Source: Ophelia neglecta (Eukaryota). Taken from it: a stretch of DNA of 64,000 bases. The notes under the pieces are model-generated. The model did no database searches and was not told the DNA's origin. It saw nothing but the letters and a program-made list of their open reading frames with translations. Below, one piece after another: positions 1 to 64,000 of the stretch (positions are counted from its first letter, which is position 1; each line of letters begins with the position of its first letter). The stretch covers positions 52,266,001-52,330,000 of the forward strand of contig OZ260665.1 in NCBI GenBank assembly GCA_965285935.1. The letters are read 5' to 3'. Both the position numbers and the translations under genes were made by a program.

Positions 1-2871
1 AATGGATATATAGGAAGTGCCTTGATGTTTGTCTATTGTCTTTTTTGGATGGTGGCAACCAATAAAGAATGATTAATGTTAGTTTCACATGCTACCTAAG
101 GTATTTGCCATTTGATCTTTGGCAGTCTGCTTAACCCTATTAGAGCCAGGCTTCCTGACTCAGTTCTTTCTAGCCAGGTGTAGGGTGTCCCTGTAATGGT
201 AAAATCCTGAACTGCTAGTGGCTAAAGTCATCTGTCAAAGGCTAAGTATACAAGTTAAACTTGGGATTTTGCAGCTTATTCTAGTGGGTGTCTAGAATCT
301 GTCATAGAATTGTGGCCGCTGTTGCAATCAAGTAATTGATGAAGCAACTCTCCTGTCTCTGGGGCATTTCCCACACTTTGCCTGAGTCCAGCCTTATTTG
401 GCACCATGGTGAATACAGCGTCTGAGGATGAAGGAATATCTACAAGGAAACAAGAGCATTAATATTTCAGGTAGCAGCAGAACCGTGCTTGCCTGGAGTC
501 TGCAGGTGTCCTTGGCTCCTTGAGTCTATACCCTCCTCCCAGACACTATAAACATTCCACCATCATTATCATGTGGACAGCTATGGCCTGTACAAGTATG
601 ATCATTGGGTCTTTGATTTGACTGCCTCATTAATGGCTTGTAAAGGAGCTTGTAATTACACCTTGATTTGCACTACTGTAAATTGTATTTGCTCATACAT
701 TATTGTATATTGTATTCGAGTTGTCACTTTTGCCATAATTTCTGGGAACAGGTCAATAAAGATTATGGTAGGCATGTAATCATATTGATTCCTTGTATTG
801 CAGGCTTATTTGAAAAGGAATAAAAAGATTATTATGATTGTTTGGAAATGGCCATTATCTTGTTGTCTCATGAGTTAAAGAGCAGGACAGTACATGATAT
901 GTGATGTTGAGCCACATTCTTTATGTCATGACACCAGCAAGATGTATAACAAGTACACAACTAAATTTAGATGAATGTTTGGGTGACAAGGAAGTCCTGT
1001 CTGTTAGTAATTGGAAAAGACTATTTGTTTCATGTTGTTCTTCTCACTGCACTATAATGATTGTGGAACCATTACGAGTTGTTTCCTTGTTCCGTTCAAA
1101 CATTACCATTCACCTTTTTATCAAACTATGATACCTTTAAGAGATGAGACTTAACACCTCTTCTCAATCAATCCTTTTTAGGACAAGGGTAAAGAATGAC
1201 CTGTTTGGAAAAAGGCTGTCCAGTATTTCATTTTGGGAAGGATGGTATTGTTTGAAGAGAACAGTAAAACTACATATTACTTTTCCTGAATCATTGCAGT
1301 GAAAGCGGGAGAACAATACTGATATATTAAGGGCATCATGAAAGAACATAAAACATAGTGATTATATCTCCAGATGTTTATTACTTTAAAAAATAAGTGG
1401 TTGCAGGACAATAGAACAGGGTGATACTTATAACATACAGATTCTGGCATTGACTTTGTCTTCAACTCTTACACCATTGTGTAGAAAGATAATATTTCTT
1501 ATTAAAAAAATACAGTTTTGGTTGTGCCATCACTTTAAGTCCCATCTTTATTCTCTAAGCTGTCTTTGTATGTTAATTTTCCAGTTGGATGTTTCAGTCA
1601 AAATATCAAATAACACTGCTTATGCAACAGAAAATCTTAAAGTTTTCCTAGAAGTTGTTTTTCGATAAAATAAATCTTGACAAAATAAACCTAGGATTCA
1701 TTTACCACTGTTTTCTGCTAGAAATGGTGTTCCCAGAGTGGTTTGTCAACTGTGAGCATCCGCCAGAAAGCGTTAAAAGGGTATTAGGTTTTCAGCATTT
1801 TCAGACTGTGGCATTTCTGATTTGAATAAAACCAAGCACAAGAGAAGGTATTTGTTCCCGGAAAAAAAATATACACAGTAACTGAGACCGAGGGGGCGGT
1901 TGACAACGTATTGTGGTTACAAATATGTAGGCAGATCTGTTGTGATATGTGTCTGGATGTAAGGTGTGCTAGTCACATCTTGGATTAGCAGCAGACGACC
2001 TTGGTTTATATGCTCTTATGACCTGTACACATTTTGATCATATAATGATGGTTTATAATCACCCAGTGGAAGACATAATTCAGGATTATTACCCTTTAGG
2101 GCAATATCATTACTTAAGATCCACTGACCCCAACTGCATCAATAGACTCCCATCCATCCTATTCTCTCTTTTATGACAATGCCACTAAGGGGAAATATAA
2201 TTTGTTGCTCTAAGGGGTGTCCCAACTACTAACCCAGTAGCTGACATTGGTGTGATCAATACCTTTTCTGCTGCTTGGCGCAGTCTCCCTTCAAACTTTA
2301 TAAAGTTATGCAGCAAGAAATGCAATGATTAAATTATCTGTAGATGGTTCATTGGGGAATGGAAGCTTTGGTAACTTAAGTGCTCAAGTATGGATTTGGT
2401 GAATTTTGTGTGGTTTTTAATATTTTTGCTAAGCAGAAACTCCAGGAGTAGTAGATATTTAAATGAATTTGCCATACAGTCAACAGAGTAAGGTAAAAAA
2501 AAACCATAAACCAATATAATTTTTTCAATCTTTAGTGCATACAAAGAATATAAAGAGGATGATAATTGATACTGAAAGAGGTACATGACATTTTCTGTAA
2601 TTAGGTAATTCAATCATTATTACTGATTCTTAGTCACAACTTCTTCCTTCCCCAGCTGAGAGTATTTTAGTTGGTTTTTCTTCTTGTTAATTCGTGAAGA
2701 TGGTAAATTTGATCTCGGCAAATGTTGATAACATTAGCACTCCATTTCAACTCAGTAACAAGATCAGTTGGTTGTGGGTGGAGATGAGTGGTGCCACTAT
2801 ACTTGATATCAATATTTTCAAGCAGTTTATATGATTTCATGCATAAATCAAACTGAGTTTTTATTTTGCAG

Positions 2872-2978
2872 GGACAGCTATGTACGTAAGATACAGCGCC
2901 ATGATGAGATGCGTCAGATAAGAGGAGCCGAAGATGGACCGCAGGAAGGGGAACTTGGAGAAGAAAAGCTTGACCAAG
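2872..2978 (+). CDS. lin-10: lin-10/APBA N-terminal exon (DSYVRKIQRHDEMRQIRGAEDGPQEGELGEEKLDQ)
   Basis: Acceptor ttttattttgcAG, donor AAG|GTtaac, 107 nt, purine-rich open frame. Ends in phase 1, matching the next exon. Assigned by phase and composition, not by recognised homology. Confidence 0.72.
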
Positions 2979-5900
2979 GTTAACTTTTTATACCCAACAT
3001 TGTTTTCTGGGTCAACCTTCTTAACATTTAATCAGTACTTTAATTAACTGATGTATCAACTTATCTGAGCTTGTCCCTTAATTCTCAATGTTATAATGGT
3101 TTAGTACATGTACATGGACATACAAGTTCTATAGCTTGTATCTCCTATTCCAGCACTTTTCAGAGATGCATTTAAGGCCCTGACCTTCTTTTAACCTAAC
3201 GATCAAGACCCTATGCCTTGTTTATTACTCCAGTTGTCTCAAGGTGAGGTTGTCACCTTGGGACATGATTTGCCCCTAAGTTTTATAGACTTATCAAATT
3301 ATCAGCCTTGCCATGAATTGATTTAACTTTTGGTTGCTACCTGATTGCACTAGGTTGCAGTAGCAATTTAAACAGTAAGACATTTTATATAACTCCCAAT
3401 ACCTTTTTTCAAGGGATATTGGAAAAAAAGAGAAAAAAAGGTTTTCTAAAATCAAAGTGCCAGTTAGTTCCAGTTTGTGTCAGATTTTTTATACCCATAT
3501 TTTTCAAAACACTAAATTTGATGGAACTTTTGTGTTTAACCCCCTACATGTTAACCTTGTGTTTGGAGTTTTACAGGCAGACGGGAATGTTTACTGTCAG
3601 TTATTTCCCCCATGGGGTGCATTCAATACAAATTACTTTGTTTTATATAGTACTCTTCTAGCAGGCTGCAGCAGGCAGTGAGTGGGTCGTATCATTTGTT
3701 GTGGCACAGAGGCGAAGGTTCCACAAAGTTGACACTATGATCTATGTCCAAAGTGTTTCAAAATAGGAAATGGAGGTGGAAAAGTTAATGTACGTGGGTT
3801 CAAAGACACAAAAGAAAGAAAAACCTAATATTTACAAAAAAAGCATTAATGGTGTCCTCACCTAATCCTTGCATCATATAAACAGTGGTGAAATTTCCAT
3901 TTGGACCAATGGACTTCTTTAATCCATCTTGAACCAAATGCATTTCTATACTATGTTTAACCATAACTCCAAAATTTGGGTAAAGTTGAGTGCATATAAT
4001 TCACCTGCTTTTGCTTAATATACTTTGAAGTACATCACAAGAACATTTTTGGCTTAAACTTTTTGCACTTGCAGATTTAAAGAGAGTTTCAGCTGTTTAT
4101 TCTCTTAGCCTCTATGCCTTGGAGTTTATCAATTTGTGGGTGCAGGGGACATGGTAAGAATTAGGTCAAGATTGGTTAGGATCAGTGTCCAAAACACAAA
4201 AAAGTGTTGTCATGGCACCTGTCCTCAAAATCTTTCATCATGCGATCACATCCGAAGGCCTTTAGGTACACACACCAATGCTTGTAACATTGTAAGTCCT
4301 TGTAAGTGATGTTTACTAGAAAAAGCAAAGTGGCTGACTCAGGCATTTGATTGTTACCTGATGCATTAATATATATATTAATATGTTAGTTAAACAAGGC
4401 AAGTTTTAATATTCTTATTGTATTAAAAACTTATTAGATGCAATGTGTAATTGTGACCTTTCATTTGACCTTTATCTTTTTATTTACAGCCATATGTAGA
4501 AAAACAGTGTATTTTTTATGCTGTGCAATTCAAAATTAGCATGTCAAATGTATTGACTGAAAGTAGGAGTTCAATTACATTCATTTCTGATGTAATTGAT
4601 GGTAAATATTAAGTATAGTATCATAAAGGGCAATTTTTTTAAGTTGTACTTAGCAGGAGGCTCAATATAACAGTTATACGGACTTTTGAATATAAGTGTA
4701 CATATATGCCTGCTCCATGTTCAATATTTCAATAAGTTTCACCCTAACAAACCTGCCTTGCCAATGTCAAAAAGTTGGTTCTTGTTTTGAACTCAGGATG
4801 CAGGATTAACTGTTTTTTTCTCGAGGAACTTCATGCCCTGATTGGCCCAGGGATGGAAACTAGAATTTACTGGTTTGCAAATGAGACTAGCTACAATCAT
4901 TGTCAACTAGTTCCTAAAAAAACAGTACTAGAAGACAAGCCTATCACATGGCCACTGATGGTGCCTTCGAATGGGCAGCCATGAATAATTCCAGTTGTGC
5001 TTGAAGTCACATAGTGATTAGATGGTGCTCATACAGCTCAGCTATTGTGTTTACATTGGGAGGCTTCTGTTAGTTTGTGAATGATCAGAGCAGATAATTA
5101 GTCTTAGATGTTAATGAAACAATTATGTACAATGCCCTCGGGGATAAAGCCACCTATTGTAACCATAAGCGGAGCAGCTAGATGGGCTCATGACCTTGAC
5201 CTTTAATCGCAGGAAATGTTTGTTTGTCAAGAACGGCAGTAAGTCCTCAGACCCTCCTGCTTGGTACAGCATTGTATACTGGCGCTGACATTTTCATGTA
5301 CTGCTTCTTAACTGCAAGATGCAAACAACAAATATAAAACAAATCCAGAGCAATGATCAACAGTGCATGCCTAGCAAGAGCATCCTTTCATTCAAGATAT
5401 CTATAATCATCTTTTATTGCCTAGACATTAATGTAAGTCACAAGGCTATGAGGCCTATCAATGATCACAGGTCATCTGGAAGATCGACACTTATAGGCCA
5501 AGTACACATGAACAAGTGCTTTTCAATCATTTTTGATCTGGTGCCAATGCTTCTGTAACATGTGACAAGTTGGATGGGTTGTCTCTTTAGCTTAGCTGAT
5601 ACAACATTGGACTTGCCTTTCAGCCGTGGTGCCTTACACCTCCTGTAGCTGATGGATACTTCTTTATCCCTTAACCAATAGATTCTGTGTCATTTTGTTT
5701 GTGATTTCGGCCTGTCCACTGTGCAAACTCTGTGATCAAATTTCTCATATATTAAGTTTTATTTCTTCTATGTAGTTTAGGATTTGAAAATATGCCAAAT
5801 ATGTGGCCCTTTGCCATGAGGCTGTCTGTGGGCTGGTTTGATAGGACAAGCCATATAAAACAAGTGATTATAGAGTCCCATCTATGTATAAGCAAAAGGC

Positions 5901-7161
5901 TCAGACTAATAAAAACCAGGCTTATGTAAATAGACTTGGGAAAAATGATCAGTAGGATTTCATATGCAGATTGCCTTCTTGATTTATCTAAGTAATGAGT
6001 GCCCATTTAACAAGCCTAAGAGTCGTCTGCTCTTCTAAAAAAGACCATATGAAAGAATGGACATACTGGTCCAAATAATGTTATGACCTATGTTATACAT
6101 ATAAAACATCTTACTGCTTGATGAAAATCAACTGCTTTTATAATTGGTCTGAAAGAACTGTCTGACTTGAACATTGTCACCAATTTTATGAACAAAGTTA
6201 TGTTTAAAAGATAGCGAAGTTCATGAAGGGAACTGGTATTACTGGGTGAGTAATGTGTTGGCCAGTAGCTTCTTCCCTCATTTGTTAAGACCACAATGAT
6301 ATTTGAAATAAAAATGTTATCTATATATTGGTTGTCGTAAAAGGTTGCCTTGTTCAGTGTGTACATGGCCTGTAGTGTTCCTTTGCTCTTATGCGGCTTG
6401 TGTGACATAATCTGTCTTAACATTGACCCTTTTGCCTGATTATAAATTGACTACCACTTTTATTCATATTAGAAATAATTCAAATCTGCAAACATGAAAT
6501 ACCATAATTTGGATGGCAAAGTTGGTGATTTTATTTAAAATGTACTGCTGCCATAGGCCTTTTGCAAAAGCTGGCCCTGTTTAACTTTTAAAGACCTTCA
6601 TTATCTTTGAACATACTTTTAGCCCATATAATCTGCTCCAATGTACAAGTCAGCCTCCCTAGCTGTTATAAATGTAGACCTATCATAAAAGCATTGAAGT
6701 TTTATTAAGCAGTAAGATATTTCATATACAAGCCAAGCAACTGCATGTACTCTTGCATAGGTGTCGGGCATATTTACTGACATACATATTCATTTGTACA
6801 TGTAGAACCCTTCTTTACAGGGGAAAAGATTGTTAAAAGTTGCTTTGATATAAATATCATGATGTGACCTACTGTCTGGCATTGAGCAGCTCAACTTCAG
6901 ACTGACATGTCTTAGAATTTTTTTGTGAGCGCTGCATACTTGACAAGAACCGGTCGATAATTAAAGTGGTTGCAGAGGTGCATTGCCAGAGAACGAGAGA
7001 CCTCTGATGTCTAATTAAATCACCACAGTAACGGATATTAATCATAAAATATGGACTGAGTGTCACCCATGTATGTTCATGTACATCACACCTGTAGCCT
7101 GTGATTCAGTAAAAACTCTTCATTTTCAACCTAATGTGTACACTGCGTGTGTTTACATGTA

Positions 7162-7339
7162 CAGTGAAACCTGGAAATTAGGGACAGGCAAGGGACTGTG
7201 TTAAAGTGCCCTGTTTTCTAAGGTGCCCCTAATTTCAAGGTTATTTTACATATAAAACAATATGTTGGGTCCTAATGTAGCTGTCCCTAATTATCAGGTG
7301 CCCCTAATTTCCAGGTGCCCTTTAGACCAGGTTTCACTG
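7162..7339. mobile_element. MITE, Tc1/mariner superfamily (pogo/Tigger-like ends), 178 bp
   Basis: 13-bp perfect TIRs CAGTGAAACCTGG / CCAGGTTTCACTG flanked by TA on both sides (7160-61, 7340-41). Internal repeated motif aggtgcccctaatttc and its inverse. No coding capacity. Confidence 0.88.
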
Positions 7340-7800
7340 TACACCATACACTTGTACATTTTATGTATATACAAGTATATCATGAAATTTGGTACCTTGT
7401 AAGCCATTGAGTAAAGTTAGTTTTGTCTATATAATATTATACTTTACCACAGGTCACATTTACCTTGTTCTTCATTACTTGATAGAGCTTGGTTCTATTG
7501 CAAGAATTTATTTTTCATAATTCTAGAATAATAAATTTGATAGGAAAGTTTCTATGTCAGCTGGTCATTAAATGGCAAGAGAATTAAGAGTCAGAGGGAT
7601 ATACATAGTTTGCATTTATGCTGTCTGAGTATCTTTTTTAAACATCCAGTATATTGTATGACTGTTGTTAATCATATTTTTTCACCTTAAAGGCTTCCTT
7701 GTAATTTACCTTTAAAACAAGTAGATACTTTAGGATAAGATGTGTAATGTACTGTGGTGTGGTTGTTCACTGAAGTCTGGCTGGACAATTTATATTACAC

Positions 7801-8556
7801 TGTCTGGCTGTTAATGGTCTAAATGCCTCAGCCTGTTTACTAGAGTCTCACTGGACACTACAGATTGCCCTGTCTGACTGTTGATGGTCTAACTGCCTCG
7901 ACCTGTTTACTAGAGTCTAAATGCCTCAGCCTGTTTACTAGAGTCTAAATGCCTCAGCCTGTTTACCATAGTCTCACTGGACACTACAGATTGCTCTGTC
8001 TGACTGTTGATGGTCTAAATGCCTAAGCCTGTTTACAAGAGTCTCACTGGACACTACAGATTGCTCTGTCTGACTGTTAATGGTCTAACTGCCTGGACCT
8101 GTTTACTAGAGTCTAAATGCCTCAGCCTGTTTACCATAGTCTCACTGGACACTACAGATTGCTCTGTCTGACTGTTGATGGTCTATATGCCTAAGCCTGT
8201 TTACAAGAGTCTCACTGGACACTACAGATTGCCCTGTCTGACTGTTAATGGTCTAACTGCCTCGGCCTGTTTACTAGAGTCTAAATGCCTCAGCCTGTTT
8301 ACTAGAGTCACACTGGACACTACAGATTGCCCTGTCTGACTGTTAATGGGCTAACTGCCTCGGCCTGTTTACTAGAGTCTAAATGCCTCAGCCTGTTTAC
8401 TAGAGTCTCACTGGACACTACAGATTGCTCTGTCTGACTGTTAATGGGCTAACTGCCTCAGCCTGTTTACTAGAGTCTAAATGCCTCGGCCTGTTTACAA
8501 GAGTCTCACTGGACACTACAGAATGCTTTGTCTGACTGTTTATGGTCTAACTGCCT
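7801..8556. repeat. Composite minisatellite: 70-bp unit with 0-2 extra copies of a 28-bp internal module (units of 70/98/126 bp), 8 units plus a partial one
   Basis: Unit starts tgtctg at 7801, 7871, 7997, 8067, 8165, 8235, 8333, 8431, 8529. Module gtctaaatgcctcagcctgtttactaga. Confidence 0.95.
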
Positions 8557-8639
8557 GAAGCATTTGAATGAGTGTAGCTTAGGGAGTGACAATCATGTAC
8601 ACTCATGTAAGCGGCTAAGCTTAAACTGATCCAGAAATC

Positions 8640-8742
8640 CTTAATTCTATATGATGTCAGGAAATCCCTAATTCTGTATGATGTTAGGTGTTCCTAATAC
8701 TATGTGACATCGGGTTGTCCTTAATTCAGTGTGATGTTAGGC
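8640..8742. repeat. Short degenerate tandem repeat, about 27 bp, about 4 copies
   Basis: Recurring (t)aattct.tatgatgt.agg..atccc motif. Confidence 0.55.
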
Positions 8743-9394
8743 AGTTTCTTGCAGCCATAGGGCTCAGTTTTGTGTGTCTATAGAACATTGTGTATAACAC
8801 AGAATTTGCACCTTGGTTCTCAGAGAAGATTAAGCTGGCGGCCAACATCATGTGCCAAGTTCGGCCCCAACTGAGCAGCTCGTAAATTGCATGAACCAAA
8901 GATTGGATTGTATTATTGAGTTGAGATGAGCCACAGTAAACCTGATTTTGCATCTAAGTGGCTCACTACTATTTGCCATGTTAATTAATTTCGATGTTAT
9001 CAGGCATTTCACCTTGAGAACTGACATCGGGTGTCAGATAATGCTGTTGGCCTCGCCAGCAATGTGTTGTTTCTATTCTTTGTCACATTCCATTTGTTTC
9101 AAAATTCAATTTATCTCTAGATTTGCAAATAGAGCACCTTATTGAGGAAAAGGGGAAGTTGTTGTGTAATACATTTGCCAAAGTGTAGAGTATTTAACGT
9201 TCTATGTGTTTTACTAGTTGGTATATTGACTACACAAACTTCAGAGAATACCATGTTCATACTACTTATTGACATACTGGTGGTTGTATGCTGTAAGTGC
9301 TTGCTGATTAAGTAGTATCAGCTGCCTAGCATGTTCACTTTAATTACGTCAGAAACAGCAGTCATGCCTATAATGCAATGATGTGTTTTGAGCA

Positions 9395-9760
9395 GTACAG
9401 AATCCTTCAGCAAGATTAATAACCCTGGACCTTAGAAGAGACCATAGCACATCACTGCTAGGCCTCTGATGCATTGGATTCTGTTTAAAATGTTAACTTT
9501 TATCAATAAATGCCTATGTGGTAGTGTTCCAGCATACTTGTCCAATCTTCAGAGGTTGTATACTGTCGCTAGTCAGACATGGTTGTCCTCTTTCTGTCTG
9601 CTCCATCAGCCTCCATCTCGTCTGGTAACCGCTGGAGATGGCACATTTGAAAACTGAGTCCCAGACAGGTTTATGGATTGAACTACCTGAGAGAACAAAC
9701 GTGTAAAGAGATTTACATGAAAAAATATACAACTGAAAAAGCACTTGTTTTGTCTGCTGT
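9395..9760 (+). mobile_element. Degenerate 3' end of an L2 (CR1-group) LINE ORF2
   Basis: Translation through stops and frameshifts gives VQNPSARLIT..RDH / ILFKMLTFINKCLCGSVPAYLSNL / RLVTAGDGTF / LWIELP / QLKKHLF, in the same order as the L2 C-terminal motifs VQNAAARL..DHIT, FK.L...KAL.G.AP.YL, GDRAF, LWN.LP, LKTHLF. Confidence 0.75.
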
Positions 9761-12700
9761 TTAAAGATTGAACAGTGTTTTTATTTTTAGCTTTGACAGC
9801 TTCCAAACCATTTTAATAAAATATTATGGTGAAAAATATATATAGATTATGAAGAATTTGAGATTATTTTTTAATGATATAATGTGTAATACAAAACTAA
9901 CTGTTAGACTGTTGTACTAGAGTCTCCATTTAATACTGTATAATGCTAGCAGTATTTGTGGACAATAGAAAAATTGTAGAAATAAAACAATGGATATTTT
10001 AATGAGTTTCATGTTTTATACACTAGACATGCACATGATACATACCAGCATGTATACAATAATACTTACCTGACAGAAACATGTAAACATTTACACATGT
10101 ATACATACACACCTTAATAAACAGTATATAGATTTACATGCAGTTTATACTATGTTGTCAAATTTATAATCACACATTGTCTGGGGGCCAGTAATAACAA
10201 TCAGCGCCCCAGGCGTCAGCGAGTCCAGCTTGTGTGCTGGTTGGTTATCTCTCCTACATTGATGTGATTATAGATGGGTCAAACTGCCAAATGTTCTTCC
10301 TAATTTTCTCCCAGCTGATGTCCATAACATATATCACATCTCATCAACATTAAGTACGTGTCACATCTCGTGTGTCACATCTCGCTCATTATGACTAATT
10401 GTCGATAATCAAATCTTGTCTATTATTGTACATTGTGAGGAACTCTCTCAGGCTAGTGTTAGGGGCTGAAAACACCTATGTTACACTGAATATGTGATTT
10501 ATGAATATTGTGCATTGATACAGTTGGAAGCTCATTATTGGACATTTGCGTGTGAAATGTGAAATGTAAGCCTGTCTGTTTTATATTCAGAGCATAATGT
10601 TAATTGATATGTTAAGCTTGGATTGTTACATATGACTATGGATTTTGTCAGCAATCATTGATTATTTGATTGTTGTTTTTTTTCTTGAGAGGGGGAATAT
10701 TTTTTGCTAGGACTAGATGGTTATATTGTAACAATTATAGCATCATTCCTTTCTCCAATGTATTCTTCATAGGATAAAAAGAAAGGTGTTTGATTGAGGA
10801 TGCTAGGCCTTCCAACTTGTCTTCAATCCCCATATTGTATTTGGGAATGAACTGTAAGGCCATTATGAGAGTTCCCTGCTAAATATAAGATAAAATAATC
10901 AAATGACAATAGATGACATTGGTTAATAAACACAAACTATCATTGTGGGCCTATATTGTAAAATGTATCTCTCATTGGTGTATTGAACATTTGAGATTTT
11001 TCTTGTTTTTGGGACGATCTGAGCTGGAGAGTAGTTGATAACTGAGGGATTTTAATTTGTGAGAAGTAGGTGGAGCCCTGTCATTGCTATTATAAACAGG
11101 TGCTACCACAAAACAGGGTACATGGGAACAAAAGTTCCAAGAACTCATTCAAATGTTATTAATGATCAGTTTCTCTCAAGCTTAAATTGTGTTCTAGTTA
11201 ATATATCCCACTTGATCCCATATTGATTACCGCCATCTTAGGTCTGGCATTGAGTCATTGATAGGCCCACCAGACAACATGTGATCAGTATTCTAATACA
11301 CTTGTTCGCATTGTATTTTTTCTATTGGAACCACCGAGTTCCATGAATGGTCTAAGCTTGAAGAATCTAAATGCTCCCAGACAGGTGTATTGGGTGATTA
11401 GTTGTTGTGTGTCTGGCGATTTTTAGGAGGCATTTTGCCAGTAACAGTAACAGTAGCTTGTCTCCTCCATGTGTGTCACATAACTCCCTGCTAAAGGGTG
11501 CTACTTGAGATTCTGTTGAACCAGATACAAAGAAAAAACAGTTTAAAGCATAAACAGGTATGTGCCATTATACAGCACAAACCAATAGCTGATTTAATTT
11601 GTTGAAAGATTGTCCTTAGTATCTCCATTGGCAAATCATCAATCACAAAATCTTAGTTTTAGCTGATGACGTCAGAAAGCAATAGTTGGTTAAAAAACTG
11701 CACATTAATCAATCATACTTCACAGCTGTTCAGTGTCACAAAATTGACAGTTATGACTGAATGACAGTCACTATCACAGAGACTAAATATGTCATCTGTG
11801 AAGAAGAAAAAATTACACAGTAGAGTGGTTTTGGTTTTCTTATAATCAGTAATTTGAGTTGACGGGAGAGAGTAAAATGAAGATATATTGGCTGATGACT
11901 GAGGCTGAGAGGGCGGTGGTGCCCAGGTGGCCCGTCATCAGACAGAGGTGGCACCGACTTGTAATAGGCTTGAGGGAGTTGGCTAAGTCAGAAATGTGAC
12001 AAACGAAGGGAGGGGGTGGACTCATTAGGTTTACAAGTCAGGCTTTTTGTATACCCAGAGGTAGCCAGCAGAATATGAAAAGGAAATACATGTCAACTTT
12101 AATCTGCTGTATAACACTGCAGTTATAGGTATTGGCTCTCCTAGAAACACTCTTGGTAATGGAGGCCAGGGAATAGCCAAAGTGCATAAATAAAATGTAC
12201 ATGTTTATATACATGTCTATGTGAAAAACAAATGAAATATTGCAGATACACCAGAAACGTTTGGAACAATCAAACATTTTGTTCACTGTTGATTATTTCT
12301 GAGACATACGTATGTCGGGGATATCATCCACATATTACTTGTGCCATTAAGAGAAAGTCCACAATTGTTTTCCTGATAATATTTTTTCCATAATTTTTCT
12401 AATATTAGATGAAAATGTGATCCAAACAATTTATACTTGATTAAATTTTAAAATGAAATAAATGGTTGATAGAACTTGATACATAATGTCCAAAAAACAT
12501 ATAACATTGTTTTGAAAATAATGATTTGGAATTACTGATAATTCAATGGTACATGTAGGATGGAATAAAGAATAATGGCAAGCTGCAGACAATGGCCATG
12601 CTTAGCTCATTGTATTGTAAAGGGATTATTATATCAAATGATCACATATTAATGTTCTCGTGTCATGGTCCCATGGCTTATCTAATCTGTAGGAGCTTTT

Positions 12701-12982
12701 CTTGCTAAATAGGTAACCTTGTCCAGTTTTGGGAACGAAAAAAACCAACAAAAGCTCATGTCATCAGAAATCTATCCTTTGTGTGATTATATCGCAAGTA
12801 TGTTTAAAAGATTAGCCCTGATTCAAGGCTCTGCTACATATAGGCTGGCAGCATTTGCTAGGCTGAACAGGGGAACATACCATAATTAAAGCTCTGCTTG
12901 TTATTGTAATCTGACCATGTGTGTCAACCATTGATTTCCAATATCAGCCAATTTACGATGTATCGCCTCTCCCTTATTCCAG

Positions 12983-13066
12983 TGCATAGTGTGGAAGAAG
13001 AGGAGGAAGACCTATTGAAGTACCAGTACTCTCGACACGAAGGCAAGAGCTACCCACAAACCCGAG
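12983..13066 (+). CDS. lin-10: lin-10/APBA N-terminal exon ((V)HSVEEEEEDLLKYQYSRHEGKSYPQTR)
   Basis: Acceptor ctctcccttattccAG, donor GAG|GTGAGT, 84 nt, symmetric phase 1-1. Confidence 0.8.
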
Positions 13067-15831
13067 GTGAGTGCTGTTCACCGCATTCTCACCACCACAT
13101 TCTCTCTCCTCTACTCTCCTCTCATGTTTGCCTCACACTCATTTTGCCCTCAAACATATCATACAGCTGTCATCTTCACTTATGTACTCCTCATTGTGTT
13201 GTCTCTGAACCATTGCAATTCTTGCAGTTCCTCCATATCCCTAGTAGTACAAAGCCGTACTAAAAACATATTATGGGCAGAGTTGTTGCCTCTTTACTTG
13301 TATACTACTTATTCAAGTATATACATTTTTTTCATTGAGTAACTGGTTTCTCATTCTATACACAGCAAAACTACTTTGTAAATGACCAGCATAGGTGTAT
13401 ACTACTACAGCCATTACATACTCTGTCTCTGTAACACATTTGCTACAGATATGATTGGTATGATTCATTTACCAGCTCACTTTCAAAGTACAAAATGTTT
13501 GTGCATTATATGTACTGTGTTTAAAGGAAGTGAATAAGTAGAATATATAATGTAATGACTACTACATGGTATTACTTTTACCTGAGAACTAATAAAACAT
13601 TATTATAAATATCATTAAAATTTACAAACATTCTGTATATTAAGTGTCCATGCCCAAAAAACTCTCCTGTCCCATGTTTTCCTGGAATACTGTGGTTCTG
13701 CAGCAGTCAGTCTGTCCAGTACACCACTAAAATGACATTAATGATGGTTATAGCCATCAAACCCCCCAGGAAACCCATTACCCCCCATTAACTGCTTCTC
13801 CTTCTAGTTAACTACTCCATTAGTAACCAGACTGGTCATACACACTCATATTAACATTTTTTGAGGGGAGGGTTCATTTATAATGACCTGGCATGTATCT
13901 GTATATCCACACTTTATAAATGGACATATTTTACAGAGAGTGGTCATCCATAATATACCCCCACCCCCTCCCCACCTTTCCTATGATCCTGCCTTGAAAC
14001 TACTGCCAGATTCTGGCTATCCCCAGGTAGCCTTCCAAGCCCCTGGTAACTGCTCCATTGAAAAGCCTTCATGCCCTCCCCTTCCCAGGTAACTGCTACA
14101 CAATACATTATACATACATGTATTGTGGTGACCTTAAACTCCCAGGTTATAAATAAAAACTGTTCTGACTGTGGCTAAAATGGGTCACATATTTCCAAAC
14201 TTACAAATGTTAAATTTCTTTTAAGCTGCAATGTAATATTTTGATAAATTACTGGTAGTGAACACTACTTACTCCCTAAGGTAGAACAACTTCCATCAGT
14301 GCCATCATAAGGCCATCATGAGATATAATGCATGAATTTATTCATTGTACACAAAAATGTATTAGTCATATAATAACCTTTGTTATAAAATGAATGAAAA
14401 ATGACGTCTGCTATTTTGATTCCTCCGAGTTGTCGTGGAAGTAGCTTTTCCTCCCCAGCTAAACAAATATGTTGTCTAAGCTCACCTGATGTGGACCAAT
14501 TAGTTTCATTATCTGTTTACATTGTTCATTTGTGTTTCCTGTCATAAACCTAATAAAAGTGGATGACTGATACTACAAAACCAGCTCAGACTGATAAGTT
14601 CTGACAGGTCCAAATTGTGCTGGTACAACTATACCCATACTTTGGAGACAACCTCTAAATATTTAATGCATCATATTGTTGCAGGCTGCAAACATTGCAC
14701 ATGTGCTGAAGATGTGTCAACTGGCTTAGAATTAGAGTGTCCATAATTTCATTTAGGGAATTAGCTGAGGGCAACTTGGCGGGGTGACTTGTGGCATCCA
14801 TTGTTTTTGGAAATGGGTTGTGCTCTTTCAGAAACAATATGGCTCCCTCTCAACATTAGGCAATGGAATTAGTCGCTGATGTATCTTTCTATATATGCAG
14901 TGATTTTTTTTTGCCTGAAAGTAAATAGGCAGATTTCCCATTATGTGTCCATGAATAATTCTTCAGTAACATAGAAAGTAAATATACTATTATTAAAGTT
15001 TGTTTACTGGTTAGAAAAATACTATTTGCATATAGGTTGATTAATAATTTCTTCCCTTTAAGATTTGTTCATGCTTTACTAGGTACAAAAGCATTGCTGG
15101 GTCAATGATGAGGTTAATAAATGTGCAGAAGCATTACAGTTTGATGAACTTCTATCTAGTAATTGTCCCATCAGTTCATATTTGTTGTTTAATTATTCAG
15201 CTGATATAATGACATTACTTAAGATAATGCTTCACAATTACCCAGTATATAGAAATGTCATAGTTCAATGTTAAGTTTCGCAGCCATCAAAGCGTCTTGG
15301 ATGTGATTGATGCCCCAGTCAAGGTTTAAAAACTGTGCTCACATGTACTCAATATGTGAAACTGGGAAGAATAAGGGCACTCCAATGAGCCATTCTGTCA
15401 ATTTGTAGTGAGCAAGGGCAATATCCTCGACTCTTTACAGTTGAGATGGCCAGTAACAAGGATGTAGATAATTGTGGGTTGAATTTGATGTGTCCCTTGG
15501 AAGGGCAGTAAGTGTCATTGGGGGGAGGTAGGCATGCTGAGTGGATGCCCTGTGGAGGCCATGTTTTGTACACTGCACTGACAATTTTAATTGCTTTTTT
15601 ACACACAGTGATCATGGCCTGGACTTCCCAGCTGGCACTGTGTCAAAGTCCCAGGTCCAGTTAACGTCTTCCTGGTTAAATTTGCATTACAATCAATTAT
15701 TATTGTGACTTCAAACCCTACACAAATTGTGTTATTGTGTATCTGCTGGTTGCACAAAATATGATTTAGAGTTGAGAGCCAACATGTTATGGCTTGCATA
15801 CTACTACGAGTTATATAGATCATATGCGAGA

Positions 15832-16378
15832 GGTTTTAGTGTGGCTCTCCCAGATTGTGACTCAGACCACTGTGGTATACAATGCAGTCTATCAGTAAGG
15901 GTTTTAGTGTGGCTCTCCCAGATTGTAACTCAGATCGCTGTGTTGGACAATGCAGTCTATCAGTAAGGGTTTTAGTGTGGCTCTCCCAGACTGTAACTCA
16001 GACCGCTGTGTTGTACAATGCAGTCTATCAGTAAGGGTTTTAGTGTGGTTCTCCCAGACTGTGACTCAGACCACTGTGGTATACAATGCAGTCTATCAGT
16101 CAGGTTTTAGTGTGGTTCTCCCAGATTATGACTCAGACCACTGTGTTAGACAATGCAGTCTACCAGTCAGGTTTTAGTGTGGTTCTCCCAGATTGTGACT
16201 CAGACCACTGTGGTATACAATGCAGTCTATCAGTAAGGGTTTTAGTGTGGCTCTCCCAGATTGTAACTCAGACCGCTGTGTTGTACAATTCAGTCTATCA
16301 GTAAGGTTTTAGTGTGGCTCTCCAAGATTGTAACTCAGACCGCTGTGGTATACAATGCAGTCTATCAGTAAGGGTTTT
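15832..16378. repeat. Minisatellite, 67-68 bp unit, 8 copies
   Basis: ggttttagtgtggctctcccagattgtgactcagaccactgtggtatacaatgcagtctatcagtaag starting at 15832, 15900, 15968, 16036, 16103, 16170, 16238, 16305. Confidence 0.96.
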
Positions 16379-19300
16379 TTTCATTCCAGGCAATGAATCT
16401 TCAAAGTATAAAATTAACCCAGTGTATCATGTGTGGGTGCCTGGCAGAAGAGAGGCCTCACTGGTAAACACTGTGGCTTTACCTGGTTTATATATTCCCA
16501 GGAATATAAAGAATAAAATCAAAAAATGAAGGAAAAACACCCAGTTAATTATCACAACTTAATTTTGCACTGAATGGGGCATGCCATATATTTACTTTAA
16601 AGGCATTATAGGAATAAAGATTGTTGCATATATTGTTGAATACCCTATGCAGGAAGCTGACACTCAGAGATGTATAAAAAACATACCGCTTCCATGAATA
16701 CATTGTTCGTCAGTTTAAATGTATGCATTTTCTACAAATAAGCAGCTTGGCATTTTATCAATACATTGGTAAAAGGTCAGGAAAATCAATCATTTCCTAC
16801 TTCCCAATTACATACTTTAAAATACCTAACTATGTATTGATAAACTGTTAAATCTACCGAATACATGCAACAAGTCTGTGCTCAATGACATGGCACTCAG
16901 TGTCTTGTCTATTGGCTACCACCCTCCACCTCTGCTCTCCACCTCCAGCACACCACACCTGCACAACACTGTTCATCATCGCCTGATGAATTGTGGCAAG
17001 CATCCTGTGGCCTCTCGGACATAAAGGCTCATTTAACTGTGGTAAATCTACGATACTATAAACGTGTCCTCGTTATGTCTGACCATGACTGACTCCCAGG
17101 AAACTAGATTGCCTGGAGGTCCCTCCATCAGTCCCCTAATGTAGTTTATATTTTCTGCATGTATTAATACCATAAGCTGATCCCCCAGCATATGAAATGA
17201 CTTGCTTTGCCCGTCATCTATAATGCATCTTTTTTGTTGTTGTCAAGGGGCCCTTTTTAGTTTGTTATGTATTGTGTCCCTGCTGCCATGCATGTACACT
17301 GTTCAGATTGTTTGTCAGATTTAAGTAAACCATGACATATTAGTTGATTCTATCAAATTTGGCTTGCTTTGAGAACGTGAAAGTCATCATCCATTTAATG
17401 AGTTCTGTTTAAAGCTATATTTAAGCACAAGTAACCTGCTGGTCCTTTGTGTAATTGATTTCCTTTCACAATGTCAATATTTGATACACACCATTCATAC
17501 GGTGCATTTGCATATTTCCCAAAGGATGATATAAAAATGAAATTTCCATTATTAAATGGCAAGTAAGCATGCTGGCCTTTTATGTTGAAAATCCATGACA
17601 AATAAGATGGGGTTTCCTTGTCCATGAGATGTGCTGTTGGTGGTAGCCGAGGTAAGCCAGTACATGTGACTAGAACTTGCTCATGTTTGATCTCAATCTT
17701 TAATACCCTTACGCTATCATAGCTGATACTTGAGTTGATTCTCGCCAATGGCTGACGTCAAGTTATTGGCCATGTTTGTCGAGTCAATCAGCTCATGATT
17801 CATTCTTTATCGTGCATCTAATGTTGAGAGGGTTACCTTCCTAATTGTCAGTGATTGATACAGGGATTAACTTTTGATTACTTCAAACTTTTATTTCCTG
17901 AAGCACCATACAGCATCACTTTTTTAAGGGCAATTGACATCCTTTGCAATAGAGTTGTCATATCATGTTCTGTGAGGGAAATTTTGTACCGACTAGGATG
18001 ATGAAAGTTTTTTAATTCTCATGATGAATTTTGTATTAAGTGTTTGTAGAATTATCTGACATGGTTTATGTTTATTCAACAAAGAGCAGTTATCAGGTAT
18101 TGTGTTAAATGAATTCTGAATGTCTGCCCTGACTCCCAACTCATGGGCAAGTGCACCATACACATTTAATACATCTCAGGTAGGATTTCTAGAAGCATCA
18201 CCCTCCCTCCATAAAGTATGCTTTTATACCTTGTTGACCAGAAATTATAGCTGCACCTACTAAGTTAAGGCTCATAATAATTGTGACAAAACTGCCTGGT
18301 TTGATGCTTTCATCTTGTGCAAGTTTTAGTCGGATGCCTTCATCAGGGCAATTCTAGGGGCTTGATGAGCCTTGCGGAGGGAAATGCCATGATTAAAGCT
18401 GTAACACCTGTCAGGCCAGTCTTCTGAGCTAGCTACCTGACTGTGTATGTGCTGCATCTTCAAATGTAACGTGTTTGACTTGGATGGAAATGTGCCAAAG
18501 AAGAATATTACCTGAGGCAGTACCACCTGCAGGATGAACAGATATTTATCGACACCCGGCCCTAAAGACATGTTGTATCCCTCCGCTATAAAACACACCA
18601 TCACAGCAATATGTTATTTACTGAGCTTTCTCGTGTGATTGCTAAGTTTTTGCAAGTATTGGTGTACGGTAGCTGATTAGAGCAATGATCACAGATGACA
18701 ATAATCTAAGATATATTTATCCAGAGTCATTAAGGTCCAGGCTCACATCCACATATTGGTAGACATATATTCTTTCTCCGCCAAAAGCAAAACACAAATT
18801 TCTGAGGGATACACATATGCTAGATGTATACATGTATATATTTTGTAAATTATTCATGCCATGATGTGGATATGGATTTACATTTGTAAGACCAGCTGCA
18901 TTTATTGCTCTAAGGAAGGAAGTGTTTGTTCATGTGGCCTCTTATTACAGTATGGATGCTGTGTCCTACTGCTTCCTGTGGATGCTGTGATGTATTTCTT
19001 TTTCACCACCAACTTGCTGTCTACATGATTGCCTGGTTTACTTACCAGAGGCACATTTACATATGTGGTGTAGTTAGCCACAAAAAAATACCATGTTTCT
19101 TTGGTACTCACTTCTGCAGTTATGGCATTTTAATTTTGATTAAGCCTTGGTGGATGTCAGTATTTCTTTTCTTTTTTTCTGCTTGATGATTTATTATGGC
19201 GGCAGGTTGATGTTATACAGGGTTCTATGTTAAATGATGATAGCATCAGCCTTGTTTAATGGCATTCATAGAATCACATAAAAAGGGAAAAAATACTATA

Positions 19301-20756
19301 TTGATCACCATTTTAAGTGCCTACTACATTGGTTATGTGTAGTTTAAGTACAAATGTGGATCAGCCACCCTGTAATGACAAGTTGGCTTGACATTTTCTT
19401 GGAGTCAGCTGTTTCTGCTATCAACATCACTCTATGGTTGAGACATCTAGCTATCTGTTGCTGTCTGTGCTGTTATATGTTTGTGACACTACACAGTTCT
19501 TTCCATACTATTTGATTATGTTAGTCTGATAAAAACCATATTTTGATTTTAATTAATAAGCATTTATATTTTGATTATCTTTATTGCGGGTTTCATAAAT
19601 CAATGCATGATGGCTGTTAAACTATGATATTTAACTGTATTCATAAATTTCATAAGGCAGGACTACTGAAATTAATAATTTGCCATGTATATAATACCAT
19701 ACCAAGTGATCCAGTATTTGTTGTTGGGGTATTGCTCTCTTCCAGTAGCTAGGACTTGATTCCCTTGAAGTTGAAGGTTGCTCCTCAGAGATGGGTGTAT
19801 GGTGTTTAATATTTATAATCTTCTGCCTCCTAATTGAGGCCGGGTACCTTCCCCAGGTGGTTTGATCACTTTACTTTGCGGGATGTCCATTAGAAACCTA
19901 ACACACTTGTATATTCATATGCTGCCTCCCCTGCTGCAATAATTGAGCATACATGAAGCTAGTGTGTCTTTTCAGCAGTTTGTGACTGATGGACCCTTAT
20001 AATTCAGAGTTGAGAGCCCTGTTATGGAAAAAAGCTACACATTCTTTGACCTTAACATCACAACTACCAGCAGAAAGATGGCGACAAAGATTGAGTAGAC
20101 TCCATGCTGCCACATTGCAGGAAATTGCACATTTTCTGCTGGCACTAGGGATCATATGTTTCCAACGTGTACTGAATCAAAAACACATATGAAATCATTT
20201 TCAGAGGGAACTCTCCCAATGACCGTAGGTCATGAGATATCTGAAGGTTTATATTAATATTAACCATATGAAATGACTGTATTGCTTCCTGTATTCTGGG
20301 CTGTGATTGTATCACACAGTAGTTATTTCCTGGCAGAGGCAATATTTTATTGAATTCAATCAGGTACCTGCTCCTATCCTGAAATTGGTAATCTGCATTA
20401 AGGGAAGCAATTATTCATCAAAGCAGACTGAATCATATCAATTCTAGGCAATTCTTGTCAATTGTATCCACTTGGGTAAAATGTCTGATCACAAATGTGG
20501 TTAAAAATTGCACAGATGTTCTGTTACAGAAGTGGTGTAGAATAAATCAACAAAACAGGGGGGTCCTGTGGACAGCGTAATAGACCTATCATTGTTTTGT
20601 TTTTTGGTCAAATATATCGTCAGTGATATTGTCGGTAGAGCATCGATTGATGTACAGCTCAATGTCTGCAGCACAAGTTGCCATGTTAGGATGTTGTTTA
20701 CTGTGCCAGACGACTGTTGTTAAAAAAAAATCCAAGGTGAGTTGATGATGGATTAA

Positions 20757-21385
20757 ATGTCTGTGAGTATGATGGCAGTGACACACGGGTGTTTCTGACT
20801 GGAGAAGTCTGTAAGTATGGTGGCAGTGACACATGGGAATCTCTGACTTGAGATGACTTCATGTCTGGTTGCAGTGACGCACTGTAGAGTCTCTGACTTG
20901 AGATGTCTGTAAGTAGGGTGGCAGTGACATCCAGGAGTCTCTGACTTGAGATGTCTGTGAGTATGGTGGTAGTGACATCCTGGAGTCTCTGACTTGAGAT
21001 GTCTGTGAGTATGATTGCAGTGACGGACAGGTGTCTCTGATTGGAGATGTCTGTGAGTATGGTGGCAGTGACATATAGGAGTATCTGACTTGAGATGTCT
21101 TTAAGTCAGGTTGCATTGATGCACTGTAGAGTCTCTGACTCGAGATGTCTGTAAGTAGGGTGGCAGTGACATCCAGGAGTCTCTGACTTGAGATGTCTGT
21201 AAGTAGGGTGGCAGTGACATCCAAGAGTCTCTGACTTGAGATGTCTGTCAGTAGGGTGGCAGTGAAATCCAGGAGTCTATGACTTGAGATGTCTGTAAGT
21301 AGGGTGGCAGTGACACCCAGGAGTCTATGACTTGAGATGTCTGTAAGTAGGGTGGCAGTGACACCCAGGAGTCTATGACTTAAGA
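20757..21385. repeat. Minisatellite, 48-bp unit, about 13 copies
   Basis: Unit gtctctgacttgagatgtctgtaagtagggtggcagtgacatccagga; gives the 16-aa periodicity of ORF 20859-21422(-). Confidence 0.95.
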
Positions 21386-24300
21386 TCTTGACACACATGA
21401 CTTTCTGCCTTGCCTTCCACACACATTAGCCTTATTTGCCGGTGGTGTTTTAGAGCCAAGTGGTGGTAATTGCCTGCAGTATAGCCCCTTCTCTTACAAA
21501 CACCTAATTTACAGCAGGTTCTCTCTGCCAGATGAGAGTAGCCTTGGTTTTCCCACATTCAGCTCAAATTGGTTAGTATGGCAGAAGCAATTAGGTAGCA
21601 AAACTCTCTGCTGACAGGCAGAAACAATTCTTTTTGATCTTTGCCTACAGAAAGATTGGATACTTCAAAGTATTGACTTGTTTTGTAAATTGTCTTCAGC
21701 TTATTAAGTTTGGAAAGCACATGTGCAGTTGGAGTATGCCATGAATTGGGCTTCAGTAAGCTGCCTCTCCCCCCTCCATCCCCCCCCCCCCAACCCTAGC
21801 CCGGTAATAGAATTCAAATGTAGATTATATGAAATATATGCCATTGGCCTGTGTTGGGCAAAATTGAATGTGGCAGACAATAGATTAAACAGTGTGTTAT
21901 CTATTATAAAGGAGGATACCTGCTGGAGTAGGCTGTCCCTCTCGAACAACACTGGGGTCTCTGTCAGCCACTGGTGTGTGAGGTGCATTGTTGTGGCATG
22001 TCCGCACTATTGGCAAATGGTCGCAATCAGAGACTCACTCTGCTTACACAACTCAGAAGGCAGGGTCAGTAAACAGCAGCGGATTGTGATGGCTGTTAGA
22101 GGGAAGCAAATCTCAAACTTATATAATTAGAGCAGTGAGGACAACACCGGAGCAGAGGAGTAGTGCTTTTCTCTGGCCTTTCAATGTAGTAAGCTGTATC
22201 AGAACAGGACCAAATTGATTCAGTGCCTTTTAGAAACATCATCGCACAAGCCTTCTTGTCAGGACTCTGGTGCCTTTCCTTTTCACAGATTTCTGAGTGA
22301 ATTAATGAGCTTTTAATCCAGAGTAAGGGGAACTTACCTATGAGCCTGGATTTGTGAATTTATTTGACATTCATGAACTGACACAAAAACTGTGTCTTCC
22401 TTGTGTAAAAGGGGAAAACAAGAGCATGCCAGCTGTACTAATTGTCACATTACTTCTGTGAAATAAGGCAGTAGTGGAATAAAAATCAAGCAAAGAATCT
22501 GGATATTGTAACAGACTTAGATGCAGAGGCACACAGCAGTGAATAGAGAAATCAGCTGTTGTGGCAAGCACCTCTGATACGTAGAACCTGAATATGCTCC
22601 ATCTCAATACCTGGATTACTTGCCACTCAGTGTAACATTTCATTAGATATTAGGATTTCTGTTTTGTGGACTAGTACAAGTCTGCCATAGATTGGATATT
22701 GATTGCTACCAGTACAGCATTTCCACCTTCTCCGACATTGAGGCTGGGTGTGTTTTTCATTGCAGAGATCATATCAATATATAAAGAGCCTGATTTGAAT
22801 GTGCTGCTAGACCTCACTTTGGTGGATCTGCATTGGGGTTTTAATTAACAAAAAAACTGTTATTTTGATAACAGCTGGAAAAAGTGGCTGGGGAATTAAG
22901 GAGACCCCTCTTGCAGCTTGGTACTTCATCAGTTCAAAGAGCATCTGTCATATACAGTGACAAACACTATCTTTGTTTTTCATGCAAGAGCCTCCTGTGG
23001 CAATGAGATATCGCCACCAGGGCATTCCAACACGATTTGAAGCCTGCTTTTGAAGAGAATTTCCAGCATAAATTCTGGTTATTGACTCATCCTAAGTTCA
23101 GTCTCATTGGCCTAAAAGCATTTGTTTGATTTGGACAACCACTGTTTGAGTTGAAAAAAAGCATTTGAAGGAGAGCCAATAGTTTGAAATTAGATGTGCA
23201 ATCACAAACACCACATTAAATGAATCTGGTGTATTTTGTGAAGTCTTCTTGGGGCCATAGACTCTGCCTATGTTTTTTTGACACAGGCACAGCATAGCAC
23301 ATCTCCTCAGCCATTATCTTGATCCCTCTTCACCATTGAGCTCCCTGATCTACGGGCTCTGTGCCCACAGACCCAGCGCTCCTATGGAACTTTTCCGTGT
23401 CAGTGAGTGGTGCAGACAATTTCGAGGATATAGTTGGCTTTTATCTGTAGCTAAGCTGCATGGCATGCATGGGATTCTGCTAGTTATTCAAGTCTTAACT
23501 CTGTGATGAATCTTTTCTAAATGTGCTTTTTATGGTTCCTTGTTTAGTTTTGCTAACATGTTAGGCCATAATGAATTAAAGAATATTAGTTAAACGTACC
23601 TTCAGACTTGGGACTGATTAGGAAATTGTAGTTGTTAGTGCCCAAAGCTGATTTATTGCCTGCCATATGGCCAGGAAATTGAACATGGGCAAAGAAATGT
23701 CCTGTGTAAAAATCACCATCAATCATGAAAGACCTTCCCTGAAATTATGACATGTAGTCTGTAATGGCCAAGGGGACATGGTACCAGACACGGTCCTACC
23801 TGGTGTTCACTGAACATTTGTATTTGTGTTGGGAAGTAAAAACACATATAAACTAACCAACTTAATGCTTCAAAAAGAAATGTAGGCAGTTTTTTTTAAT
23901 TAAAATTTCTCTTTTTTTAATGTTCTTATATTTCTGTTTTAAAAGTAAAAAAGGGGACATTTTGTAATGTTAATATATGCCAGGACATCTCCCTGTTTTT
24001 GGCCATTCTTCAGATAACCTTGATATAAAGAAAAAAGCAGCAATACCAGATATTCCATCATTTCCAGTCTTATTAATTGTAGAGACCAGACCAAGTGGAT
24101 AAAAATTAATGATATAAGGTGAAATACATGTAAGCACTGGATACATCTTTTTTTGAGGGAAATTCATGCTGTGCAGGGACTCTTCAGAATTTCAAGCTGC
24201 AACTTTTTATTTTGAAATAACAAGGTTGATGCTCTGCACCAAAGAGCATGCTGATGAGAATGTAGGCACTTTTTTTAAAAGCCTTAGATGTGAAGGGATT

Positions 24301-27300
24301 TTTCAGTGAATACCTTCATTACATGTTATATGAATACTACTCTTGGACACAGTATATAATTTCTGCCCTGAATGTCATTTCTGCCTGAAGTACCATTGGT
24401 CATAGGTGCACATCCTTGTCTCACCTGACAAGCATGATACAGGTTAGTAATACTATCTGGGTGCCATTAAGTGTAATGTCACATTGTAGATTGCTCCACA
24501 TTTGCACTTAATGTGTCCATGTTCAGCCTCTTTCTTGACAACTTTTTGCAGTTGACTTTATCTTTTATTGACACTTCCAGAACTAGGACAGCCAAAGTTA
24601 CATTATTCCATTGGTACCTTTCATCCCTGTCTGCTTGTTTACCAGTCTCTATGTTCCTGATTCTCTTCTACAGAAATGATATCATTACTCATGTGTCAGC
24701 TACCCTGAAAGACTTCTCGCCAAAATGATACACCAATCTCACATTTACGTTACAGTGGTTATCATATCAAATTAGAAAAAAGTGCAATTTGATATTTTGA
24801 TTGGCCGCAGTAAGTAAGTTGATTACATTCCTGTCATCGGGTTCCCAGGAGAGATGGCTATTTGGGGAGCAGGAATGGAGGCTTGATCATTTTATTGCCT
24901 GACAAGTCTTTTGTCTGAATGCAGCTACCAGCTGCGGGGCTCCTATGTGGTCGCCCGGCAAGTGTCAGGATGTTAATGTGCTTTAACCCAGCAACACAAC
25001 AGCTATAAAGGTAGACATATCGGGGAAGAATATTCATACCACCAGAAGCTAGATTTACGTGACTTAACAGTGGTGCAGATGAATTAATATGTATCTCCCA
25101 TTCAAAGGTGTAGCTCTAACTCGCTTTTAAAGTCTGTCAGTGAAAATATTGAAATGCAGCCAATTCTTCTGCCATCTATGAATTCTATTTTTGAGCCTGA
25201 CCCAAGACATCTTACCAATCAGACAGAAATATTGCAGTGGGAATTCCATTTGCTCTGTGTACCCAGACATTACTGACATTTAAAGTGGTCATTCCCCTGT
25301 CATCGCTGACATACTGGGCAGGAAATAATTTTATCAGTAGATCTGCTTCCCATTATGGTGTGTTTAGTTCTCCTTCTCTTTGCCTGTTATGTCCCAGCCT
25401 GCGTAATGCTTCTCATGGCATCCCAGCATTGCTCATCATCATGTTCTTTTTATTTGAATAGGAGGCTGCAGTTTCATTTACAGCTAAGGTAATCAAATAT
25501 AAACAGATAGCAGATTGGATTTATTTGCACCATAAGGCTACAATATAGATTTATAATGTTTCCTTGTGGTGATTAAACTAAAAGTTATCCAGTTTTTGAG
25601 CTAGATGTGAGTTTGTTCTAATGGTATATTGCTAAATTTCTGTGATGTTTAGCATGGGTATGTTCTTTTATATATTTAGGGAGCAACTGTGAGTGACACA
25701 TGCAAACTAACATTAGATACATTCAGGTGCTTTTCATCAAGTTGATTTGTACCATAAAAGTAAAACTCAACCTGATACAATGAGTAAAAAAGTGATAATC
25801 CACCCATTAATTTAAACCTAGAGCTGCCTTCGAGTAGGCCATAAAGAAAGGAGATTAGTAAATGGCTGGTTCAATTGGTGCTTGTCTTTATCTGCTGGAC
25901 CAATTTTGCCCACTCAATTGCTTCTCTTCAAGAATAAATAGGGTCATTGGTCCTTTACAACAATTAATGCCAGAAAGCATGTTGAAAGTGATTTACATTT
26001 AATAGGGACAAATGGAGGTTTAAACCAATGGGGTGGAATGAATCGCTGTTCTTTTTTTTTTGCTATGGCATGTTGTTTGTGATTAACATCAATTTTTCAC
26101 CATGATTTGTTCTGTATTATCAATCATATAACTGCTTTAGTGGAAGAATGGACAAGTGTTATGGCTCTAATTGAAAAAGAATTCATTATATGCTCCAGGA
26201 AAGTGATTCCATTTGTGACAGTTCCATTTTACACGATGGCCTTTCTCAGCCTTTTAGTGTGATTACATTCAAGTGCTGTTCTCCAGACACTTGGCCTTTA
26301 TGCGCCATTGTCCATCACACCTTGCTGATATCCTAAGGGAGAGGATAAGAGTCTTCAGGTCCCAGATGCCATTATTGGCTTGAGTGTCTGGCACAGAGGT
26401 AGTGTATACAGGTCAGCTGAGGAGCATGGAACGTCTGCTTGCCAGGTCACATCACACCTTACATATATGTACCTCCAATCTCTATCTAACTGTACACCAC
26501 CTCCTGCTTTAAAATATAAAAGAAGGTAGATTAATGAGCTAATTGTTCAGGGAGCCTCAGGTACTGTATTCCCCCTGGGGATTAAACCTTTCAAGAGTTT
26601 TCCATGCCTCAGGGCACAGTGGAAGAAGAATGAAAAGGGAAATTAAATTCCACTTTACTGGACATGTACTTTTTAGCTGGCCATTCATTACAGAGTCCCC
26701 TGGAGCCAGCCTAGGTTATCTTTTCTTGTGCTGATCTGTTTTCAGTCTTCAGTGTATTCTGTGGTTGCTTGGATTTTGGTTCTTACTGAGAGCAGAACTT
26801 TTTACAATTTGACTCCACATAATACACTTTAGCAGAAATCATCGTTTGGTTCTCATCCAATGAATTGATGGACCCATACATAGACATTTGCATGACTTGT
26901 TTCCTGCTGCTGGGGAAAAAAGCATGTGCCACATAATGGCTGGACTCAGCATGGTTTGTCATGCTTAACAGCATTAATGATATCATACTTTGTAGGCCTG
27001 AGATAGCAGGTTGACAGGCCAGGCTTAAAGTGTTATCAAGGATATCAGCATTTATGTTGGATGTGCTAGGTAGTCATGTACATGTGTTTTTAAGAAGGGA
27101 ATGGAGACATCCTTGTGATATTTTCATAGAGTCAGCAATGTTGACACCCAGGAGTTAGTTAGTTCGAAGTCTTAATTGCTATTCCCCAGTAGGTCTCCGA
27201 AAGTGATCTGTTACAGTAGTTGTCTAGTCATGGATGCGAGATCTTAGGAGCCAATCTAAGACAAAACTTGCCTCCCGTAGACCCTCTTGTCCATTTTTCT

Positions 27301-30300
27301 GGACAAAGCAGGGGCTACAAAGCAATGCTTTCATGTTCCAGCTATGGTGGGTTACAAAAAGGGAGGCATGGCCCAGATCATTGGCCAAAGGATTTAACCA
27401 GACTAGTTTTTAAGCATACTGAAGATTGATTTGATAGTATTGAAATAAGTGATATTTATGTCAAGCAAGGAAACAGGAAAGCCTGTTCTATGGACCTAGA
27501 ATGGTGGTAACCTAGTATGGCCCTGGCACTGTGGTGCTGTGGTGATACCGTGCTACTGCAAAGGTACCGGCCAAGGCCAGGTAGCCTGCTTACGTGAGAA
27601 GTGTGTTCTCCCTTTCACAGTCAGCTTTGGGAGGCCAGGTTTAAGAGAGTATGAATATAATTGAAAAATAGAAATAACAAGCAGTGCTCTCCTATCACAC
27701 CTGCGTGCAGACATGAGTGGAGCAGATTGCTCTCCTCCCTGTCCCCCAAAATAATAATCCATATGTACATGTATGTGCTAATTGTTTATTAATAAAAAGA
27801 AAATACTGATTGAAATTAATAGTTATTTATAAAAATGAAAATGGTGGAATACCCTATGTAGTTTACCATATTGTTTTAAAATAAAAACAGCCTTACTGTG
27901 GAGGTGTGAGTGCCTAGCAATTGTAAGAGCTGACAAAGAAAACCATAACTATCCAGAACTGAGGCTGTCTCTAGACAAATCAAACTTTAACTGCCCAGAA
28001 CTTAGTCTAGAGCAGACAAAGTAAACCTTAGCTTTCTAGAAATGAGGCTATGTCCAGAGCAGACGGATCAAAACTGTTAAAGTGAGAAGGATACATTCTA
28101 GACAGAGTGAGTTCTTCTAGCCAGACATGGACAAATCTAAAGGTAGACTGCTCTTGTTTATCTCTTGCTCTTTACTTATAAAAATCAGATTTCTAATTGA
28201 TTTCTTAGCCCTCCATCATGTAATCATAATCACATGATATGCCATATATATCACTAACCCATGTGTCTATGACATTTGTTTTACATCAAAATAAAGGCAG
28301 AGCAGGTGATTATGTAAGGTAAATACCAGTAGAGTGAGGAAAGAGGAAATCGCAGCTTTTAATGAAGGAATCAATAAAGCTACGTAAAGAATCACAACGA
28401 TGTTATTTGATTCTGTGTTGCCTGAACTGGACATGAGATCATGTCCTAATTGAGCTGATTGTGTTCTAGCTAAGGCAGGTACATGTACATGTGTATGGTT
28501 CTTTGGTTAATTGCATGTGTCATTTGTGGAGAGAGCTGGGTGGGTGGCCAATTCAAAACTTTAAACTAACCATGATTCTTTTTCCTAACACATACTTCAG
28601 CGGAATGGGGCTGAAAGCAATCTGTTATGCCCAGGCCATTTACTGACTATTGGCCTTTCTCTTCCTGCATTCCATCTCGTTCATGCCGCCCTTCTTGGAT
28701 GGCAAATCACTTCTCAGGTAGCAAATTCTGGAAAAGCCTGAAGTCTGCATGCACAAGGACATAAACAAGTTTTGGAGAAGCTGTATTGGCACGAGTATTA
28801 TGCCCGAGTTAATTGCCTCGGCTAGGCAGCTAATGTCTCTCCCCCTTGAGGATTTACTGTGTGCCATTACCATATTCCTGAACCCCTCATCAGCAGCCAT
28901 TGGCTCAACCTGGGATTTCTGCCTAGAACCAGCACCTTATATTATTATGCGAATGTCTGACAGGTCATTATAATGACTCTAGGAACAATTCATTAGATGG
29001 TTAATATGCATGTGCATATAAGTAGAGCTATCAAGGATGAATTACAAGGAAATGAAGTTCCTTTATTTAAGTCTCTTGAGTTATTGATGCATCAATTGAC
29101 ATTCAAAATAAGCATGATTACCGGTGGCTTGTTGTTAAAGAAATGATTAATCTATTAAACATTATGTATTATGGTTTAGATATGCAGTATATCAGGTAAC
29201 ATGTATTTTGGTTGTCCATCATACTGCAAAAGATATGAACTATTCCTCTCAAGGAAGTTTCACAATAATATAAACACAAACTATGGATTTTGGCTCTGTG
29301 GTATCTCTTGCATCTCTTGTACAGTTGTTGGTTTCTAGAGAATTAGAATTTATCAGAAAAAAGTTTATTCATTATCAAGAGTGTGAGCTATAAAGTCATA
29401 ATTTAAGGATGATGCCAGCAGAATAATAGCCCTGTATTTGTAACCAATGCATCAGATCTACATCAAACTAAACATGCTCATGAATCCATCATGTCTTCCA
29501 AGTGATTCCTCAGTGATTCCTTTCCTCAAAAGAGGTGTGACATAATCTTTAATCCATACCCGGTTCCTGTACAGGGATTCTCCATTAGCTTAAACACTCG
29601 CCACCTTTCAGGTTATTTGGTTTCAGGCCGCTCAATAAAGTCACTTTAAAGGGGAAGCTGGTTTTCTTGTAGGAGACGGAGCCTGTACTGGTTCCCAGAA
29701 GTTGAGAAGTCTTGTTATTGGTGTCGAGTGGAGCTTGTTATGACATGGATGATTCCTCGCCAACAATCCAGCCCAGTCGCTCAGCCGACACCATTTAGTA
29801 GAGGTTTTTAGGCTGCAGAGGAACTTAGGCTGCAGCTTATTATCTGGTGTGAAGTGTATTTTCTGTCTACAGTAAACACATGTACCCATTATTCTCAGGA
29901 TTGGACTTTATCAACCAGCCACTCAGTTCTAACATCTTTTTGGAAGGAGTTGTTAATTTTGTGAGCTCAGGGATATCTGAACATGATTGAGGTCACAGGT
30001 GGTTTTGTTCTCAATTATCTGGAGAGATTATCATGGAAATAGTTAATTATGAATTTAGTTTGGACCGTAACATCTCAAATATTGACTGGATTGATACACA
30101 TAATGAAAGTACCATTTTGATCTGATAGAAGACTGATTATTTTTCCTATTTGAGGTTTAGAAAATAATGATCTTTTGTGCCAAACGTGGGGGCATGTGAC
30201 TTGTATTTAAGTAACAAAGTCACTTTGTTAGACTAAAGTTATCAAATTCCAAAAATAAGCTATAGCCAAGACTTGTTATACAACTCATGTTGCATCCTTT

Positions 30301-30537
30301 CTTGGATATTCATCTCGTGTTTGATTATAACAGTAATTGAAATTGTTGTACACCCTGTTTTCTGTTTCTCAGTCTGCACCAGTTACCATTTTCTCATCAT
30401 TACAATAATTATAAGGATGTGAATACATACTGTATATAACAAAAGTTAAGATTATACTGAATCAATTTTTTTCTTTAATTGATATATTTATACATGTTCA
30501 TACATATTAATTACTTAAATTGAATTAATTTAAAATA

Positions 30538-30557
30538 TTTTTTTTTTTTTTTTTTTT
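30538..30557. repeat. Poly(T) run, about 20 nt
   Basis: Direct reading. Confidence 0.8.
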
Positions 30558-31662
30558 ATTAAGATTTATATACTTTCAGTTTCCTTGATAATGAGAGAGA
30601 TATTTATTTGTATCCCAGTTCATCCTTCATTTCTGTTTATGATGTTCACTGTTTGAATGTTTTCCTGTGTACTGTATTCTATGTACATGTGTTAATTTAA
30701 CTGTGTTTGCCTAGTTTTTAAATGGTTGATAAATCTGTCTTCCATACCGTTACATGCTTTGGCCTGATTAATGTATTTACTAACCTAACCTGTCTAATGA
30801 CAGTATATCATAAGTACTTGTATTAGAACATGAAATGCTTGAAACTTTTATTTTTGCTCATTTTTAATTTTGATGATTAATACCTGTACGACAAAGCAAG
30901 CTGCTGACACTCATAATGTATCTGGAAAAAAGTCCATGTTAATTCACTTCTTACCATTGTCATTCACCCAATATGACATAAGATTTTCTCTCTTCTGATT
31001 TTTCATTTCTAAATTACAAAACTATTTGTCCTGCTTGAAACTCTCTGTCTGGCAGATCAATGAGAATTGTATACTTAGTTTTAGTAGTTGTTTCAAGAAA
31101 AATGATGAATTAATTTCAGTTACACATGAAAATAGAAGCCATGGAAGGGCAGTTGTTAGGAAGAAATATTTTATCCTGTATAGATACGGCATGATTCCTT
31201 ACAAAGCCAAATTAGTAGAGCAATTACTGCCAGGATTCATTCCTTTGTACTTGGGCACTCAGGCCATGTACAAAACATTGGAAACTTCCGACATTTCCTT
31301 CAAAATCTTAATTAATCTAGAAATGATTTAGAAATACGTGATTTTGGAATCTAAACTTTAAAAAACCAAAGAAAAAGCAGAATGTTCTGATGTGATTAGT
31401 ATGACAAAGACAATATTGTGGCTAAAAAAAACCATGTTTTGACCAAATTGTTTTTCCACAGTCATGTACATGTCCTTGAATGCATAGTTTATGGTTAACA
31501 ACTTGCTTTGTGTAGCAGTGTTTTCTACTAAGTAGTTATTGTTGTTTTATCTAAGAAACTTGCATCTTTAAATGCTTATTTTTAAGGCTAGTTTGACAAA
31601 GCTCAGCCAAGTTTAAAAAGCATGTTATTGTGCATGATGATATAGCATGCTTTTTGTTGTAG

Positions 31663-32394
31663 GTTTTGAGTCAGACGATGACTATGAAGAACATGATCGT
31701 CACATAATTGAGCAAACTCGCCGCAATAAAGGAAATAAGTATGGTGCTTTGCCGGTGGACGATCCTAACTCGGCTGCCAGGCGCAGCGGGAGAGTTCAGG
31801 GCAGTTCCCGGTGTCCTAGCACCCACAAACAGCACCCTCTGAGTGCTCATAGTGACACCAACCTAAACCACAAGAGTTCTCACCACAGCAGCACCAGTAG
31901 TCTGGACAGTGGAGGCCACAGGAACACCCGCAACTTCAGCTCCTCCCTCTCACACTCCAGATACTACCCTAATGCTGCGTCTACTGGCAATATAAACTCT
32001 AGTCATTCTGAACCTGCAAGTAGGAGAAGTTACATGGACTCTAAAGCCATGAGCACCAGTAGTGATAATGTGGGTCATAAAAACTCTCCAGCGGCTCGTG
32101 ACCAGCAATACACAAACTCAGGAGAAGGGAAGGAGGGCAGCCACATCTATAACACGAGTCCCTATCACGACCGCTGTTATCACCAGAATGATACAGCCTA
32201 CCAAGACAATGATACCGCCTACCATGACAATGATCTTGTGTGCCCCCCCAGGGACCAGCAACCCCCCCATGACAACCAGCAGGCCCCGCCCGGCAACCCT
32301 CCCGTTCTGGGTGAGGTGGAGGAAAGCGAGGAAGAATACCAGGAGGAGATCTTTAACCGCAAACCTAACGCCTACATTCGGACAGCAGAAGGAG
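31663..32394 (+). CDS. lin-10: lin-10/APBA large N-terminal low-complexity exon ((G)FESDDDYEEH...AYIRTAEG)
   Basis: 732-nt GC-richer open frame (ORF 31647-32411), acceptor tttttgttgtAG, donor GAG|GTagag, phase 1-1. Ser/His/Asp/Pro-rich, likely disordered. Confidence 0.85.
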
Positions 32395-33764
32395 GTAGAG
32401 ATATGTTTTGATTTTGTGGTGGCGGGTTATGGAGCTATGTTTCTTATACATCAACTCTTCAACATTTACGTCTCAGAAATTGATTGCACTTCAAAACAGA
32501 CACCCTGACACCCACAAAGCACAGAATGTGACCACATTTGGTTACACCAATCATTTTCTTTTGGCACTCAGCATCTGCAGTTTAATTAAGCCTACTCCCC
32601 ATTCATTCCTGCATGTTCTGTTTATCACCCAACTCATTACCAGCTCAGACCGACTGTACCTTGATTATATTAATTCACAATGCGGGTAAGCTGTGAGTAT
32701 GACTTCACCATCAAGACACGCAATCAATTAATCCTTGTCATGTTACCTAATGCGTATTTACTTCAGTTCTTTTTAGGCAATTCATCGAAAGGCATGCACA
32801 AGTTTAATGCTTTGATTCATGGCCCACTATTGATGATTGTGTTCAGTTGAACTGGTTCTGTGTTTGCCCCACACTGACAATGCTCTGCTGAAGATTTTAA
32901 TACCACTAAGATTTCACCTAATTCACTTCAAAATGAGTGAACTGAACATTTCCGCTAGCCTAAAACAATCACATTCTGTGATTTTAGTCCACAGACTGTA
33001 CAAAGCCAATGATCAAATTGCATTTAGAACAATTTTTGCCGTAGGCACATGTCAACCCATGCTTTCCTAGCTGCATATTGGACTTTGAATGTGTTTTTGA
33101 TGGGCTGAATAATCAAATGGTATGGGGTGTTTTATGCATATCCTGTGCATTATGCAGTATTATCAGCATTTTGGACTGAAATCATATTTTGTGTGTTTCT
33201 TAATAATGGCTATCGCCTTGTCATTATTCCTTCCATTAGAACCTATTGGTTTGGTCCTCCTAAAAGGTATTGACTTGCACAATATAAATGCAATGAAATC
33301 ATTGACCCTTGGCTAAATGCATGATCAGTCACTAATAATGAAAGACCATTCACATGTCCTTTTGTTAGAAATATGATAAAAATCATCTGGGTATTGACTG
33401 ATTATGTTTACGATCAAGCAATGTTCTGATAGTTCACTATTTTTTCTTTCAAAACATGTTGTCATTGAAATTAACTTTCCAAATGTTAACTTGCTATGTA
33501 AGCTTTCATTCCAATACTGCATCTTCCTTTCCAATATACATTAGCTTACCAAAAATATGAATATTCTTTTTATAACCTAACAACTTGCTTTATGTTCGAA
33601 ATCTGTCCACTGCTTTGCACGAATAACATTAATGATTGTCATTAATATCTTTGCTGACCTGTTATTACAATAATGTCCTGTTTAACAAATTTGTTCATTG
33701 TGTAGGCCATTGTTTGATAGTGTTTCAGCTCTATACAGTACTATATGGTTATTATTTCTTGCAG

Positions 33765-33874
33765 ACTTTGACACAGATGAGGAGACTGACGAGCTGCTGG
33801 ACAAGCAGTATGCCAGCAATGAAAAGGTGGACATCCCTGAGCTCAGCAGACCTCCCGTCAACAGGAGCGCCCAG
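33765..33874 (+). CDS. lin-10: lin-10/APBA exon ((D)FDTDEETDELLDKQYASNEKVDIPELSRPPVNRSAQ)
   Basis: Acceptor ttatttcttgcAG, donor CAG|GTagtc, 110 nt, phase 1-0. Confidence 0.88.
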
Positions 33875-34584
33875 GTAGTCATGAATATTAACAGGCATTT
33901 ACTCCTTGGTTCTGTGAAATTGCCCTGAATGCTAGGTTACAGCCAGAGAAATTCTGAGAATTAAACTTATTAAGAAAAGCAATTGACATGTGTTAGTTGA
34001 CTTGACAGCTAGTGGAGTTCCAATGATGGATTGTTTAGTAATAACTTACTAGCTAGCATGTAAAGAATGAACCCTTGAAATCATATTAAAACATGTCACT
34101 GTGTAAGCTAGATGTACGTGTTAATATCAGTCTATTCACATGGGTAACACAAGTTATTTGATTTGTTAATAATGCCAACTCCCAAGTGTAAACAACAAGG
34201 TCACCTAGAGATAAACAGACCAAAATGGACAGTGAATACATATTTGCCTGTTTCTTTGTGGTGGTGAAAGAGAGACAATATTGTACCTGCAGGTAACAGG
34301 TAGCCTTCTATCAGTGTATAGTATTGAGGCAGCTGAAGCAGCAATACCAAAACTGGCCTCATAAGGCTGAAAACATAAAAATTCTTTACTTGTGAAGATT
34401 TTTTTTCGACCTAACCCATTTATTTTGTAACAATATTACAGCCAGTACTTGATCTCACCTGCTGCCCGGCTCAGTTATATTTCACACTCAAAATATCTGC
34501 ATTAGCAGTAATGTAACTGACATAACACAATTACCATGGTCTAGGCCAAGCTTTAGTCAGAACCATAAATAATTTCTGTTTCAG

Positions 34585-34615
34585 GCTGAAAAGCGTCGAT
34601 CGCGAGCCCGTGAAG
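34585..34615 (+). CDS. lin-10: lin-10/APBA 31-nt exon (AEKRRSRARE)
   Basis: Acceptor tttctgtttcAG, donor AAG|GTGAGc, CpG-rich. Its phase 0-1 is what is needed to join 33874 (phase 0) to 37572 (phase 1). Confidence 0.85.
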
Positions 34616-36364
34616 GTGAGCAGGAGTCATGTAAGCTATCTATTTTATCTTATTTTGTGTGGCCCATGTCTCTAGAGTAGTTCACACAAAATAAGGTGAG
34701 TGAAAACCACAAAACAAGTGTTCCTGTGAACAAAAAATTATATTGCTATGAAAAATAGTAAATTACACATTTGATTAGGCAGAAAACAAATAGAATAAAT
34801 TGACATCAAATTAATATGAAAAATAAATTCAAGTGTTTTAAAAATCAAATTAGATAAAGACTGGGAATAAATCAACTACATTCTTTTTGAGCAATCATTG
34901 GTGGTTGGTAGCTGTTAGAAGTTATGTTATTTCCTTTTTTCTCTTACATTTCTAGACATTCAGTTGGTAGTTACTCCTGTCCAGTTTTTATTTAATTTTT
35001 AAATGTATATCCTGATCTCAGTTGGGGGTTGGCCATATTCTACTTTCATCAGCGTCTTTTGAGTGTTATTAGTTTGATGATTTGTCTTCCATTTTCATCA
35101 CAATCCAGTCACTCTATAGAGGTGTTGCTTACCGTGTACATATAGTTTCAGTGTAAAAAAGAGAGAATGTGTTTGTGTATGCACATAACAGTGCATACAA
35201 ATTTATGACAGGCATTGAGATTAATACAGCCTATGCATGTGTACATATATATCTTTGTTAAGTTATCAGTATCATGCTTTATAGATTAGTTATGTAACTA
35301 GTCACTCCAACCCAATGGTTACCCAATGGTTACCCAGGGAATTCTAAGCTCTTTGAAGGCTTTTGGTTTTGCTCACCTTATAAGACCCATTGCATTCATC
35401 AAACTATGAATATGTTATCCATATACTGTATAGTGGATTTTCCTAATGATACTGATGTAACCAATAAGTTAATTAAGGTGCAAGTCTGTAAAACATCTGT
35501 ACATTCTTGAAAGTATTGTCTGAATAATTGGCTCAGTTAAATATATTTGTTAAGGTTTTCTGCTTAGATTAGTTGTCTATTTTATGAAGAACATTTGTAA
35601 TAAAAAGTCTGGATAGGTGCTGCATGCTGCATAAAGTGTCTCAACGGAAAGCTCAAGTCTTCTGAGGAAATTTAGTTTTCTGGTCTATAAGATGAATAGG
35701 CATTTATTAATCCAAGTCTTACAAGCCTAAAGAGTATTTTTGTAGTTGACTTTTTAAGAGGAAACCCGCCAATTTTTATATAGCAGAGAATCACATCTTA
35801 ATTGCTCTAAATGTGCACCAAATGTTACTGACTGCCTCTGAGTGTTGCACTCTCTGTTCTATTTTGTGCCTCCCCTCTCCTCCGATGTCTCCTCATTGCT
35901 GATGCCATGGTAAGTTGTTATATCGGTCATCGTAAATAAGTATGGTATTAGTTTGTAGCTTGGTCATAGTATTGAAATGAAGTATTGAAAGTGTGCATAG
36001 GTTCCAACATAATTACAAAGAAGCGTTACTGTTGCAATGATTGTCTTTGGGTTGCTGCATAAATAATTATTATTTAACTAAGTACTGCATATTAAATAAT
36101 TATTATTTGGCATAAATTTTGATGTATAAGTAATTTCAACTGCTTATGGATAATACAAAAAGGAGAGTTACTTTAGTTTTTTTTACATGTTTGATCAAAT
36201 TGTATAATTGTAGAATTACTACTTGTTTGTTATCAGTATACTTAGTATACCAGCAGTTTGGTAATGGGTTTATGCCAAATATTTATGCAATCACTTCAAC
36301 CACATTATTGAAGCAGTTTTCTCCATCATAAAAGTGAATAAAAGTACCAATAAGCTTGGGGGAC

Positions 36365-36572
36365 TCTACCTGTACTGGTATCTCTACTTGACCTGTACTG
36401 GTACGTCTACTTGACCTATACTGGTACATCTACTTGGCCTCTACTGGTACATCTATTTGACCTGTACAGGTACGTCTACCAGTACTTGTCCTGTACTGGT
36501 AAATCTATTTGACCTGTACTGGTACCTCTACTTGACCTGTACTGGTACCTTTACTTGACCTGTACTGGTACA
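36365..36572. repeat. Minisatellite, about 23-bp unit, about 9 copies
   Basis: Unit ctacttgacctgtactggtacat with substitutions. Confidence 0.92.
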
Positions 36573-37571
36573 TGTTTATTTGCAGAAAGGGGGCTATATC
36601 AAAGAACACTATCGTGTGCGATTCAGGTTTCCTCTCCCTCTTTACAAAGGGACTATCTGATAAACCTAGCTGTAAAAGTTAGATTGTAATACGTAATATG
36701 ATAGACTCTTGCAAGGTTTATTCCAATCTTTTTTAAAAAAACAAAACAAACTTGTATACATGTAATTTTTTTCTCATATCTTCTTTGCACATTCTTTATT
36801 AGTTATATGAATTATATATATTGTGCCTGTGTGTCAAAATAAGTTTTGTTTCAAGTTTTGATTAGCTGGATCAAGCATCTTAAATCAACCATAAAACATA
36901 TGGTGGTGCAGCATGGCTGGCACAATAGGCTGGATTCTTTTGTTACAATGTCATATGATATGATATTATATGCATAAAGAAGACCAAAGCCATTACTACT
37001 ACTGTTCATGTACAAGTAGAACAGCCAGCCTTTTGTACCAGATCAAATGTATGTGTTCCCAGTACCTATTATTTAAATGTGGACAAGTATCACTACCAGT
37101 ACAAGTCGACATATTGATTGTATATTTTTAGTTTTTTTAAGGCAGGTCCATTAGAGTCCCATGTAATTAAATCACCAATTGTCCTAAAACAGAATGTTAG
37201 TTAAGTTTGGTGTTGAATTAGGCGTCGTAAAGTGGAATTAAGAGCAAAATATTCCTTTACTACATGTAGTACATATTTTGGGGCATTCATTTTTAGCAAC
37301 AGACGTTCCGGTAGTCTTTTGGGTGTATTTTTGTCTAGAATAAAGGTGGTGGATGTTTTGTCTATGCAAGGAGCTTCATTAAATTAAGGAAGCTAGGAAC
37401 AAAAAAATCAGGATTTTATTGGAACAATTTTATACATATATGTAAATTATGTTCAGTTTGATTCTTAATAAACAAGGGCCTGTTTTTCCACCTTTAATAG
37501 TAAGACTAAATATTGTCATCATACTAAATGTAAACACAGACATTAATAACTAGTGCGTTTGTTATCTGCAG

Positions 37572-37723
37572 TGACGCTGCGTGATCCTGATGACGAGACA
37601 GTTTTAATTGAAGGTGTGTTGTTCCGAGCACGTTACCTGGGGTCCACCCAGTTGATCTCGGAGGGCAATCCATCAAAAGCCATGAGGATGATGCAGGCTC
37701 AGGAGGCTGTCGGCAGAATCAAG
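37572..37723 (+). CDS. lin-10: lin-10/APBA PTB domain exon 1 ((V)[50 protein letters not shown])
   Basis: Recognisable Mint/X11 PTB N-terminus ([19 protein letters not shown]). Acceptor ttatctgcAG, donor AAG|GTcaga, phase 1-0. Confidence 0.96.
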
Positions 37724-40664
37724 GTCAGAGCCCACCTCCTCTCTACTCTATCTAAATATCCTCCACAGGCCTACAACATACATCTCCAACTCCCAATACT
37801 CGTACATCATACATGTCTTGTGTCCTCTCGCAGTCTGTCAATGTCAGCCTCAGTGTCAACCCTCATAAACACACAACAGGATCCTGCACCAGGCACATCT
37901 ATATTAGCTTCTAGAAACGACTAGCCTTCCTCAGAGAGTAGTAACTCTCTAATATGACAAAGTAACCAAAGAGGCACGGTAATTGTAAAAGATTTGCTAT
38001 TTGAAACTCTTGAGAGTAATGTGATAATTTCATCCATCAAACTTATCCCTAACAATTTACAGCTTCTCAGTTTCAATAGTAATACAATACTGCTATACCA
38101 GTTCCTCTAAATTTGGAGACTTCAGAATAAAATAGATCTATTCAGTGGATGATATAATGAGTGGAGGCCACACCACAGAGCCATGTCACATTTTTGGTAG
38201 CCAATCAGACAGTGGACACAAAAAGGAAAGTGTCAACTGTCTTTGGATTACTGATTTCATGGCTTATTCTTTCTGTCAAAGTCTTTGGAATTAAATGATC
38301 TATTCTAACAGAACTAAATGGTCTAATGCATACCTACTGTACATGTAATTGGTGTACAGTTATGCAGTTGTATGTATCACTTATACTTTAAATAAAGGAT
38401 CGCATGTTAATGTATTTCATTTTGCACGAATTTGCTATAAATGTAAATTTAGATTTAATTTGATATTTGATGTGGTCAATTCTCATTTCTATTTTGTGTC
38501 ACATTATAGTAGATTTTTCTTCATAACCAAGAGGGCAGTAGACATTGTAATAATGAACTTATCACACTTCGTTAACTATAATTATAATTTGATGTACATA
38601 TGTGAGCATCCAACACTTAATTGTCTGACCCAAAAATTCTTTTTATCAACAGAGGCAACATTTTTGTTCACCCAAATTGTTTGTAAAGATACATGTACCT
38701 GCACTGGACAACTGTCTATATTTTTTCTTAATGTGTTAAACATCCAACATTTATTTTGCTAAGCTTTATCAAACACTGGTAACATCATACTTGGGGTTTC
38801 TCTCCTGATGCCCTTGAATGGCATCCATTGCTGTCACAATCTCATTGCTTCTGTGTCCGGCACATTTCATGCTCTCATGAGACAAACTGCTTGTTGTAAG
38901 GCTACCCAAGTTTACATTAGAATAATGGTGGCCAGTCCATGGCGTGTCAGCTAGTGTTTCTGACCTTACCTCATTATCTGAAGCCAGAACATTTCATAGT
39001 AGTATTGACCTATCAATGTCCTCACCCAGATGCAAAGTAACTTTCATTTAAATAATCAACTGACAGTCCCTAGACTTCTGATTTTTTTTTCTTGTGTATC
39101 AATAGTTATATTCAAGTGTGGTGCTATGACACTGTATATAAAGATAGATAGTTTATACAAAATAAAGGACTACATGTATACCTTTGTCCTGTGCCCTGAA
39201 ACAACTCATTTCTCTTCCCAGTCTAAATACACACATAAAAGTGTCTGCAACTGGTTGTGCTGTACAGTGTACACATCCTATGGTTAAAAAAAAGATGATT
39301 GAAATAGAAATATTCTTTAGCCTGTTTCCTTGACTGTCAATGGTACTTTAGCCATACAAGCCAATGATAATTAACCAGTATATATCATAGGCTGATTTTT
39401 TTTTTAATATCTCCGTTTATGGTGAAGTTTAATAGTCAGTCCTTACACGACAGACCAATGTACTAGTACATGTCTTATTAAGTCGGCTCCCCATTTCTTT
39501 CCATCTGTTGTTTTATTCTCCATCAATCAACAGACCTTGCCCAGCTATTGGTTGCATGCTTAGTAGATTTACCTGTGAATCCCCTTGTTTTGTGATAGCA
39601 AACATGTTCAGCGTGAAAGCAAATGAGAAAAAACAATGAAACAATTGCCAGTTATTTATTCAAAACCATCTGAATCTTCGGTCATAAAATATTTTGTTTT
39701 CGGTTTGAATAGAGTTTCACTTATGAAAATTTTATAACTTTAAGGCTATAGTTTGTTAGAAATTAGGATTGCTTCAAGCAAAAAGGAAAAAAAAACCTAG
39801 GGGAGTGGGGACAGGGGGGAAAACACAGACACACAAAAAGCATGAGTATTAAATATAAAAAAATAGATCACAAACACAGCTTACATGTGATATAATTTCT
39901 GATAAGCTTCAACATCAGGGCAATTAGTGAATATATTAGAATATATTTTGGCAAACAGTGCTCATACTTAACCATTCAATTTGTGTATATCCAAAGAACA
40001 ATTTAACCCAAAGCTAGGCATGCAGGGATACAGTGATTATAAACATATAATTTTATATGTTGAGGACACCTTAGAAACATTATTCTCCAAAATCAATAAG
40101 AATCTACTAGAAATCTAATAAGCTATCCAAAACTATAAGATTGATGTCTCCAGGATAAAAGGATCAGGTATTAATGCCATATGCTGCTTATCAGTAGATG
40201 TTTGTTCGAGCTCCTCGTTGAAGCATGAATTTTTTTTATTAGAGTAAAGCCTGCTTGACTGTTAGTTTTAAATGCAGATGTTATCATCAACTCAATATCA
40301 GCCAGTATTTTATTAGAGGTACACTTTAAGACAGTTTGTGACTGAGTTTGCATGTTTCAGTAATGCTTTTTACCAGTTATTCCACCCCCAGCATGACCAG
40401 AAGTTACCATGTGGTGCGTTTTGTCAGATCTTTGGCATGGACTAAATATTATAATCATTAACTTGTACTTACAAAATGACTAAATGTATGAAATAATAGA
40501 CACTTGATGTGTTATGTTAGCAGATAATGATGTATAACCAATTAATTGTGACTCATTTTATTTTCTGATCATGTCACAAAAGTACTAAATTGATGCCTTT
40601 TCAACAGATTGTTTTTCTAAATCTAACTTTTTTCCTTGACTTGTCCTCCAATTATGTGATTCAG

Positions 40665-40670
40665 GCCTCG
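40665..40670 (+). CDS. lin-10: Candidate 6-nt microexon (Ala-Ser) inside the PTB domain
   Basis: CTAAC branch-like motif (40623), pyrimidine tract, then ttcAG|GCCTCG|GTAAGT. Frame-preserving in a phase-0 intron. Confidence 0.62.
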
Positions 40671-41744
40671 GTAAGTCCACCAGACTAGCATAAAAATCAG
40701 CCATACCAAAACATCAATTTGCTTTCCCCTGTGTTATCCATTTCTGTTTGATTTCCTGTCCACAATGATGTGTTTTCCCCTGCGTATACCTTACAACACA
40801 CTACACAGCCTCCATTTCATCTCAAAGGTGCACTGTTTACTAGAATAGCTCCCAAATAATGTTATACTCTAGAGGTAAATGTATGCTACCATATTTTCAT
40901 ATGAAATAAAAAGTATGCATGTATATCAAGCTCATTCTACATGTACATGTGTGTTCTGTATGCTAGAATATGCTTCTACATGTACTCGCAGTGTATATAT
41001 TAATTTTGCATGCTGATAACAATATTTGATTGTTAGTTGCGTTCCCACAAGGTTTCTTTGCCATGATAAGAGTTTGTTTATATGGCTTCTAATTTCAGAG
41101 GGAAATATGAGGTGTCTGAGATTGCTTCATCTCAGGTACAGCAGCAGAAACAGTTCAATATCAGCTCAATCACACCCCTGACATTCATAAACACAACTCA
41201 CCCGCTCTTTGTTTATAAGGTTGCTAGATGATGTGTAAGAAATGTGGCCCAAAATTATTCCGAGTCACTTTCTTACAGTAAAACAAATACCAAGAGTTCT
41301 GCTGGGACCCATAGAACTGGTATATACAGCATAAAACTGGGACTTAATTTGTTGATGGGGTGTATTATGATCATTGGATGTTCTTCTATCACACGAAGCA
41401 TATGCATTTGTGTAATTGTGAGAAGAAAAGCCGAGCCGAGCTGTTGTTTTGGTATTAGAGATATATCAAAGCAGCATTTTGCCTACTCTGACAGATGCAT
41501 ATTGGACAGGATTATATAGAATTGGTGTCATTTGTCCCAGCTGATTACAGATTCATCATAAACACCACGCTGTGGGAATACTTTATTATTTCGCTCATCA
41601 TTGTTAGCTTTGATTAATGATTACAAAGCTGTCCCTGAGGAACAGCGGGATCGGAAGGGCCGAGGATCTCGACAGAAGACCTCTTCCTGTCATCATGGAC
41701 CAGTAATGATGTATCTGGGAAATAGAGACATCCATCATAGCGTA

Positions 41745-42055
41745 CTTATAGAGGAATCATGGCTTATTTACTGGGGGAAATGTAGATTATTTTGGGGGAA
41801 TTGTAGGTTATTTACTGGGGGAATCATAAGTCGTATACTCGAGGCTTCATCGGCTATCACTTGGGGAATATATAGATTATTTCTAGTGGAATTGTTGGTT
41901 ATTTGTTGGGGGAATTATAGGTTATTTCTAGAAGGAATCATAGGTTATTTTGTAAAGGAATCCTTTCGTTTTTACTAAGGAATAATAGGTTATATTTTTT
42001 GCATAATCCAAGGTTATTTCTTATGTTATTACTTGGGGGAATCCTATGTTGTTTT
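41745..42055. repeat. Degenerate tandem repeat, about 23-bp unit
   Basis: Recurring taggttattt(act)gggggaat(c/t)a motif; accounts for the repetitive part of ORF 41601-41978. Confidence 0.75.
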
Positions 42056-43340
42056 CTGCAGAAATTGAAGTTTAACATTTTCCTGGGAAATCTTGGAGAG
42101 GAGGGAGGGGGGTATGTGGGGATTTTATTTACTGTGTTGAATGGGGTACCATTTACTGTTGGAAATGTGATTCCTAAAATGAATCAGTGGCCATTAGTTA
42201 TTTTCAATTGATGAAATATTAATGTCAGCATATATTTTGGAATTGTTTTTTTATCAGAATTAATAATCGATAAACATTCTTTATCCCTGAGCCATTGAAA
42301 GCTAGTTGCTTCTGAACGTCCAGGGTGTTAACATGTGTAATAGCAATGTTTGCTGGAAAAATGGGTCATAAGGAAGGTTCATCATTTTTATGGCTAAGCT
42401 GTAACAAGTAAGCACATCCTCTGAGGAGTAGATGCTGAAACAAAGGCTAGTGTGGCTATAAATTCTAGAGTACATTATAAGACTTTCGTCTGACTTTAAC
42501 ACCTACAGTACATGTGTAATGGCTGTTCTGCTTAGAATAATACCGCTCTTGGTTTATAAGAGAATTGAAACATTGGCTAGCAAAGTACAATCTGTTGTCA
42601 GCAATATTGTGCCTGTTATTGGCACCTGCAGTGGTAATTATATCCTGGAAAATGATAAACTGCTTTTGTTTGACTTTAGGAGGAGAGTAACGAGGCAGCT
42701 AGACAAGCAATTAAGGCAAAAAACAAAATGAAAATTGCCAAAGTTTGCTGATGTTCAAAGATAACTAGTCTTTGAATGAGAGGGCTTGGTATTGCTTCCT
42801 GCAGAGCACTCAGTGTGTGTGTTTGGACAAAAAGTTGTATCCTCCATTTGAAGAATATTAGCCTTCCGAATGCGATTGCCACCATCATGTTATAAAGCTT
42901 AATGGAGCTTTCTATTTTGACAATGTTACTGTTGTCTCTCTTCCTGATACTGGCAAACCTTTGAGCAAGTAATCTGCACCAGTCAGAATATTTGTTACAC
43001 TAATGATTAATAAAGATTTAATATCTGTGGCCAACTGCTTCCGCATCACATGCTCAAGATCAAGATACTACTTCAGATCTACATGCTATAACTTTGTCAT
43101 CCACTCTTGTAATGAAATTGAAAGGCTTCATTGTAGTACTACTGCTTCCTGTGTTATATACTTCTGTCATACGAGAGTCTTGTGATAAAGAAGCCTTTGT
43201 TCAGATACTACTTTTTCAGACGTCCCTCACTTTCAAAACATCCTGCTGTTATCATCAGTTGGTCTTCCTACACACAGGCCACAGCTTGGATGTTATTTTA
43301 CAAGATGAAGGCGGAAAAAGAAAAGTGTACAAAACTCCTG

Positions 43341-43503
43341 TGGAAATCATTTGATTAGAGACATATATATATATACATGTATATTTGAACTATTACTATG
43401 TCTGAATAACAAGTCAGGCCTGGGGGTAGAAATCATTTGATTAAAAAATAGACGTGTACCTGTATTTTTGAGCTATTAATTTGTCTCAATAACAAGTCAA
43501 GGC
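43341..43503. repeat. Diverged direct duplication, 2 copies of about 80-87 bp
   Basis: gaaatcatttgatta...tttga(a/g)ctatta...tgtct(g/c)aataacaagtca occurs twice in tandem. Confidence 0.7.
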
Positions 43504-45948
43504 TATGACATTATGGAGCGTATTCACCTGCCGACAATAAGATTTATGTCATTCCTCATCAGCCAAGTCATCTGTCTTAGATTTTCCCCTTGCTGTTATT
43601 CTTCGGCACGCGATCTTTTCATCTAGAGAAGATTATTCTCCAACTCCATTTGGTGCCAGCCATTGCTATTGATTGCTGTAGGTTTGGGGTCTTGTGTAAC
43701 TTAGCCCCATCAGGTGGTATAGTGGTTTTGAGACTGGCCCCACATTTTAATGACACCAATAGCAGAAAGCATTCACTGTATTGATTGTATAATGTGATTG
43801 TGCTGTACAATTAGTGCAATTTTTCCTACCAACCTCTGATAAGCCCTTAAATCAATTTGATGGATGTTTAACAGGCAATTCTGATTGCAGTCCTATGTAT
43901 GCTTGTCTGCTCGGAAACTTACGATGAGACATGCCAGTACAGGCTTTACCCACCGGTAGATGCCATGGATGCCTCACAAATAGCATCACGCATGGGGTGC
44001 TCTCAGTGATGTTGTAAAGAAAAGACATCATAAATCAGATAAATCCTCTGTTTCTACATTGTCTAGAGCCATGCACAAGTCGAGTGCTGTCGTAGGATCC
44101 AAATTTACAGTCATCGGAGCTTTAATGATATTGGCCTTTGTCAAATGACCATGAATATGGCTCACCCTATCAGCCAAGCTTAGAATTTCAGTCTTTCAGC
44201 CGCTATGCATAAGGTTGTAAAAATGGTGAAGACTTTTTGTCCTCTACTCTCTGGTTGTGCTTTAATACGAGAACATGACAATATAACTGATGGAGTCAGT
44301 GTTGCATGTCACCCAAGTTGTCATGTGCATGATTATAGTAGCATGATGAAAAATAGTTAATTCAAATACTGAGATATGTTTTACTGCATTCATGAAAGTC
44401 AATTGAAAGACAGAAAAATGTCAGGACCCTTCCAGCGTTGATATATTGTGATCCCCGTGCAGAATATACAATGCGTCTCTGGGTTATGTAGCTGTCGGGT
44501 TTGCTTATCCCAGGCTTTCTTATGAATGCAGCTCATAAAATTGTCCTGTTGGCCTTGCCCAGCATTGTGGCATTACTTAATGCTCTCCATCTTGTCACTT
44601 TATATATTATACAACAGATAAATACTTCCATTCCTATGCATGTCTTGATGTAAATATCTCTGCGGCTTCTTGTTTAGTCTTTCCTAATGCATGTCATTTA
44701 ATGATGTAGGATTTTCTGAAAGTGCATCTTTGACAATTTCAGTGTCTTTCTCAATCTCCAAGTGTCAAGATTAAATGTGTATCTTCCTTCTTTGCATTGA
44801 GATTTATGCCATATAGTTTACATACCCTTACATGTATAGAAGTATAGAAGTTAAGAAAATATGAAAGACATTCATGAAGAGACTAGCTGTTTTAAGACAT
44901 ATTAGTACTAAATGTATGGATGTAGTAGACATTAAAGCTATTTATCATTTGAATAACAGTAGTGCTCATAATGTAAAAAGCATGATATGCAGGTGGTTTT
45001 CACTTGAAAGAGGCAGTCAATAGAACCAAATTGCTTGATCTGGCTTGTTATGATTCATTACACAGTTATATATCAATAATGCTCAATGGTGCGTCTCTTC
45101 CTTCGTTACTGTCAATGTGTTGGTACTGTGAGTTGTTGATATTGTTTTCACTTCCTTTTTAAACAGACCTTGGGAAAATTACACTTTGGCAAAAAATTTC
45201 AGGTATTGGCAGATGATTGTGTTGTAGCTTGTATGTAATCCCCAATGTTATTTAATAGAAAATAAAGTGCATTTAATATCTAATGTATTCATTTTTATAG
45301 CTGCCATGCACATTTATCAGGCTTAGTTAAGTGCACATGCATTCATAGTATTTTAATATTCGGTGATTATTAGGCTGCTAGTTACATACTTGTACATCAG
45401 TGTATTTTTTATTTAATTTTCATCCAAAAATTGTATTGTCATCAGTTGATAATGATTATGTAACCCTTCCATGTTTGGCCAGTTATTGATTGTATCCAGA
45501 TAAAAGAACAGGATGCTTACATATGTACATATTCAGTATCAGTTGTATTAACAAAATAAAATAATTGACCTTGAATTAATGACACAAACACATGAGCATA
45601 CATGTATTTTAGTTTTTACATGGCAAATGATTTGCTGCAGTGCATGCTTGTTGTTATGTTTTGTAATTGTTTGTTACTTTCTTGCAGCTGGTAGCCTATA
45701 CATTGTACACTCCTTGGTGCTATACTCTCCACTCTCACACCATCAGTTTACTTGCTGCTTTCTTTTACTTGAAACATATTGCTTTGCTATCTTCAACATT
45801 AACAACTACATTGAATTTCATAGATACTTATTTTTAGCGGCACTTTACATTTTAATTTAAACCCTGCTACAAACACAAGACTTACTTGGTAAATGTGTAC
45901 TGTGATGATTTGAAGAAATGAAAACACAAATATACTTATGTGTTGCAG

Positions 45949-46035
45949 GCTCCTGAAGGCGAGAGTCAGCCAAGCACAGAAGTCGATTTGTTTGTCTCTG
46001 TGGAGAAAATAATGATACTTAACACTGATCTCCAG
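45949..46035 (+). CDS. lin-10: lin-10/APBA PTB exon 2 (APEGESQPSTEVDLFVSVEKIMILNTDLQ)
   Basis: Closely matches the Mint/X11 APEGESQP.TEVDLF segment. Acceptor tgttgcAG, donor CAG|GTGAGg, 87 nt, phase 0-0. Not in the ORF track. Confidence 0.96.
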
Positions 46036-46248
46036 GTGAGGCTTTTTGATTTGTGTTCACAACAGGTTATCCAATAAAACTTTTCAGTAATAAGACTTCT
46101 TGAAGCTCTTTCAATTATTCAGCCAGCAATAGTATTTATGTGTTTTGGAGAAAAAAAAATCTTAAAAACTTAATAATATTAATCAAATTTCTCAACAGAT
46201 ATGAGTTTAAAGAATTGCTTTGATTTTTGTACATTAATATATCTGTAG

Positions 46249-46410
46249 GAGATCATGATGGACCATGCTTTGCGTACCATCTCGTACATAGCAGACATCG
46301 GAGACATTTTAGTGATCATGGCCAGACGCGGTCCTGTGACCAGCCCCACAGCAGACGGCAGAGTCAGAAAACAGTCGAAAATCTGCTGCCACGTCTTTGA
46401 ATCCGAAGAG
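46249..46410 (+). CDS. lin-10: lin-10/APBA PTB exon 3 (EIMMDHALRTISYIADIGDILVIMARRGPVTSPTADGRVRKQSKICCHVFESEE)
   Basis: Mint PTB signatures MMDH.LRTISYIADIG and CHVFES. Acceptor atctgtAG, donor GAG|GTAAGT, 162 nt, phase 0-0. Confidence 0.97.
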
Positions 46411-47689
46411 GTAAGTTTTTGCACTATTCCCAGAAAACAGGCATATAGTTTATTATACAATTGCAAAAAGGCAATCATTTTATTGCAGAAAGTCTTTGGT
46501 AGACAGGTAAATTAAAGTGGAAACGACAAACATTTCATAAATGTCTGTCCTAAAGAAAACTTGGGTTATAATGTAATTTGAAGTGTCTATCATTGCATCA
46601 GACGTCACTGTGTGTTTAGAGCCCCTGATATAACAGCAGATTGTTTCATGTTTGATTGTTGGAAGCATTTACCATCCTGCTGTATATACATCAATGTTAC
46701 CCATATCCTTGAGAAGAAAGTCATATAACAAGAGCTCCACTGGCAGAACTCAACCATATTGCATGGTAGGACATTTATATGGGAGATGGTATTTCTTTTT
46801 AAAGGTGCCTTGCTTTGCAGTTTCAATTTGATTTTGATTGTCTTTGGCATTCCCTGCAGAAATCTCAGTTATGTGAAATTGCTCTGGCCTTGACAGAAAT
46901 GAGAAACCACATAGCTGGGCTTAAGAAGCTGTTTTTTTTTTTATCAGAAAACTGCCAAACATCCTGCAATGAATTGAACACTGCATGGTATAAGATTTAT
47001 AATGAATTGTCAAGATAAGTCACCTGATCTCCTTGTTGAAGTCTTTGTTTGATGAATGCTGGTAATTCAGGTAGTTTTATTGTTTATACCTGGGTTGATG
47101 CTGTGTGAGTATTATCAGTCTGGCTCCACTCCAGACCCACACGGCTGGTGGGTAAGGTGACCTTTGATTGGGGCTGGACATGGAAGGTTCATGCGCACGG
47201 ACCTACAGCTGTCACTAGCAATCCTGCTCACAATTTGTCTTTTGTGAAAGCACAAGTCTGCAGTGGGCAGGCCTTAATATTCAATCTGTGTTTTTTTTCC
47301 CTGGATGAGTAAACAAGCAATCCCATTCGGCATTATTAAAGTTTCATGCTGCAGTAATTGTGTGCCTCTTTGGGAACTGCTGATGTGTGTAGGGTGTGCT
47401 GCGGTTATTAAGATATTTTCGTTCATGTACTAGATGTAATGTACAAAGTCTCATGTTTTAATATTAAAGTAGTCTCGCTCTACAATCCCCAAGCTATGGT
47501 AATCATATACTGCTATTCACCTTGCCGGTCAGTATATGAAGGTTGTTAAATATAAGTGGGGGCTGTTGGAGTCTCTGACTTAATATTGAAGGCAGTAGAG
47601 TACTTCAATGTTTGCAAGAGCGACATATACAAGTGGAGCTAGTCCAACAATTGTGTAAGCATTGTTTCCTTGAGCAGGAAACCATAGGC

Positions 47690-48358
47690 CTTGGTTAGAG
47701 CTGAGGATAGAGCCAGAGAGGTGGCTAAAGCCATACCCATGGCTAGAGCCAAAGCTGTGTCTAGAGCCAGAGCCATTGCTACAGCCAGAGCCGTTGCTAG
47801 AGCCAGAGCCATGGCTAGAGCCAGAGCTGAGGCTAGACCCATTTCCTTGGCTAGAGCCAGAGCCATGGCTAGGGCTCGAACAAAAGCTGTGGTTAGAGTC
47901 TTGGCTAGAGTCATGGTTTGAGCCAGAGCTGTAACTGGAGCCAGAGCCATGGCTAAAGCCATTCCCATGGCTAGAGCTAGAGCTGTGGCTAGAGCCAGTG
48001 TCTTGGCTAGAGTCATGGTTTGAGCCAGAGCTGTGGCTGGAGCCAGTGCCATGGCTAAAGCCATTCCCATGGCTAGAGCTAGAGCTGTGGCTAGAGCCAG
48101 TGTCTTGGCTAGAGTCATGGTTTGAGCCAGAGCTGTGGCTGGAGCCAGAGCCATGGCTAAAGCCATACCCATGGCTAGAGCTAGAGCCAGAACCATTGCT
48201 AGAGCCAGAGCCATGGCTAGAGCCAGAGCTTTGACTAGGGCCAGAATCGTGGCCAGAGCCAGACCCGGGCCTAGAACCGTGGCTAGTGCTGTGGCTAAAG
48301 CCAGAGCCTTGGCGAGAGCCATTGCTGCAGCCAGAACTGGGGCTATAGAGCCAGAGCC
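47690..48358. repeat. Hexamer-derived (AGAGCC/AGAGCT/GTGGCT) array with a 102-bp higher-order repeat
   Basis: tcttggctagagtcatggtttgagccagagctg at 47899, 48001 and 48103; produces the Ala-Leu and Ala-Arg low-complexity ORFs on both strands. Confidence 0.93.
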
Positions 48359-51300
48359 TGACCTTCTTTTCTTTCTTGTTTTTTTTTGTTGCTACAATTC
48401 CAGCAGTGATTCTGGTAAGGAATATGTAATTATCTCTTGATCATGGATATTTTTTCCTCAATCTGTCGCTTTGCTTGGAATCCTTCAGATGCTGATCAAG
48501 TAATCTTTGCTGATGGTCTTTGAACCTGTTTACATTTGTCTTGCTAAAAAAATTAGCTGCTACTAAAGATGGATTGAAAACTTGGGTGTAACAAAAATGA
48601 ATGTTAGCACACTCCAGCTTGTGATAAATTGTCTGCGTCTAGCTGGCATGTTTGTAGATGACAAATGATGTAATGGCTAAAGGACACTAATTGCCAGTCA
48701 GGCCTCTTCAAGTCCTAATAACAATTTCATATTAATTTCTGCACCTTGACATTTGTGTCATATCAATGATGAAAAAGTGCTTTTTGTGCAAAGATAAGCA
48801 TCCCTTATGACTGAAAAACTGTTATCTGGGTTTACTGCAAGATTAGACAGAGTTTATTAATCTTTATGCAACATTTATTATATTGAATAAAATGAATAAG
48901 AAACTCAAAAGAAGAAAGAAGAACTTTTTGCAAGCCTTTGTTTACTGCATTCAGTTTTCATGTTTGAAAATGGCAATGTCCCTGTATTTTCCTTTCTAAA
49001 GAACTTTATTTATACTTTATTAATTTGTAAATAACAAAATAAAATCCTTCAATAATGCTACTTATCCAGTGTTTACTTAGGTAACATAACATGCATGTGC
49101 TGATTTGCCATAATCTTAAATTGGAGTACAATAATTGCCCAGTAAAAATCTTGCCTGTAGCTAAATGCTTTAACCAATTATATGTGATGATTGATCAGTT
49201 GTGTACAACTGTACAATCGATTATGAAGTTGTCACTGTTTGACAACGCTACTATTAACATGGAAAAAATATTCTGAGAGCGCCTCAGCGTTGTCACCTTT
49301 GGAAATCTGCCCTATATAAATGATAGTGTTGATATAGGATTAGATATCCTGTGGGTAATGTGTGTTATTTACTGATGAAGAAACATGCTCCATGGTGTTT
49401 ATGTATATGTATTTTCAAATAAAGATTTGTGTACATGTACATGTATTATGGGATAGTTTTCTAGGACGTACATACCTCATAAACACAATATTATGGGTAA
49501 TTTCATTTTATTTCTGACCTTCAGTGCAGCAATAAACAGTATATGCCTGTCCAAGACATTGTATCTTGTCATTGTGCCGCTCACATGTACTTGTATTTTA
49601 TGTTGATGCAAAAAATTTGAAATTTCATTCAATTATAGTGATAGCCTTCATTCAAATTTGGAGGAAATCCTTAGGGTGATTAAAACATGTATGTAACAGG
49701 AAAAAATTATAAAAGCTAAGATAAATTATGAAACTATTTAAAGAAATCCTAACACATTGCATACCAAAGGATGATAAATATTTATTATAGCAATAATGAT
49801 GTGTTTCTCAGTGTAGGTTCTAGAAAGAGGTTTTCTTGGTTACTTGAAGTGACATTTGTAGTTCTAAATGCATCATGGCAATATCCTGTGTCCTGGCAAT
49901 AATGAAATATCAAAAGAGCTAAATCTACAGACAGCAGTAGCTATAAATGGCTGGTGCAATAAAGCACACTAAACTAAACAAAAATGACAGATAAACATCC
50001 TTCAGACTACAAGCCGAAAACTACAGTGCCACTGTTGTCTTTCTAATACTGCAGTGTTGTATCTTAAAACAGCGGAGAGAGACTCTCGTCCTGAGTAAGT
50101 CAGACAGACTGTGTATGCACTCCCTCCTGCCAGGGAAGATATCAATCTTATGGACATATAATCTGCCCATTACACTCCTATTTGGAAAGAAGTTATTCCC
50201 AAATTCAATATAATCATCTGCTATCTCATCATTGGAATAGGCACCGAGATAATTGTGCTTATTATCTTGAGTGGAGTTCCATGTGGTATTAAATTTGCTC
50301 CTTGCTCAATGAAAGTCATGATGAATGAGATAATTGAACTATTGTAAGGGAGATGTTTTTATAGCCTGGAGAATTCAATATTTATGTTTACTGTCTTTTG
50401 GCATTCTATATAGATATATATTGTTCCCATTTAATAATAAAACATAGCATGACTTTAGTACATTCCAAACTCAATTTCAGTAATAATGTTGACAAGTCAT
50501 GTCTGACATGAGACATGAATACTGCAATAGTCAGAGGAATATGGGTTGTCTCAGTCACCATATGGTCTTCAACATACATACACAAGATACTGACAGTATT
50601 GTTCACAATCCCTTTTAAAGCTAGCTGAGGCTTTAATGCAGACGTGTATATGCTAACCAGAATGTACATAGACATGCAGGTTTCCCCAGTGATTTTCCCT
50701 GTGAAACCTCTCTTTCAGATGTTGTGATCTTCGCCTGCTTAGACCATCCATTTCTTCTGTAATTACTGCTGCAAGACTGCATGCTCTCAAATAAAGTCAA
50801 TATGCCTGGCATTTTTCAGGTTCTTATCCTTCATTTGTCCAATTTCCCATTTGTTGCTGTGATATTTAACCCAGATCCTTAGTTATTGTGGTAGAAAATA
50901 AGCCAAGGCAGTCTAATGTGGGCAATTCTCCTAATAATTTATTTCCCGCAAAATCAATTTGTTATATTTAATTCATTAGCTAAGAGTCTGGTGTATGGTC
51001 CATTGCTCTCAGCTGGCCCTGTCCCCTACATGACATTTACCATGCAATTCCTTCAATTTAGATGTAAAACATTGGTCAGATGAGGGCAGTCGGCCTTTAT
51101 CAACACTTGCACAGGCTGATGTATCTGTCAATATTGAGCAGGATTCCTAGATCAAATTTCCTTGTTTTTTAATGAATTTTCTTTGTTTCTTGCCCAAGAT
51201 TATTTGAACAGAAACAAAGAGTGCCATCCATTATGAATGTATTAAAAAAACACTGACATGGATGATGTATGGCTGTTTGTCTTTAGCATCTGCAAAGTTA

Positions 51301-54300
51301 TCATGTTTTGTCATAACTGACTCCTCCAAGAATTCACTTGCCTGTATATATGTGATTCTTTCCAAAAATAAAGATTTATCACTCCCTAGAAAAGGGATTT
51401 TGTGTTCCTTGCAAGCATAAAAGACATATTAGTTCCCATTAATATGCGATACTGTCGTCTAAAGTTATGAATAAATCATGATCTTTTGAGATGACATTAA
51501 TTGCAAAATTCTAATAACAAAGTGTCCCATATTGTCATAGTATAGGCTGTACTTACTTAAGAATCATTTGTAAGGCTCAAATTTATAGCATAAATTTTTA
51601 TCTGATGAAATCCTAGAGGCCTACAAACATATGCATGAGATATATGTATGAGATAGAGTGTGTACAGTTTTTCCCAGTTCTTTAGTAACTAGGTGACTCT
51701 GTTGATGATAACCAGTCTGTCTCTCTGAGCCGTTTTGGCCCCACTAGGCCCGTTTGAGGCCCCTTTTGCTATAGTGGAGGTGGAGCAGCAATGAGCTTGC
51801 AAGGTATTTTGCCCTGATGCTTCAATCATATGTCTGTTTCCTGTTGCCAGAAGACAAATTAGAGAAGTCATAGCCGTCTACTGTACAGAAAGTGGTGCTT
51901 TTTTTTATCTCTTCTCTCAATGGTCTGTTGGGCAAACAGCCATTTTCTAAAGTGTCTGTTTGATTGCCAGTTCTTTTCTGAGATTTACATTGATGCCATG
52001 TGGCTAAAGAAATTGACATTTGAATATATTTTTGTCAATTTTTTTTTATATACAGGTAATTTATATTAATTACTTTTAATAATGTGTTGGTAATAATTAA
52101 GTTTGCTTTTACATGCACATTTACATGTATGTGCACGGCAGTTGCATTTATTCTAATTGGGTGTAAAATTTTGCTTTCAGTTGATTATAATAACATTTAG
52201 CTTGAGAGGATATCATATCTTGAAATATTACCTCGCTCAGAAATAATTTCAGGAAGCCTTGTGATCACTGAGGCAAAAATACTCTTTCAAGTACAATAAA
52301 TGTTAGGGCTGAAGGTAATATCCTGATAAATGGGATCACTAGCTGATCTGTATGCAGGCTCTGCCCTGCTCCAAGGTGACTTAACAGGGGATTACTGAGA
52401 AATACATCATTACATATCCACTGGCTGTACCTACAGAACTCCCCTCGTCCTTCTCCCAATGTTGTAGTATGTTGAAACTACAGACATTTATTTCTAATTT
52501 TGAAGGTAATAGCTAATTTATATATTTTATATCTCTAATAAATGTTGTTTGTGCATTTTTAACAATGTAGAATTCTATATTTTGTTTTTGTTAAATTTAT
52601 CATTAAACACAGAACAGTACTAATGATTGTAGTTCTCCTAGTATCTGACCCCTCCTGAAACTCTTTGTCTAACAGAACAACATTTCTATGTTAGTATTTT
52701 GTTGTTGAAATGATTTATCTTGGAAAATGTTTGCAAAGAAATTAGGCAGGCTCAAAAATGATGTGCAGACTTTTTCCTTAACAAATTTGCGAGTATTGCT
52801 TCTTAAAAAAACTGCTCCATTATATAACCAGTTGGGGCAATATTGCCTTCATTATCTGTTTTTTTGTCAGTTTCTTTCAATTCTCGACTGGCGCCTTATT
52901 TCTTGCAAATGCTTTAATCGTGTTATTTGATAATCTATTTAGGTCTGTCTTAGGATGAAGTGAGTTGACAAATTTCGAAGTGACATGAACTCAATAAATC
53001 TGTGGGAGATACATTAAATAGTAATCAATACTTGGTCTAGGTTAAACTTCTTGTGTTAATGGTTGCCATTGGGTTCACCAGTAATGGTTGCTATGTAAAC
53101 CTAGGTTTTTTTTAGTGTCAGTGAAAGCCACTCTATGTTTATGTAGGCAAGGATGACATATGGTAGGGCTAGGTAAACTCCCAAACCAGGCGGTATGATG
53201 CTTCCACCAATGTATAGAAAATAAATGCCACTTACTAAAAACTGTGATATTTGGTACTTAAAATATCAAAGATATTAAGGATATCACTTCAAGATTGTTG
53301 CCCAATATAAAATAGACCATACAAGTAGATTTACAAAAGGTTATAACAGATACACCGCTGTTTATTCGAATGCCAAGGAATTATTTGGACTTGGCTGTTG
53401 CTTTAAATGTACTGCTGCCTGGAAAACAGCATTTTATCATCATTAAAAAACGTGTCAGGTGGACGATCGCTTACAGTAAAAGCAGCTTTTAGAGTCTCCT
53501 AAAGGGCAAGTGTGTTTGGCATTGAGGTTATCGCTCGATGAGGTGTAATTTGTGCCTTTTTAAACTCTTCCTGTTCCCAGCTTAACATGACACTTAGCCC
53601 CCATTTTCCTGATTTCCTATTGCCTAGATTCTCCAATAGAGCTAGTGGTCTTGGCTACACCCATATGACAACTATTCAATTAATTTAGTCACACAGTGTA
53701 TCTGTGATGACTATAGCAATAACACAAACAAATAAAGCCTTCTATTTTTGATGGTATCATTGGTATGGAGCAGAGATACTTGCCAGCCCACTCTGCTCAA
53801 TTTGCTGGGAAGCAAATCTGGCCGGTATGAAATGAAGCAGGGATCCAACAGCCAATGAGAGAAGGTCTAAGACTTGGCCACTGAAAAGACTTGGGCGGGA
53901 AGTGTTGCCAACAAGGGAAAGTTACAGTGAGAGCATAAGGCTCTGCCCAGGATATGCTATTTAGCCCAGGAATCAGGGCCACAACAGAGTGGGAACTGTC
54001 GCTGTAAGTTGCAAAAGCGGCCAGAACAGAGAAGCTTAGGAGGGCAAGTGGGGACAAGAGCTGGCGGGAATGAAAAAGGACATGTGGCCACAGAGCTCCT
54101 TGAGCCAGAGCACTGAGCACCGGAGAGGAGCTGCGTGATTAAAGCCCTGAAAGGATATCACCCTAGGCCAGAAGCGACACAGGAGAGCTGTCCTGGCCAG
54201 CTGGGCTGGCCTCAGTCAGCTAGCCATTCCATACCATAAACTGGCGTGTGAAGCTTCCTAGAAATCAGGCAACCTTCCCAGAGGAATGCATGGTCTTCAA

Positions 54301-55561
54301 TTGCCAAGCTCTGATCAACATTAGTATGGAGGCCAAATTGCAGCCCATTACTGGCGATTGAGCCTTCTTTAAGACATCATGACTTACTGACAGTGAAATC
54401 TCTAGCCGGTTGAGAGAGTGACATCCAGGATTTAAAGCTGCATTTCTTCTCAGCCTGAATGTTTGAAGCTTTATTGGCAGGCACCAAACAACTTCTTGTT
54501 ACTAATTCATGATATTGGAGGATGTTTGACACATATCAACACCATTGTCCATGCATGTGAAATTGTGTATTGTCCATGGTTATTGATAGTGAAGAATTGA
54601 TAGCTGCAACTTAAAATATGGGTATATATTCGCAGAACACTGTCCAACTGAGAACAGTTGTAATGCATCTTGAAGGTCGGCATAAAGACCAAAATCGCCT
54701 ACATGTATTGTTCGAGAGGTGGAATGTGGCTTGCTGAGTCTGGCTGATTATTGGCTTTGTTTGCTCCCATGACTGTATAGTATACATCCTGACTGTCATT
54801 GTGACTGCCTAAATGGCTGATGGAAGATCCAAGCCAAGAAATTGCTTATCTATTAAACATTTTGGTGTTCCCAGAGGACTTGTGTTTCAAAATAGCTTTT
54901 GGAGTGGGTGAGTTTTGGAACTATTCATTGAGCGATGGCTGAGCTGGAAGTTGTACAGGATTATTGGAAACAACAACAGAGACTGTCAGTTTAAACGTTA
55001 CATGCATTGTATGTGTCAGAGGATACTCTGTAATATCAATTCAAACCTGTTGGGTTTTTTTATCTGACTCTATTTACATTGATATTCATAAAATTATGTA
55101 CACATATCTGGTTTTACCATTTTAATTCTATTTGTTGTTTTCAAGAGGAATGAAAGTTGCTAATTAGAACTTTGTATGGAACTGAGAGTATTCTGTATGC
55201 CTATTGGAAAGAGATATTGATCAGTATTCACCTGAGGATTTATTCTATCTGATGACATGGTGTTAGATCTGTGAGCTGCGATGGCTGTTCTGCGATTATC
55301 AGTACTAAAGTTAATGTAAATGTCAAAATCCAGCGTGGTAATATCTCAGGATTGAAAGAAACGGAAAGATACTATCTCAGCTCAGATAGAAAAACACGGC
55401 AAGAGACTATTTCAGAGAGAAAACTTGAGTTAGTCTGGCTCAGGACTTTCCCCTGCTTTCCTCTCATCTACATGTGTGAATATTTTGAGGCAGTGATTGC
55501 CTCAAGCCTATATTACTGTTGATACTGCCCATGTTGTGGGAGAAGGTGCCTCTGTATTCAG

Positions 55562-55785
55562 GCATGGATCATTTTGAGTGTGAGTACCAGAGTCTGGCTC
55601 TTGTCAGCCGAGACCCGGAATGGCCACTGCCCATTTTCGAGGAGTACCCGACCACAGACATGGACACGTCCTCGGTGTCGGACACGGCCTCCTCCTCGGA
55701 TGCCATGTACACCATAGCGCGGGAGCATGCTGGCCTCCAGCACCCTGCCACTGCCCTGGAGGCCGTCCTGGAGATCACTCAGCAG
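55562..55785 (+). CDS. Putative alternative coding exon (MDHFECEYQSLALVSRDPEWPLPIFEEYPTTDMDTSSVSDTASSSDAMYTIAREHAGLQHPATALEAVLEITQQ), probably of the lin-10/APBA gene
   Basis: GC/CpG-rich island with strong G/C at third codon positions in this frame. Acceptor ctctgtattcAG (55560-61), ATG at 55564 in ggcATGg context (another in-frame ATG at 55531), donor CAG|GTgggt in phase 0. No recognised homology. Confidence 0.6.
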
Positions 55786-58169
55786 GTGGGTGCCCAGCAT
55801 CTCTATACAGTTACAGCTGCATACACAGACTGATGTCTTACTGTATAATGAATACATAACCCAGTAATAAAAACCACAAACAGCTAGCTGCACATTAAAG
55901 CCACAAATACTGGTATGCCCTCAATAATTAAAGACATTTCCAGCTACCATGATAATTTACTACCTTTTTCCGAGTAATTATTCTGCTTAAAGGCAGAACA
56001 ACAGGAAATATTAATCGAAATATGTGTCAATAAGTAGATGTATTTCAGCCCCAAAACACGGCATCATTCTGAATATTAGTGTATGCTTCATTCTATACTT
56101 AGACTGGGTAAACACCGTTAAACAGCACCGATCATCAAGAGGCACTGTAAGTCATTGGCAGACACATGAATCTCCTAGAGCTGTTAGAGCTTTTATCTGC
56201 CCCCCTGCGGAACTTTTTAATGGCGCATATATAGCTGAGGAACTAGTCCTAGGGATGGCAAAATGTCAGTGTACAATGGATATTTACAGATGTACCTGAG
56301 GCTAGCTGTTAATCATTCAGCTAAATTTTAAGATTTAGCATGCTCCCTTTAGAACCTAGTCCTGTTTTGTCAAACCTTGGATAACACTAAGTCCTAGACA
56401 GGGAAGTCATTAATTGTGACTGTCTACCATATTTTCGTAGTCTGTGAGTCTTTGTTGATTTGATATGTGCATGAAATTGCCTGACACAAACTCGTCACTG
56501 CTGTATGCCAGTATGGACATTTAGTCCAGCCACTATAAAACTTTGACAAATGAAGTGTGCTGCAGATTTCAAAATCAATACAAGAGGCATTTTTATAGCT
56601 ACAGTTTGCAGTCATACATGAAAAGAATTAAGTGCAGAGTATTGTAGTTCCAGGCAGTTACAGCCAGCTCTTCAATCCCTAGAATGCAAAATTTCAGATT
56701 TGCTAGTAGACTGAACTCTGTATGTCCATTTCTCTGGAAGAGAATTTCTTTCACATTTCTATTTTCTTTTTTCCACTTCCTGTGATGTATTTTACATAAA
56801 CTGAACTTGAGGTGGCCCAACAAAGTGGAAAATGTCATTGTTGTTTTGCTTCTCTGGCATAGTACGTGACATTGTTTTGCTATACATCATTTACCAGGTG
56901 CAAAGACACAATTATAGGACTGATTGATTTGATAAATCTATTTCTCATCTAAACGGCAATTTTCCTATTAATTTTTCCATTAGCTGGTTCCCAATGGTCT
57001 CAACTCCTCATCAGCAGTTTGCTTCCTGTTAGGCTTTGCCACATCAGATTATTATCTCGAAGCCAGTCATTTTTCTGCTACCTTTTTGCGAAGCAGGTTT
57101 GTTTCCCTCATGTTATCATTATGATTGGCTTGGATGGAGAGGTAATTGTAGCAAGGACTTCTCTAAGTAATCTTGTCCGTGTAGCAATCTTGGTTGGATA
57201 AACCTGACTTTAATAGTACAAAAGCTAGCCCTAGGTCATGTGGCCTTTATAGTTATTTTCACGCTTCCATCCATAAGAAATCTGCTAGAAAAGTTGGAAA
57301 ATCGGAGTACACTATTCAAGCCCTTGGCAGCTAAATGTAATTAAGCCAGAGATGAAGTTGACTTCTTTAAAACTTTCAGATTTAGTCACAGACCATATAC
57401 ATATACATGTCATTGTATTAAAGGCATACTGGTAGTAATAGTGTGCAGGAATTTTGTTTTCACATCAGGCAACTTTGAAATATTTAGCAAAATTGATGAG
57501 GGTTTAACCAAATGAGGGTGGTAAATGGCTTTAATTAGCCTGTCCAGTTGATGGAAATTTTGTACTTTATTGAGTTTAACCAATCTGGAATGGAACAGGA
57601 CCATCAGTGAAATATTTCACTTGGATTAAAGAAGCATGTATACCAGCAATTCCTGGAATGCAAAATAAGTACCAGTAGGTGTAAAAAACCAAGAAAGTAG
57701 TGATAAAAAAAGCACTTAATCTCTGTTAGTTTTTCATCTAGTGGGTTTGGTATTACTAATGAATAAAACACTGAATTCCTGAAATGAAGTAAGGGGCTCA
57801 AAGTATGTCGTGATTGTTCATTTCCTGCTATGCAATCAGTCTCAATTTGTGTTCTCGGAGAGTGCTGGCTGCAGGTATTTTTTCCGCTCAAGACTTTCAT
57901 ATACTGTAATCAGTGCTAGGCCCTCTACGTCTGCATCGGAGGCTAGAAGATCAATGGGATCCCTTATGAGTTAGCTCTGGTATGAAAAACTTGACTTAAT
58001 GCATTGACCATGTCACTGTGACATGTGTGATACATGGTGTTTGGTCTTCAGTCCAATTGTCTTTGGCTCTTTGAGTACTGTTGTAATGATAACACTTCAT
58101 GTACAGATTGGTCTCAAGGGAAATCATAGCCCACAAATCAGGAGCAGCCAGGGTAAAGATTCTCTTCTA

Positions 58170-59266
58170 ATAGTCAGGAACTGTGTGTAGAAGTCGCATG
58201 TGATGGTCAGGGGCAGTGTGTAGAGATCACACATCGTATTGTCAGGAGCAGTGTGTAGAGATCACACGTCTTATTGTCAGGGGCAGTGTGTAGAGATCAC
58301 ATGTCTTATTGTCAGGGGCAGTGTGTAGAGATCATATCTCTTATTGTTAGGGGCAGTGTGTAGAGATCACACGTATTGTTAGGCGCAATGTATAGAGATC
58401 ACACCTCTTATTGCCAGGAGCAATGTGTAGAGAAAACACATCTTATTGTCAGGGTCGGTTTGTAGAGATAACACATCATATTAGCAGGGGCAGTGTGTAT
58501 AGATCACACAGCTCATGGTCAGATACAGTGGGTGGAGATCACACCTCTCATGGTCAGATACAGTGGGTGGAGATCACACCTCTCAAGGTCAGATACAGTG
58601 GGTGGAGATCACACAGCTCATTGTCTGATTCAGTGGGTAGAGATCACACGGCTCATGGTCAGATACAGTGGGTTGAGATCCCGCCTCTCATGGTCAGATA
58701 CAGTGGGTAGTGATCCCACCTCTCAAGGTCAGATACAGTGGGTGGAGATCACACCTCTCAAGGTCAGATACAGTGGGTGGAGATCACACCTCTCAAGGTC
58801 AGATACAGTGGGTGGAGATCACACCTCTCATGGTCAGATACAGTGGGTATAGATCACACGTCTCATTGTCTGATTCAGTGGGTAGAGATCACACGGCTCA
58901 TGGTCAGATACAGTGGGTTGAGATCACACCTCTCATGGTTAGATACAGTGGGTAGTAATCCCACCTCTCAAGGTCAGATACAGTGGGTGGAGATTACACC
59001 TCTCAAGGTCAGATACAGTGGGTGAAGATCACACCTCTCATGGTCAGATACAGTGGGTAGAGATCACACCTCTCATGGTCAGATACAGTGGGTAGTGATC
59101 CCACCTCTCATGGTCAGATACAGTGGGTAGAGATCACACGTCTCATTGTCAGATTCAGTGGGTAGAGATCACACCTCTGATGGTCAGATACAGGTTATAG
59201 GGATCACCCCTCTGATGGTCAGATACAGTGTGTTGAGATCACACGTGGTTTCATGGTCAGAGGCAG
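58170..59266. repeat. Minisatellite, 35-bp unit, about 30 copies, two sequence subtypes
   Basis: 5' subtype tgtcaggggcagtgtgtagagatcacac..cttat (to about 58510), then homogeneous ggtcagatacagtgggtggagatcacacctctca(t/a). Confidence 0.96.
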
Positions 59267-62200
59267 TTTCTGGGGCTAAAATATCTAATAAGCAGGAACA
59301 GCATATAGATAACTTTCCTAGCTAAGTAAAATTGTTGTACCTGAAACATGATTACCACACTTGAAACTTCATTCCCGCAAAAACGTCATTCAATTTCATC
59401 TCTTGGAGACAAGTTTTTGTTATTTCAGGGTAGTTGAATTTGCTTTTTACTTATTAGTTCTGTGATAAAGTTGTCAGTCAATGCAGTGATATATTGGGTA
59501 TTCACAGCCAGAAGTGTTTTCTAGGCCAACAATAATTGGTATGAATTCAATGAAGTTGATGGTTTCAGCCAAAAATAAGCTTAAGCATCCATATTGCAGT
59601 AATAGAGTTGTCATAGAATCAAGGCAGCAAAACTTACAAGTGTTTGTGTTTTCCAGCCAGTGAGTGGTGCCTGATGGTGGTTTACAGCATTCCATCTCAC
59701 CTAGCTGAATCAGCAGATCTGGTTGGCAGCAATCAGAGCTTATAGGGTGGCCACAGGGGTGGCTTACATATCACCCAATATTGATCCAAACGCGAAGGGA
59801 AGTGTAGAATTTGTGTTATTTCTGGGTTACATCATGTATAATGCGTAGAGTGCAGATTACAACTTGTTTGACTGTCTGCCGAGACCGGATGCATAGGATT
59901 TTCACAGAATTAACACTGTGAAAGAAACAGTCTAATGGGAAATTTTCATCACAAGAGGCATTGACCCATACTTACAAGTACATGTAGCTCTCTTGTCACC
60001 TGGAAATTCAGATATTCAATATTTCATTACTTATACTTATCCAAGCGTGCCCGATAGTTGGGAGGAAAGCTGTCCTCAGCCTGTTGTTGGCCAGTGTTTT
60101 GGCAAATGGCCTAAAACAATTTATTGATTTTGTATTAGAGCTGTCTGCTGCATGAAATAATGCTTCTGAATTTCGACCTAGAAGCAGCTCTACGTTCCGA
60201 TGGTGCCTGTAGCGCTGCCTAGAGGTACCTTTATGTTTTAAAGCTAATAACTCATTTTTCTTTAGTAGTTTACTCATCACCGGCTGCAGGGGGTTGTTTA
60301 TATCTTAATGGAAAGTAAGAATATCTTCCCAAGAAGCAGGTTTTTATGAGCCTTTTAGAGGCCTCTGGACACCTGATGCATGTCTTCTCCTGTACCTATA
60401 GGGCAGGCACCATTGGAAGCGTCCATTCTGTTTCCTTTCTGATGGAAGTAAAATTAGGCCCAAGGGTTACTCTAACTTCTGGTGAAAGGCAATGCCAGTT
60501 AATACCGGGATGGAGTGGCTCTGGAGATCTATGAAGGGCCTTTTTGCCTTAAAGTGATATTGGTTGTGAAATTAAAGTATCAGCAGATCAATATTTTAAT
60601 TTGATCAGGATATAGATTATAGAGACATACAGTGTGGTGTTATTCTGTCAGAAACAACATTTTCAGCATAGCACATACAGAGTTTCTCTTTACCATTTAC
60701 TAATTTGATTATGAACATACACTATAAATCTGTTAATTGTTAATAATATAATCATACAACAATGATCAGATCTACAGTCTTCACCATTTACCATGTTTCA
60801 GTGTATGTGAATCAATAATATTTGGCATATTCATCTCCTGCATATGTGTATTACTCACGGCAACCATTGGTGACGATGGGAAATGAAAATGTATTGGCTC
60901 TGGTGGACATAACTTTCATTTCTATGCTTGAAAAGCTGACATTGTTAGCCTTTATCCTGCCTGGTTCAGCTGCAGCTCTTCCCCGGTGCTCCTGTCACAG
61001 ATATGAATCCTATCTACAAACACAGACTTGTTGAGCTGGCATTGTCTGGTCCTTATCAGATTCCTCAACCACTCTATTTCAGTGGAGTCCTGGGATTAAG
61101 ACTAGCTAAGTAATCTCTTGCTCTCTGACTCAATAATGGTATAAGGATTACTTTTTAAGGCTTTTTCATGATTATGAATTGCAAAAATTGCATGATTATT
61201 ACAGGATCCTTGAAATAATGCGTTCTGGGGTATAATTAGAAGACTATTATCTGTAATGAAGCCCTTTGTGTCTGGTCTATAGGTGTGGTCTATCATGATG
61301 GGAGTTAGAGAGGTGCCTGAGGGGAGGGCTGTTAGCAGTGGGTTATTATACCCAGCTGACAGTATCAGTGTGTTGGCATTTTGGTGAAAAGAGATGTGGG
61401 TGAAAGGTAGAAAGTTGGAGGGGCCTTTCATTATTGAGGGTTGCCACCCTGTCCAGATCATTCATCTCAGTTAACAGCTTACAGTGCTCGTGTGTGACTC
61501 ACCTGTTGTGAGAGACAAGAAGACGCCTAAATCATGTGTATCTCAGTTATCTGGTGGAAACTCAAACTCTAATTTGAGAGTGAGTGACTTCAAAATTGCT
61601 TTGACATTCATGGCAGAACACAAATAAATTTGTCCAGGGTTGCCAAGAGATGGCATTTGGCACTCTCATCGGCAGCCGTCAATTTTGCCAAAGTGGTCTT
61701 CACCAATTCAGTTTGCCCCACAGACACTGTATATCGGGCTTGATGTAGCTAGATGTACAAAGCCATAACAGGGAAAAAACAGCTGTAAAGATGAGAGCGA
61801 CAGCATGGCAGCTTGTTTTCCACATAACTCTGCTCAGATGCCTATTTCTACCTGGCCTGCCGCACCTACATGTATAACATTGTCTTGTCTCCAGCCACAG
61901 GAAGCATATGCACCTCATAAAAACACTATGGCCTCCCTCCAGCCTCATGAAAACTTGATTATCCTCATACAGCCAATGTGTAGATAGCAGCTGACTCCTC
62001 TATAAAGCTGTTTCTCCAGCCCTTTTATGCTTCACTAACTGAATAGGAGGAAATTATTTAGTCATTATTGACCCTTGTTAAAAAAAATGAATTGAAAGGG
62101 ATTTTTCATCCCTTGAGATCTCTACAAAACTGGAGTGGCGTCTGCAGGCACACATTAACATAACCAGTAATGACATTGCCTTTTGAAGGTACTATCATTT

Positions 62201-64000
62201 CTGTCCACCCCGTTATTGCTTCAAATATGTAGACAGTACTACATGCAGAGAAAATCATTCCTTGATCATTTTGTAATATGATGATTTTTTCATCATATTT
62301 GAAGGAATAATTCAGGTGTTGAACCTCTCAGAATATTATCAACACTATTTACTATATGAAGGTTATCCATCAGGTTTGTTTTGTCTCAAGGAATCCATTT
62401 TCAGGCTAGTTGAACAATAAAAAGAAAGTCTGAAAATACAAGGTGGGGTCAAATGAACAATAATGTGTCAGGAACTCTACAGGGAATCAAGACATCATGG
62501 TGACGCCATCCTGTATACAGTGAATACTCCAGTATTGGACAGAGGCTTTCAATATGTTTTTACCTACACAAAAAAAGCCCCAGCATTATAGGAGGTCATT
62601 TAAAAGGTGTTAAGTCTTTTTTGTATAAATCTACTCTTGCCAGAAGTTATCAATGTTGCTATTTTTGTTTGGCTTGAAGTTACTTTTACCAAATACTTTT
62701 ATCAAAATGAAATAAGATCATAACAAACACTTTTTTGTCTACATATTAATCCACCATTTTTTATGTGTAGGTTTACAAGAGGGCATTACTGGATTATGTA
62801 TGCAATATATAATACAGTTCAATTTCATCCTATTTTAAACAGGCAGCAACAAATAAGACATTTTTTAATTATCAGAATAAGAAAATCTGTTCTCTGAGAT
62901 TGTAGACATTTTCAAGAGAACATTGTCTTTGGTGATGTCAGCCTGATCCAGCCAGAGATGTAAAGAGCCTTACCACGGATTGGGTTTTGTCATCACTCTT
63001 TTTGACCAACTTTTGTCACCTATGGAATACCTAAGTCAAACCCATACACATGCTTCTTCTTTCTTGAGAATACCATTAAAAACGTTAAGGTGTACTAGAT
63101 TAAAAAAAATTCATTCAATGAAATAAATTTACTCATTTTGGTTAAAAAAAATTCTGAAGTAAGAGGAACTTAAAGCTGAACTAAGGACAATGTAGTTATT
63201 TCTATTTATTTCTAATTCTCATAGATTATTATTAAATCTGGTCCTTTGTCACACCATAAAAACTAAACACCTTAACTTCAATGCATACGCTTTTGATGGC
63301 ACGTGGAGCATGGTAAAATCCTGATCAAGATATGCCATTATTGTAATAAATTATTCGAATAAATGGCCTCTATGACCATCTAATCTAGCAGTGTGCATAG
63401 GACATGGATCCAGATCAGCATCATCTATTATCATTAGCCAAAAAACTGGATGTGAAATATTATGCTATGCAATAGCATCTAACCATCATAGTAACATGTA
63501 CCCCTAATGTTGTGGGTACATGAACACCAAAGGAAAGACCTTGTATGGGTAGGTACATATACATGGCAGTAATCTATAAAACCATAATGGCTGTGATAGT
63601 CATTAGAGTATCCTGTTTTGTAGGATAAAACCCTTTTTTTCTGTACATAAAAAATGACATTTATTCTCAGTATGGACTACTAATAGGTTGTGATATGGAG
63701 TGGTTCTAATGGTGTCCTTGATATTAATCAAGACCTATGTTTCAAGGTGAATTTGAAAAAAACTGTTTTCCAATGACAAATTGAAAACATTGATTTTGCC
63801 AATGCCTTGTGTTCACTTAAGGGCTCCATAGACATACAAAATATTTTTACCAAAGCAAAATCTGATGCCAAAACGCTCTAGGTAACTATAGAATATAAAG
63901 CAGTCTTTTATACCATTAGGAATGTAGGGGACGCCGGGATGGGTGGGTGGGAAAACTTGGAAACTCGTGTAGGCTTTAGCGAATATTTTAAAATGCGAGA

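Follow-up and report, generated by a model that had tools for sequence, protein, structure and literature searches.

The window, meaning the whole stretch of 64,000 nucleotides analysed here, carries part of a Mint/X11 (APBA/LIN-10) gene on its forward strand. The upstream PTB coding exon (37572..37723) ends in GRIK and is followed by the donor GTCAGA; in tblastn it is 80-90% identical to lophotrochozoan Mint, it matches the PTB domains of both Mint1 and Mint2 in PDB, and it has a single match in its own genome. The downstream coding exon (45949..46035), recognized by its sequence and by tblastn, starts with APEG and precedes the next PTB exon (46249..46410, tblastn). The remaining PTB exons and the PDZ exons lie approximately 25 kb downstream, beyond the window, at G000:C8:52337484-52338913. 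A PTB domain with two PDZ domains after it, together with orthologous sequence, places the gene in the Mint/X11 family. Its protein shares 83-90% identity with the Mint proteins of annelids, molluscs, nemerteans, and brachiopods, and in a tree of 26 proteins it was grouped with that of the leech Helobdella (94/90, not starred). This makes the species a lophotrochozoan, probably an annelid.

Cassette exons between GRIK and APEG

The intron between the GRIK and APEG exons (37724-45948) is 8,225 nt long, has GT..AG ends, and is in phase 0. Three contig runs from one sample, covering 37400-46600, contain no joints; they behave as DNA and are silent on expression. Run X1 has 9 contig differences over 40262-41382 and none within 40537-40881, a pattern too weak to weigh in one sample with about 1% divergence.

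Within this intron, a 6-nt phase-0 cassette microexon, GCCTCG, coding Ala-Ser, is located at 40665..40670 on the forward strand. It is bounded by AG and GT sites, keeps the reading frame, and contains no stop. A candidate branch point, CTAAC (40623..40627), is found 42 nt 5' of the exon; it is followed by a pyrimidine-rich tract ending in the acceptor AG (tract and acceptor 40628..40664, AG 40663-40664), and the preceding AG is at 40606-40607, leaving an AG-free zone of 55 nt. The donor (40671..40676) is the consensus GTAAGT. Two TGCATG hexamers, possible Rbfox sites weakly above background, follow at 40916..40921 and 41007..41012. All of these elements had been listed in the initial annotation and were recovered at the same positions. 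Such a hexamer pair is not rare here, however, as 7 of 127 bins of 500 nt contain two TGCATG.

A second phase-0 cassette exon, flanked by AG and GT, is located at 45167..45202 on the same strand and had been overlooked in the initial annotation. Its 36 nt encode 12 residues of the type TLG-x-LHFG-x-x-F/Y-Q, recognized from homologous modules; 9 of 14 aligned residues are identical to the octopus module. Seven variants of the 12-residue module were found in mollusc and nemertean isoforms, and a looser similar stretch occurs in the related locus L004. The host intron is a small cassette cluster. Other AG..GT candidates in it, such as 42680-42742, have weak donors and match none of the homologous modules; they were rejected.

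Taken by itself, the YAG-N6-GTRAGT motif is within chance frequency: 4 copies were found in the window against 2.24 expected, and at least 4 occurred in 21 of 100 shuffles, so the bare motif proves nothing. With an AG-free zone of at least 40 nt required as well, only this site remains on the forward strand of the window and none on the reverse. In 1,000 simulated introns, there were 0.032 sites per intron with both motif and AG-free zone, and 0.002 cassettes per intron that also encode Ala-Ser.

Distribution and origin of the two-residue exon

The sequence of the cassette, its position, its phase, and its conservation are observed directly, as is its optional use in molluscs and arthropods. 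Among 34 lophotrochozoan species rows, an insert starting with Ala-Ser directly after RIK was found in 10, comprising gastropods, bivalves, and one cephalopod: two Haliotis, Biomphalaria glabrata, Lymnaea, Crassostrea virginica, Magallana, Mizuhopecten, Pecten, Ylistrum, and Octopus sinensis. In Pecten maximus (XP_033749356.1), Octopus sinensis (XP_036359905.1), and Lymnaea stagnalis (Q869G0), the Ala-Ser is identical to that of the window, lies at the same junction, and is optional. Four mollusc isoform pairs differ solely by these two residues, and orthologs with both included and skipped forms are also known from Drosophila, Penaeus, and Tetranychus. The mollusc isoforms are annotation records, whereas the window belongs to a species that is probably an annelid. 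No Ala-Ser-first isoform was found in the other 24 rows, which include the annelids Helobdella and Owenia (one record each) and the nemerteans Lineus and Tubulanus. A junction-centred search with the Ala-Ser form returned 34 new proteins, none with Ala-Ser alone, and gave no enrichment for two-residue inserts; 20 of 20 vertebrate-type or unnamed distant matches in it lacked an insert, in a set biased by the query words.

Many of the mollusc isoforms carry the same 12-residue module after Ala-Ser. Of 41 mollusc isoform records with Ala-Ser, 36 continue with a homolog of the 36-nt exon, and only 2 have Ala-Ser alone (Octopus sinensis and Pecten maximus); these are counts of records and not abundances. 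The Ala-Ser exon is probably the leading piece of a modular insert, often joined by the 36-nt exon, which would give 0, 2, 12, or 14 added residues at a single point.

Genomic cassettes were sought in 60 related loci from metagenome contigs, of which 17 contained both flanking exons and could be scanned over the whole intron (the duplicate L046 being excluded). Of these 17, 7 contained a 6-nt cassette whose donor was GTRAGT, coding Ala-Ser (L004), Ser-Ser (L025), Thr-Leu (L024), Ser-Leu (L037), or Ala-Leu (L056, L057, L060). It was absent from the other 10, namely seven related divergent loci of lophotrochozoan type, one of arthropod type, and two distant loci that we take to be cnidarian. Partial introns add cassettes in L003, L023, L055, and L059, the sequence of L055 and L059 being the same as that of L056; the partial intron of L010 contains a 9-nt variant cassette, and the spliced contig L034 includes Ala-Leu. 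The AG-6nt-GTAAGT arrangement coding Ala-Ser is carried by a bivalve-like locus (L003) and a bryozoan-like locus (L004), and the comparison of orthologous introns suggested in the initial annotation turned up the same cassette. In 10 aligned cassettes, the acceptor AG, base 2 (C), and the GT-AGT bases of the donor are invariant, GTRAGT is present in all 10, and base 4 is T in 9. AG-free zones of 44-129 nt were measured at 11 of 11 microexon sites. The conservation of the cassette exceeds chance, unlike the frequency of the bare motif.

L003 fully matches the exon of Mya arenaria, and L004 that of Watersipora at 90%; for either species, however, the two isoforms compared lack Ala-Ser. Annotation can therefore miss the exon. 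The earlier claim that standard gene finders would overlook it has a limit: in some species, annotations supported by RNA include it.

The arthropod counterpart encodes Ala-Leu. A search with the Ala-Leu form, enriched for such inserts by design, returned 118 new proteins: 94 had Ala-Leu alone, 3 had Ala-Leu with a variant downstream start, 1 had Ser-Leu, 12 had a long insert ending in Ala-Leu, and 8 could not be parsed. Of 7 Drosophila species groups, 6 have forms both with and without the two residues, as do Penaeus and Tetranychus (Ser-Leu in the latter). The suggestion in the initial annotation that some insect X11 isoforms differ by two residues at this point was accurate, the residues being Ala-Leu. 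In flies, a 6-nt exon of X11L, DmeEX0007022, is listed in table S2 of PMC8797185 as eMIC-dependent and pan-neuronal. The sole two-residue difference among the compared Drosophila X11L isoforms falls at RIK/APEG, so this exon lies most likely at that junction and, by an indirect match, is most likely the Ala-Leu exon. A passage in bioRxiv 10.1101/2023.03.23.533999, which describes skipping of X11L exon 8 after an exon 7 with two acceptors, is consistent with the two indels seen in the Drosophila isoforms. The fly exon (PMC8797185, tables S2 and S3) resembles that of the window in gene family, in its length of 6 nt, and in its long AG-free zone. It differs in encoding Ala-Leu instead of Ala-Ser and, by its listed coordinates, in having flanking introns of about 140 and 90 nt instead of 2.9 and 4.5 kb.

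The RIK/APEG junction also receives inserts in other animals. The initial annotation had placed an extra segment of human APBA1 here, and the X11/Mint1 chain in PDB 1aqc indeed has 11 extra residues at the junction; the Mint2 chain has 12. Vertebrate-type representatives contain basic inserts of 10-13 residues, and isoforms of the hemichordate Ptychodera flava have no insert (4), a 9-residue insert (4), or a 4-residue insert (3). Of 139 new cluster representatives, 101 had a junction that could be parsed (38 were unparsed), with no insert in 75, inserts of other lengths in 24, and two-residue inserts in 2, both Ala-Leu and of arthropod type. No two-residue insert was found in nematode-type representatives or in the fluke, rotifer, and horsehair-worm clusters, and none was seen outside protostomes among the sequences compared. 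The human Mint1/APBA1 exon 6 and the 12-residue insert of Mint2/APBA2 are optional and, like the exon of the window, enter the PTB domain at IK/APEG, and a 36-nt exon of mouse Apba2 is listed as neural; the human exons, however, are 33-36 nt long, basic, and without sequence likeness to the 6-nt exon, and they are not known to be homologous to it.

The junction is an insertion hotspot, so recurrence is possible. That the site is a chance motif or an unused relic in this species is very improbable: the ordinary frequency of the bare motif would allow it, but the cassette encodes exactly the mollusc module, keeps consensus splice sites, and stands in the right order ahead of the conserved 36-nt exon. 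The cassette is very probably spliced in as an exon in this species. The initial annotation had proposed a possibly ancient microexon at the variable insertion point of this PTB domain; that it is real and old is borne out by the mollusc isoforms, the genomic cassettes of relatives, and the arthropod counterpart. Between the Ala-Ser and Ala-Leu exons, intron, phase, and length are the same and the sequences are related, as expected of orthologs; they share the bases C (position 2) and T (position 4), and the exon of the window differs from that of the arthropod-type locus L060 by one base. Each form is spread over its whole clade, which indicates that both were already very old. Common origin is the simpler reading because of this spread and because the two forms can be a single base apart, and the two exons probably share an origin. 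Separate births of the lophotrochozoan and arthropod exons in a hotspot intron are unlikely, even considering that vertebrates and a hemichordate have unrelated inserts at this point, that bases 1 and 6 of the cassette track splice-site preference, that no alignment of the flanks holds between phyla (mean column identity 47%), and that neural exons, according to published work in the parts available, turn over fast and recur frequently.

Regulation of the microexon

According to the available text of PMC8797185, exons that depend on the eMIC have a long AG exclusion zone, a strong CUAAY branch point, and UGC near the 3' splice site. The 55-nt AG-free zone and the CTAAC at -42 agree with this code. 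UGC does not: no TGC is present in the 30 nt upstream of the exon in the window, L003, or L004, while 5 of 5 arthropod-type sites have one within that distance. The long flanking introns are also unlike those of fly eMIC targets. The species' own genome gave one match to SRRM_C (31.9 bits against a cut-off of 27), which we take to be the eMIC domain. By analogy with the fly exon, inclusion in this species is likely biased toward neurons; in the part of PMC8797185 that was available, eMIC-dependent neural inclusion is published for the X11L exon of the fly only.

The TGCATG elements, proposed earlier as Rbfox-type sites, are both present downstream, and Rbfox control is weakly suggested, as the counts are near background and the positions are not shared between loci. 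It is quite unlikely that the lophotrochozoan exon is under Rbfox and not the eMIC, in which case its use may extend from nerve to muscle. Within 400 nt downstream, 4 of 6 lophotrochozoan-type sites had a TGCATG, compared with 0 of 5 sites of arthropod type, and the whole intron contains 9 copies, a mild excess over Markov simulations (P 0.02-0.06). The missing upstream TGC points the same way, as does the enrichment of Rbfox motifs downstream of human alternative microexons reported in passages of PMC4317164. The local chance of TGCATG, however, is 0.07-0.36 per lophotrochozoan locus, three of the arthropod loci offered less than 400 nt to scan, and the long AG-free zone and the CTAAC match the eMIC code. 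A search with Fox-1_C found no match in the species' own genome, nor in any control genome, and so carries no weight.

The PTB hinge and a possible effect on Rab6 docking

Rab6 binding is the only tested function found for the RIK/APEG junction. As described in the available text of PMC3667844, human Mint1 without the 11-residue exon 6 (IK-APEG) binds GTP-Rab6 and is located at the Golgi; with exon 6, it neither binds GTP-Rab6 nor localises there, while APP is bound by both forms, and both are present in the same tissues, brain and testis. In C. elegans, the LIN-10 PTB domain binds RAB-6.2-GTP, as stated in the available part of PMC3255976.

Structure models were made for a matched scallop pair that is identical except for the 14-residue insert. 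In the skipped form, a helix (820-834) passes through an ordered loop into the next strand at pLDDT 87-91; with the insert, the helix extends to 839, and residues 840-855 fall below pLDDT 50. Different alignments were used for the two forms, and sparse alignment columns lower pLDDT by themselves. Because the alignments differed and the modelled insert had 14 residues, the models locate the insert more than they prove an effect.

From these models, the 6-nt cassette would sit at the helix-to-loop hinge of the PTB domain. It is likely spliced in mainly in neurons. The predicted outcome is a longer helix and a displacement of the loop next to it, so that Rab6-dependent docking at the Golgi would weaken while cargo binding is kept. 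A weakening of docking in neurons by the insert is favoured because of the results for human Mint1 exon 6 and for LIN-10 with RAB-6.2. Inclusion may affect Rab6 binding, which we consider possible but somewhat short of an even chance. The human precedent consists of 11 basic residues and not two small ones, and the 14-residue insert is the likelier blocker of Rab6.

In a competing account, the exon is real and old but leaves Rab6 unaffected; it would modulate a different partner, binding to membranes, or the dynamics of the loop, or would act only as the lead-in to the 14-residue insert. We regard this as somewhat unlikely. The frequent pairing of Ala-Ser with the 12-residue module in the mollusc records, the scarcity of Ala-Ser alone, and the long, basic nature of the human insert that blocks Rab6 speak for it. 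In arthropods, however, the two-residue insert mostly stands alone (94 of 118 in the search aimed at it) and has been kept from mites to flies, which argues that the two residues matter by themselves; in addition, the one tested function found for the junction is Rab6 binding.

Taken as a whole, we lean slightly toward a conserved hinge cassette, probably neuronal and sharing its origin with the arthropod exon, that is predicted to weaken Rab6 docking while keeping cargo binding. The exon would then be a likely very old splice switch of nerve cells that may alter where Mint docks in the cell. A 6-nt exon that lophotrochozoans and arthropods have in common would belong to the small number of exons surviving from so far back. 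A wider proposal is tentative and rather unlikely in its entirety: a neural microexon of the protostome ancestor would survive in annelids, molluscs, bryozoans, and arthropods. Joined by the separately born exons of vertebrates and hemichordates, it would make up a switch found across bilaterians that removes Mint from Rab6 and the Golgi in neurons, two residues being sufficient.

Annotations of molluscs and insects already contain the exon itself, and its counterpart in the fly is most likely catalogued. In the literature searched, there was no description of the mollusc or annelid exon or of its homology to the fly exon, no link of the lophotrochozoan exon to a Rab6 switch, and no mention of a probable protostome ancestry; the supplements of a 2026 preprint may list the exon. 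The datasets of that preprint (bioRxiv 10.64898/2026.09.05.749416) include octopus and centipede according to its available text, and the available main text does not mention APBA, X11, Mint, or lin-10. Since the exon falls where human Mint1 has a tested function, namely Rab6 binding, a direct test in Drosophila would be cheap.

A similar case is the PTB microexon of Fe65 (APBB1/2/3), which in the available passages of PMC4317164 and bioRxiv 10.64898/2026.09.05.749416 is likewise a very old 6-nt exon that adds two residues to an APP-binding adaptor. It belongs to another gene family and, as those passages describe it, is inferred to be ancestral to bilaterians, whereas the Mint exon was seen here in protostomes only.

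Exons and repeats in the host intron and the intron downstream

Besides the 6-nt Ala-Ser microexon (40665-40670), the phase-0 intron of the Mint/X11 PTB domain contains another conserved cassette exon on the plus strand, 36 nt in length (45167-45202), whose homologs were found in molluscs, one nemertean and one bryozoan-like locus. Four TGCATG elements, possible Rbfox sites, are located in the 1 kb upstream of this exon. A weak candidate exon of 63 nt (42680-42742, plus strand) encodes a basic peptide and has a poor donor; it occupies the position of the lineage-specific middle exon of molluscs. The same intron carries a degenerate minisatellite with a 21-23-nt unit (41753-41962), and a tandem array with nested periods of 6, 18, 36 and 102 nt (47708-48263) lies in the long downstream intron, with several open frames on its minus strand.

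Variation at the RIK/APEG junction

Mint loci of lophotrochozoan type on metagenome contigs include two divergent sets, which are possibly paralogs. A Ser-Ser 6-nt cassette is kept in L023 and L025, whereas no 6-nt cassette was found in L012, L016, L017, L019, L022, L040 and L045. In L005, L006 and L009 the RIK/APQG junction is uninterrupted; because L009 reads straight through it on a 62-kb contig, loss of the host intron is suggested there.

In moths, butterflies, beetles, one bug and one grasshopper (P0289, P0296, P0313, P0321, P0323, P0325, P0330, P0331, P0342, P0347, P0350, P0369), a long insert at this junction precedes the arthropod Ala-Leu. It resembles a duplicated and since diverged copy of the upstream PTB exon, and is perhaps an alternative PTB strand-helix module. 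Ptychodera flava (P0501, P0593-P0602) has two alternative inserts at the junction, of 9 and 4 residues; the 9-residue insert shares Thr at its start and Tyr-Gln at its end with the 12-residue module of the lophotrochozoan 36-nt exon.

An SRRM_C match in the genome

A match exceeding the family cut-off of the SRRM_C profile, which we take to represent the eMIC domain, was detected in the genome of Ophelia neglecta itself (L001, G000:C12:35078626-35078754). Judged from this profile match, the locus is likely the eMIC exon of the Srrm234 gene of this species.
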